A stretch of DNA of 64,000 nucleotides from Chiloscyllium plagiosum (Eukaryota). A program made the translations under genes and the position numbers. The notes under the pieces were generated by a model. The model ran no database searches, was not told the DNA's origin, and saw only the letters and a program-made list of their open reading frames with translations. The stretch spans positions 7,467,428 to 7,531,427 of the forward strand of contig NC_057754.1 in NCBI RefSeq assembly GCF_004010195.1, read 5' to 3'. This document shows positions 1 through 64,000 of this stretch, one piece after another; the first letter of the stretch is position 1; every line of letters begins with the position of its first letter.

Positions 1-300
1 TGCCGTGACAGGGTTGTACGATATCGTGGTCGATGTTGTCCTGAAGGCTGGGCAGTTTGCTGTGAACAATGATCTATTTGAGGTTTGGTGGTTGTTTAAA
101 GGCAAGAAATTGAAGTGTGATGAAGGCCTTGGCGAGGTGCTCATCCTCGTTGATAATGTGTTGCAGGCCGCGAAGAACTTAGCATAGTTTATCAGCTCCC
201 GGGAAGTACTGGACAACAAAGGGTACCCTATCGGTTGCAGCAGTGTCTGTCCCCTGAGGAGGTCAATACGATTTATCACCGTTGGAACTGGCGGTTGACG
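1..300 (-). mobile_element. Penelope-like retroelement fragment (RT/GIY-YIG linker region)
   Basis: Minus-strand translation gives RVPFVVQYFPGADKL...LQHIINEDEHLAK...LAFKQPPNLK...IVHSKLP...QPCHG, typical of the Penelope linker (P.L.F.QPPNL motif); it contains stops. Confidence 0.7.
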
Positions 301-1414
301 AGTTGAGAGTGTTATGATTCCTGTTTGGACCAATAACCTTCTTAAAAACATGATTTTCTGTAATGATCTAACAGAGGTAACTGATGAACAGAGTTTCACT
401 TTTTAAAATCTTTACTGTAATAAACAAACCAAAACCAACATAATTTAAAACATTAATTAACAGATAAAGGATGCTTCCAAAATAAAAGTACATTTTACTG
501 TAAACTGATACAATTGCTAATGGGCAGGCATGCAGTATCAAGGGCAGTCCCAGACTTTCTTCAAGAACTTTGGCAGTGGTCACCACTTTCAGCCACCTGA
601 GTCAAATCTTTAAAAAGGTCTTCCCTGACTGCTTCATTGTAGTTTCCAGACGTGGTCACCATCAGCAAGGCATACTTCAATAAACTCTGTCTCCCACTGG
701 TCACCTCAGTCCAGATGGCACAGGGTTTCCAGGGACCCCTTGGATAAACTCTTAATTGGTCAAGTCAGCTCTGGCAAAGCCACCCACCACAAGTTCTACC
801 TCTGCTGTCATGAGATTCAGTGTGAATGCTTTTATTTTCTGCAACCATGTGACGAACAGAACACCAGTTATAACTCAGTATCAAAAATCGGTTATCCATT
901 TGTTTCTGCTTTAGTTGAGTCTTACTTTCATAGCAACTTGGGTCATGTTCAATACTTTGGCATTGTCCCAAGCAAGCAATTTGGGTTATAAATTCTTTTC
1001 CCAAAACTTAATTTTGATTTCATAGGGCCTTTGCCAAAGAGAAAATACTGGCTTTTCTTTTGCAAAACACAATGTTTGTAAAGGTTGAAACTGTTTTATT
1101 TCTCCACTGGCTGGCCAACATCAGATGGAGCCAAAACAGCTGCAGCACCTTAGCTCAGATCTTCAGTACAACAACTATGTACACACCAACACTGCTGTTG
1201 CTTAGGCCAGCCAGGGAAACTCTGAGGAGGGAATCCTCAACGGGTATTTGGCCCTAGGCCTCTGAAGATGAGAATATTCCAAGTCTTGAACTAAGCATCA
1301 GTCAATCCCTTAGAGTGGATTGATAGAAGAAGCTGCTTATTAGTAGCAGTAGCAACTTGCAGGATTGTTCCAATTTTGCACTTTACGATTCTAAAGTGTA
1401 ACGTGCTGTATAAA

Positions 1415-1830
1415 AAGGAAGATTTGCATGTCTCTATTGTCTTTCCTCCATCTGGGCAGGTCTGAAATTGCTACATAGTCAATAAAGTGTTTTTAAAGTA
1501 TAATCACTGCACGGATGCAGGGACCAGGGCAGCCAATCTGGGTACAGGAGGATTCATCAAGCAGCACTGCGAGAGTAAAACATTTTACCATGTTTTTTGA
1601 TTGATTATTATTAGCCAGGTGATCAGAACCTCTTCAGAATAGTGGCCATGGGCACCGACCTGAGGCGGGTAGACATAGCCTTTAGTCTGTCTCATCTGAT
1701 CTCTAACAAAAGTGCAGCATTTCCTCAAGGCAGTGCTGGCACTACAACAGTGGGTCAGCCTGTTCTATGCACTTTAATTTCTGGAGTGAGTCTTAAACAA
1801 ATGACCTGTTGACTGAGAGAGGTAGAGAGT
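1415..1830 (-). mobile_element. Degenerate Deu-domain SINE (SacSINE/AmnSINE-like)
   Basis: Reverse complement resembles the copy at 38870-39306, including the ...atgcaaatcttcctt tail; heavily diverged. Confidence 0.45.
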
Positions 1831-2054
1831 GAGCTATTGCTAGCTCATGATCAATGAAGGGATGTTCATTTGCTTTTACCCAAGTTACAGTAATTCTATT
1901 TGCTGTTATTGTGATGATCAAATATGTCTTAATCTGCTGCTTACCCCAATTTGCACCTTTGATGATTGAGTAAGAATAGCAGATTTCCTTCATGAAGGAC
2001 ATTAGTGAACCAATAATTAAAATAATTTTACCCTGCCATATTAAAACTGTCTTC

Positions 2055-2150
2055 ACTTACAGGATCCATATCCCTGTATTCCCATCCTATTCATGTATTC
2101 GTTCAAGTGCTTTTTGAATGCTGCTATTGTGTCTGCTTCCACCACCTCCT
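2055..2150 (-). mobile_element. CR1 LINE 3' end, separated from its body by a Penelope insertion
   Basis: Translation EEVVEADTIAAFKKHLNEYMNRMGIQGYG is the CR1 ORF2 C-terminus and continues the WNALPG reading that breaks off at about 3200. Confidence 0.75.
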
Positions 2151-2151
2151 C

Positions 2152-3185
2152 AGTTAGAAACAAAAAAAACTGCAAATGCTGGAATCCAAAGTGGAAAGGC
2201 AGGAGGGTGGAAGAACACAGCAAGCCAGGCAGCATCAGGAGGTGGAGAAGTCAATATTTTGGGTGTAACCCTTCTTCAGGACTGGGGGGTGGATGTATGG
2301 GGAGCTGCAGATAAAGCGGGTGGTGGGGGCACGGGTGTGAAGTGGGGATAGGTGAAGACAGGTAGAGGGTATGACCTGGTGGTCAATGGGAGGAATTAAT
2401 CCAGTTGGTGGCAGGGAGGAGTGGAGGGGGAGGGTGAGGGGGAGGGGCTGGGGAGTCAGTGGATAGGAAGGGAGGTTATTTGAAATTGGAGAATTCAATG
2501 TTGAGTCTTCCGGGGTGTAGGCTGCCCAGGTGGACGATGAGCTGTTGTTCTTCCAATTTGCGTTGTGGCAATGGAGGAGGCCAAGGATGGTCACATCGGA
2601 AAGGGAGTGGGAAGGGGAATTAAAATGGGTGGTGACTGAGAGGTCCAATCAGCCCCTTTGGGCCTGGCTGTGATGCTCGGCAAACCGTTCCCTAAGCTTA
2701 TGTTCAATCTCCCCAGTGTACAGAAGGTCACATCGGGAGCCCCTGATGCAAGAAACTAGATTGGAAGGGAGGCAGGTGAACCTCTGTCTCACTTGAAAGG
2801 ACTGTTTGGGGCGCTGGCAGCTTTTGCGTCTTTTCCAGTTGCAGGGGAAGGTACCTGGTGATTCGGGGGGTGGGGGGGGGAAAAAAGAGTGGTGCAAAGC
2901 AAGGACTGTCGAAGGGAACAGTCCTGGCGGAAGACAGAGAGGGGTGGGGAAGGGAAGATGTTCTTGGCGGTGGAGTCTGGTTGGAGTTAGCGGATGATGC
3001 GTTGGATGTGGAGACGGTGGGGTGGTAGGTGAGGACAAGGGCGACTCTGTCTTTATTGTGTTGGTGAAGGGTGGTTTAAGAGCAGTGGAATGGGGAATGG
3101 AGGTGGTGCGGCGGAGAGCTGTCTGGATGACAGAGGGAAGAAAAGCATATTGTTCGAAATAGGTGGACATCTGGGGTGCTCATGA
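2152..3185 (-). mobile_element. Penelope-like element, GIY-YIG endonuclease region plus terminal repeat with decayed hammerhead motif
   Basis: ORF 2649-3170 contains GTFPCNWKRRKSC...FQVRQRFTCLPSNLVSCIRGSRCDLLYTGEIEHKLRERFAEH (GIY-YIG signature). The downstream end carries CTGAAGA-AGGGTTACACCC-AAAATATT at 2249-2283. Confidence 0.85.
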
Positions 3186-3199
3186 GTGGAATGTCTCTC

Positions 3200-5630
3200 C
3201 CCGGCAGTGCATTCCAGGCATCCATCAACGTTTGTGTGAAAAACGTGCCTTGCACATCTCTTTTAAACTGCCCCATTCCCTCGCGTCTTGAACCTGTGTC
3301 CCCCAGTAACTGACCCTCCACCCCAGGAAAAAGCATCATACTTTCGACTCTATTCATGTCATTCACAATCTTATAAACTTCTATCAGGTTGCCCATCAAC
3401 CTCCTGCGTTTCAGTAAAAACAAACCCAGTCTATCCAACCTTTCTTCATAGCCAAAATCCCCCAGACAAGGCCACATCCTGGGTAAACCTTTTCTGTACC
3501 CTCTCCAAATTATCCATATCCTTTTAGTAGTGTGGTAACCAGAACTGTACACAATATTCCAAGTGTGGCATAACTAAAGTTCTATAAAGCTGCAGCATAA
3601 TTTGCCTAACCTTATAGTCAATGCCCCTTCTAAGAAAGGCAGGCATGCCATAGGCCTTTTTTACTGCCTTATCTACCTATGCTGCCACTTTCAGTGATCA
3701 GTGGACCTCCAAACCCAGGTTCCTCTGCATATCAATACTCCAAGGGGTTCTGCCATTCACTGTATAATTTCCACCTGTACTTAATCTTCCAAAATGTGTC
3801 ACCTCACATTTGTCCGCATTAAACTCCATCTGCCATTTTTCTGCCCGTGCCTCCAACTGATCTATATCCTGCTGTATCCTTTACAATCCTCCTCACTAGC
3901 CACAACTCCATCAATCTTTGTATCTCCTACAAATTTACTAATTAGACCAGCTACGTTTTCCTCCAGCAGAGGTCCCAGCGCTGATCCTGGTGGAACACTA
4001 GTCACAGCCATCCAAAAGGCATCCTTCCACCACTACCTCCTGTCTCCTATGATTAAGCCAGTTCTGAAACTACCTTGCCAACTCACCTCAGTATCATGTG
4101 GCTTCACCTTTTGTACCAGTCTGCCATGAGAGACCTTGTCAAAGGCTTTACTTAAGTCCATGTGGACAATATCAACCGCTTTTCCCACAATCATCTTCAT
4201 CACCTCCTCAAAAAACTCCAGGTTAGTGAGGCATGACCACCCCCACACAAAATCATGCTGTCTATCTCTAATCGGTCCATTTGCTTCGAAATGCTTATAG
4301 ATCTTGTTCCTGAGAATCTTTTCCAATTATTTCCCTACCACCAAAGTGAGGATTACAGGACTGTAATTCCCTGGATTATCCCTGTTACCCTTCTTAAACA
4401 ATGGGACAACACTAGCTATTCTCCAGTCCCCTGGGACCTCACCTGTGGTCAAAGAGGATACAAGGATGTCCGTCAATACTCCAGCAATTTGTGTTCTTGC
4501 CTCCCTGAATCTTAGTACTTTTTAAGACATACGCCTCTTCCTTTTTACGACCTCACCTACCTCATCTGCCTGCACATATACATTGCCCCTTTTGTCCTTA
4601 AGTAGGCCTATCCTTTCCATGCCAACCTCTTGCTTTTTATTTATGTATAAAAAGCCTTGGGATTCTCCTTAATCCTGTTTGCTACTGACTTTTCATGACC
4701 CCTTTTAGCCCTTCTAATTCCTTGCTTATGTTCTTCCCTACTTTCCTTATATACTTCAAGGGCTTTGTCAGTTCCTATCCTCCTAGACCTTACATAAGCT
4801 TCCTTTTTCTTTTTGACCAGTCATAACATCTCTGCTCATCCAGGGTTCACGTAACTTGCCATATCTATCCTTCATTCTTGCAGGAGCATGCCACACCTGA
4901 ACTGCTATTTGAAATACTCCCACATATCCAATATAGATTTACCCTAAAACAGCCACTTTCAACAACACTCTCCAGTTCTTGCCTACTATTGTTGCAGTTT
5001 GCCTTCCTCCAATTTAACACTTTCACCTGAGGATTGCTGTTATCCCGATCCATGAGTAACTTCAAACACATGGTGTTATGGTCACTACTCCTGAAATGCT
5101 CCTCCACTGAAATTTTGCTCACCTGGCTGGCTCATTTCCTAAAACTAGGTCCAGTATAACCTTTTCTTGGTTGGACTTATTTCATACTGTGCCAAGAAAC
5201 CGTCCTGAATGGTCCTCACAAATTATGCTCCATCCAGGCCCCCAGCACAAAGTGAGTCTCAGTCAATACAGGGAAAGTTAAAATCACTCACCACAACAAC
5301 TCTGCTGTTTTTACATATTTCTGAAATCTATCTACAAAGTCTCTCCTCTGTCTCCCACTGGCTGTTGGGAGGCCAGTAGTATATCCCCAGCGTTGTGATT
5401 TCACCTCTCCTATTCCTGAGTTCTACCCACATTGCCTTGTTGTACAAGTCCTCTGATGTATCCTCCCTCAGTACAGCTGTGAGATACTCCTTTATCAGTA
5501 ATGAAGCTCCCCCACCTCTTTTACATCCCTTTCAATCACATCTGAAACATCTAAATCCTGGGACGTCCTAATGCCAGTCCTGTCCCTCTTTCAACCAAGT
5601 CTCTGGAATCACAATAATGTCATAGTTCAG
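3200..5630 (-). mobile_element. CR1 LINE ORF2 relic (endonuclease end, RT, C-terminus)
   Basis: Fragments SSDHNTM, QHDFVWGWSCLTNL, VDIVHMDLSKAFDKVSHGRL and YEERLDRLGLF; frameshifted. Confidence 0.85.
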
Positions 5631-6788
5631 AGTTTTATTACACAGAGGGAAAACACAAACAATATATAACACAATCATATGAGCATACAAACCAAAAAGA
5701 TTTAACACTCTTTTTCTCAGCCATAGCCTTTACACTCAACCTTACTGACATTTCACTCCGATCGTCACTTGTTAGTTTTTCATGCAATTGAAGTTGCAAA
5801 AATTTCCTTCCAGCAACATTCAGCAGATGTGACTCTCTCCATCTCTCCTCAAGACTCAAAGACACAAGTTAACCCACTGACCTTTGTCAATAAACTTGAA
5901 GAGGAGTTCAGGGTTTTTTTCCTAGTCTAATCTACTATGATTGACAAAACAGCACCAGACTTCCTTCCAGCTCTGATAACCTGAAGATTTCCAAGACAAA
6001 ATCGCCCTTCTGCTAATATGGATCTTGTTATCTGAATGATACCTGCATGTAGCCCTTGCCATCAGCCACTCTCTTCACCCAGTAAACACTTTTCCATTAA
6101 GGTCCTCTGATGAAATACTTAGTTTAAATTGCATGATTTCTTGAAAATGAAATTTTGATCAAATAGATTTTAAAAAACTTTAACTCTTAAATAAAAATAA
6201 ATCACTTTCACAGAATGAAACTAAAAAGCCATTTTGATCCACTTTAGAATTTTTGATACAAACTGATAATATTACATAAGTTTTTATCACAGGCATTATA
6301 TGGCAGACTGTTATGACAGATTTTCACCCATACAACAGTTAAAGCTTCTCCAGATGCACTGTTTGAGCACCAATGTATCTGGCAGCTTGCAGGGAATTTT
6401 ACAGCTACAGCATGGTCCAAGTGCAGAAGTGGGCCGTTAAACCTGTCGTGTCTGTACCAGCTCTCCCTGTGAACAATTCACTTACTAGCACTCTCCCTGT
6501 AACCCCACCATACTGCTGCCCATTCTTCAGTTACAGGTACTGCTCCCTCTTGGATATTTTGATTGAACCTGCCTTCCCAAACTCACAGGCAGCACATTCC
6601 AACATAACCCCTTGCTTGCATGACAAAATTTCTTTTCATGTTTCCATTGCTTCTTTTGCCAATACTTTAAATCTATGCCCTCCTGTCCTTGACCCACCCC
6701 TCTTCACTATCTACTCTGATTGCACCCCTCATGATTTTCTATCTCTATCATGTCTCAACTGTCACATCTTCAAAAAAATGATGAAAAC

Positions 6789-6876
6789 CACCTAATGAAG
6801 GAACAGCGCTCCGAAAGCTAGTGCTTCCAATTAAACCTGTCGGACCATAACCTGGTGTTGTATGATTTTTAACTTT
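6789..6876 (+). mobile_element. Short Penelope-terminal-repeat-derived element (family with GAAAGCTA hammerhead-like core)
   Basis: cac-CTAATGA-AGGAAC..GCTCC-GAAAGCTA-gtg followed by cttccaattaaacctgt...; related copies at 21746-21918, 52205-52306 and 60240-60310. Confidence 0.6.
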
Positions 6877-7825
6877 CTCCAAAAAAGGTCACAATTTCTC
6901 CAATCAATCCACGTAACCGAAGTAGTGCTCCATTTGAATAATGTAGACATCCATGTAATTTCCAAATGCGTTTAATTTGCACATTCAGATAACGGACAGA
7001 CTGATGCTGAATACATGCTATCTATTTTGATGGATATTGGCATCTTTACTCATTGTTCCAGGCTCTCGGTTCACTTGATTCCCCATGAGAAGACTATGAC
7101 AGAATTTTGAGGCTACTTCTGAACTTCTCTCTAACCTGATTCTTTCTTTCTTTCCTACCCTGTTTTTGTTCAATCGTTCACAAGACCTGAATGCCAAAGG
7201 TAACTACACTGCTCCTGTGGTCACATTCTGGCAGAAGTGGTTTTTCCATGTTTATTTACATTTGCTTCGGTAAAAAAAGAAAAAGTAAGTGAGTGGTGCA
7301 AATCTGATCTAGGTGACCCAGGAGCAGTCGGTACCCAACTGCTAATGGACAACCTGTAGAGTTTCTGCTTCAGTAGAAAACTGCATCAAACACACCATCT
7401 GCAGCAATAGCTCCTGTGGTTATAATGTGCAGTACGGGTGGCATCACTCCACCACTTCTTCTTCTGGCTACCATTAAGCACATGGTAGAGGGTGGCCAAA
7501 GGAGAAAAAAAGGGGCAGCCTCACCACCTCACCAACTCTCTGCTTCTTCCTCTTCTTTGGCCATCAGATGAAGCGACTAATATTGCTGAATAACAATCTC
7601 ATTTGGGGGGGGGAGGAGCAGCAACAATGAATGTCAGGGTTAGATTGTCTCTTACTGAAGCTGGTCATTGTCTGCCACGTATGTTACTTGCCACTTATCA
7701 GTCCAAACTTGGATACTGTACAGGTCTTGCTGCATTTGTACATGGGCTACTTCATTTTCTGAAGCATCATGAATGGTGCTAAACATTGTGCAATCTTCTG
7801 ACCTTAAGTAAGACAATCCAGACAA

Positions 7826-8747
7826 ATGCATTTAGGCAAGTCTAATTCTAGAGCGAATTATACAATGAATGGAAGAGCCTTGGGAAAAGTTGATAGGCAG
7901 AGAGATCTGGGAGTGCAGGTCCATTGTACCCTGAAAGTTGCTGCACAGGTGGATAGAGTGGTCAAGAAGGCATATAGTATGCTTGGAGAAAGTGAGGACT
8001 GTAGATGCTGGAGATCAGAGCTGAAAAATATGTTGCTGGAAAAGCGCAGTAGGTCAGGCAGCATCCAAGGAGCAGGAGAATCGACGTTTCGGGCATAAGC
8101 CCTTCTTCAGGAATAGTATGCTTGCCTTCATTGGACGGAGTATTGAGTATAAGAGCTGGCAAGTCATGTTAAAATTGTATAAGACATTGGTTCGGCCGCA
8201 TTTAGAATATTGTGTGCAGTTCTGGGCACCACATTACCAAAAAGATGTGGACGCTTTGGAGAGGGTGCAGAGAAGGTTAACGAGGATGGTGCCTGGTATG
8301 GAAAGTGATAGCTATGGAGAGAGGTTGAGTAGGTTAGGTTTATTTTCACTAGAAAAAAGGAGATTGCGGGGGGACCTAATTGAGGTTTACAAAATCATGA
8401 AGGGTATAGACAGGGTGGATAGAGACAAGCTTTGTCCCCAAGGTGAAGGATTCAATAACGAGAGGTCATGCTTTCAAGGTGAGAGGCGGAAAGTTTAAGG
8501 GGGATACACACGGCAAGTACTTCACACAGAGGGTGGTGGGCATTTGGAACGCATTGCCAACAGAGGTGATAGAGACAGGCACAGTAGCTTCATTTAAGGC
8601 GCATCTGGACAGATGCATGAGTAGGTGGGGAGCAGAGGGATACAAATGCTTCAGAATTGACCGACAGGTTTAGACAGTACATTTGGATCGGCTCAGGCTT
8701 GGAGGGCTGAAGGGCCTGTTCCTGGGCTGTAAAATTTCTTTGTTCTT
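7826..8747 (+). mobile_element. 5'-truncated CR1 LINE, interrupted at 7986-8112
   Basis: [43 protein letters not shown] and FTQRVVGIWNALP motifs. Confidence 0.9.
7986..8112 (-). mobile_element. 127-bp hammerhead-bearing short element inserted in CR1 with 12-bp TSD
   Basis: ATAGTATGCTTG is duplicated at 7974-7985 and 8113-8124. The minus strand reads CTGAAGA-AGGGC-TTAT-GCCC-GAAACGTC. Confidence 0.8.
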
Positions 8748-8944
8748 AAGATGAAAGATAATTGATGAAGACATTACTGACTTTATGAGATACGTTCTGG
8801 TGTGACAGGGAAATGCTGAAATGAGTTTTTTAAAAAACATTTTCAAAAATATTGCTGAAACTGTTTAACACAGGAAGAAAAACCAAGATGGAAGTGTACA
8901 ATATACGAAATTCATTATATATTCCAGAATACTTTACAGCCAAT

Positions 8945-9905
8945 GACAATTGTTTTCAGTATATACTAATGATTTGGATGAAGGAAATGAATGTACTGTA
9001 GCCAAGTTTGAAGATGACACAAAATTAGGTGGGAAGGCAAGTGGTGAGGATGACACAAAGAGTGTGCAGAAGGATATACAGAGGAACCTCGATTATTCGA
9101 AGGACATGGCAGGGAGTATTTCGGTCAGTTAATCGAATTCCAATAATTGAATGCCAGTTAACGTAGTGAAACCAAGCATTGGGACCTTGCGATCTTGCCG
9201 GATAATAGGATATTTGGATAATCGAATGCCAGATAATCGAGGTTCCTCTGTAGACAGCTTAAATGAGCAGGCAAAAACCTGGCAGATGGAATATAATGTG
9301 AGATTATGCATTTGGCAGGAAGCAAAAAGGAGCTGAATAAAATGTCACATGGAACTGGTCAGACCAAAACTGGAGCAGTTTCGGTCCGCTTATCTAAAGA
9401 AGGTTATACTGGTATTGGAAGCAGTCCATATAAAGTTCACTAGGCTGATACCAGGTAATGAGGAGATGTTGAGTAGGTTGGGTCTGTATTTATTGGAATA
9501 TAGAAAAATGTGAGGAGACCTTATTGAAACATGTAGGATTCTTAAGGGACTTGGCAGGGTAGAGTCTGAGAGACAGTTTTCCCTTGTGGATCAGTCTCGG
9601 AGCAGACAGCATAATCTCAGAATAAGGGGTTGTATACTTAAGTCAGAGATGAGGACGGATTTCTTCTCTCAGAGGGCAGTGAATCAGTGGAATTCTTTAC
9701 CACAGGGAGCTGTCAAGGCTGGGCCATTACGGATCTTCATGGATGAGATAGACAGATTTTTAATCAGTAAGGGAATCAAGGATTGTGAGAAAAAGACAGG
9801 AAAGTGAGGTTGAGGGTCAGCAGATCAGCCACGTTCTCATTGAATGGCAGTGCAGACTTGGTAGGCTGACAGGCCTCCTTCTGCTCCCAAGTCTTATGAT
9901 CTTGA
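8945..9905 (+). mobile_element. CR1 LINE relic, interrupted by a MITE
   Basis: NDLDEG...KFEDDTKLGG and FFSQRAVNQWNSLP motifs. Confidence 0.85.
9079..9250. mobile_element. Tc1/mariner-pogo (Tigger-like) MITE, 172 bp
   Basis: Perfect 18-bp TIRs CAGAGGAACCTCGATTAT (9079-9096) and ATAATCGAGGTTCCTCTG (9233-9250), with TA on both flanks. Confidence 0.85.
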
Positions 9906-9929
9906 GTGGCAGTACAGTGGCTGTGACAT

Positions 9930-10240
9930 AATAGTAGCTCAGTGGTTAGCACTGCTGCCCCACAGCACCAGGAATTCAGGTTCAATTTGATCCTCAGGCG
10001 ATTGTGCAAGTTCCACACAGACATTTCCATATGTTTGTATGAGTTTTCTCTGGATGCCTCCCATTCCAAAGATGCGCTGGTTAGGTGGATTGGCCATACT
10101 AAATTACCCAAGTGTCCAGGGATGTGTAGATTAGGTGGATTTGCCATGGGTGGGGGGGTTGATCTAGGTCGGATGTGTTTCGGAGGATCAGTTGGACTCA
10201 ATGGGCCAAGAATCCTGCTTTCACAATGTAGGGATTCTAT
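9930..10240 (+). mobile_element. tRNA-derived SINE (shark HE1-type)
   Basis: A-box-like TAGCTCAGTGGTTAGCACTGCTGCC head, core ttaggtggattggccat..aaatt, tail tgtagggattcta. Confidence 0.7.
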
Positions 10241-10997
10241 GAGTACTTTTGTATTGTAGCTTGTAATGTAAGAAACAAGACTGCTAAATTGTGCACAGCA
10301 AGCCTTAAATTTCTTCTGTAGCGTGATAGTTCCGTTCCTATGCCATAGCACGCTATACAAGAATCGCACAATACAAATAACACTTGACTTGGTGGCTAGA
10401 TAATCACATTACAGCCAACACACATTTTAAAAGTTTGCACTTTAGAAACAACATCTCCTATTCGTAAATCACGCTACAGCCAATTCCCGTTGACAAAATG
10501 CGTGTTATAGAAGAACGACTTGTACTGTAATAATAATTAGATGTTTTAGTGATATTACTTGTGATGGTACTGTGCTTTTAAGAAGGATTTGTTCTGTGCT
10601 GTTTCTTTTGGTGTTATCACCCTAGAGCCAGAATATCTGCTTCAGAAGCAGTGGTTAAACAGCTTTGAGCTACACCGACCTAGAGTTTTAGTTTTGCTTT
10701 CAGTTGAAGTTGGGTTTAAACCTGAGTTGCGAAGCTGGGTAGAGTAACTGCAGATTGGGAGGCAGGAAGTTGCAATTTGTTGTTTGTAAAGTTGTAAAAT
10801 GCTCAGGGGCGACACCATTGTGCGGTCACTTCAAAATATGGTTCTTTTTCTGTGCTTAGCGATTTAAAGTGGATTTCTGTGAGTAGCAGCTTGAAGTTTA
10901 CGAGTACACAGACAGCACCCAAATTGAAACATTTCCATTGAATGGCCATACAGTTAGCAGGCCAAGCAGCAGTTTTTACCAAGTCAACAGGTTTTGA

Positions 10998-11137
10998 ATT
11001 TATGATTCCTGATGAAGGGCTTTTGCTCAAAACGTCGATTTTCCTGCTCCTTGGATGCTGCTTGACCTGCTGTGCTTTTCCAGCACCGCTCTAATCTTGA
11101 CTCTAATTTCCAGCATCTGCAGTACCCACTTCTGCTT
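10998..11137 (+). mobile_element. Hammerhead-bearing short element with 9-bp TSD
   Basis: AGGTTTTGA at 10989-10997 and 11138-11146; CTGATGA-AGGGCTTTTGCTC-AAAACGTC (CpG-decayed core); same family as 7986-8112. Confidence 0.75.
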
Positions 11138-12272
11138 AGGTTTTGACCTTAGCCAATCAATTTGAATCAGACACTTAGTTTTAACAACATAGGATTAATC
11201 CTCTTGTTCAGGGATATGTAGGTTAGGTGCATTAGTTAGGGGTCAATAAATGGGAATGGATCTGGGTGGGTTACTCTTCGGAGGGTCAGTGTGGACTTGT
11301 TTGGCTGAAGGGCCTGTTTCCATACAGTAGGGAATCTAATCTAATCTAAGAGATATTGCTATGTCATCAAGGATATAGAACAAGCTGGACTGAACAAGCT
11401 GCCATCCGCCAGAGGTTATGACCCTCAGCTCTGGCTCTCATAGCCTCATTGATCTCTCAGAGAAAGTACTATCTTAAACAACAATGACAGAGAAGGCATT
11501 CCTGACAGAAGAATCGATGGAGAAGGCACAGAACATTCCAGAAAACATGTAACCTGGCAGTAATTTCAAGAGACTAAATTTTATATGAGTGGGACTTTTA
11601 TTTATTGGAACAGCATACCATTAGAATCTTACTTTATTCGGGTATAGTTAGTAGAGAGAAGGGTTGTATTTGGTTTATTAATTAATTTGTTCACTGTTAG
11701 ATAAATAAATTGCTAATTGTTGATTTTGAAGTGAGGTTCAAGGATTTATTTTATTTAACCACTAACAGTTTCTAAAAAGCAAGTTACACCACTTTTCACA
11801 CTCCTTTTTACAGATTATAGGGCGAGGTGCTCCTCTTTGGGTGTTTCAGTTTTAACTTAGAGTTTTAACTGATAGAAACAGCTCTCCATGCTGAAGCCAA
11901 AAGTTTGAATCCTTTCTCTGCTGCTAGATTGTTTGATTTGGTGCTCCTTTCTCCTGGACAGGAGATAGCAGATGAGACCATCTGTTTTGCTGAATTAGCC
12001 TTTGCTAAGGGTATGTTTATGGGACGTTGCCATATTGGAACAGTTGATGATTAGTTGTTAAATCATATTCTTTTGTTAAGTATTTCGAAAGCATTAAGAC
12101 ACTTCTTCTCCTTTTGCTTGTGTTTTAACTCTGATATAAGAATAAAGGGGTATAAGAAGCCTAGTAGTTGACCAATTAAATCACATTTGGAACACAGCAC
12201 CTTACACTTGCCTTTTAATAAAAGTAAGCTTAGACCCTATCACTTTGATATATTTTGAGGGGTTTGGTCTGA

Positions 12273-12560
12273 CAATAGACAAGGTGCAGGAGTAGGCCAT
12301 TCTGCCCTTCGAGCCTGCACCACCATTCAATATGATCATGGCTGATCATCCTTAATCAGTACCATGTTCCTGCCTTATCGCCATAACCCTTGATTCCACT
12401 ATCCTTGAGAGCTCTATCCAACTCTTTATTAAATGAATCCAGAGACTGGGCCTCCACTGCCCTCTAGGGCAGAGCATTCCACACAGCCACCACTCTTTGG
12501 GTGAAGATGTTTCTCCTCATCTCTGTCCTAAATGGTCTACCCCGTATTTTTAAGCTGTGT
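12273..12560 (-). mobile_element. CR1 3' end (young subfamily)
   Basis: Nearly identical to about 17253-17540; encodes FTQRVVAVWNALP. Confidence 0.85.
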
Positions 12561-12774
12561 CTGGTATTGTATTGAATTGGCTGAGAGTTCAGGCATAAAT
12601 ATTTGACTGGGGACTCCATCCATTCTTCCAGACATAGCAAAAGGATGCTTTTGTTAATTTTAAGCACCAAACCATGTCTTAATTTAAAGACACATCCAGA
12701 AAAACAGCACTTCTGACACTGCAGCACTCTCCCATGTACAGGCATCATGTCAGCCAGACTCATAAAACACAAGT

Positions 12775-13516
12775 AATGGTAAAGTCCTAGGGAGTGTTGC
12801 TGAACAAAGAGACCTTGGAGCACAGGTTCATAGCTCTTTGAAAGTGGAATCAAGTGTAGATAGGATAGTGAAGAAGGTGTTTGGTATGCTTTCCTTTATT
12901 GGTCAGAGTATTGAGTACAGGAGTTGGAAGGTCATGTTGAGGCTGTACAGGACACTGGTTAGGCCACTTATGGAATATTGCATGGGATTCTGATCTCCTT
13001 CTCATTGGAAGGATGTTGTGAAACTTGAAAGGGTTCAGAAAATAAATACAAAGATGTTGCCACGGTTGGATGATTTGAGCTGTAGGGAGAGGTTGAATAG
13101 GCTTGGACTGTTTTTCCTGGAACATCAGAGGCTAAGAGGTGACCTTATAGAGGTCAACACATTCATAAGGGGCATGGATAGGATACATTGACAAAGTCTC
13201 TTCCCTGGGATGGGGGGAGTCCAGAACTAGAGGGCATAGTTTTAGGGTGAGAGGGGAAAGCTATAAGAGAGACCTAAGGCGCATTTTTTTCACCCAGAGG
13301 GTGGTGTGTGTACGGAATGAGCTGCCAGAGGAAGTGGTGGAGGCTGGTACAATTGCAACATTTAAAAGGCGTTCGGATGGGTATATGAATAGAAAGGGTT
13401 TGGAGGGATATGGGCCATGTGCTGGCAGGTGGGACTAGATTGGGTTGGGATATCTGGTCGGCATGGACGGGTTGGACCAAAGAGTCTGTTTCCGTGCTGT
13501 ACATCTCTATGACTCT
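12775..13516 (+). mobile_element. 5'-truncated CR1 LINE
   Basis: FFTQRVVCVRNELPEEVVEAGTIATFK; closely similar to the copy at 32890-33825. Confidence 0.85.
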
Positions 13517-13899
13517 ACTCAAACCCACCACCTCCTCAGGTGAGACCAACTGAACTAAACGGACAGTTTGCTGTAAAATTGCATTTTGCATGGAAAACAA
13601 ACGGATAGGGTGGGAATTGATAGTAAATGCAGTCCTCTCCCATACTGTGGGCATATGTCCTCACTTTCTCCTATATGTTCAACGGGCGCTCACTAGCAAC
13701 AAATGCACCTTTAAGAAAAATTGCACTTGACCATTTATCAATGAGGCCAAACGAAAAACAAATCCAGTCACCGCCCCCTTTAAGTGACCAACTTTTGCAA
13801 GGCTTTCTGTTTAAAAAAAAAATAGCTTTAGTTTGTGGGGGAAGACAGACAAATTGAAGTTTTATGAGAAATTATGAGGTAAAGTGTTGTTTATTATTC

Positions 13900-14350
13900 C
13901 CTCAATTGCCCTTTATGCCCCCCTCCCCCCTTTACCTGTCCTCCTGGACTTGACTTCGTGGCACCGACGGTGGGAGGAGGAGAGGGGACGTCGACCGTTG
14001 CTGGAGGGGGGGCGGGGGATGGGCTGGGGAGACACTGCGCACGCGCGTCGACCAACCGACCCTGATGGCAGGCGTGACGCAGGTTGACGGGTGTAGCTTC
14101 CGGCCAATGAGAGCCGGGATGTGCGACAGGGGAGGCGGGGTCACGATGACGTCGCGTGCTAGCGGGTTTGGCGGAGAGGGCACGGTGGCTGGCGAAGCGG
14201 CAGACCTGAGGGACACAAACATTGACAGAGATACACACAGACACAGGGGGAAAAGGGTGCTCGCCGCCTCTCCCTAACAACCACCGGACTGTCGCCGGCC
14301 ATGGCTCAGCACGTCAGCTACCGGCAGCGTAAGTGTCAATTAATGTCCGT
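13900..14350 (+). promoter_or_regulatory. CpG-island promoter of YIF1A
   Basis: Dense CpG stretch in a CpG-depleted window, directly upstream of the exon 1 ATG. GC box at about 14009-14017, NRF1-like TGCGCACGCGC at 14036-14046, CCAAT at 14104-14108, CRE/UPRE-like TGACGT at 14147-14152. Confidence 0.8.
14301..14328 (+). CDS. YIF1A: YIF1A coding exon 1 (MAQHVSYRQ)
   Basis: Strong Kozak gccATGG and donor C|GTAAGT; phase 1 joins exon 2 in frame; resembles the short first exon of YIF1A. Confidence 0.8.
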
Positions 14351-14450
14351 CTCCTCAGTCGTTGGGGGGAGAGGCCTGAGGGGGCATTTTGAAGGGGAGG
14401 GTCAGGAGGTATTTTTGAGGAGGGGGGGAAACGGGGGCATTTTAGGGTGC

Positions 14451-15357
14451 NNNNNNNNNNNNNNNNNNNNNNNNNNNNNNNNNNNNNNNNNNNNNNNNNN
14501 NNNNNNNNNNNNNNNNNNNNNNNNNNNNNNNNNNNNNNNNNNNNNNNNNNNNNNNNNNNNNNNNNNNNNNNNNNNNNNNNNNNNNNNNNNNNNNNNNNNN
14601 NNNNNNNNNNNNNNNNNNNNNNNNNNNNNNNNNNNNNNNNNNNNNNNNNNNNNNNNNNNNNNNNNNNNNNNNNNNNNNNNNNNNNNNNNNNNNNNNNNNN
14701 NNNNNNNNNNNNNNNNNNNNNNNNNNNNNNNNNNNNNNNNNNNNNNNNNNNNNNNNNNNNNNNNNNNNNNNNNNNNNNNNNNNNNNNNNNNNNNNNNNNN
14801 NNNNNNNNNNNNNNNNNNNNNNNNNNNNNNNNNNNNNNNNNNNNNNNNNNNNNNNNNNNNNNNNNNNNNNNNNNNNNNNNNNNNNNNNNNNNNNNNNNNN
14901 NNNNNNNNNNNNNNNNNNNNNNNNNNNNNNNNNNNNNNNNNNNNNNNNNNNNNNNNNNNNNNNNNNNNNNNNNNNNNNNNNNNNNNNNNNNNNNNNNNNN
15001 NNNNNNNNNNNNNNNNNNNNNNNNNNNNNNNNNNNNNNNNNNNNNNNNNNNNNNNNNNNNNNNNNNNNNNNNNNNNNNNNNNNNNNNNNNNNNNNNNNNN
15101 NNNNNNNNNNNNNNNNNNNNNNNNNNNNNNNNNNNNNNNNNNNNNNNNNNNNNNNNNNNNNNNNNNNNNNNNNNNNNNNNNNNNNNNNNNNNNNNNNNNN
15201 NNNNNNNNNNNNNNNNNNNNNNNNNNNNNNNNNNNNNNNNNNNNNNNNNNNNNNNNNNNNNNNNNNNNNNNNNNNNNNNNNNNNNNNNNNNNNNNNNNNN
15301 NNNNNNNNNNNNNNNNNNNNNNNNNNNNNNNNNNNNNNNNNNNNNNNNNNNNNNNNN
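14451..15357. other. Assembly gap (907 N) flanked by G-rich repeats in YIF1A intron 1
   Basis: Run of N; flanks contain G-rich short repeats such as gagggtgaatgtgagggag. Confidence 0.99.
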
Positions 15358-15739
15358 GGGTGGGTGTGGGCGTGCCCCTGGAGGGTGAATGTGAGGGAGG
15401 TAGGGTTAGGGGTGGGTCTGGGGGTGTCCCTAGAGGGTGAATGTGAGGGAGGGGTAGGGGAGGGTCCAAATCGTTCACTTTGCATTGATGGAGGATTTTA
15501 AGCCCTTGTTTGTGCTTCGTGTTTTTGAAAGAGCTATCTACTTAGACTGATTTCACCTGTGCTTTCCCAGGCCTTGTAATTTTTTTCCTTTTTTAACTGT
15601 TATTTGTAAAGTGACTACTGAATCTCTATATAAATCCCAGAGATTAGTATGCAGCACAGCAGTATTCATGGAAAATAAGTAGATGGCAGATGACTTGAAC
15701 TGACATTTTGCATTGATCATCTGAGAGAGCTAAAAGGAA

Positions 15740-17250
15740 GCATGAAAAAGTTTTAGTGCAGTAGGATTAAGGAAAACCCTAAGGCATTATGCACTTGTGT
15801 GAGGAGCAGGAGGATGGCCAGAGTGAGGGTAGGGCCAATTTGGGATTGTGATGGGAACTTGTGCCTGGAGTCAGAGGAGGTAGGGGAGGTCCTTAGTGAA
15901 TACTGAAGCAAAGTATTTATTAAGAGGGACCTTGAGGTTTATGAGGACAATTTGGAACAGACTGATCTGCTCAAACAGGTTGATGTTAAGAAGGAGCATG
16001 TGCTGAAAATTTTGAAAAACATAAGTATAGATAAGTACCCTGGACCAGATGGGATATACCCAAGATTACTACAGGGAGTGAGGGAAGAGATTGCTGTGCC
16101 TTTGGCGATGATCTTTGCATCCTCAGTGTCCACTGGAGTAGTGCCAGATGATTGGAGGGTGGTAAGTGTTATCCCCTTGTTCAAGAAAGGGAATAGGATA
16201 ATCAAAACTACGGACCAATCAAGCTTGCGTCTGTGGTGGGCAAATTTATTTGAGGATTCTGACAGGATTTATGATTACTTGGAAAGTCATAGCTTAATTA
16301 GACATAGTCAGCATGGCTTTGAGAGAGACCGGTCATACCTCACAAGTCTTATTGAATTCTTTGAGGATGTGACAAAACACATTGAAGGTGGAGCAGTGGA
16401 TGTGGTGTACATGGACTTTAGTGAGGTGCTTGATAAGGTTCCCCAAGATAGGCTCATTCAGAAGGTGAGGAGGTGTGGGATACAGGGTTGTCTGGTCGTC
16501 TGGACATAGAATTGGCTAGCCCATAGAAGACAGAGGACGTAGTTAATGAAAAATATTCAGCCTGGAGCTTGGTCACTAGTGTTTTGCAGGGATCAGTTCT
16601 GGGGTCTCAGCTCTTTGTGATTTTTATAAATGACTTGGATGAGGAAGTGGAAGAGTGGGTTTGTCAGTTTACTGATGACATGAAGATTGGTGGAGTGGTG
16701 AATAGTGTGGAGGGCTGCTGTAGTTTGCAGTGGACATTGACAGGGTGCATAGTTGGGCTGAGAAGTGACAGATGGAGTTCAACCTGGAAAAATGTGAAGT
16801 GATTCATTTTGGAGGGTCAAATTTGAATGCAATCTGCAGGGTTAAAGGCAGGATTCTTGGCAGTGTGAAGGAATAGAGGGATCTTGGGCTCCACATCCAT
16901 AGATCCCTCAGAGTTGCCACCCAAGTTGATAGAGTTGTAAAGAAGGTTATAGTGTCTTGGCTTTCATTAGCAGGGGGATTGAGTTTAACAACAGCAAGGT
17001 TATGCTGCAGCTGTATAGAGCCCTGGTTAGACCACACTTGGAATATTGTATTCAGTTCTGGTCGCCTCACTATAGGAAAGATGTGAAAGCTTTAGGGAGG
17101 GTGCAGAGGAGATTTACCCAGATGCTGGAGGTATGTCTTATGAAGAAAGGTTGAGGGGGCTAGGGCTTTTCTGATTGGAGTGAAGAAGGTTGAGAAGTGA
17201 CTTGATAGAGGTGTACAAGATGATAAACATAAAGTGGATAGCCAAAGACA
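15740..17250 (+). mobile_element. CR1 LINE ORF2 relic
   Basis: PGPDGIYPRLL, VPDDWRVVSVIPLFKKG, VDVVYMDFS, QGSVLG and LVRPHLEYCIQFWSPHY motifs. Confidence 0.9.
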
Positions 17251-18040
17251 ATAATAGATAAGGTGCAGGAGTAGGCCATTCTGCCCTTCGAGCCTGCACC
17301 ACCATTCAATATGATCATGGCTGATCATACTTAATCAGTACCATGTTCCTGCCTTATCTCCATAACCCTTGATTCCACTATCCTTGAGAGCTCTATCCAA
17401 CTCTTTCTTAAATGAATCCAGAGACTGGGCCTCCATTGCCCTCTGGGGCAGAGCATTCCACACAGCCACCATTCTCTGGGTGAAGAAGTTTCTCCTCATC
17501 TCTGCCCTAAATGGTCTACCCGTAATTTTAAGCTGTGTCCTCTGGTTCGGCACTCACCCATCAGCGGAAACATGTTTCCTGCCTCCAAAGTGTCTAATCC
17601 TTTAATAATCTTATGTCTCAATCAGATCCCCCCTCAGTCTTCTAAACTCAAGGGTATACTAGCCCAGTCGCTCCAGTCTTTCAGCATAAGGTAGTCCCGC
17701 CATTCCAGGAATTGACATCGTGAATCTACGCTGCACTCCCTCAATAGCCAGAATGTCTTTCCTCAAATTTGGAGACCAGAACTGCACACAGTACTCCAGG
17801 TGTGGTCTCACCAGGGCCCTGTACAGCTGCAGAAGAACCTCTTTGCTTCTATATTCAATCCCTCTTGTTATGAAGGCCAGCATGCTATTAGCCGCCTTCA
17901 CTACCACCAAAGTGGATAACCATACATTTATCCACATTAAACTGCATCTGCCATGCATCTGACCACTCACCTAACCTGTCCAGGTCACCCTGTAATCTCC
18001 TAACATCCTCATCACATTTCACCCTGCCACCCAGCTTAAG
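17250..18040 (-). mobile_element. CR1 LINE relic in opposite orientation, nested
   Basis: [19 protein letters not shown] and FFTQRMVAVWNALP on the minus strand. Confidence 0.85.
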
Positions 18041-18049
18041 GTACCAAAT

Positions 18050-20430
18050 CAAAGGTTATTATGGAAAATAAAAGCTTTTGGTATTGAGGGTAACATATTG
18101 AAATGGATAGAAGGTTAGCTGACTAACAGGAAGCAGAGAGTGGGAATAAGTGGGATTTTTTTGGGCTGGCAGAATTTCACAAGCGATGGGTCACAGGGGT
18201 CAGTGCTGGGCCCTCAACTCTTTTCGAGTTATAGAAATGATGTAGATGTAGGAACTAATGGTGGCTGCCAAATTTGCTGATGACTGAAAGAAATGCTTGT
18301 AAGCAAGTTGTGAAAAGCACATAAGGAGCTTGTAAAAGGAATTTAGATGGGTTAATGAGTTGACAAAGATTTAGCAAATAAACTATAATATGGGAAATTG
18401 TGAGTTATCCATTCTGGCAGAAAGAATAAACAATGTGTAAAATCTAAATGGTGAGAGATTGCAGAGCTTTGAGATGCAAATAGATCTTGGACTTATCAAC
18501 CTTCAGACCTAACCGTCTCTCCAACACCAATTCCTGGTAAATATAAATTCCCTTAAGTTCAGGTCCTTCAGCCACTGTTACCTCAGGGAGATTACTTGTG
18601 TCTTCCCCAGTGAACACAGATCTGAAGTACCAATTCAATTCTTCTGCCATTTCTTTGTTCCCTGTAATATATTCCTCTGTTTTAGTCTTAACCATTTTTT
18701 TGTCTTTCACATACCTAAAAAAGCTTTTACTATCTTCCTTTATATTTTTGGCCAGTTTACCTTTGTACCTCATTTTTTCTGTGTATTTCCTTCTTGGTAA
18801 TCTTCTGTTGTTCTTTAAAAGCTCCCCAGTCCTCCATTTTTCCACTTATCTTTGCTATGTTATACTTTTTCTCTTTTAACTTTATATATTTCTTAACCTC
18901 CCTTGTCAGCCACGGCCACCCTTTTGGAAGTGACTTTTTCCCAGGGTGCAAATGGCTATCATGAGAGTGTGTCATTTTAAGGTGATTGGAGGAAGGTTTG
19001 GAGAGTTGTCAGAGGTAGGTTCTTTACTCAGAGGTGGGTGTATGGAATGGCACTGCCAGCAGTGGTAGTAGTCAGGCACATTAGGGACTCTTGGATAGTC
19101 ACATGGAGGATAGTATAATGAAAGGTATGTAGGTTAGTTTGATCTTGGAGTAGGATTAAAAAGGCAGCACAACGTTGAGGGCCAAAGGGTCTGTGCTGTA
19201 CTGTTCTATGTCTATGTTCACTACGGAAGATACAGTGGTACAGGTTTGAAGGGTTAAGTGGCCTACTTCGCTAATTCATATGATTTGTATCTACATTCTT
19301 AAGTGATCAGCAAGGTAAGTGGGATGTTGTAATTTATTTTATGGGCAATGGAATATTAAAATAGGGATTTTTACTGTAATTGCATAGTGCTTTGGTGAGG
19401 CTATATTTGGAGTACTCTCCATAGTTTTGGACTCCTTGTTTAAGGATGTAAATGTGCTTGGAGCCATTTGATAAAGGCTCATTTGACTGATACTTGAGTT
19501 GGTAGGACAGTGTTACCTTGAGGAAAGGTTGGAACTGTATCCATTGCAGTTTGGAAGAATGAAGAGTGTTTTGAAACAGATAACAACTTGAAGGGAATCG
19601 ACAGGGTGCATTCTGAAAAGCTGTCTCTACGTCTGGGAAAGACTAGAACTAGGGAACACTGTTTAAAAATGAAGTGTCATGCAGGTGAGAGGGAGATGAG
19701 ATTTTTTTGTTTTTGGAACTCTCATCCCTGGAGAGCATTGGAGGAAGGGAAATTGAATGCAGTTTAGGAGAATAAGGAGTCTTTTTACAGCTATACAGGG
19801 CCTTGGCGAGACCACACCGAAGGTATTGTGTGCAGCTTTGGTCTCCTTACCTAAGCAAAGATATGCTTGCCATAGAGCAAGTACAGTGAAGGTTAGTCAG
19901 ACTGATCCCATGGATGGGAGATTTGTCGTATGAAGAGAAATTTGAGTCACTGGAGTTTAGAAGATTGAGGAGGCTTGTCAGACTGGATATAGGGACTATG
20001 TTCCCTCTGGCTGTGGCCTCCAGAACAAGGAGTCATGTCCTCAGGATAAAAAGTAGGTCATTTCGAACTGAGATGAGAAGAAGTTTCTTCACGCAGACGC
20101 TAATGAACTTGTGGAATTCCCTCCTGCAAAGCGGCTGAGGGTGAGTAATTTAATATATTTTAAAAAAGTAGGTTTCTAGACATTGAGTCAAAGGATATGA
20201 GGAGATCATGAGTGTGTGGTGTTGATGTCGAGGATAAGCCATGATCATGTTGAATGGCAGAGTGGGCTCGACGAGCCATGTAACCTATTGTTGCTCAAAG
20301 TTTTTATGTTTGTGCACTTTTAAGACATGAATAGGTAGGAAAATAGAGTTGAGGTTACGCCCAGATCAGCCGTGATCTAAGTGCAGAAAAGATATGAAGG
20401 AGCCAAATGGCCTACTTCTCTTGATTTGTA
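18050..20430. mobile_element. Cluster of fragmented CR1 relics (mostly +; minus fragment at about 18485-18925)
   Basis: KLAKNIKEDSKSFFRYVK (minus), FRTEMRRSFFTQ (plus) and several CR1 3' UTR ends. Confidence 0.75.
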
Positions 20431-21240
20431 TGTTTGAATGCTTCCACCTGTTTACTGAGCTGTGGATTCCAAATCACAGCATTGCTGGCGTGTGCAGTGA
20501 TTAAATCTTTGTACAGTTTGCATATGACATGAGTTTAAGTTGCCCAGACAGCACCCTGGAGGGAGAGCAATCTGAGAGCACAAAAGGTTATTTCTGGCTA
20601 TGAAATGATCAGTGTGGCTGTTCTTTCCGGAGGGGAATAGAAGGTGGCCTTTGAGATTAGCTCATTTTAACGCTGTTTTATTTAAGGGGAATCAGTGTCC
20701 AAGTAAATTATCTTAATGGATATTGAGTGTTATAATATTTTTCTATATCTTATAACCTGCTTGGGTTACATTATCAAAGACCAGGAGCCAATAAGTTTTT
20801 GATAGAATTCCCTCCTCTGTGTGCTCTGTTCCAATAAAATTATGAATAGACTGTGCACTGTGCTTGCTGGAATCAGTAGAATATCACCGACTGTAACCAG
20901 CAAGGCTACAGTATATGATTAAAGAGTCAAAATCAAATGAATTATTGTTTTGAATGGACCAATGCAAAGAACAGCTTTGGGAGAAACTAAATCCTGGATT
21001 CCAGATTAATCCTGATTTTTCCAGTGTGATTTGTTCACTTCCGGTCTGGCACTCTGTGAGAAGCTGGGTGTAGGTATAAAGAATGAAGATTTACATAGAA
21101 CATGTGCACGTGGAAGCAGAGTTGTGACCTTCCATAATGCTTGTATCTCAGTTCAGTTGGTTCTTTTGCTCTGCTGTGTTTGTAGTTCTTTTGTGAGCCT
21201 GTAGCTCCTGACCAGAATGACCTTTGCACTTGCTCCCCAG

Positions 21241-21464
21241 CTCCAAAACAGAGAGGGCGGCCTCCCGTTTCCAACATGATGGACCCCAACCAACTTTTTG
21301 ATGACACCAGTGCCTCGCAGCACCCCCAACCCACCAGCTACACCGTCCAAGGAATTGACATGGGGCTTCCAATCAACAACTTCCTCAGTGAGCCAGTAGC
21401 GGATTTTGCCATGACCTATGGCACAACAATTGCCAGCCAAGGAAAAGACATGGTCCATAAAGAG
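21241..21464 (+). CDS. YIF1A: YIF1A coding exon 2
   Basis: Acceptor tgctccccag, donor GAG|gtaggt; encodes DPNQLFDDTS...PVADFAMTYGTTIASQGKDMVHKE, matching the YIF1A N-terminal motifs. Confidence 0.95.
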
Positions 21465-21745
21465 GTAGGTAGGTAGCTGCCCATGTGCTAAACCATTGTT
21501 AATACAACACAAGTCTGATTATAAATTCCACTGCACTCTCTGCAGTTCCAACTATGTAATGCATCCGCATTTAAAATAAATATCAGCTGTAACTGTGATG
21601 CAAATCAGTTCCTTTGTCAGTGGCTGTCCTGTTTAAAGTACTCCGTGTGTTGGACAAACGCAGCTTGCAAATAAGTAGTTTGCAACTTGCTTAAGAGGCA
21701 TTGAATGCAAGAGCTAATCCAAGAAACTAATACCTTGTTAATGTT

Positions 21746-21918
21746 GTTATGATTTGGAGATGCTAGTGTTGGACTGGGGTGTGCAAAGTTAAAAATCACA
21801 CACCCAAGTTATAGTCCAACAGGTTTAATTGGAAGCACACTAGCTTTCGGAGCACCGAAAGCTAATATTTTTCCAATTAAACCTATTGGACTATAACCTG
21901 GTGTTGTGATTTTTTACT
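21746..21918. mobile_element. Fold-back (inverted) short Penelope-derived insertion with 11-bp TSD
   Basis: TTGTTAATGTT at 21735-21745 and 21919-21929; inverted arms centred on tagctttcgg-agca-ccgaaagcta. Confidence 0.75.
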
Positions 21919-24086
21919 TTGTTAATGTTATATTGTGCTTACAGCACAGAAAAGGGTCACTCATATGATCCTCCTCACCCCTGTGCATCTCAACGAATCC
22001 TCAAGTAACAGTGAGCTTCTCCCTTAAGTACATCTGTACCATTCCCTCATCCACTCCCTGTGGTATTGAGTTCTACATTATCCCAACTCTGAGTAAAAAG
22101 GTTTGTCCTGAAATCCCGACTGGATTCATTTATGGCATCTGGTTTAGCTCTCCCCAGTGACTGGAAACACCTCTGCAGCTGCACTTTTGATCAATTGTAC
22201 TTGAACTTTTAAAATTCCTTTCTCGAATCTGAAGTTGACAGGGACGATTTAGGTGGCTGCTTGTTTTTAAAAAAAAAACTTAGCCAAATGGAATCTTTGA
22301 CTTAGTGCCCAGAGGCACAAGAGTTCCAAACAGGGAAGCTTTGTGTCAATGGTTAGACCCAAGACTAAGGTACTGTCCATTTCTTGAGGCCATGAAGAAG
22401 TGCCGTTTTGTAAAAATCTCTTAAGTGGGTGTTTCTGGCTTTGCCAACTTATATTCACTTCCTAATTACCCTGCTCAAGGTGGTGAGCTGCCACATTGAA
22501 CAATGCTGTTAGGGACAAAGTTCCAGCGTTTTTGGCCCAGTGACTGTGAAGGAATGGTCAATATATTTCCAAGCCAGGATGATATGTGGCGCAGCGGGGA
22601 ATCTGGAGGTGATTGTGTTTCCATGCATCTGATGCATTTTCAGGAAAATGGTGGTATTGTTGTATTGACATTGTACTTATAATCCGTGAGCTAATGTTCT
22701 GGAGGCGTTGGTTCAAATCTCATCGCGGCTATTTGCAAAATTTGAACTCAGTAAAAATCTGGAATAAAATCTAGCCTAATAACAACTATGGAACCATTGT
22801 CAATTGACATAAAAGCCCATCTGACTCACTCGGGAAGGAAATTTGGCTGACATGTGACTCCAGACCCCAACATTGTTGGCTAAGTTCGCATTCATTGTTT
22901 ATCAATGACCATATCCAAAAGATAAAGACAAAAATCTGTTCCCATTCTCCTTTGTGATACTAACAGTGTGTTTGTAAGTGCTGTTAAAGGAGCCTGTGTG
23001 AGTTGGTACAATACATCTGACAGGTTGTGTACTTTTGCCATTATGCAGTTTGGTGCTGGAGACAGTGGATGTTGAAGATGGTGGGTAGGATGCTAATTAA
23101 GTGGATAAGTTCATCTTGAATGACGTTGAGCTTCTTGAATGTTGGAAGGTTGGGAGATATTTATCACATTGCTGACTTGTGCCTTGTCGATGGTGTACAG
23201 ACTTTGAGGAGTCAGGAAGTGAATAATTGTCATGGAATTCCCAGCCTTTGACCTGCTTTCATAGCCCATTGTATTTATATGGCTGGTCCAGTTCAGGGGT
23301 TTCTTGACAACAGTGGGCCCTCTGTATCCTTTGCAGAAGACCGAAAGGATGTGAAAGTTCAGCTATGTGGAGAGGCTGAAGCTGGGATTGTGCTCAGGAG
23401 ATTAGAGACTGTTTATGAAGACCTTTTTTTTATGAGAGCGTTTGATGGAGTAAACAAGGAGATGCTATTTCCAGTGGCAAGTGGATGGACAACTGGAGGG
23501 ACACAGATCCAAGTTAATCAGCAAAGCAACTGAAAGTGAAATTGTAATCTGAAACATGATGCCTAGAAGGGTAGTGGAAATCAACATTAACTTTCAACTG
23601 GGAATTGGATAACTACTTGCCAGACTTATGGGCAAAGCTGGGGTATGGGTCTAAATGGATACGAACATAGGTACAATGAACTGACTGGCTGCCTTCTGTG
23701 TTTATATCATTCTGAGCGTGTTGATAGTATCTGTGCAGCCGTGACAGGTGTTCAAAACAAAAACTGAAAGAAATGCAGATGCTGTAAATCAGAAACAAAA
23801 ACAGATGTTGCTGGAAATGCTCACTCCTCGCAATATCTATATTGACAAGTGTTCATTTTGTTTCATAGCAATAGTACAGTGAAATGGCTTGCCTGGACAC
23901 TTCAAAGGGTGTCAACTTTCAACTACTTGATGTGGGACTGAAGTCACCATTTGAACTGTGTGTCAGATAACATCAGCATCACTGGTCTTGTAAAAGCTGC
24001 TCATCCGTTATGACCAGTGCCAGAAGATCTGATAACCTTGCATGCTCAGACCAGACTGACTATACACGTTTCTTTCTTTATGACAG

Positions 24087-24191
24087 CTGAACAGGTTTGT
24101 GTCCGTCAACAAGCTGAAATATTTCTTCACGGTCGACACCAGATACGTCACCAAGAAGTTGGCCTTGCTGCTGTTCCCTTACACCCACCAG
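24087..24191 (+). CDS. YIF1A: YIF1A coding exon 3
   Basis: ag|CTG...CAG|gt; [35 protein letters not shown] is the conserved Yif1 motif. Confidence 0.97.
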
Positions 24192-24599
24192 GTACAGAAC
24201 TGCATGGGGGTTGTGCAAAGTATTATTATGGACAGGGTAGATAGGCAGACTGAACTCTTTGTTCTCTTTACCTCTTTCACAATTTACTTGTGAAAAGGCT
24301 GTAGTATATGTCCCAAACTTCTGTTTACAAAGTCACTTTTTAAAAATGAATCTCAACTCCCTCTCGGGTTTAAATGAAAAGTATTATTTATTGCTATTCA
24401 AAGCTGAGCTAGTCTTTGTGCCTTCACATGTAATAACAAGAAATGGGTGTCAGAGACAAGAGGGAGAGGCAGAATTAATTATTTTATTGTCCTCCTGTCT
24501 GTAAAAGGTGATTTTTTTTAAAAAATAAAAATCTTATTCCATATCCTTTCTGAAACAGACCATGCTGTGTTTCCCCTGTGTACAGTTTGAATCTCCTTA

Positions 24600-25100
24600 C
24601 TTGAGAATGGATGTACTGGCAGAGGAGGTTCACTGGATTGATTCTGCAGTTGAGAAGGTTGGCTTATGAGGAGAGGTTGCGTGGACTGAGACTATACTCA
24701 TTGGAATTTAGAAGAATGGGTGCGGGGAGTGGGGGGGGGGTCTTATAGAAACATAAAATTATGAAGTGAATAGATAAGGTAGAAGCAGGGAGGTTGTTTC
24801 CACTGGTGGGTGAAACTAGAACTCTCAAAATAAGGGGTAGCAGATTTAGGACTGAGTTGAGAAGGAACTTCTTCACTCAGTTTTGGATCTGTGGAATTCC
24901 CTGTCTGGTGAAGCAGTTGAGGGTTACCTTGTTGAATGTTTTTCAGGCAAAGATAGATGGATTTTTGAGCAGCAAAGGAATTTGGGGTTGTGGTGAGTGG
25001 GCAGGTAAGTGGAGCTGAGTCCATGGAAAGAATCAACCATGATCTTATTAAATGGTGGAGCAGGCTCAAGAGGACAATTGACCTACTCCTGCTCCTAGTT
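24600..25100 (+). mobile_element. CR1 3' relic
   Basis: FPLVGETRTLKIRGSRFRTELRRNFFTQ. Confidence 0.8.
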
Positions 25101-25999
25101 CTTAAACCCTCTGAAGTTTCATTTCTAAGTGACCTACTGCAAACTGTCTTTCATGCATTTTTTAAAAAAAGGATGGTTTAAACCCTGTTAAGCTTCACCA
25201 CATGCATGCACAGAACAAGGAAGGAAGAGAAGTCACAATTAAAGAGAAATATGATTTGGACATTAATTCCCTTGAGTCCAGTAAGTTGATATGAGTCAAG
25301 GTAATTGCAGTTGGCTGCACTGTCAGAATTCTTTTTCACAGATGTTCATGTGCAATTAAAGATGTATAATATAGACAGATTTTTTTTAATCAGTAAGGGA
25401 ATCAAGGGTTATGGGGAAAAGGCGGGAAAGTAGAATTGGGGATTGTCAGATCAGCCATGACCTCATTGAATGGCAAAGCAAGACTCAAATGGCCTACTTC
25501 TGCTTTTGTATATCTTGTGGTCAATGTGATCTTTGTAGCCTGGGAATAAGTTCACTTCTGAGGCAGCACACCTGATTACTGAGAAGAGAGATGGAGACGA
25601 GGCAGTCTGTAGCTGAGCTGAGAGCTATTACTCTGTTCTGATGTTTAAAAGCAGTCTGAGAAGAGTTCACAGCTGTATAATTGAAACTATTCAAAAGCCA
25701 GAAGTTTCAGGTATGTAACCGGGTTCCTGATGTCACAGCTCATTGAGGTAGCACTCTGGAAATCAAACCCCTGTATTGCAGAAGTCATCACAAAAGTTAA
25801 GAGATTTTAAGGTATGCAAATTTGCCAATTTACGTGTCTTCTTTGACCCAGGATGACAGAATGGTCCAGGTTTCTGCAATACAGATTCTGGCTATGTGTT
25901 TGCCATGTATCTCTGTTAGTTAAAAATCTCATTATGCTCACCTACTCACCCATCATTTGCAAAGCTAGTTCAGGGTTTGCTGAGATGATCCTTTTTGCT

Positions 26000-28102
26000 G
26001 GCCAGGACTTGCTCGAGGAGGAGTTTATCGAAGATATCCGCAATAGTTTTCTTGAACAGTATGTAATGGAACTGACGAGGGAGCAGCCATCATAGATCTG
26101 GTCCTGTAATGAGGCTGGAGTAATTTAATGATGTCATAGTTAGGGATCCTCTTCGAAGGAGAGGTTGAATTTAGAATAGAGTGTGAAGATAGAATCCAAT
26201 ACCAGGGTCCTGTGCTTAAACAAAGATTACAGTAGGGTGAGGGAGGAGTTAGCTAAAGTAGGCTGAAAGCAAAGACTTCATGGTGGGACAATTGACTAAC
26301 AGTGGAGGACTGTCAAAGCAGCAAAAGTATATACCTGTGAAAAGGAAGGACTGAAGGAAAAGGGGTAATCTGCCATGGGTGTCCAAGGAAATAAGGGAGG
26401 CTATCACATTGAAAGAAAAGGCATACAAAGTGGCCAAGATCTCCCGGAAATTACAAGATTGGGAAAGATTTAAAGGTCAACAGAAAGCCACAAAAAAAGC
26501 TGTAAAGAAAAGTAAGATACATTATGAGAATAAACTAGCTCAGAATATACAGACAGATAGCAAATATTTATAAAAATATATAAAATGAAAGAGCAGCTAA
26601 GTAAATATTGGTCCTTTTAGAGGATAAGAAGGGGGATTTAGTAATGGGATATTACTAATAGGCTAGGGCACTGAACAGGTATTTGTGTTGGTCCTCACAG
26701 TGGAAGACCAGTCTCCTGGCCCTGATGAAATGCATTTAGGGTACTAAAAGAGATGGTGAAAGAAATAGCAAATACACTTATACTCTCCCAAAATTCACTG
26801 GATCCTGGGGCAGTTTCAACAAATTGAAAAACAGCAAATATGATGCCACTGTTTTTAAAAGAAAGAAAATAGAAAAAAGATGAATTGTAGACTGGTTAAC
26901 TTAGCTTCTGTAGTGGGGAAATGCTTGAGTCTATTATCAAGAAAGAAATAGCAAGGCATCTAGTTAAAAATTGTCCCATTGGGCAGATGCAGCATGAGTT
27001 CATGAAGGGCAGATCATGCTTAACCAATCTACTAGAATTCTATGAAGACATTACAAGCATGGTGGACAACGGGGACCCAGTAGATGTGGTGTATCTAGAT
27101 TTCCAAAAGGCATTTGACAAGGTGCTACACAAAAGGCTGCCGCATAAGATTAAGATGCATGGTATTATGGGCAATGTATTAGCATGGATAGAGGATTGGT
27201 TAACAAATGGAAAGCAAAGAGTGGGGATAAGTGAGTGTTTTTCTGGTTGACAGTCAGTGACTAGAGACATAGTTTAAGTGAATGGGCAAAGGTCTTGCAG
27301 ATGGACTACAATGTTAATAAATGTGAAGTCATCCATTTCGGTAGGAATAATAGTAAAAAGGATGATTACTTGGATGGTTAAAAAAAAGTTGCAGCATGCT
27401 GCTGTGCAGAGAGACCTGGGTGTCCTTGTGCATGAATCACAGAAGGTTGGTCTGAGGGTGCAATGAGTAATTTAAGAAGGCAAATGGAATTTCGTCCTTC
27501 ATTGCTAAAGGGATTGAATTTAAGAGTAGGGAGGTTATGTTGCAGCTGTACAAGGTGCACACCTGGAGTACTGCGTGCAGCTTTGATCACCTTACTTGAT
27601 AAAGGATGTACTAGCACCAGAAGGAGTCCAGAGGATGTTCACTAGGTTGATTCTGGGGTTGAGAGGGTTGGCTTAAGAGGGGAGTTGAGTTATATTCATT
27701 GGAATTTAGAAGAATGGGAGGGATCTTTCAGAAACATAAAATAATGAAGGGAATAGATAGTACAGAAGTAGAGATGATGTTTCCACTGGTGGGTAAAGCT
27801 AGGTCAAGAGGGCATAGCCTCAAAATTAGGGGAAGCAGATTTAGGATTGAATTGAAAAGAACTTCACCCAGAGGTTTGTAAATCTATTGAATTCCTTGCC
27901 CAGTGAAGTATTTGAGGCTTCCTCAATCAATGTTTTTAAAGCTAAAATAATTTTTTGGACTGTAATGGAATTAAGGGTTACAGTGAGAGGGTGGGTAAGT
28001 GGAGCTGAGGCCATGATAAGATCAGCCATGATCTTATTGAATGGCAGAGCAGGCTGGAGGAACTGGATGGCCTACTCCTCCTCCTACTCCTAGTTCTTAT
28101 GT
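26000..28102 (+). mobile_element. CR1 LINE relic with internal deletions
   Basis: QHEFMKGRSCLTNLLEFYED, VDVVYLDFQKAFDKV and RDLGVLVH motifs. Confidence 0.9.
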
Positions 28103-28480
28103 GTGCTTCTCTTCAGTTCTCTGGCTTGCATGAGGCACAGAACTACTAGCTCATATTGTATAAAATCTGTGAAGTATTAGTTAAAAGCAACTGTTTGCAG
28201 CACTTGGTGAGGAAAATAATCTGGCCTCCCTTCAGGTGTTTTGGTTTTCTTTACTGGAGGAATAAGGATCCTTCTAGAGGTCTAAATATGTCTGATCATG
28301 ATATTCACACCCACAAAAACTGTTCAACCCTGGAAACAATCACGTAAATGTGGTGGGCAGATCGCCTTTGTCATAGACTAATCAGCTACCTGTTGCTGGC
28401 CAAATCTCATCCTGTTCACAATTCCTGGTGCTAGCTTGTCTGCAACTAAACGTCTCTCCACTGGATGAACAAACAACACT

Positions 28481-28772
28481 GTAAGACCATAAGACATAGG
28501 AGTGGAAGTAAGACAGTTCGGCCCATCGAGTCCATTCCGCCATTTAATCATGGTTGACGGGCATTTCAATTCCACCTACCCGCACTCTTCCTGTAACTCT
28601 TAAATTCTTGATCTCGCAAGGAATAATCAATTTCTGCCTTGAAGCCATTTAATGTCCTGGCCGCCACTGTGCTCCATGGCAATGAATACCACAGGCCCAC
28701 CAGTCTCTGGCTGAAGAAATATCTCCTCATTTCCGTTCTAAATTGACTCCCTCCAATTCTAAGGCTGTGCCC
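28481..28772 (-). mobile_element. CR1 3' end
   Basis: taagaccataagacataggag tail and CR1 3' UTR on the minus strand. Confidence 0.75.
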
Positions 28773-29049
28773 TCACTAACAGGTCTTGCAGATGGACTAC
28801 AATGTTAATAAATGTGAAGTCTAACAGGAGGCTTACCATTTGTTTAGACATGTGTAGAGTTATTTAATTAAGGTCCAGTGTTTAGAACAGTTTAACGAGA
28901 GAAGTGCACAACATAGGCTACACAGCAAGTATTGTTAATAAGACAGGCAGCAAAGCGACATTTGTAGTTTAACCATTGCATCCACTTGAAGTTTGAACTG
29001 AAAGCTCTAGGACACAGACTCTCATTGAAATCTTTCCTTCTCATCTTAG

Positions 29050-29134
29050 AACTGGGAGCTTGGATACCGTGTTGACTCACGACTGACCCCACGAGAGGAC
29101 TTTCATGCGAACGCTCCAGACCTGTACATTCCAA
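29050..29134 (+). CDS. YIF1A: YIF1A coding exon 4 (not in the ORF track)
   Basis: tcttag|AAC...CCA A|gtgagt; NWELGYRVDSRLTPREDFHANAPDLYIP contains the APDLYIP hallmark. Confidence 0.95.
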
Positions 29135-30491
29135 GTGAGTGTGTAACGTGGTGTTTCTGGTTCGAGTCTGGGATGGTAATATTCACCTTTTTATAGAATG
29201 CCTGTATCGATCACTGCTTCCCAAATAACTCAACAACCAATAAACACTTTGCAAGTATTGCAACGTAGGAAAAATGACAAGCATTCTGCATACTGCAAAT
29301 TCTGACCCAATGTGGTAATGACTAATGAGGGCAAAATACTGGCTGGGTCACTGGAAGAGCTCCTCTACTCTTTTTTTTGTTCCTTGGGATATGAAAGTGC
29401 AGACGAGACATCAACTCAAGTGTGACCCTTCCAACAGTGCAGCGCTCCCTTGGTACTCCAGTGGATTCTCAGCCTTCTCAAGGGTGACTAATGATGGTCA
29501 ATAAATGCTGGCCCAGGCAGCCAAGCCCTTATCCCCTGAATGAACTTTAAGAAAATATATATACCAAGGTCACTAGTGGTGAGACTGAAAACCAGATCAG
29601 CCATCACAACATCATTACCTATTATGGCCACTGTTTGATTCTATAGGGTATGTTGTTCTACAATGCATCTCCCAACTGTTTGCATTATTTATTGAAAGGA
29701 AATTTTCTAAAACTGTGTGGGTAACGTAAAGGTCAATTTTCAAGTATAATGTATATCGACCATACATGAAGGTCTAGGACAGTTAGAACAGATTTCCAGT
29801 TGGTCACAAATTCTGCTAAATCTAGTGCTGGTACATTATTAGTACTAGAGTGTTAAGGCTGCAATTGTTACTCCAGTTCAACAGAAACACAATTTATTTT
29901 AAAATGGCAGCTTGGGTTGTAGTTCCCTGCTGCCCTTTTTTTTTGTTTGATTGTGGACCAGTAGTGTGGCATTTAACATGGTTCAGGATATGGTGTTCTT
30001 AATCCACAACTCAGTCCAGCTGCCACAGTGTGTAAATAACCCCTCTTCTGGTAGGGTGGACGTGTGTTCCCCTAATCCAATCCCCCTGGTAGTGGGTTTG
30101 ACTTGTACGTCAGTGTCCACAGTGAACAACTTGTGCTACGTGATCCAACTCTACAGCGTTGGGCTGTCCAGAGTATTTGACAGAATTATTCTCTTGAGCA
30201 TCCCCCAATTTCTGTAACTCCAATATTGGTGGCTGTGTCTTGCTACCTGGCCCACAAGCTCTGGAATTCCCTGCCTGAACCCCTCTCTGTCTCCTTTCCT
30301 TCTCAAAGACATTCTTTATAAGCTATCTCGTCAACCAAACCTTTGGGCTTCATCCTGAATATCTCTTTGCGTAGTTCTATGCCATACTGTGTTTTGTGTG
30401 CAGCACTTTGGGATGTTGTATGTTAAAAGCGCTGTAGTGATGAAGAATTATTGTTCCAGAGCTGACTGCTGTCTTTGGTTTTCTGTTTCAG

Positions 30492-30549
30492 CTATGGCTT
30501 TTATTACATACATCCTGTTGGCTGGGGTGGCACTGGGCATCCAACAGAG
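30492..30549 (+). CDS. YIF1A: YIF1A coding exon 5
   Basis: tttcag|CT ATG...AG|gtcagt; (T)MAFITYILLAGVALGIQQ(R), the first TM segment. Confidence 0.96.
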
Positions 30550-31169
30550 GTCAGTATTTCACTGCCATCTGGGGTAGTGTTACAAAAGCATTTTAGCAGA
30601 GAAGTGGGAAATCTTCACTAAAGTAACCAAAGTTGAAGTGAAGTTTCAAAACTAAACAGCTTCAAATGAATCAGATTTTCCCATTAAAACAAATATATAA
30701 AAGCTATAGTTTTTTTCTTATCAGGAAAAATAAGTTAAAACATTATGTCCTGCAGTGTGAAAGTTTTATATTGCTAAATCACTATGTTGGTAAATTAAAT
30801 ATATTTCAAAATGTGTTTTAAAGTTTAAAAGAACTATAGTAACCTCCAGCTCACCACATAACCGTCCCCGTCCCTCCTGATTGCTACAAAGACTTCCTCT
30901 CTCAAACCCTCTGGTTTGTAGTCTCTCCTGCTCCCTAACCCACCTTGTTGCTGAACCTTCAGTTTCCTCACGCTCCTATTTGGTGTTTCTCTCTTCACTC
31001 CCATGAGTGACAAGATAGCAGGAGTGGGGAGGAAGAGGGTTGGTCTGATGGTCACTGAGGCTTTCTTCAGACTGGTAGAAATGACTCAAATGAAACTTGA
31101 GGCACTAAACAAGAATACAGGCCTATGAGCTGATCAGCATTGAAGCAAAGTGATATTTAATGAGGGAAA

Positions 31170-32850
31170 TTCTAAACAAAAACATGCTGTAAAAGTAAAA
31201 CTGAAAATGCTGAAAACATTCAGCAGGTTCAGTTCCATCTGCAAAGAGAGAAGAATAGTACTGGTGTTCCAGATTGATAGCTCTTCGCCCAAAGGGGAAA
31301 ATGTTGACAATCTAGCAGGTTTAACTGAGCACAGAGACATGGCAGGGGTCGGGAGAGGAGGGAAGGAAAAAAGGAGGGATGTGTGTGATCAACTAGAAAG
31401 GGCGGAAACCATGTGATAAAACGTAAAGGGTGCTGTTGATAGGACAGTAGAAGAAAGTGGTGGATCTCGAGGAGCTGTGAATAATGATGGCAGAAACCCT
31501 TTAGCCCATCATGTGTGTGCTGACCATGATGCCATTCCAACCTTATCCCATCTGCCTGCATATGGTTCATATTCTTAAATTATCTGTGTGTTCATGTGTC
31601 TGTCTAAAAGCTTGTTAAACATATCTGCTACCAACACCCCTGGCAGCATATTCAAGGCACCTACCACCCTCTGTATTTTTTTAAAAAAACCTTGCCTAGC
31701 ATATGCCCCTCTCTCCTTAAACCTGTGTCCCCCTAATATTTGACATTTCCAATCGGGAAAAAGATTCCAACTATCCATCTTATCCATGCACCTCATAATT
31801 TTATATACTGTTGTCAGGTCACCCCTTGGTCTCTGACACCCAAATAAAAGCAATCTATGTTTGCCCAACCTTTTATTATAGACAGTACCCTCCAATCCAG
31901 GCAACATTCTCATAAACCTCGTTTGCACCCTCTCTACATCCATCCTATTGTGTGGAGAAAGTGAGGATTGCGGATGCTGGAGATCAGAGTAGAGTGTGGG
32001 GTGCTAGAAAAACACAACAGGAAGGGCAGCATCCGAGGAGCAGGACAATTGATGTTTCAGTCATCCAGCGTACCCTATACCTACAGCAATGCTTTTCGCC
32101 CATCCCTGGACTCTCATTATCTCATTTTTGAAGCCCCCCTTCAACCGTCCCTTTACCTGCATATAACCTCCCCCAAACAATGTTTTGAAAGTTCTTGCTT
32201 AATGCTGTCAAATTTGGCCTACCTCCAATTTAGAACTTTAACTTGTAGATCGGTGGTGGGGGGGAAGCTATAGTACAATCCCAGTAAGGTGATAATCCCT
32301 TTTCTATTTCTGAGTTCCACCCATATGACCTTACTGGGTGATTTCCCAGGAATATCCTTCCTAATGTTATCCTTAAATGAAAATGCCACTGTAAGAGGCA
32401 TGATCAGATCCGAATGGAGAATTGACATGGCAAGCGGGCAGATGTTTGACAGACAAGTGATTGAATGGCGATATTGTGCAAACACATTGTCCAATCTGCA
32501 TTTCACCTCTTCACTACAGAGGGAGCTGCATCACAAACTCTGAGTGCATTGTACTAAATTAGAAGTACCAGTAAATCGTTGATTTGCTTTGCAGGAGTGC
32601 TTTTTGCCCAGCAGTGCAAAGGGAGAAGGTGGAAGGGCAGGCATGTATCTTCTGCAATTGCACAGGAAGGTACCATGAGACGGAAAGCAGGGTTTGGGAT
32701 GAAAGAGGAGTGAATTAGTATGTTGTGAAGTGAACAGACCCATTGTGACATTGAATATAGAGTGAAGGAAAGATAGATATGGTCAGTAGTGGTATCATAC
32801 TGCAGGTGGTAAAGTATCAGTGGATTATTCACTTATTCTGGAGGCTGCTG
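31170..32850 (-). mobile_element. Old Penelope-like element interrupted by CR1 fragments (about 31490-31945 and 32070-32390) and a short element (about 31955-32060)
   Basis: GTFLCNCRR...NQRFTGTSNLVQC (GIY-YIG-like) at 32531-32743; terminal-repeat sequence at 31170-31290; CR1 motifs in between. Confidence 0.6.
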
Positions 32851-32889
32851 GGGTAAAACATGAAGAGGACAAGAAGTCCATTTTGAGGA

Positions 32890-33825
32890 TTATATAAATG
32901 ATTTGGATGTCAGCAGAAGAGGTATAGTTAGTAAGTTTGCATTGGAGGTGTAGTGGACAGTGAAGAAGGTTACAACAGGATCTTGATCAGATGGGCCAAT
33001 GGGCTGAGAAGTGGCAGATGGAGTTTAATTCAGATAAATGTGAGGTGCTGCATTTTGAGAAAACAAATCTTAGCAGGACTTGTACACTTAATGGTAAGGT
33101 CCTAGGGAGTGTTGCTGAACAAAGACTTTGGAGTGCAGGTTCATAGCTCCTTGAAAGTGGAGAGGTAGGTAGATTGGATAGTGAAGAAGGCGTTTGGTAT
33201 ACTTTCCTTGATTGGTCAGCATTGAGTACAGGAGTTGGGAGGTCATGTTGCGGCTGTACAGGACATTGGTTAGGCAACTGTTGTAATATTGCGTGCAATT
33301 CTGGTCTCCTTCCTATTGGAAGGATGTTGTGAAACTTGAAATGGTTCAGAAAAGATTAACAAGGATGTTGCCAGGATTGGAGGATTTGAGCTATAGGGAG
33401 AGGCTGAACTGGCTGGGGCTTTTTTCCCTGGAGCGTTGGAGGCTGAGGGGTGACCTTATAGAGAATTTACAAAATTGAGGGTCATGGATTGGATAAATAG
33501 ACAAAGTCTTTTCCCTGGGGTCGGGAATTCCAGAACTAGAGGGCATAAGGTTGAGGGTGAGAGGGGAAAGATGTAAAAGGGATCTAAGGGTGAACTTTTT
33601 CACCCAGAAGGTGGTACATGTATGAAATGAGCTGCCAGAGGAAGTGGTGGAGGCTGGTACAATTGCAACATTTAAGAGGCATTTGGATGGGTATATGAAT
33701 AGGAAGGGTTTGGAGGGATATGGGCCGAGTGCTGGCAAGTGGGACTAGATTGGGTTGAGATATCTGGTCGGCATGGACGGGTTGGACCGAAGGGTCTGTT
33801 TCCATGCTGTACTGTTCTATAACTC
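32890..33825 (+). mobile_element. 5'-truncated CR1 LINE
   Basis: [16 protein letters not shown] and [10 protein letters not shown] motifs. Confidence 0.88.
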
Positions 33826-34899
33826 AATGTGGGAGTGTGGTAGGGACTGCAGGAGGGCCTGAAGTGTGTGAAATGGAATGGGCGTGTTGTCAAAGGCAGT
33901 ACTGATGGGATGGGAGTCCTTGGTTGAAGTTTGAGATAAAAACATGAGATGTTGTTAGGCAATATTGAATCAACAGAACAAACCAGATGGGGAATGTATT
34001 TCCCACCAGAACCCCAATGGGAGGAAATATAATCAAGGTTATTGTGAGGAGGGACTGGGTTGATAGATGTTGGTGCACAGCAGCATTCCCTGTAATATTT
34101 CTTGCTGCTGCCTGGACCTCTGAGGTCTATGTGGGGCAGCAACCTCTGGAAGCAGCAACATGCATTGGCACACCAGCTTGGAGGGAGTGTTAATACACGG
34201 CCTATCTCCAGACATGGTGATAGAGAGGTTGAAGAAGGGAAACACCAGCGATAATGTTTTCTAGTTTGAACCAGCAAGAAGCAGTACAGATATAGTCAGT
34301 GGGATCTGTCCTGGGGTATGCCTGTATTTATGCAGGTTCCAAAAAGCTCCATGGTAGAAAAGGTACAGCTAACATCCACATTGAATCCAGCTGCTGCAGG
34401 ATAGTTGTCTGTAAAGGTTAGTGTGAGAAAGCTGTTGGGAGCAGAGGGTGGCACACATAGGGAAAAGGCTACGCAAGGAGAAGAGAATTGCGTTTGTTGT
34501 AGGAAGTTAGTTCGTTCCATGGCAGAGGGGAAAGAACTGGCTGCTGTGTGCCAGTGGATGGTAGTGTTACACTTGATTTGAGGGCATTGTGTAGCATTGC
34601 ACTGTCAGGGGAGTTGGAGAAGTGGATGTAAAATTGCAGAAACTGCAGCTGTGTGCAAAACACTGATTTTATCTTAACAATGCAACCAGGGTAATGCGTT
34701 TGAAAATTTTAATTTTTAAGCTAAATGTTACTGGCCAGGACAATTCCTTCAACTCTATGACTGTATCCTTTTCACAGATGTGGTCCATCTTTCTCACCCA
34801 AGCTGTCCATTGCCTGTCTCCTTAGAAAAATATTCAGTGGTATCTATCAACCCATTGGTTTCCAATTTATTCTGCCTCACTCTTTGGCTGTGTTGCAAA

Positions 34900-35790
34900 C
34901 ATAGAAAATAGAAGCAGGAGTAGGCCATTCGGCCCATTGATATTACTCCACCATTCAATACAATCATGGCTAAACTCTGTTGCAACACCTTGCTGTCTCT
35001 GGTTGTCCTCTGATACCTTTGGCTTCTATAAATTTCTTAAGTATATTCAGTGACATTGCCTCAACAGCCTTCTGTGGTAGGTAATTCCCCAGATTTGTAC
35101 CCTCTGAGTGAAGAAATGTCTCTTCACCTGAGTCTGAAATGGCCCACCATGTGTCCTGAGATTGTGATCTCTTTCTCTGACACCTCTCCCCCGCTCACAA
35201 CCTCTGACCCCCACCACCACCACCCCCAAGGGAACATCATCCCTCTATTCAGTCTCTCAGGATTTTATACGTTTCAGTGAGTTTCCCCACGCATTCTTTT
35301 AAACTCTAATGAATATAGGTTCAGTCAACCCAATCTCTCTCCAAATGGGAAACCTGCCATAAAGGAATTGGACTGATGAGCCTTCACTGCCCTCCTTCTA
35401 AGGTAACGATATATTTTCTTGGATATGTAGATGAAAGCTTCACACAATTGGACACGCACAGCCTATGTCCAGCTATACTAAGGTTTCCTTGCTCCCATAC
35501 TACAAATCTTCTTTGTAATGACCAACATATCATTTGCCTTCCTAATTACTTGGTACACCTGTGTGTTTGCTTTCAGTAACTGGTGTAAAAGAAGCCTAGG
35601 TTCCTTTTGTATGTCAATATTTCCCAATATATCAGCATTTAAACAGTATTCTGGCATTTTGTCTTTGTTTTTCTTGTCTGAATGAGCAGCTTCACATTTA
35701 TCCATGTAGTGCTTCAGCTTCCATGTACACCCAACTTATCCAAATTGTGCTGAAGCCTCTTTACATCCTCTACACTACACTTACTCCCAC
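34900..35790 (-). mobile_element. Old CR1 relic
   Basis: catagaaaatagaagcaggag tail; KRHFFTQRV on the minus strand. Confidence 0.7.
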
Positions 35791-36039
35791 CTAGTTCTTC
35801 TTACTATTTAGTGGTTTCTGTTAAACATTTATATGGGCTTATTACAGAAACCCACGGCCACAAATGGTGTTTGGATCTGTGGCAATTGTGTACGATAGGA
35901 GTTACAGAGAAAGGATTTGATTCATTGGGTGAATGGGATAGGGCTTGGGTCTGTTGTGTTCGTGCACAATGGGGTTGAATGTCATATTTTGTAGTGATGT
36001 GTTTTTCTGGTAATAAGACTCTGTGTATTTGTGTTTCAG

Positions 36040-36195
36040 GTTTTCTCCTGAGGTGCTGGGAATGTGTGCCAGTACTGCTCTGGTATGGATCATTATTGAA
36101 GTTTTAGCCCTTGTCCTCACACTGTACTTGATATCAGTACATACAGACCTCACTACGTTTGATCTTATTGCCTACAGTGGATATAAGTATGTGGG
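36040..36195 (+). CDS. YIF1A: YIF1A coding exon 6 (not in the ORF track on +)
   Basis: tttcag|G TTT...GTG GG|gtaagt; [24 protein letters not shown]...[20 protein letters not shown]1A-type rather than YIF1B-type residues. Confidence 0.97.
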
Positions 36196-36349
36196 GTAAG
36201 TGCTGGCGAGGGCCTGTTCCATTGTGTTATTGTACACATTGCGATGCTGGACCATTATAATGGGGTCAGTGTAATAGCATCTTGTAAGGTGAGGTATAAT
36301 GAGGGAAATCATGCCTGGCATATTTTGAGTAGGTAACAAATAGAAGGAA

Positions 36350-37515
36350 AGAAGTGAGTTTAATATATTTGGATTTGAGAAGGCACCACACATTAGGCTA
36401 CTTAGAGATTTGAGCCCACGGTGGTGGAGACAATATTAGTATGGGTAGAAGGTTCGCTAACTAATTAAACAGCATATATTGGGGTCATTTTCAGCATGGT
36501 GACCAGTGGCATACAGGGATCAGTTCTGGTGCCACCATTCATTATAATATATTCTAATGACATGGTGAGGAAGGTGAATGCATTGTCACCAACTTTGCAG
36601 ATGACACAAAAATAGGTACAAAAAGGAAGTACTGAGGATGACACCCATACAGTCTGTTGGGGGAGGTGGACAGAGTAAGTCAGTGAACAAAAACTTGCCA
36701 GACTAAATGTAATGTGGGAAAGTTTGAGGTGACAGGAAGTAAAAAAAAAAAAGGAGCTGAGTATTATTCAGATGGAGAAAGACTGCAGAAAGCCATAGCA
36801 CAGCAGCACTTTGGAGCCATCATTCATATATCACAAAAAGCTAGCATCCAGGTTCAGTGGGAAACATAAAAAGCAAATGGAATGTTGGCTTCTATTTCAA
36901 AGGGAATGGAGGATAGTAACAAGGAAGCCTTGCTAAAATTATACATGACACTAGTTAGACCACATTTGGATTACCGTAATCAATGTTGGGCAGTTATCTA
37001 AAGAAGGATACACTGGCATTAGGTGTAGTCTAAGGTTCAGTAGGTTGATCCCAGGTATGGAAGGATTATCTTGTGAGGAGAGATTGATTAGGTTGGGCCT
37101 GTATTCATTGGTGTTTAGAAGATTTGAGAGGCAACCATATTGAAAAGTACAAGACTCTTAGGGGGTTTGTCAGAGTAGATATGGAGAGATTCTTTCCCTT
37201 TGTGGGACAATCCATATCTAGATGGCATTATCTCACAAAAGAAGTCATCCAGTTAGAGGAGAAATGGAGGAATTTCTTATTTTGAGGCTTATGAAACTGA
37301 AATTCTTTACTACAGAAAGCAGGCAAGGATGGGTTGTTACGTATATTCAAGACTGAGCTAGATTTTTAATCAATGAAAGAATTGAGGGTGGGGGGGGGGG
37401 GGGAGGCAAGAGTGTGCATTTGAGGTTAATCCTATCAACAATGATCTCATTGAATGCTAGAGCAGACTTGATGAGCTGCGTGGCCTATTTCTGCATACAC
37501 GTCTTTATAGTCTTG
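36350..37515 (+). mobile_element. Old CR1 relic
   Basis: cagggatcagttctgg (QGSVL), tttgcagatgacacaaaaatagg (FADDTK) and a CR1 3' UTR. Confidence 0.75.
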
Positions 37516-38584
37516 TAGGCTGCCAAGGAGTATAATATCACTTTACAAGTATACTCTAGGATGGTATAATGTCACAATAATTGGTGCACCCAATGATCTT
37601 CAAGAGTGTGTTCATAGAGGGAAATGTTACATGCTGCTGCTGCTGGGTCACTGCTGCGGCCATCACCACAGCAATGAAGAAGCACCTCTCTCACTTGCAC
37701 TTGGCCACCTCAGCTCCCTTCAATAAAAGATAACAGCATCCACAGATTCAAACCTTCGCACTTTCAAGTGGGATCAACACAGAGATAGCACATCAGTCTG
37801 AGACCGTAGTGAATGTGTAATTGCAGTTCTTGTGTCAACCCACAGCAGGCAATGAACACTTGGCCCAGAGCAGTGTATGAGAACGAGACGCAAATATGGT
37901 TTGTAATCTAATCATGAGAGCAAAGCTCGAGTAATTTATTGCCATAATCTGCAGATTCGGGTGCAGCCTTGAATCTCGTGTTTCCTCAAACAAACTGTTT
38001 CAACAAATATCTTGGTTCTGTGTCATGTATCTGGAGGTTGGCTAGATTTTCCATTGGATTCTCAGTGGATTTTCCAAAAACCTGAGTGGTAAAACTACCA
38101 CATGCCAAGGTGTAGAGACTGAAGGATTGGGATAGAGGAAGATTCTGGGTCAAAGGCATGCTCCAGTTGTAAGGTGTAAGAGATGATGAAGAGATGCCAC
38201 GTAGTAACCATCTCTGTAGGAAATACCCTGTATTTAGAAGCTGTCCCACGTTCCCCAGGGTGATGACACTAAGTGCCACCATGAGAGAGGAAGAGAAATT
38301 ACGGATTTTTGAAGAGGAGTAATATGGATTGTGAGCAGATCAGAGTGGACAGATCCAACCAAGGAGCTATTGCCAGCACTGACAATGGGCTAAATGTAAC
38401 TTGTACAATTGTACTGTGGAAGCAGGAATACAGAACCCTTTTATGTGCTACAAAGGCCCAAGTTCAACTACCAGCTGCTGTAACCTGGTGAGTTGTAATT
38501 GGATAAAGAATAAGTTTGTGTGACTCCGTGTTGCCCCTGAGGTCTCTTTCCCAGTGATTTCTCTTTATTGGGATACCAGTACAG

Positions 38585-38640
38585 GATGATAATCACAATT
38601 CTAGCCAGCTTGGACGTCCTGTTCCATCGTGTTCTTCCTA
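38585..38640 (+). pseudogene. Degenerate duplicate of YIF1A exon 7 (pseudo-exon), part of a duplication 38582-38804 of 39463-39706
   Basis: cag|GATGATAATCACAATTCTAGCC...TTCTTCCTA|gtaagtgactcc matches exon 7 with a 38-nt internal deletion; about 150 nt of downstream intron is also duplicated. Confidence 0.9.
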
Positions 38641-38869
38641 GTAAGTGACTCCTTCGTGCTCTCTCGCCTCAGGAAATAGAAAAAAAATTCATAGTTCCTT
38701 TTTGTTTTTATTATTGTTATCATGAGGGGACCCATCCTCCCTGTCCCCTCATGATAACAATAATGAAATGGCTAACTAATCATAGAAATGAAATGTTCTT
38801 CAATGCTGTGTAGTTAAGTGAAGATTGTATTACAAAGGTGCCAAATATCCTCTACTTTGCAGGATATTG

Positions 38870-39306
38870 CAGAGTGATTGGTGTTCGATAAAGTCTCTTA
38901 ACAAGGGTGAGTTAGGATGCTATGGTTTTGAATCCCTCTGCAGAGATCTGAATGCACAATCTAGGCTGGTAGGTTTACACATTCCTGAGAGGATCTGCAC
39001 TGCCAAAGGTGCTATCTTTTAAATGAGATGTTAAAACTTGGTACCATTTATCCTCAAATGGATGTAAAAAAGCCCATGACTGCAATTGTAAGGAAGGGGT
39101 CGTGGGTGGTATTCTCCCTATTCTCCTGAGGCCAATATTTATCCTTCAATTGACATTACAAAAGCAGGTTATTTAATGCTGCTTGCTGTGCCACAGGATG
39201 GCTTCTGTGTTTCCTACGTTAGTGATTACTTAAAATACTTTGCCCGTAAAATGCTTTGAGATATCCTACAGTTGTGGAAGGTGCGGTGGAAATGCAGGCC
39301 TTTCTT
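38870..39306 (+). mobile_element. Deu-domain SINE (SacSINE/AmnSINE-like)
   Basis: ggtgctatcttttaaatgagatgttaaa, ggccaatatttatccttcaa and gcttgctgtg segments with an aatgcaggcctttctt tail. Confidence 0.6.
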
Positions 39307-39465
39307 GAATTGGCAGTAATTCACACTCTCAATCTCTCCTCTCTTGTTTTGATGAGAATACAGGAACCTAACCTCTTGATTTCAGATTGTCTCACTCTGA
39401 TTCCTCATTTCTGGTCAATGTTTATCATTGGTAAAGTGGTCTGTTCCTATATCTCTCTCCCTCAG

Positions 39466-39559
39466 GATGATAATCACGATTCTAGCCGGCTTATTGTTTG
39501 GGCGAGATGGTTACTATGTGGCGTTGGCTTGGACATCCTGTGCCATCATGTTCTTCCTA
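39466..39559 (+). CDS. YIF1A: YIF1A coding exon 7
   Basis: ctctctccctcag|G ATG...CTA|gtaagt; [31 protein letters not shown]. Confidence 0.96.
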
Positions 39560-39904
39560 GTAAGTGACTCCTTTGTCCTCTCTTGCCTCTCAGGAAATAG
39601 AAAAAAAAATTCACAGTTCCTTTTGTCTTACCCCCATCCTCCCTGTCCCCTCATGATAACAATAATTAAATGGCTAACTAATCATAGAAATGAAATGTTC
39701 TTCAATTAGCCTTCAGGCTACTTATTAAAATCTTGCACTGAAACACACTGCAACTTGTCCAGTCCAGCATGCTTATAACCAAGTTGTTTCTGGATTTCAG
39801 AAGTTTCCAGATTATAAAGTGGCACTAGAATACTAACTACAAGTGAGTCCACTAGGATGTGTTGTCTTTATTTACCTGAAACATCAAACTGCAGGAATAA
39901 CTGA

Positions 39905-40235
39905 GGAGGCGATTGCCTCATGGTATTATCACAAGACTATTAATACAGAGACCCAGACAGTATTCAAGGGAACTGGATTCAAATGGCAGATTGTCGACTT
40001 TGAGTTCCATTATACAAAAAATCTGGAATTGAGAGTCTAATGATGATCATTGTCAATTGTCAGAAAAACACATCTGGTTCACTAATGTTCTTTTGGGACT
40101 GCCATCCTTATCTGGTCTGGCCCACATGGTCAGTCTCGCAGCAATGTAGTTGATTCTTAAACTGCCCTCTGGGTAATTAGGGAATGGCAATAAAATGCTG
40201 ACCTAGCCAGCTACACCCTCATCGTCTGAGTGAAT
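39905..40235 (+). mobile_element. Unclassified SINE-like repeat (related copy at about 22650-22920)
   Basis: Shared segments aaaatctggaat, cattgtcaattg and catctggttcact; tail caataaa.tgctg.ccta.ccag. Confidence 0.45.
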
Positions 40236-40479
40236 TAGAGTAACTGGAATGTTCTTTTCTATCTTTCTTGTATCTGCTCCAAAAGTACTGTACTAAAATG
40301 CTGCTTGGGCCTTAATGAAAGGGTGACTGGACATATTACAATGTATATCTAATTCCCTTTCAAAAATTGCTATTGAATCTTTTTCTACCACCCTTTTCTG
40401 ATAGTACATTCAAGATCACTGAGCAAATTTAAGCAAAATTTCCGTATCTCTTCTAACACTTCATTGAGCAGGTGAACTG

Positions 40480-41210
40480 CCAGTGGTAGAGATGTTTGGG
40501 AATCAACAAGTCACAAATTAATAATTCCTCCCAAGCAGGCTGTACATGCCACACTTCACACCTCAAATCCCCTACTGTTTCTTAAAGGACCAGTTATTGG
40601 AAGCCATTATAATGTACTTTAAGCAACTGGAAAAGCGAGCCATTTCATATTGCTACTGTGCTTTGGCAACTATTTTCCATGACCAGGATGTTGTGGTCAA
40701 GTCAAAAACACTCTTTCTGCTCTAGAAATACGTAATGTGATGTATGGAATTTCAGACATATTAGGAAACACAACTCTGGCGTTTTGTGGTGACTGCACTC
40801 AACTAGGCCATGCTTTGAGCACTCCGGACCTAATGTCTGATGTTAGATGTAGTTCTGTGATTGGACAGCACTTGCTAGATAATCCTAAGTGTATTAGAAT
40901 TAAGCTAACAACAACTTAATATTTCTTTCAGGCTCTCCATGTAGCTTATTTACACTTGCTAGAAGCTACACACATTCGTGTGCAGGGACCTGTTCTCTAC
41001 AGGCACAATGAACACATCCAGAATTTGCACTTTTTTTTTTGACTTAAACAAGAGCATGGTGGACACCTGTTCCCTTGTGCACAGGTGACCAATTGGCATC
41101 CTTTCCTTATGCAATATGAATTGTTCCCTTTGAAATTTTGCATTCTTGCGATTCTATGCTGATTAGTGCAAGGTAAAAAACTTCAACAGCACATCTTTTT
41201 CATTCAGTGA
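40480..41210 (+). mobile_element. Highly degenerate Penelope-like fragment
   Basis: SSVIGQHLLDNPKC and LHLLEATHIRVQGPVL-like remnants of a GIY-YIG C-terminus. Confidence 0.5.
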
Positions 41211-41384
41211 TATAATAATGTGTTCGCACTGATGAGTTTTCAATTTACTCTGTCATTTTGTACATACCAGCATCTCTCCATGCTTGTTGAACTGCTCTCT
41301 CTGAAGACTGCTGGTACCACATCGCATGCAGTCTCACTCTCACTCACTCTTTCTCTTTCCCATCCCACCTTGCCCCCTCCACAG

Positions 41385-41537
41385 GTCCGTTCCTTGAGAA
41401 TGAAAGTCCTGTCCTCCACCTCCGATGGAGTTTCCAGCCATAGCTCCAGGAACCAACTACGGATGTATGTCACCCTGGCTATTGCTGCATTTCAGCCTCT
41501 CATCATTTACTGGCTGACTGTTCACCTGATTCGGTGA
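41385..41537 (+). CDS. YIF1A: YIF1A coding exon 8 (last, with stop)
   Basis: Long pyrimidine tract then cag|GTC; VRSLRMKVL...QLRMYVTLAIAAFQPLIIYWLTVHLIR*, the YIF1 C-terminus. Confidence 0.97.
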   Translation, partial: VRSLRMKVLSSTSDGVSSHSSRNQLRMYVTLAIAAFQPLIIYWLTVHLIR

Positions 41538-43011
41538 GGGATACTGAGGTGGTAGTCTAGGGTTTGTGGGGGGGAGGGGTGGGGTAGAGTGCCAAGTATT
41601 GTGGGTTTTGTCATTCTATCCCAATGTATCATTGCACAATATTAAGCTGGTCCCTTCCTCAGAAGATGCTAGCAGTTTATAAAGGAGTGCCAAAAATGTT
41701 CCACTTGTTTACTTTGAAACCAGAATTCTACAGCCTCAGCCAGAGCTGTATGTGGTACATAATTCCAGACAGGTGTACCGTCTCTAATGTTGTCTGTGAA
41801 TGAAGTATGAGTTTGCTGTGGTGAGGACTTTTATTGTACAGGGTGTCTGTCCTGGTGTACAGGAAAGTTTGAGAGAGTTGCACTCACATCATGAGTTATT
41901 GCTCATTTAGACCATGGCTGTGAAAACATGAAAGACATGAGAACAAGAATCAAAGCACTCTACTCTAAATCTTTACTCCATCTGTATCGTGCACTCCCCT
42001 CAAAAGGTTGTGATTAAAAGCCCCACTCCAGGATACATAACCGAGGCTGGTATTTCAATGCTACACTGACATGCTGAAGCAATCCATTAAGCCAAGGCTG
42101 CGTCTGCCCCAGATATTCCACACAGCCTTACAATCCAAGCCTCAATAAAAGAAATGACAAAGATGCTGCAGCATATTGTGCCCATGCTGTTGTTGCAGCA
42201 CTCGGTGATACTGTTTATAAAACTGACATCCCAGCCTAATTGAGTTGTACAGTACCAGTAATTCTTCCAGTTATCAGTTTGTGCATTCTCTCTCATCTTC
42301 CACTCCAACACCATCCTTCCCTGCTTCCCTGACCCTCCTGTTGGAGGAGGAAGTGCCTTTAAAAAAAAAAAGTCCTACACTACCACAATACTATTGATTA
42401 ACACTTCGGTATAATTTTTAATAAAATCGCCAGTATGTCAAGAGAGATGACTTGGTGCAACTTCCCTAATATATTGTGAAATTTTAGTTTTATGTTGAAG
42501 CTGGGAGCCAGCCATCACCCCAGATAGCCACTCCTGCATCTGCTATTTGAGAGTGTTTCCTGCCTTTGAGAGGCATGGCTGTTAGTGGCTTAGAGAAATG
42601 GCTTAGTATGCAGGAGAGAGGATAAAACCGACCTGGACACCTTCCTAGAGCTATTCTAGGCAGCTACAGTGTATTAGAGTCTTTGGCGCAGCTCAGCTGT
42701 TACTTCCCAGCCGTCAGCAGTGGCAATAAAACTGAATGTCCCTCCCTGACAAGCAGGCTGTAATAGAACAGAGACTCCTGAACCTTTCCTGCAGACTACC
42801 ACCATAACTGTTTTTTCAGTAAATGGGCATTAATCCCATAAGTACAGCAGATGACAGACATGGAACTTTGCTTTGTTTTAATCAACCTGTGGCTTCTTTG
42901 ACCATTTGCTGGTTTGAGGATGAATGGAGGACTTCTCCTGCCAGTTGATCTTTGCAGTGGTTCTCAACGTAATGTGTTTTAAATCATTGCCCTGCTGCTG
43001 ACTCTGTAAAT

Positions 43012-43021
43012 AATAAATAAA
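43012..43021 (+). terminator. Probable distal polyadenylation signal of YIF1A
   Basis: Overlapping AATAAATAAA followed by a GT/T-rich tract, at the end of a repeat-free stretch of about 1.5 kb after the stop. Other AATAAA at 42144, 42420 and 42725. Confidence 0.55.
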
Positions 43022-43339
43022 ATGCATCATGTTTTAAACCTGTTTGTTGTCATACTCTTCATTACTTCCAATGTTGATTGCAAGTTGGGTTGCCAACTCC
43101 AAATCTTTCATGGCTGTTCACTGGTTGGTCCCTGTCTCGAGGAAAACAGAGCCACACTGGTTCCCAGTGCCTAATAGCCCACTGGCCATGAGTGGGAGGG
43201 AAAATTAATAACATTTAATAAATCATTTGTGGACATCAGTGAGATACAATGGCCATTAAGGATGCTGCATTTTCTTTTACTCCAACTTTCGCATTTGTGA
43301 TCCATCCCACATTGTCACTTGGGGAAGTGGTGATGAGCG

Positions 43340-43530
43340 AACACCTTGAGCCAGTGCAGTGGACAGCTGGAACTGACACCCAGAAGCGGCAGAGACAAAC
43401 CACTATAAATGCCAGAGGGAACATCTCAGAAGCACTTCACAGGAGGCTCCCACACACTGAGGATGTCACCTAGACAGGGGACGAAACGTCTGCAACACAA
43501 ATTCCCAGTTCGGTGAACAGAACCACGACA
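43340..43530 (+). mobile_element. Penelope terminal-repeat fragment with intact hammerhead core
   Basis: CTGAGGA-T-GTC-acctagacaggg-GAC-GAAACGTC at 43457-43490. Confidence 0.65.
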
Positions 43531-44232
43531 CTGATTCTATGATCTGTGTTCTTCAAATAGCTGCTGTCTTTTAAATATCACTTTCTACACAATGCAGTCT
43601 TACCCATCTTCCCTCAGCCCCTGGCTGGAAGCGAGGCTGGAGGAATGACTGTTGCTCTTGTCCCTTACACTGAGTCACAACATAAATTAAAATTAACCTT
43701 TCCAGCTGCCAAGATGATCATTGCCGTATCTTTATCAAGTTTAAATGAGATCTCTCAACCAGATTCTTGAATAACCACAATTATTGGTTTATTGTAAAAA
43801 AAAAGTTAATGAAGATTTAATAATTATCAGCAAAGTTTGTCCCTTGAAATATTCCCAAAACATACACAAAAATAAACGCATGCTCTTAAGGGGGAAGATG
43901 GATTTCACATTAGAGGTTAGCTTTTCAAAAAAAAAGGTTTGATGAAAAAAATTATTGTAGGAGGCAAAATAAGAAAGTGAAATGTTCCAGAACTTGGCGC
44001 TTATGTTCCAGAGCTGTGCTGTTTGGGCACCTGTGGTCAAGTAACTAATCACACATGGTGGTCTTTTGAAGTTTTACCATCACAACTTCCTCAGGAAATA
44101 CCACCTTGAGATATTCTGTCAAAACAAACAAAAAGATTTTACCTTGCGCTCGGTGAGAAGGTTTACTTTTCAGATGTTAGAGAGATGAAAGACATAGCTT
44201 GTTCTTAAAAAGGCTTCCTTCCCAATCTCAAT

Positions 44233-44550
44233 TTGTTCTTGGCGCACTTTCCTCCCAGTGTTGGCTTGCTCTTAGCGCGCTTTCCTCCTGATCTCGGCTT
44301 GTTCTTAGCGCGCTTTCCTCCCGATCTTGGCTTGTTCTTAGCGCGCTTTCCTCCTGATCTCGGCTTGTTCTTAGCGCGCTTTCCTCCTGATCTCGGCTTG
44401 TTCTTAGCGCGCTTTCCTCTCGATCTCGGTTTGTTCTTAGCGCGCTTTCCTCCTGATCTTGGCTTGTTCTTAGCACGCTTTCTTCTGCATCTCGGCTTGT
44501 TCTTAGCGCACTTTCCTCCCAGTCTCAGCTTGTTCTTGGCGCGCTTTCCT
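44233..44550. repeat. 33-bp minisatellite, about 9.5 copies
   Basis: Unit TTGTTCTTAGCGCGCTTTCCTCCTGATCTCGGC. Confidence 0.95.
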
Positions 44551-45914
44551 TCAATTCAACCAGCTAAAGCAAGAACCTCTGTAAGGTAGTCACTATTCAG
44601 ACAGCTGCAGCAAGAGTTTGCACCAAAGGAACCAATTATTACCAATCATGTAGTTTAAGGAAGCCTTGTTAATTAAAAAAAAATCTGTTACTCACAATAA
44701 AACATTCAATTTCCTCTTTCAAAGAAATCACAGCAGGGGCTTCCACGAAATGCAAATAAAACCCAATTTCAAAACTTGTGACTTTTTAAGTAGTATTAAA
44801 TACACTAAGAAAATGGTGTTAAAACGATGAATGTTGGAGCCGTTTCCATGGAGTTTTTTTACACTGGAATTTACACCATGGAGTCTTCATACCCACTAGA
44901 ATTGAGGTTACCACCTCTGTGCCTCATACTGGCACCATTTTCAATGCTCACTTCTCTGGAATATACTGAAATAGACTATATCACAATCATACATGGGCAA
45001 ATCTGCAATTACTGAATAATGAAAATGACTCTACTTGCTATTGATGCTGACTTTTCATATTAGTAAGTGGGAGACTTGGCAAATAGCAGACAGTTTGGAT
45101 AGGGACTGTCAACCTCATCCTGGATTGCAGTCGACGTAGGCACTGCAGTTGCCATATTTATCCTGAGGGTTGTTCAGGAAGTTATGGGGCAATGAGTTTG
45201 ATTCCCATTGTGGGTGAATGTATGGGAAGCCTTCTTTCAAGATAAGGTATTGGGCATCCAAATCAAAGTGAAATGGTAAGAGGCTAACTTCATGTAGAAG
45301 AAGAGGTGTGAAAGTATGCCTCATGGACTTGGTAGGTATTTTTAGCCAACTTGTGACACACCTCTGGAATAAATGGAACTTAAACACAGGCCCTCTAGCC
45401 TAGGTGTGGGGGCATCACTATTTCACCATCCTTGGGAGAGCTGTGGTAAGTGGCTGGGATGATTTGAAATACCTAATAACAAATCTATAATTGGTTGATT
45501 GATAGAACGCGGAAGGGAGTGGTATGGTGGAGAGAGATTTGAAGATACTTGGAAATTATGTTCGAATTGGAGTTATAGTAGGTCCTCAAGTCTACTCTGC
45601 CATTCAATAAGACCATGGATGATCTGATCTTAGAGAAACAAAGGAATTCTGCATAGACAAAACCAAAATCCAGAGCATGTATTACATAAGAGTAAAGAAA
45701 ATAACCTTGCTGAGAAATGAGAGATACTGACAATATATTTAAGCTTGTTGCCATAACGCTCAGTGACAGTGATGTGAAATTACATTGAAGGATCAAGGTT
45801 GAGCTGCAATAGTGCCTCTCTGTGAATCATGACTCATAGAACATTGTGCCATCAGAACAGTGTGTAAAGAAATGATATTGCAGCAATAGAAAGAGATAGA
45901 GCAGAGGGCAAGAA

Positions 45915-46246
45915 TTAGATTAGATTCCCTACAGTATGGAAACAGGCCTTTCAGCCCAGCAAATCCACACTGACCCTCCGAAGAGTGACCCATCCAGCCC
46001 CATTCCCCTACCCTATATTTACCCCTGACTAACACACCTAACACTATCGGCAATTTAGCATAGCCAATTCACCTGGCCAGCACATCTTTGGATTGTGGGG
46101 GGAAACCCGACCACCCAGGGGAAACTCGTGCGGACACGGGGAGAACATGCAAACTCCACACAGGCAGTCACCCAATGCAGGAATTGAACCCAGGTCCCTG
46201 GTGCTGTGAGGCAGCTGTGCTAACTGCTGAGCCAGTGTGCTGCCCC
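45915..46246 (-). mobile_element. tRNA-derived SINE (HE1-type)
   Basis: Reverse complement of the head ggctcagcagttagcacagctgcctcacagcaccaggga; (TAATC)n tail. Confidence 0.8.
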
Positions 46247-46657
46247 TAATTGTATTGAAATCAAATTCACCATAGTGGGATTTGAGGCCATAACCAGACA
46301 GCATCAACCTGAGCCTCTGCATAACCAGTTCAGTAACCTTACCAGTGCGCCACCACATCCCTAGAGTAGAAATGATTATGGTGATGAAGGGATTCAATTT
46401 TGAAGGGCAAAGATGTAGACTTAAGCATATTCTCACTAGGAAAGAAAAGGTTGAGAGGTTGTTCATTTATACATTTCAGGATTCTTAAATGAGCAGACAA
46501 TAACAACCCCAAGGAGCTATTTCACACCGTCTGACCAGAGGACAAGTCCTGCACAGTAAAGGTTTTAAGGTAAGAGGGGAATGATTTTAAAAGGTACATG
46601 AAAGGCAACTTTTTCACATAGAGGGTGGTGCATATATGGAAGTAGTGGAGGCGGATA

Positions 46658-46978
46658 GAATTAGAATCCCTACACTGTGAAAACAGGCCCTTCGGTCCAA
46701 AACGTAGCGTAACCCATCCAGACCCATTCCCCAACCTCTTTTTACCCCTGACTAATGCACCTCACCTACACATCCTTGAACACTATGGGGCAATTTAGCA
46801 TGGCCATTTCACCCTCACCCTCACATCTTTGGATTGTGGGAAACCGGAGCACCCGGAGAAACCCATGCAGATACAGGGAGAGCATGCAAACGCCACACAG
46901 TTGCCAAAGGCTGTGATCAAACCCAGGTCTCTGGCGCTGTGAGGCAGCAGTGCTAACCACTGAGCCACCGTGCCACCC
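46658..46978 (-). mobile_element. tRNA-derived SINE (HE1-type) inserted in a CR1 3' fragment (about 46550-47130, +)
   Basis: Head ggtggcacggtggctcagtggttagcactgctgcc on the minus strand; CR1 sequence resumes after 46985. Confidence 0.8.
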
Positions 46979-48002
46979 TATCATGATCACAACATTTAAA
47001 AGACATTTGGACAGGTATATGGATTCAAAATGTTTAGAGGGATATGGACCAAGCACAGTTTAGTTTGAGAAATCTGGTCAGCATGGACAGGTTGGATTGA
47101 AGGGTTTGTTTCCGAGCTGTATGACCCAATGAATGAAGTCAAAGATAATGTGCAGAAATGATCTTTGAATAAAGAGGTAGTTGGCTGGTGTACAGAATAT
47201 ATCTTCTGGGGAAGCCAATGGAAAGTATTGATGGTTTGTACACAGCTTTAATACTGATAGACCTTTTCACATAATAATGTTTTGGAACAAATGAAATGAG
47301 TCATTGGAGATATACCATGCCATGTGGTAAGTGTAACATGCTTTGGAGGAACATGTGACTTTGGATGCTTAACATTGGTGGTTCAAACAGTCTACTTCTG
47401 CTCCTAATCCCTATGGTTTCCAGAGCAGTTCGCCACTGGAGGTTCCCTCTTGTCATGCCTGGACCTAATGAGGCTGGATCAAGAGTCATGAAGGGTGTAA
47501 TGTCAGGGTGTAACTCTTGAGCAGGAATCTGGGGGGGATGCCCAACCTCTGCTCCATGTTAGAACCAACAACACAGGAAATATTAGGGAAAGGAGCACAT
47601 GGAGATCACCAGGAAGGAAAGCTAATTTGAAGAGCAGGCGCCAGTCTTGAGATTAGTACTCAAGACATACCAAGGAATGGGTCTGGATGGGTTACTCTAC
47701 TTGTTGGGCCGAAGGGTCTGTTTCCACACTGTAGGGATTCTAATCATGTTTCTAATTGATACAAGTTATAAAGGTCAAAAGATGTGGGATGGAGAAATTC
47801 CAGTTTCATGGGACACATGGCAGTATTATCCTAAGGATTCAGCTATGACAACAGGTCAGGCTGGGACCAAGGGTCCTGGTGGAATGGGTAATTAGGATTG
47901 CAAGTACAACATTAAAATAGTAACAAGGTGGGAGGGATATAGTAGAAATCACATTAAAAGGATAAGGAAATGAGATTAAAGGGCCAGCTAAATAATAATA
48001 GT

Positions 48003-48084
48003 TGAAAATGTGTTGCTGGAAAAGCGCTTTTCCAGCAACACATTTTCAGCTCTGATCTCCAGCATCTGCAGTCCTCACTTTCTC
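48003..48084. mobile_element. 82-bp fold-back insertion with 15-bp TSD
   Basis: CTAAATAATAATAGT at 47988-48002 and 48085-48099; perfect 46-bp palindrome at 48003-48048; same family as 7986-8112. Confidence 0.85.
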
Positions 48085-48109
48085 CTAAATAATAATAGTA
48101 CAAAGTTAT

Positions 48110-48400
48110 AGGGCGGCAAGTGGCTCAGTGGTTAGCACTGCTGCCTCACAGCGCCAGGGACACGGGTTCGACTGTGTGAAGTTTGTACATTCTCCCTGTG
48201 TCTGCGTGGGTTTCCTCCCACAGTCCAAAGATGTGCAGGTTAGGTGAATTGACCATGCTAAATTGCCCGTAGTGTTAGGTGTATTAGTCAGGAATAAATA
48301 TAGGGTAGTGAACGGGTCTGGATGGGTTACTGTTTGGAGGGTCGGTGTGGACATGTTGGGCTGAAGGGCCTGTTTCCATACTGTAGGGAATCTAATCTAA
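48110..48400 (+). mobile_element. tRNA-derived SINE (HE1-type)
   Basis: gtggctcagtggttagcactgctgcctcacagcgccaggga...ggttcga head (A/B boxes) and gaatctaatctaa tail. Confidence 0.82.
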
Positions 48401-49817
48401 ATGGGTAGAGATCAATAAAGCTGTACAGCATGAAGACTAAGCAACTTGCAAAAGTGATGAAAAATATAAATAATTTAAAATTTTGTTGTGGCTGACTCTT
48501 ACACTGAGGGGAAAAGCCTATATTTTCTTTGTGCCTTTAATTCCAAAGTGAAACTGTGGATTATTTTGAAGAGGGCTTAATTGGGTTTTCTACCAAGCAT
48601 TTTAGTCCCAGGAAATGCTTGTATTACCAGAGGTTATAATGGGGCTAAAAGATAAATTTGTTAGTTTGAAGATCAAATCACAATTGGGTCTCAGAAGCTG
48701 CAATTTGAAAGGACAGTAAAATTGACCAAGGACTGAAGGTAGAATACAGAAAATATCAGTTTACGAGGAAATGATGGTGGGATTACATTCCTAAAATACT
48801 GAGCCATCATCCGATGCAACCTGCAATCTGAAAGACGTATTCATCTTGAATACAATGGAAATGCTTAGACACTAGAGGCAGGGCAAAACTCTTTAATCAT
48901 GTTACACAGGTGCCATCTTCATCCAAGTCAGTAAAAAGTGAGCAGTTATTTCTGTTTGTTTACCAAGTGCTCTGTTAGCTTGCCTGTGTGGGATCCCCTC
49001 CAGCTAATTATTGCCACAAAAACGTTTTGCAGTATCATTGACAGTGACAGCACAGGAGAAGGCCATTCAGGTCAGTATGTCTGCACAAAGGAGCAATTTA
49101 CTCAGTGTCATTCTCTCCACAACCCTGTGTGTTTTTCCTTTTCATTAACAGTCAAATTCCCTTCTGGTTACCTCAATCAAAGTTGCCTCCAACATATGCT
49201 AAGGCAGTGCATTCCAGATCATACACACTCGCTATTCAATTTTGCTTCTTTTACCTGCCAAGATCATGGTCTTTTTATTTTGACTTGTTTTTGATTGTGG
49301 ACCGAAATGCAAAAATAAGCTTTAGAAATGAAACAAGGATTGTTGAGTGATTGCTGCACCTTTTGAAGAGCGTGTAACCTGACACTCTTTGTAAGTGCTT
49401 TTTAAACTGATGCTGGTTTTGAGTAGTGTTTCAAGTGAAGAGGTAGAGCTAATGGGTGTATACAAATAAAGAAGGGGCAAGAAACTGATTGGATTTTAGA
49501 CTAGTGACCAGTTATTGGTGACAAAGGCATTCTGGCATTCCAGACGGGCCACCCGAAATAGTGAACTAATGGTGGACGATAAGAAACTTACCATGGAGTT
49601 ACAAAAGATGGACAATGATTAAAGCATGCTGGGAAATAGAACCCAGCCTTGACCAAAGTGACTGTGCTAATCCACATGCTGCAGAATCCAGACAGGCTTG
49701 CAAACCTGACAGCTGCAGACCCTGCAATACACACCTGACATTGGGCTTGAATGAGACAGTGAAATGTCGCCTTTGGGAGCAGCAAGTCATTCTGTAGACA
49801 CCGAGGAGCCTAGCATC

Positions 49818-50535
49818 TTTTTTTTATTTCAAAAAATATACTTTATTCATAAAATAATTTGATGGTCTATACAGTTGGTCATGCCATACATATGTAAACA
49901 TTTGCATACAGAGATCAGAATTTATCATTTGTATATACAGGTCTGTATGTTTATCAATCATATGTTTTATTCCTGATGAAGGGCTTTTGCCCGAAATGTC
50001 GATTTTGCTGCTCGTCGGATGCTGCCTGAATTGCTGTGCTCTTCCAGCACCACTGATCCAGAATCTGATTTCCAGCATCTTCAGTCATTGTTTTTACCTT
50101 GTCCATATATTTTGCTGAGGCGTCAGCAGAGCCCAAAAGACTGTGTGGGCCCCCTGTTCTTCTTAGGCAGGCAGATGTTACATGATGGTCTTTCCCCACC
50201 ACACCTTGGCGGCAGCTGCCCCAAGCTTCAGCGCGTCCCTCAACATGTAGTCCTGGACCTTGGAATGTGCCAGTCTGCAACAGTCATTCGGGGTCAACTC
50301 CTTCAGCTGGAAGATCAACAGGTTTCGGACCGCCCAGAGAGCGTCCTTCACTGAGTTGATGATCCTCCAGGCACAGTTGATGTTCGTCTCGGTGTGCGTC
50401 CCGGGGAACAGGCCGTAGAGCACGGAGTCCCGCGTCATGGCACTGCTCGGGACGAACCTCGACAAACACCACTGCATTCCTCTCCAGATCTCTCCAGACT
50501 TGGTGCTTGTTGGAAAGCACCTTCTTTTGGAGGAG
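49818..50535 (-). mobile_element. L1/Tx1-clade LINE 3' end, interrupted at about 49968-50100
   Basis: SVLYGLFPGTHTETNINCAWRIINSVKDALWAVRNLLIFQ...W, an L1/Tx1-like ORF2 C-terminus; AATAAA and an A-rich tail at about 49818-49850 on the minus strand. Confidence 0.7.
49968..50100 (+). mobile_element. Hammerhead-bearing short element
   Basis: attc-CTGATGA-AGGGCTTTTGCCC-GAAATGTC-gatt; same family as 10998-11137. Confidence 0.75.
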
Positions 50536-53319
50536 GCTATGTGCACCCAGCACCTACAATAATGGACACCTAAGGGCCACCCTGCCATCAATATGCCAAC
50601 ACCTGGTTCGGTCGGTCTGATCAGGATAATCGAACCTAATCAATCCATTGACAGCTCCTCAAGGCCCCCCCACCCAAATGGATGCAAAGACTTGGAAGGA
50701 TGGCTGCAAAGCCCCGTTCAGCGCAGTAACTCAAGAATAACCACTGAAAGAGAAGACACCTCCAAGACCATCGGAGGAAGAAGACGACACCACCACACAG
50801 AGCCTGGCCAAGTTCTGGTGTGGTTGTAAATGATCATACAGGGTTAGGTAAAGTATAAGATCGTTTGTAGTGTTTATCATGAGTTTATAGTATACTTTAT
50901 TGTTCTAATATTAATTGTGTTCAATAAATCAATATTATTGTTTATAAGATCAACTCTCAGTTCTTTTGCTTGAACTAAGAAGTTAAACACACTGTGTGGA
51001 AATGTAACACATCTATGTACTTGGCTCCCAGATAGCTAAACAGCTTGACATTGTGAACAGGATAGGGAGAAGCTATCGGTCCTCCGCAGTCTTAAGAGCT
51101 ATTTTTCTGTGCTATAAGAAAATAAAGCAATTTAAACCAAAACAAAACCAGTTTTATTTTTCCTTCGGCAATTGCTATAAGCCGTGACATCTAAATAAGT
51201 CACAGACTTTTATAAGTGTGACCTTAAACAAGTGAAAAGCCTCAACAGAAAGAAGATCAAGAAGCAGTGTTCTGATCAGCACAAGAACCATCTCAGTAGA
51301 TTTGTGGACAGAAACCACTGAACTGGTGTCTCACTCTTTCCCTCCTCCCATAACACCCATGTTGTGTTTTCTAACTGTGTCTGGCTGTGTGTGTGTCTGT
51401 TTGTAAGGGGGAGAGTTTTAACTAGTATTGAATTAGTATTTATCTAGTAGTTTTAACTATGCTGACAGTTTCATAATTGTTTACCTGTAGCGAGAGTCTA
51501 TTTATTTGTAATATAAAGGAATTCTTATTAAGTACGGAAACCTGGTCTGTGATTTCCTTCAGCCTGGATCTAAAAGTCTGGTAAATTGAGAAATTTTGCA
51601 CATTTTAAAAAATCTTTAACTTTTGTGATGACTCTGAAATAGTGGGGCTTGATTTTCAGTGCATTAATCCAATGGTGTGTAACAGGCAAATTACCTTAAA
51701 TCTGTGCCCTCTCATTCTTGATCCCTTCTTGAGTAGGCGCAGTTTTGCCCAATCCACTCTGTCGTGATCCCTCATGATTTTGACTGACAGTGCAATTGGA
51801 ATACTTACTGCCAAGGTATTTATTAATCTCCCATTCCATTCCTCTCATGCCATATCCATTTCATTTCTTCTCCTCTTCTTAACCCCATGCCTTCTTCATG
51901 AGCCCCCCACCCTCTTTCCATTCCTCCATCCACTCCAATCCATTTGTCCTCCCCCATGTCTCTCAATGCCTACGGCACACCCCTACCCCATTAAACATTG
52001 TGTTAAGTCCAGTCAGATTGTTCAGCAAATGTATAATGATTAGACCTTCTGCTGAAATAGATTTTTAAAAACGGTGTTGTGAGGACTTAAATGAATGAAA
52101 GTATATGAAGGCAGAGTGGGAATGGGCTACTGAGTTGGATGATCAGCCATGATCGTATAGAGTGGCGGAGAAGGCTTGAAGGGCCAAAAGGCTTGCTCTC
52201 ATCACGTCAAAAGCTAGTGCTTCCAAATACACCTGTTGGACCATAACCTGGTGTTGTGTGATTTTTAACTTTGGCCACCTCAGTCCAACACTGGCTCCTC
52301 CAAATCTATGGTATTCAGTTCACCAGGCACTGCCCATCATCCAAAACAGTACAGAAGCCAAACTTGTGTATTGTCACAGATGTTCAGGGCAGCCTCCACA
52401 AGTTCATTTTAAACTGTCTTCCGGCCACAGTCATTGCTCATCCCTAGTTACCCTTGAGAAGGTGAGGAGTGGTGAGTCTTCCACCGAACTGCTGTGCTCC
52501 ATGTCATGAAGATGTTCCCAGAGAGCTGGAGTTCCAGGATTTGACCCAGCACTGTTGGAGTAATGGCTAATATTTGTCCAAATTAGGATGGTACATGTCT
52601 TGGGAAGCAAAGTGGGATGTGATGGTGTCCCTATGCTGTTGGTGCTCTTGTCCTCTGCAACGGAAGCTACAGGAAGCCTCAATTGATTATCCTGGGGCAC
52701 CATGTAGATGCTACCCACTTTAGCCATGCTGCATCAATGATGGGGTTGGGACTGGTGCATTGGATATGGAATCCAATAGCAGTGCCACTGATCATGGCAA
52801 CTGCGCTGCCTCAGACAGGGTTGAGTTTCTCCAAGTCTCCCCCAGCAAGGTTAGTGATGACTATTCCATCAGACCTGACCTAGGACTTGTGGGCGTGAGT
52901 TGACTTTCGGGGGTGGTGGAAGGGGTGGTTTATTTTGTTTGCCACAAAAACCAGATGGAGACATTTGAAAGCTTCAGCGATGTTCATGCATTTGACGGGA
53001 GATACACTCTTCCCACGGGAAAAATGGATCTGCTCAAGCTGTCACCAAATATTTTGCATACGTACTACATTATTTGAATGTACAAATCAGCTATGATACT
53101 ATGATTCCATTTATCTGTTCGTAGTCAAATTCCAGCTAGGACATTAATAATAAATTAACACCAGGACATATATACAGGAAGGGAGAGAGCTAAACAGATA
53201 ACCAACTACAATGTCTTTAGTCTTGTTTTGAAGGGACATGTAGTGTTTACTGACAGGTAAATCTTATCTGCTTATTGCCCCAGTACAATGGCTTAATGTC
53301 TCAGGATGACACATCCTGA

Positions 53320-53840
53320 GATGGGGTACTGGGCTAATGGTCGGATACTTGGTAGTGTGGATGAGCAGAGGGATCTTGGTGTCCATGTACACAGATCTTT
53401 GAAAGTTGCCACCCAGGTAAATAGTGCGGTGAAGAAGGCATATGGCGTACTGGCTTTTATTGGTAGAGGAATTGAGTTCCGGAGTCCTGAGATCATGTTG
53501 CAGTTGTATAAGACTCTGGTGCGGCCGCATCTGGAGTATTGTGTGCAGTTTTGGTCGCCATACTATAGGAAGGATGTGGAGGCACTGGAACGGGTGCATA
53601 AGGGGTGGTAGGTATAGGACAGATGTTAGGGGTAGGTTCTTTACTCAGCGAGTCGTGAGTTCATGGAATGCCCTGCCAGTAGCAGTGGTGGACTCTCCCT
53701 CATTATGGGCATTTAAGCGGGCATTGGATAGGCATATGGAGGATAGTGGGCTAGTGTAGGTTAGGTGGGCTTGGATCGGCGCAACATCGAGGGCCAAAGG
53801 GCCTGTACTGCGCTGTATTCTTCTATGTTCTATGTTCTAT
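53320..53840 (+). mobile_element. Young, internally deleted CR1
   Basis: [25 protein letters not shown] is intact, CpGs are retained, and there is a (TTCTATG)n tail. Confidence 0.88.
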
Positions 53841-55210
53841 CCAGTCTTTTCTTGGGAAAAGAGTACATGGCAGTGGTATCATTTCCCTGTCCTGTCTAAT
53901 TCTAACTCTGGGGCATGACCATTTGTTTTAACCCTTTTCTCCTTTGTTCTGTCAATATGTCTGGCCTCCAGATGGATTAATTCAACTCCTTTTCAAAAGC
54001 TGCGTTCTTGTTCCAAATCCTGCCGAAGATTATTTAAACTTTTATTTTCCCCCTATCATGGGAGCTGGGGAAGATTCCATATCCATCATTATTTAGTGAC
54101 ACTGCCCACTATGTATCCATGTTGAACAAGAACAATCTGATGCCTGCCACAACTTTCCAAGCTGGCAGACAGTGAGTTCATTCTCTCAGTGAAATAGCAT
54201 TGGCTATTCACAGGGCTTGTAAGTCTCATTGAAGTCTTCAAGGTACTAACAGGAAAAGGCAGGGTTAATAAAGATAAACTATGCCCACTGTTTGGTGATT
54301 CTAGAAATTAGGACCACACTGTTCAGGAGAGATGCTAGGAAACACTTGTAAACATAAGGGATGTTAGATGTTTGGAACTCTTTTCCACAAATGGTATAGA
54401 GTCATGCAGCATAGAAACAGATCCTTCGGCTCAACCAGTCCATGCCGGCCATAATTCCAAACTTAAATAGTCACACCTGCCTGCGCTTGGCCCATATCCC
54501 TCCAAATGTTTCTTATTTATGTACTGAAACAAATATCTTTTAAATATTGTAACTAGTTGGTGCTCAATCAGTTGTTAGTTTTAAATCTGAGATGGGTTTT
54601 TTTTGTTAACCAAAGGAATTAAAGAATATAGGTCAAAGGCAAGTACATGGAGTTAGACCACAGATCAGCCATACTCTCACTGAATGGTAGAACAGACTCA
54701 AGGGACTGAATGGCCTACTCCTATTCTTACGTTTCTATGTTCCTATATGAAATAGAGAGTGCTGATTGATTGATTGAGTGCTTTCAATATATACATAGAG
54801 ACCACTGGGTTAGTAGTTAGGAGGTTGACATATTGTAATGGTACATTTTGTAAATAAAGAAATTCACACTCAAGAAAGAGGATGTGTATCTAATTTCATG
54901 TTTCACCATCTGGCTTGGGATCTCTTTATCATGAGGCGATAACATGTTACCCTCCACTGGGGTCAAGGTGTTCAAAGTCTGATGCGGGTTGCTGAGCATC
55001 GGAGTTTCATGATTGTGTTGTTGAACTTTATCTGTATAAAAATCTCAGGTGGTTGCTAATCGATAACTGCAGGTTACATATTAGCCTGATATTGCTAATC
55101 AGATTGAAGCCTTCTATTGGTACAAGATTGCCAGATCTGCATATGAGCAGAGGGCAGGCTACTTCGGGGATTTGAGCTGGTTATTGTTTTGCTGAGAGCC
55201 AAGGCTGAGG

Positions 55211-55410
55211 ATGAAGAACTGGCACATCGCTTTGATCACCGGAATCACCGGAGCTGTTGCCCTTGCCGTCGGACTCCTGATCGGCCACTATGCCATCCTG
55301 AAGCATGGCAACGCAGAACAGGGGCATGACTCCATTGGGGACATTGACGAGTCCCTCATCCAGCACTTCATGAGCGAGATTGACAACAAGCGGATCGAGG
55401 ACAACTTGAG
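55211..55410 (+). CDS. NAALADL1: NAALADL1 coding exon 1 (type II signal-anchor; M28 peptidase family)
   Basis: MKNWHIALITGITGAVALAVGLLIGHYAI...DNKRIEDNLR matches the NAALADL1 pattern (short cytoplasmic tail, GHFAI, RIRENLR); donor AG|gtatgg, phase 2. Confidence 0.88.
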
Positions 55411-55947
55411 GTATGGGTATGGCTGAAACTAGAGATGTGTTCAATTCTGGCCACCAGAGCTTAGGGAGGACGTCAAGGTCATGGCGAGGGTGCAGTAGAT
55501 ATTCACCTGGGATGACGACTTTCAGGGAATGTGGAGAGACTGGAAAACCTGGTATTGTTTTCTTTAGAACAGAGGAGATTAAGGGGAAGATTTAACAGCC
55601 GTGTTTGAAATCATGAAGAACTTCCTAGTGTAAATGAGGAGAAATCATTGCCAGGGACCAAGGAGGGTGGATAACCAGAGGGACACAGATTTGAGATTAT
55701 TGGCAAAAAAAAAAGCCAATATGGTTTGGCTACTCACAGAATTATTACAGTGCATACGGAGCCCATTTGACCCATCGTGTCTGCACAAGCTCATTAAGTG
55801 AAACCACTACCTGGCACCAGTCTCCTGCTCTCTCCGACACCCTTGTATATTATTTTTATCCAAGTAGTCATCCAAAGCCTTCTTGAATCCCTCCATTGAA
55901 CCGTCTCTATCACACTTCAGGGCTGTTTTGATTTACAGTTGGTTGTT

Positions 55948-56238
55948 TAGATTAGATTCAATTCCCTACAGTGTGGAAACAAGTCCTTTGGCCCAGCAAG
56001 TCCACACCGACCCTCCGAAGAGTAACCCACCCAGACCCATTTCCCTCTGATTAAAGCACCTAACATCATGGTCAATTTAGCATGGCCAATTCACCTGACC
56101 TGCACATCTGTGGGAGGAAACCGGAGCATCTGGAGGAAACCAATGCAGAATGTGCACACTCCATACAGACAGTCTGGAATCGAACCTGGGTCCCTGGTGC
56201 TGTGAGGCAGCAGTGCTAACCACTGAGCCACTGTGCCA
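55948..56238 (-). mobile_element. tRNA-derived SINE (HE1-type)
   Basis: Head ggcacagtggctcagtggttagcactgctgcc and B box ggttcgattcc on the minus strand. Confidence 0.8.
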
Positions 56239-56772
56239 TTGTTAGCTCATGCAGTGAGTGTGATGCACAACACTGCCTGAAGGACTGCTGAAGCAGATTC
56301 AATTGCAACTTTCCAAAGGAAATCATACAAGTAAGACCATCAGACGTGGGAGCAGAAGATTGTCCGTCAGTCCATTGGGTTTACTCTGTCATTCAATGCC
56401 ATCATGGCTGGTCTGACAATCCTCAACTTTCCTGCCTTTTCCCATAACCCTTGATTCCCTTACTGACTAAAACTTTGTCTCTCAACCTTGAACATACCTA
56501 TCAACCTAGCCTCAAAAGTTCTTGAGGCAAAATTCCCTATGCTCTGAAAGAAATTCCTCTTTACCTCTGTCCTAAGTGGGTGGCATTATTCTGAGATTAT
56601 ACCCTCGGGTGCTAGACTCTCCCACAGGGGAAGTGACTTTTCTACATCTACCCTGTCAAGCCCTATAAACTCTTTTATGTTTCAATAAGCTGCCGGTCAT
56701 TATTCTATATTCCAATAAGCATAGGCCCAACCTGCTCAACCTCTCCTCTATAAGACAGTCTTTTCATAAGTG

Positions 56773-56914
56773 AAGCTTTGACAAAGGGTCAGTTAGACTC
56801 GAAACGTCAGCTCTTTTCTCTCCTTACAGATGCTGCCAGACCTGCTGAGATTTTCCAGCATTTTCTCTTTTGGTTTCAGATTCCAGCATCTGCAGTAATT
56901 TGCTTTTATCCGTT
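56773..56914 (+). mobile_element. Hammerhead-like short element with 12-bp TSD, at the edge of a minus-strand CR1 fragment (about 56330-56760)
   Basis: TTTTCATAAGTG at 56761-56772 and 56915-56926; agct-TTGACAA-AGGGTC..GACTC-GAAACGTC-agct. Confidence 0.72.
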
Positions 56915-57649
56915 TTTTCATAAGTGGTATCACCTTGTGCAGGATAACTAACCCAGTGTCATTACCATTATGCTCCACTCTTTTATGAGAAGTATGAAGT
57001 GAGGCAGTAAGGATTGTGAAGAGGCAGTATCAACTCAATGGCATAGTTCTAAAGAGTGTTCAAGAACACGGAAACCTAGTGGGGGGAGTGCATAGGTGAC
57101 ATATCGAATGAGTAGTTAGCAAAGTGTCAGCTCACTTGGGAATCAAGCTCCCACTGTTCCTGATGTCACCACAAAAGTTAAACATTCTAAAATGTGAGTA
57201 AATTTACTCCAATTTACCTGATTTTAGACCCAAGCTGATGTAAAGGAAGGACCAGGTGTCTGTACTTAACAAGAACGACTATTTATTCCATATAAATAAG
57301 GCCTAGTTAAAGGTGAACAGTTAGAAACCTTCAGCATGTAACTCTACCAATTAAAACTGCATATAAACTCCCTTTTACACTCACACAGATAAGAGAATTT
57401 AAAAAAAAAGAATTGGCGCTGTGGATGGAAGGAAAACTGTTAAGATGGATTGACCATGCTAAATTGTTCATAGTGTCCACGGATGTGTAAATTCGATAGC
57501 TTAGCCAATGGGAATGCAAGGTTATATAAATACGGTAATAGGTGGGTCTGGGTTGGATGCTCTTCAGGTCAGTGTGGACCTGGTGGGCTGAATGGCCTGC
57601 TTCCACATCGTAGGAATTCTTATGATTCTATGTATAGGTAGTCCAGCTA

Positions 57650-59805
57650 GGGAAGCAGACATATTAAATCATATATTTGGGCAGAGAATTTTGGGAATAG
57701 TGATCATAATTCTGCAAGTTTTAAAGTTCCAACGTAGTTACGTAAGAGGGTAAGTCTGGTCCTCAGATGAAAGTACTAAATTGAAGGAAGGCTTCTTACA
57801 ACGGTGTTAGGAAAAATTGGATTGGGCCAGCTGTTTGAATGTAAATCCACATCTGATATGTGGGAGTCGTTTAAAAGCCAGTTGACCAGAGTTTAGGACC
57901 GGCATGTTCCTGTGAGGTAATGTAAGGTTTAGGAAACATAGATTAAACAAGGCCCTTGAGGAGTGTGAAGAAAACAGAAAAGAACTTAAAAATGAAATTA
58001 GCAGGGCCAGAAAGGACAAGGGAATGACCTTGGAAATAAGGATTAAGGATAATCCCAAGACATTTTATGGAATTTATGTGTGGAGCCAGAGGAATGGGTG
58101 AGGCCCTTATTGAGCACTTCACAACGGTATTCACTAAGGAGAAAGACATGGATGACAAGTTTAGGGAGGGATTTGTTTATTCTTTAAGGTGTATCAGTAT
58201 TAAGAAGAAGGAGGTGTTGGGTATCTTGAAAAAGATTAAGGTAGGTAAGTCCCCAGCGGCTGAAGGGATCTATGCCAGGTTACTGAAGGAGGCAAGGGGC
58301 CTTGACAGAAATCTTTTATCCTCTTTAGCCAGAGGTAGCATCACAGAAGACTGGAGAATAGCCAGGGTTGTTCCTTTGTTCAAGAATGGCAGCAAGGATA
58401 ATCCAGGAAATTATAGGCACTTTTAGGGATAGTCAGCTTAATGCAGGGGAGTGGGGGGGGGGTGGTTTACTGCTCCTCGGATGCTGCCTGAACTGCTGTG
58501 CTTTTCCAGCACCACTCTAATCTAGACTCTGGTTTCCAGCAACTGCAGTCATTGTTTTTACCTTAATACAGGGGAGGTCTTGTCTCAAAAATCCAGTTGA
58601 GGTTTTTGAGGAACTGACAAAGATGATTGTTTAGGGTAAGGCGGTGGATGTTTTCTACACAGACTTTACTAAAGAATTTGACAGGGTGGCTGGTCCAGAA
58701 AATCAAATCGCATGGAATCCGTGCTGAGTTGGCAAGTGGATACAAAATTGGCGTGGCCGTAGAAGGCAGAGGATAGTTGTTTCCTGACATGAGGTCTGTG
58801 ACCACTGATGTTCCGGAAAGATCAGTGCTGGGACCTCTGTTGTTTGTGATATATATATATATATAAATGATTTGGATGAAAATATTGATGGTCTGATTAG
58901 CAAATTTGCAGATGACATGATAATTGATGGCACAATGGATATTGAGGAAGGATGTCAATGGATGTGGCAGGATATAGATGAGCTGGAAAGTTGGATGGAG
59001 AAAAGGCAAATGGAGTTTAATCTGGACAATTGTGAGGTGATGCATTTTGGGAGGTCAAATACAAGAGGAAAGTATATTGTAAATGGCTGGGCCCTTAGGA
59101 CCATTGATATACAGAGGGATTTTGGGGTGTAAGGCCGTAGCTCCCTGAAAGTGGCAACATGAATGGATAAGATGGGAAAAATATTGTACAGCATGCTTGC
59201 CCTCATCGGTTTGGGTATTGAGTTTAAAAGTTGGCAAGTCATGATGCAACTACATAAGACTTTGGTCAGGCCACATTTGGGTACTGTGCACTGCTCTGGC
59301 TGCCGCATCATAAGAAGGATGTGGAGGCTTTGGAGAGGGTGCAGAAGAGGTTTACCAGGATGTTACCTGGATTGAAGAGTATTTGCTATAAGGAGAGAGG
59401 TTTGACAAACTTGGATTGTTGGAGGCTGAGTGAGCAACCTGATAGTAATTTATAAAATAATGAGAGGCATGGATAGGGTAGACGGTTGGAATTTTTCTCC
59501 CAGGATGGAAATATCAAATACCAGGGGTCCTAGGTTTAGGGTGAGAGGAGGCAAGTTCAAAGGAGATGTGCAAGGAAAATGTTTTACAGGGTAGTTGGTG
59601 CCTGGAGTGCACTGCCAGGGGAGGTGGCAGAAGCAAATCCGACAGCAAAGTTTAAGAGGCATTTTACAGACACGTGAATAGGCAGAGAATAGCAGGATAT
59701 GGATCATGTGCAAGTGGATGAGATTAATTGAGAGTAGCATCATGGTCAGCACAGACGTGGTGGGTCAAAGGGCTTGTTTCTGTGCTGTACTGTTCTATGC
59801 TCTGT
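57650..59805 (+). mobile_element. CR1 LINE relic in NAALADL1 intron 1, with a short-element insertion at about 58451-58561
   Basis: EDWRIARVVPLFKNG, ISKFADDM and LHKTLVRPHL motifs; imperfect direct repeat cttaat(g/a)cagggga flanks the insertion. Confidence 0.88.
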
Positions 59806-59939
59806 TTAAAGTGATCAGCCTGTAGTTGCCCTTGCAATGGGTCTATTTATGTGATTTAGATTTTGTCACTTTAGGACAGATCATGTTACATACAGACCCT
59901 TACTGAGAAAGGAATTACATTATGTGATATGGGGAATCA

Positions 59940-60166
59940 CTTAGAGACAAAATAAACTGCAGATGTTGGAATCCAAGGAAGACAAGCAGGATGCTGGAAG
60001 AGCACAGCAGGCCAGACAGCATCAGGAGGAGGAGAGGCCAACATTTCGGGTGTAACCTGAATAAAGGTTTCAGTCCTGAAAAAGGGTTACACTGAAAACG
60101 TTGACTTCTCCACCTCCTGATGCTGTCTGGCTTGCTGTGTTCTTCCAGCCTCCTGCTTGTCTTCCT
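59940..60166. mobile_element. Fold-back Penelope terminal-repeat insertion with 10-bp TSD
   Basis: TGGGGAATCA at 59930-59939 and 60167-60176; inverted arms at about 59973-60057 and 60084-60169; same family as 2152-2283. Confidence 0.78.
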
Positions 60167-60395
60167 TGGGGAATCATTTGGCGATCTGAAAACAGCAGCA
60201 AATACACTGACTCACAATGCCACCAGGTATCTGTGATGTAGAGGTGCTGATGTTGGACTGGGTTGGACAAAGTCAAAAATCACACAACACCAGGATGGAC
60301 TATAACCTGACAAGATATCTACTTAGTTATTGCATGTATGTATTTGATTTGATGCTCCGGGCACTCATATACTGTATTGAATTTTCCTGTCATAG

Positions 60396-60568
60396 GGAAC
60401 TGTCTGAAAAGCCACATATGGCCACAACCAAAGGGGATATTGATCTGGTCAAGTTGATGTTAGACAGATGGCAGAACAAAGAGACAGGTTTGGATGAAGC
60501 AAAGAAGGTGACGTATAATGTGTGGTTGTCCTTTCCGCAGAAGGACAAACCTAACAGTGTTACTGTAG
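60396..60568 (+). CDS. NAALADL1: NAALADL1 coding exon 2 (gene continues beyond the window)
   Basis: catag|G GAA...GTA G|gtaaga; ELSEKPHMATTKGDIDLVKLMLDRWQNKETGLDEAKKVTYNVWLSFPQKDKPNSVTV matches the PH.A and Y.V.LS.P...PN motifs; in frame with exon 1. Confidence 0.92.
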
Positions 60569-60604
60569 GTAAGAACACCCACTTCAGCAATCACATCAAA
60601 TATC

Positions 60605-61333
60605 CCAGCACAGATTGGACTCAGTAAAGGTTTCCCTGCACTGTCTAGTCATGCAATTCCACAGGAATTGGATTCAGTGTAATGCTGTGTGTACACTGTC
60701 CCCGTCAAATACTCCCCAGTACAGGGTCAGCACAGGGTTAGATACAGAGTAAAGCTCCCTCTACACTGTCCCCAACAAACACTTCCCAGGACAAGGACAG
60801 CATGGGGTTAGATACAGAGTAAAACTCTCTCTACACTGTCCCCCATCAAATACTCCCAGAACAAGGACAGCACGGGGTTAGTACAGAGTAAAACTCATTC
60901 TACAATCTTCCCCATCAAACACTCCCAGGACTGGGACAGCATAGTAAAGGTTTCCCTGCACTGTCTAGTCATGCAATTCTGCACGAATTGGATTCAGTGT
61001 AAAGCTCTCTCTACACCATCAAACACTCAAAAGCACTCTCTACACTCCCAATACAGGGACAGTATGGGGTTACATAGAGAGTAAAGCTCTCAAACACTCC
61101 CAGGACAGGGATAGCATGGGGTTAGATACAGAGTACAGCTCCCTCTACACTGTCCCCCATCAAACATTCACAGGGACAGGGTCAGCATGGGGTTATATAC
61201 AGAGTAAAGCTCTCTTTACACTGTCCCCCTCAAACACTCCCCAGGGGAGGGACAGCACAGACTTATATACAGCGTAAAGCTCTCTGTACACTGTCCCCTC
61301 AAACACTCCCAGAACAGGGACAGCATGGGTTAG
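60605..61333. repeat. Tandem satellite, unit about 70 bp, about 10 degenerate copies
   Basis: Unit ggacagcacggggttagatacagagtaaagctccctctacactgtcccccatcaaacactcccaggacag. Confidence 0.9.
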
Positions 61334-63849
61334 CTTCATGGCCATAACTTTATATTTCCAGATTTATTAATCAAGTTAGAAGTTGGTAGTTGCTGTGACA
61401 GGTTTTGACAAGCATTTGCCTGGGCCCCATGATTATTGGTTCACTGACATTAACCTTACACCACTGTAAGCCATAGAAGGAGGTATTTGGACAAATGACC
61501 AAAAAAGCCTGGCTAAAGAGTTATTTAAAAGAGTAGAGTGAGGCAGAAAGGCACAGAGGTTTTGAGAGGGAATCCCAGAGATTAGCACCCTGTGCAGCTG
61601 GAGGCACAGCCACCAAAGGTGGAGTGATGGTCATCACAGGATGGGGCGAGAAGCTGCCATTGGAGTATTCAATCAGAAGAGAAATTAGGGCATTGTGCCC
61701 TTTGCCCTGTTCAGCATTTAACCCTCAATGTAAATTCTGTACAATTGGCTTCTTTATCACATTACCAGGAAAGTATCACTTTGTTTTGGTTCACTCATGG
61801 GACATGGGCATCGCTGGCTGGCCAGCATTTATTGTCTGTCCCTAGTTGCTCCATGAGATGGTGGTGATGAGCTGCCTTCTTGAATTGCTGCAGTTCATGT
61901 GGTGTAGGTAGACCCACAGTGCCCTTTGGGAGGGAGTTTGAGGATATTTTTGTTAAAATGTGTAAAAATCATGGAATTGTTGCAACAATTATTTTTAGCC
62001 CATTGTACCTATGCTTGTTCTATGCAGGAACAACTTTGTTAGTTGCAATCCACTGCCTTTTCTCTACAGCCTTTCCGAAGCCCATATGCACCCTGTCATC
62101 CACATTACATTAATCTTTGCTGTTGATATTTTTAATCAGTCTTTTCAGACGTTTAATGATACATGTGTGAGGCAGGTGGAACCCTGACCCCAGATTTTCT
62201 GGCCTAGGGATAGGGACATTGCCACAATAGGCCCAAACCATTGCTGTTACCTCACAAAACACACAATTGATGAAAGATGATTTTCCTTTAACAAATCTGC
62301 ACTAATGTTACCTTATTGATTTGCACCAATCCAAGTGAGAATTATTTCTGTCAACTCAAAGCTTTTCCATGACTGGATCTAAACTGACTGGTCTGTAGAT
62401 TCAGGGATTATTCTTACAACTTTCTTTGAACAGGATTCTCCACTCCTCTGGCAGTGGGCCCCACCCCTGAGGAGGATTAGATGGTTGTAGTCAGTGCTTC
62501 AGCATTCTCAGAGACAATTTGTCTGGTTTCAGTGATCTAATCAATGGATCTCTCTAATTCCTTCTCTATCTGTATTAACCTACTCATTGTCTCGACCACT
62601 TTCTCTCTCACTAAGACTTGGGCAATGTCTTCTTCCTTGTCAAAGTCAGATGCAAAGTTCTCATTTCATGTCTCAGCCAAACCTCTGCCTCCACGTGTAG
62701 ATCCCCTTTTGACCCCAATCAGCACTTTTCTGTCTTTATGCTATTTATACAGAGATTGAAGGTTTGTGAATTTCCTTCTTTATCGGTTGCCAGTTTTTAC
62801 TTGTACTCTTTCTGTCTCCTGGATTCCCTTTGTCCTTTCCCCCACTCTCCCTACATTCAGCGTGTTTATATTTATATTATCAACTTGATGTGTGTCACAT
62901 CATGTAGGCTTTTGCTTCATCTCGCTCTCCATCTCTTTTGTCACCGAACGAGTTCTGTTTTTGTGTGACCCAGCTTTCTCTGTCATGGAACTGTACCTGA
63001 GCCATCTCCTCTTTAAAGGCAGCCCCGTTGCGTTACAGTTTACCTGCTGATCTTTGAGTTCAGTTTACCCAGGACAGATCCATTCTCTTACTCCTGAGAT
63101 TTCATTCCTTAAATTCGGACCTGAACATGATCAGACATTCACATAGACATGAGCTCTACTTTGGTGGTAAGTTTGCAAAAGCAAGCTTCCAAGCCAGAGC
63201 TTGCACTGGCTCGTAAACACAATCCAAACTCAAACAACTTGGAAGTTGACATTAAATTCTCAGTGATTTGCCAAACTCTGTTCTCACTCCAATGCAAGTT
63301 AACAGTCTGCATATCTTTTACATCCAATTCCAAGATTAGCCTAGATCATCCTATTGCCAGGGCCTTATTGTCTAATAAATGTTGAACCTTTGATTATAAA
63401 ATGCCCAGTAAAATGTTGAATCTTTGTTTAAACCATAGGTTAAAAGCCCATCCTTAAGCTTTTGTAGAAACACTAAGTTCAGGACTACTTTGCTTCTTGA
63501 TTCCCATGAGCAGTTCTTCAGCTTCAAGATCTTCTTACAAAAACTCCATTGTTTGTGCAGTTTAGAGAGGACTTTGGTAGTGGCTGTGGGTTTGGAAAGA
63601 GCTGCTGGAGGAACTTTACTGAGTTGCTGCAGTGTGGATGGTACTCATTGCTGTGACTGAGTGTGGGTAGTGGTGATTACCTGATCTCGATTCAGCAATT
63701 CCTCCTTAGACTGACATACTGGTCTAGAAAATTCTCCTGAGCACACTTCAGAAACTCACTCCCCCTCTGCCCTTTACGTTCTTAATATCCTGGTCTGTAC
63801 GAGGACAGTTAAAGTACCTTATTGTAATTACACACTTTTGCAATTCCCT

Positions 63850-64000
63850 ATACCTTCCCCATAAATTTGGTCCTCTGTATCATCCTCCGCCACTTCCGCC
63901 ACCTCCAAATGGACCCCACCACCAAAGAAATATTTCCCTCCCTACCCCTATCAGCGTTCCGAAAAGACAATTCCTTCCGCGACTCCCTCGTCAGGTCCAT
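63850..64000 (+). mobile_element. Penelope-like fragment running off the window
   Basis: IILRHFRHLQMDPTTKEIFPSLPLSAFRKDNSFRDSLVRS, the Penelope linker region; homologous to about 2890-3060 on the minus strand. Confidence 0.75.

Follow-up and report, generated by a model that had tools for sequence, protein, structure and literature searches.

Several described systems share features with the locus reported here. Unannotated tandem exon duplicates in introns (PMC9013439) likewise consist of a homologous copy of an exon of the same gene together with part of the flanking intron. Tandem mutually exclusive exon substitutions (PMC9741552) also involve a tandem homologous exon, and the older, full-length state of the copy considered here would have been equal to its source in length and frame. 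Inclusion of a conserved cryptic poison exon (PMC11632617) places a premature stop codon before the last junction, and nonsense-mediated decay (NMD) hides such poison forms in steady-state RNA (PMC11387194).

Two further systems concern inverted sequences. In docker-selector structures one site is complementary to two duplicated sites, and the possession by one site of two duplicated partners has been proposed as the origin of competing structures (PMC6071210). In the four-point model of short-range template switching, a stretch is replaced by a nearby reverse complement and a new inverted repeat results (PMC5453318).

The locus lies in a 64,000-nt stretch of the Chiloscyllium plagiosum genome, the whole of which is referred to as the window. 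A first-pass annotation of the window, made from the sequence, had noted a shortened copy of exon 7 of YIF1A in intron 6 and had proposed it as a candidate poison or alternative exon; none of the open-access papers listed for YIF1A deals with the locus by its title.

YIF1A and its expressed exons

The host gene is YIF1A: exon 6 retrieves YIF1A proteins of sharks and rays at 92-98% identity, and in a profile search the Pfam YIF1 family is matched in order by exons 6, 7 and 8. The gene model has eight coding GT-AG exons and yields a protein of 300 residues, 298 of which are identical to isoform X1 of C. punctatum and of H. ocellatum. The YIF1A protein has been described as five-pass (PMC9437294). 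With an AATAAA at 43012 and a poly(A) site at 43038 (42 reads), the 3' UTR is about 1.5 kb long; A tails behind 42371 fall on a genomic A run. The coordinates of the relevant features are collected in Table 1.

Table 1. Features of YIF1A around the exon-7 duplicate, in window coordinates
Feature	Position	Strand	Basis
YIF1A exon 6	36040..36195	+	protein matches, Pfam, RNA contigs
Antisense match of 21 nt to the exon-7 core (39504-39524, 19/21), lying in the part lost from the copy	38194..38214	-	sequence match
Cryptic acceptor, pyrimidine run and cag; exon from 38555, 86 nt	38544..38554	+	13/17 pyrimidines against 8/17
Direct, rearranged duplicate of 39463-39706	38582..38804	+	sequence alignment; 195 letters aligned, 10 of them substituted
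Pseudoexon of 56 nt, lacking 39489-39526 (38 nt) of exon 7; weak acceptor, donor equal to the real one	38585..38640	+	run X1 contig, no difference
26-bp hairpin with 11-nt loop; left arm (38706-38731) a reverse-complement insertion	38706..38768	+	alignment, folding
Source segment: cag, exon 7 and 147 nt of intron 7	39463..39706	+	alignment with 38582-38804
YIF1A exon 7 as spliced into the mRNA, 94 nt	39466..39559	+	joints 36195>39466 and 39559>41385 in runs X1, X16 and X18
YIF1A exon 8 with its stop codon at 41535-41537, and the 3' UTR as far as the poly(A) site	41385..43038	+	42 A-tailed reads behind 43038, run X21

Other features of the window were recorded in passing. At position 36119 the window has A and all four compared runs have G; the resulting T194 occurs in the window alone, the compared shark proteins having A, and the base is either a private allele or an assembly error. 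Intron 1 contains a run of 907 Ns (14451-15357) and intron 3 an exact 41-nt direct repeat (27290-27330 and 28781-28821), which is another small local duplication. Tandem arrays at 44233-44550 and 60692-61329 comprise a 33-nt unit in 9.6 copies and arrays of a 70-nt unit. Exons of NAALADL1 lie downstream of YIF1A on the same strand (55205-55411 and 60394-60567), and a whole YIF1A protein stands at the start of three Cetorhinus NAALADL1 models, by read-through or annotation fusion. An Rfam search of 36000-43500 gave no matches.

Anatomy of the duplicate

Much of what the first-pass annotation had described is borne out by the coordinates: the copy of exon 7 lies in intron 6 upstream of exon 7, at a distance of 881 nt, and it begins with cag/G and ends with CTA/gtaagt, measuring 56 nt against the 94 nt of the real exon. 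A 38-nt deletion between GGCTT repeats had also been proposed; the deletion itself is confirmed, whereas the surviving repeat reads AGCTT, matching at 4/5 letters, with a G>A at a CpG as the difference. Microhomology of 5 nt (4 nt) occurs at just 0.8% (1.6%) of the 5100 possible 38-nt deletions in the region, and a microhomology-guided deletion is therefore a fair reading. Beyond the earlier description, the duplicate extends over 147 nt of intron 7, has lost 2 nt and carries an inverted 26-nt insertion (38706-38731), and two neighbouring features are new as well: a better cryptic AG (exon start 38555) and an antisense piece of exon 7 at 38194-38214.

Upstream of the copy, MAFFT aligned a further stretch weakly; with no local match to support it, this alignment was rejected as homology. 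A metagenome pattern scan returned one match, confined to the 23 letters, which was taken as chance.

Splice sites of the copy

Upstream of the duplicated exon, three letters (cag) alone were copied, and the pyrimidine tract and branch region were left out. The weaker acceptor expected from this omission is indeed found: by simple pyrimidine and AG-free counts, used here rather than a trained splice model, the copy scores below all seven real acceptors, with 8/17 pyrimidines and 3 AG-free nt against 12-15/17 and 20-51 nt. Of the 110 YAG sites in intron 6, 59 are as pyrimidine-rich as the copied acceptor, which is thus no better than the median. The donor of the copy is identical to the real exon-7 donor. 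Lying 30 nt upstream of the copied acceptor, the cryptic site is stronger, falls within the pyrimidine range of the real acceptors and leads to the same downstream stop.

At a divergence of 2.6-5.1%, chance alone leaves all eight splice-site letters unchanged in 66-81% of cases, and the intact splice sites of the copy are therefore uninformative on selection. The step from intact sites to a candidate poison or alternative exon consequently finds no support, the acceptor being close to the median YAG; moreover, the 56-nt form is not shared with a related shark, and the contigs of three runs list normal junctions only.

Predicted reading-frame outcomes

NMD is triggered by a stop lying more than 50-55 nt before the last junction. 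In the frame computation, a transcript of exons 6-copy-7-8 reads AGA TGA and stops after 238 aa, 89 nt before the last junction, just as had been predicted; with exon 7 retained, each of the acceptors 38542, 38555, 38580, 38585 and 38605 places the stop 89-177 nt before that junction. Judged by these computed frames, rare inclusion of the copy would give an NMD-type transcript. The other predicted outcome, a frameshifted stop in the last exon when the copy replaces exon 7, is reproduced too: the stop falls 59 nt into exon 8, and the translated product, of 256 aa, loses the hydrophobic segments 236-254 and 278-299.

Mutually exclusive duplicated exons share a frame and retain key residues, and the copy does neither. 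Its 56 nt against 94 nt shift the frame, 13 codons are lost or shifted, and the changes A245S and M247V alter residues that are conserved in 124/127 (A245) and 126/127 (M247) of the proteins compared.

Use of the copy in RNA

Contigs or reads of four of the 24 listed runs (X1, X16, X18 and X21) were compared with the window. In run X1, from organism A, a contig covering 37884-38648 shows no differences across the flank, acceptor, deletion junction and donor; its depth of 9.8 is like that of the surrounding intron, and it continues unbroken through the acceptor and donor of the copy. The intron contigs of this run break at the real exons (39494, 39532, 41414) and not at the ends of the copy. 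Given that its spliced joints stand at depths of 189 and 124 over introns at 10-23, we read run X1 as RNA with pre-mRNA, despite an automatic guess of DNA.

The joints 36195>39466 and 39559>41385 have depths of 124-452 in runs X1, X16 and X18, and in run X16, which has zero depth over the copy, a single contig spans exons 6-7-8. In the raw single-cell run X21, of which about 2 in 100 reads were sampled, there were 388 matching reads, one of them across exons 6-7, and the depth was 0 over 37701-39450, a coverage too sparse to weigh either way. Among the 15 listed of the 56 joints in the contigs of runs X1, X16 and X18 there is no junction to or from the copy and no joint skipping exon 7, and the tail that would derive from the deleted copy is in none of 134 proteins compared. 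Since contigs drop rare variants and steady-state RNA under-counts unproductive forms, the RNA data exclude major use of the copy only; low-level or tissue-restricted inclusion may occur compatibly with them.

Divergence and history

Between copy and source, 10 of 195 letters are different (5.1%, CI 2.5-9.2); four intron contigs of organism C depart from the window at 144 of 4333 positions (3.3%; p 0.16 for the two compared). The exon part of the copy (5/56) is not slower than the intron part (5/136). Measured against its source, the copy is not kept better than a neutral rate would leave it. As to related sharks, in which the first-pass annotation had suggested checking conservation, the 56-nt form is found neither in organism C nor in the C. 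punctatum model.

Run X18, from organism C, has two informative contigs. One, covering 37527-38605, carries the flank and the acceptor and then 16 letters that misfit the deletion junction; the other, at depth 7 and covering 39505-39703, contains the middle of the exon, passes the donor unspliced and, judged by its starting point, leaves the mRNA path at 39535, a position where the window copy differs too. Read from their coordinates and depths, these contigs suggest an older, full-length copy. In C. punctatum, the RefSeq isoform X2 has a whole exon 7 with T245, against A in isoform X1 of the same species, and then reads an intron-7-like tail of 93 nt that is without the hairpin insertion; the distance from donor to TGA is 114 in the copy, 97 in the source and 93 in this tail. 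We infer that the two isoforms represent two genomic templates. The tail of isoform X2 is 4 nt shorter than the window source and the run X18 contig is not, so that the organism of run X18 and C. punctatum are probably different species. In Scyliorhinus canicula, the tail of YIF1A isoform X2 also changes directly after exon 7, to unrelated sequence.

As organism C and C. punctatum both point to a full-length copy, the deletion and the hairpin should be later than the duplication. The 38-nt deletion that defines the 56-nt "poison exon" would then be later decay, as this comparison in part bears out. At least two lineages have retained the copy.

Inverted sequences in and near the copy

The hairpin behind the donor of the copy is very stable (z -8.2, with 0 of 200 shuffles as stable), and the insertion forming its left arm reverse-complements a stretch close by and is missing in the ancestral state, as expected of a template switch. 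Because the source of the arm was duplicated, the arm has a second partner, being complementary also to 39645-39670 beyond exon 7 (-35.5 kcal/mol); this far pairing was rejected, as the local hairpin wins (0.998 vs 1e-8). The contigs of run X1 leave a hole at 38649-38819, centred on 38734 where the hairpin is centred on 38737. The depths around it are explained by the two flanking run X1 contigs alone, and no contig of any compared run spans the interval. The hole would fit structure-caused dropout at the hairpin, but a hole as such proves nothing, and the insertion itself is known from the window sequence alone.

The antisense piece upstream of the copy matches the exon-7 core so well that its score was reached in 1 of 1000 simulated introns and in none of 23 other window blocks, in a test chosen after the match had been seen. 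Both mismatches are synonymous in the exon frame and G.U-compatible, allowing 21/21 pairs. Its duplex with exon 7 reaches -35.4 kcal/mol, with a pairing probability of 0.985 in a fold of 38100-39760, and the best duplex, at -47.1, is stronger than those of 42 other blocks (-28 to -40) and of five other YIF1A exons. When a full-length copy is modelled, the piece pairs with the copy before the real exon has been made (0.985) and with the real exon at equilibrium; the outcome is model-dependent, since with both partners present the far one is picked. One site complementary to two duplicated sites is accordingly found in silico twice, in the hairpin arm and, in the modelled state, in the antisense piece. 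The piece lies within an inverted repeat of its own (38190-38215, 7 bp, -6.8 kcal/mol), and part of it may owe its orientation or shape to another local template switch.

Origin and fate of the copy

Taken together, we consider it likely that the copy is a dead-on-arrival tandem exon duplicate, now decaying and most likely silent. In a shark ancestor, about 245 nt (cag, exon 7 and the start of intron 7) would have been copied into intron 6, 881 nt upstream, in an event that, as its anatomy records, left out the pyrimidine tract and the branch region. In the main mRNA the spliceosome passes over the copy, and exon 6 is spliced directly to the real exon 7; presumably minor forms are spliced likewise. 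A frame-breaking duplicate of 94 nt would have been tolerated because, with its acceptor tract missing, it was silent from birth. Released from selection, it would have gained substitutions, the microhomology-bounded 38-nt deletion, the 2-nt deletion and the template-switch hairpin, the larger of these changes coming after the split from a related shark, as the relatives in part confirm. Any occasional inclusion, for which the AG at 38555 is a likelier entry point than that at 38585, would lead to a stop and to removal by NMD as noise. Against a silent copy stand its donor, identical to the real one, with a usable cryptic acceptor 30 nt upstream; the apparent use of the copy by a RefSeq isoform of C. 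punctatum; the persistence of the copy in at least two lineages; and the bluntness of the RNA test, in which contigs drop rare variants, 15 of 56 joints are listed and one raw read crosses exons 6-7.

A regulated poison exon, included together with exon 7 under some condition and lowering YIF1A by NMD, is improbable. All five acceptors tried give an NMD-type stop, the donor is a consensus one, and conserved cryptic poison exons are described as under-seen in ordinary RNA-seq (PMC11632617); however, most random exon lengths give an out-of-frame outcome by default, conservation is not above neutral, exon length differs between lineages, the copied acceptor is weak, and no supporting joint is listed.

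Very improbable, in our judgement, is an alternative or terminal exon encoding a short protein, whether the copy replaces exon 7 (256 aa) or the transcript ends in the copied intron as in C. punctatum isoform X2 (280 aa). That RefSeq isoform exists, the 6-copy-8 stop falls in the last exon, and the hairpin arm is complementary to a site beyond exon 7; yet the product would lack two hydrophobic segments, the local hairpin outcompetes the far pairing, the full-length copy in run X18 stands at intron-level depth, and 43038 is the sole poly(A) site among the loose ends listed. Isoform X2 could also arise from exon 6-7 reads placed on the near-identical copy.

It is highly doubtful that the antisense piece helped to silence a full-length ancestral copy and, with the real exon 7 now its sole partner, may tune exon-7 inclusion. 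The modelled duplex, with its 21/21 pairs, and the presence of one site with two duplication-made partners, as in the model of PMC6071210, speak in its favour, but a 1.3-kb equilibrium fold is weak evidence, good pairing follows by construction for any templated inverted piece, the target is within the exon itself whereas docker-selector genes have it in the flanking intron, and exon 7 is plainly included, with no skip among the listed joints. We hold equally doubtful the model-based extension that the duplication event also laid down this antisense silencer, with co-transcriptional pairing keeping the copy out of the mRNA in sharks that have it at full length and, in this lineage, where the copy has lost precisely that target, being redirected to exon 7.

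That the copy is an assembly artefact is scarcely credible, for although the window has a 907-N gap, differs at base 36119 from all four compared runs and has no contig of those runs over 38649-38819, run X1 matches 37884-38648 with 0 differences, the deletion junction included, and run X18 has the flank and acceptor.

Significance and comparison with known systems

A dead duplicate matters little in itself, being a tidy example of a frame-breaking exon copy that survives through a missing acceptor tract. It carries a warning, in that such copies can seed false annotated isoforms, of which C. punctatum isoform X2 may be one. Should the antisense piece or the copy alter splicing, a natural series would be available in sister sharks, some with a full-length and some with a deleted copy, on which the origin of competing RNA structures and alternative exons from duplications could be tested; an antisense silencer, if real, would amount to a switch between competing structures observed at its very origin, its state differing between sister species.

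Among the described systems, the exons of PMC9741552 are ancient, expressed and conservative, whereas the YIF1A copy is young, has lost 38 nt and is altered at near-invariant residues. Unlike the poison exons of PMC11632617, it is not conserved above neutral and is without read support in the listed joints. Docker-selector structures (PMC6071210) differ in that the partner found here either sits in the core of the exon or loses to a local hairpin. With the four-point model (PMC5453318) there is no essential difference, other than that the arm here has a second partner. The duplicates of PMC9013439 differ from the present one, whose acceptor tract was not copied, whose frame is shifted and which is known from its sequence; the copy is nevertheless filed with them, as a tandem exon duplicate of an already known class that is expressed barely or not at all.
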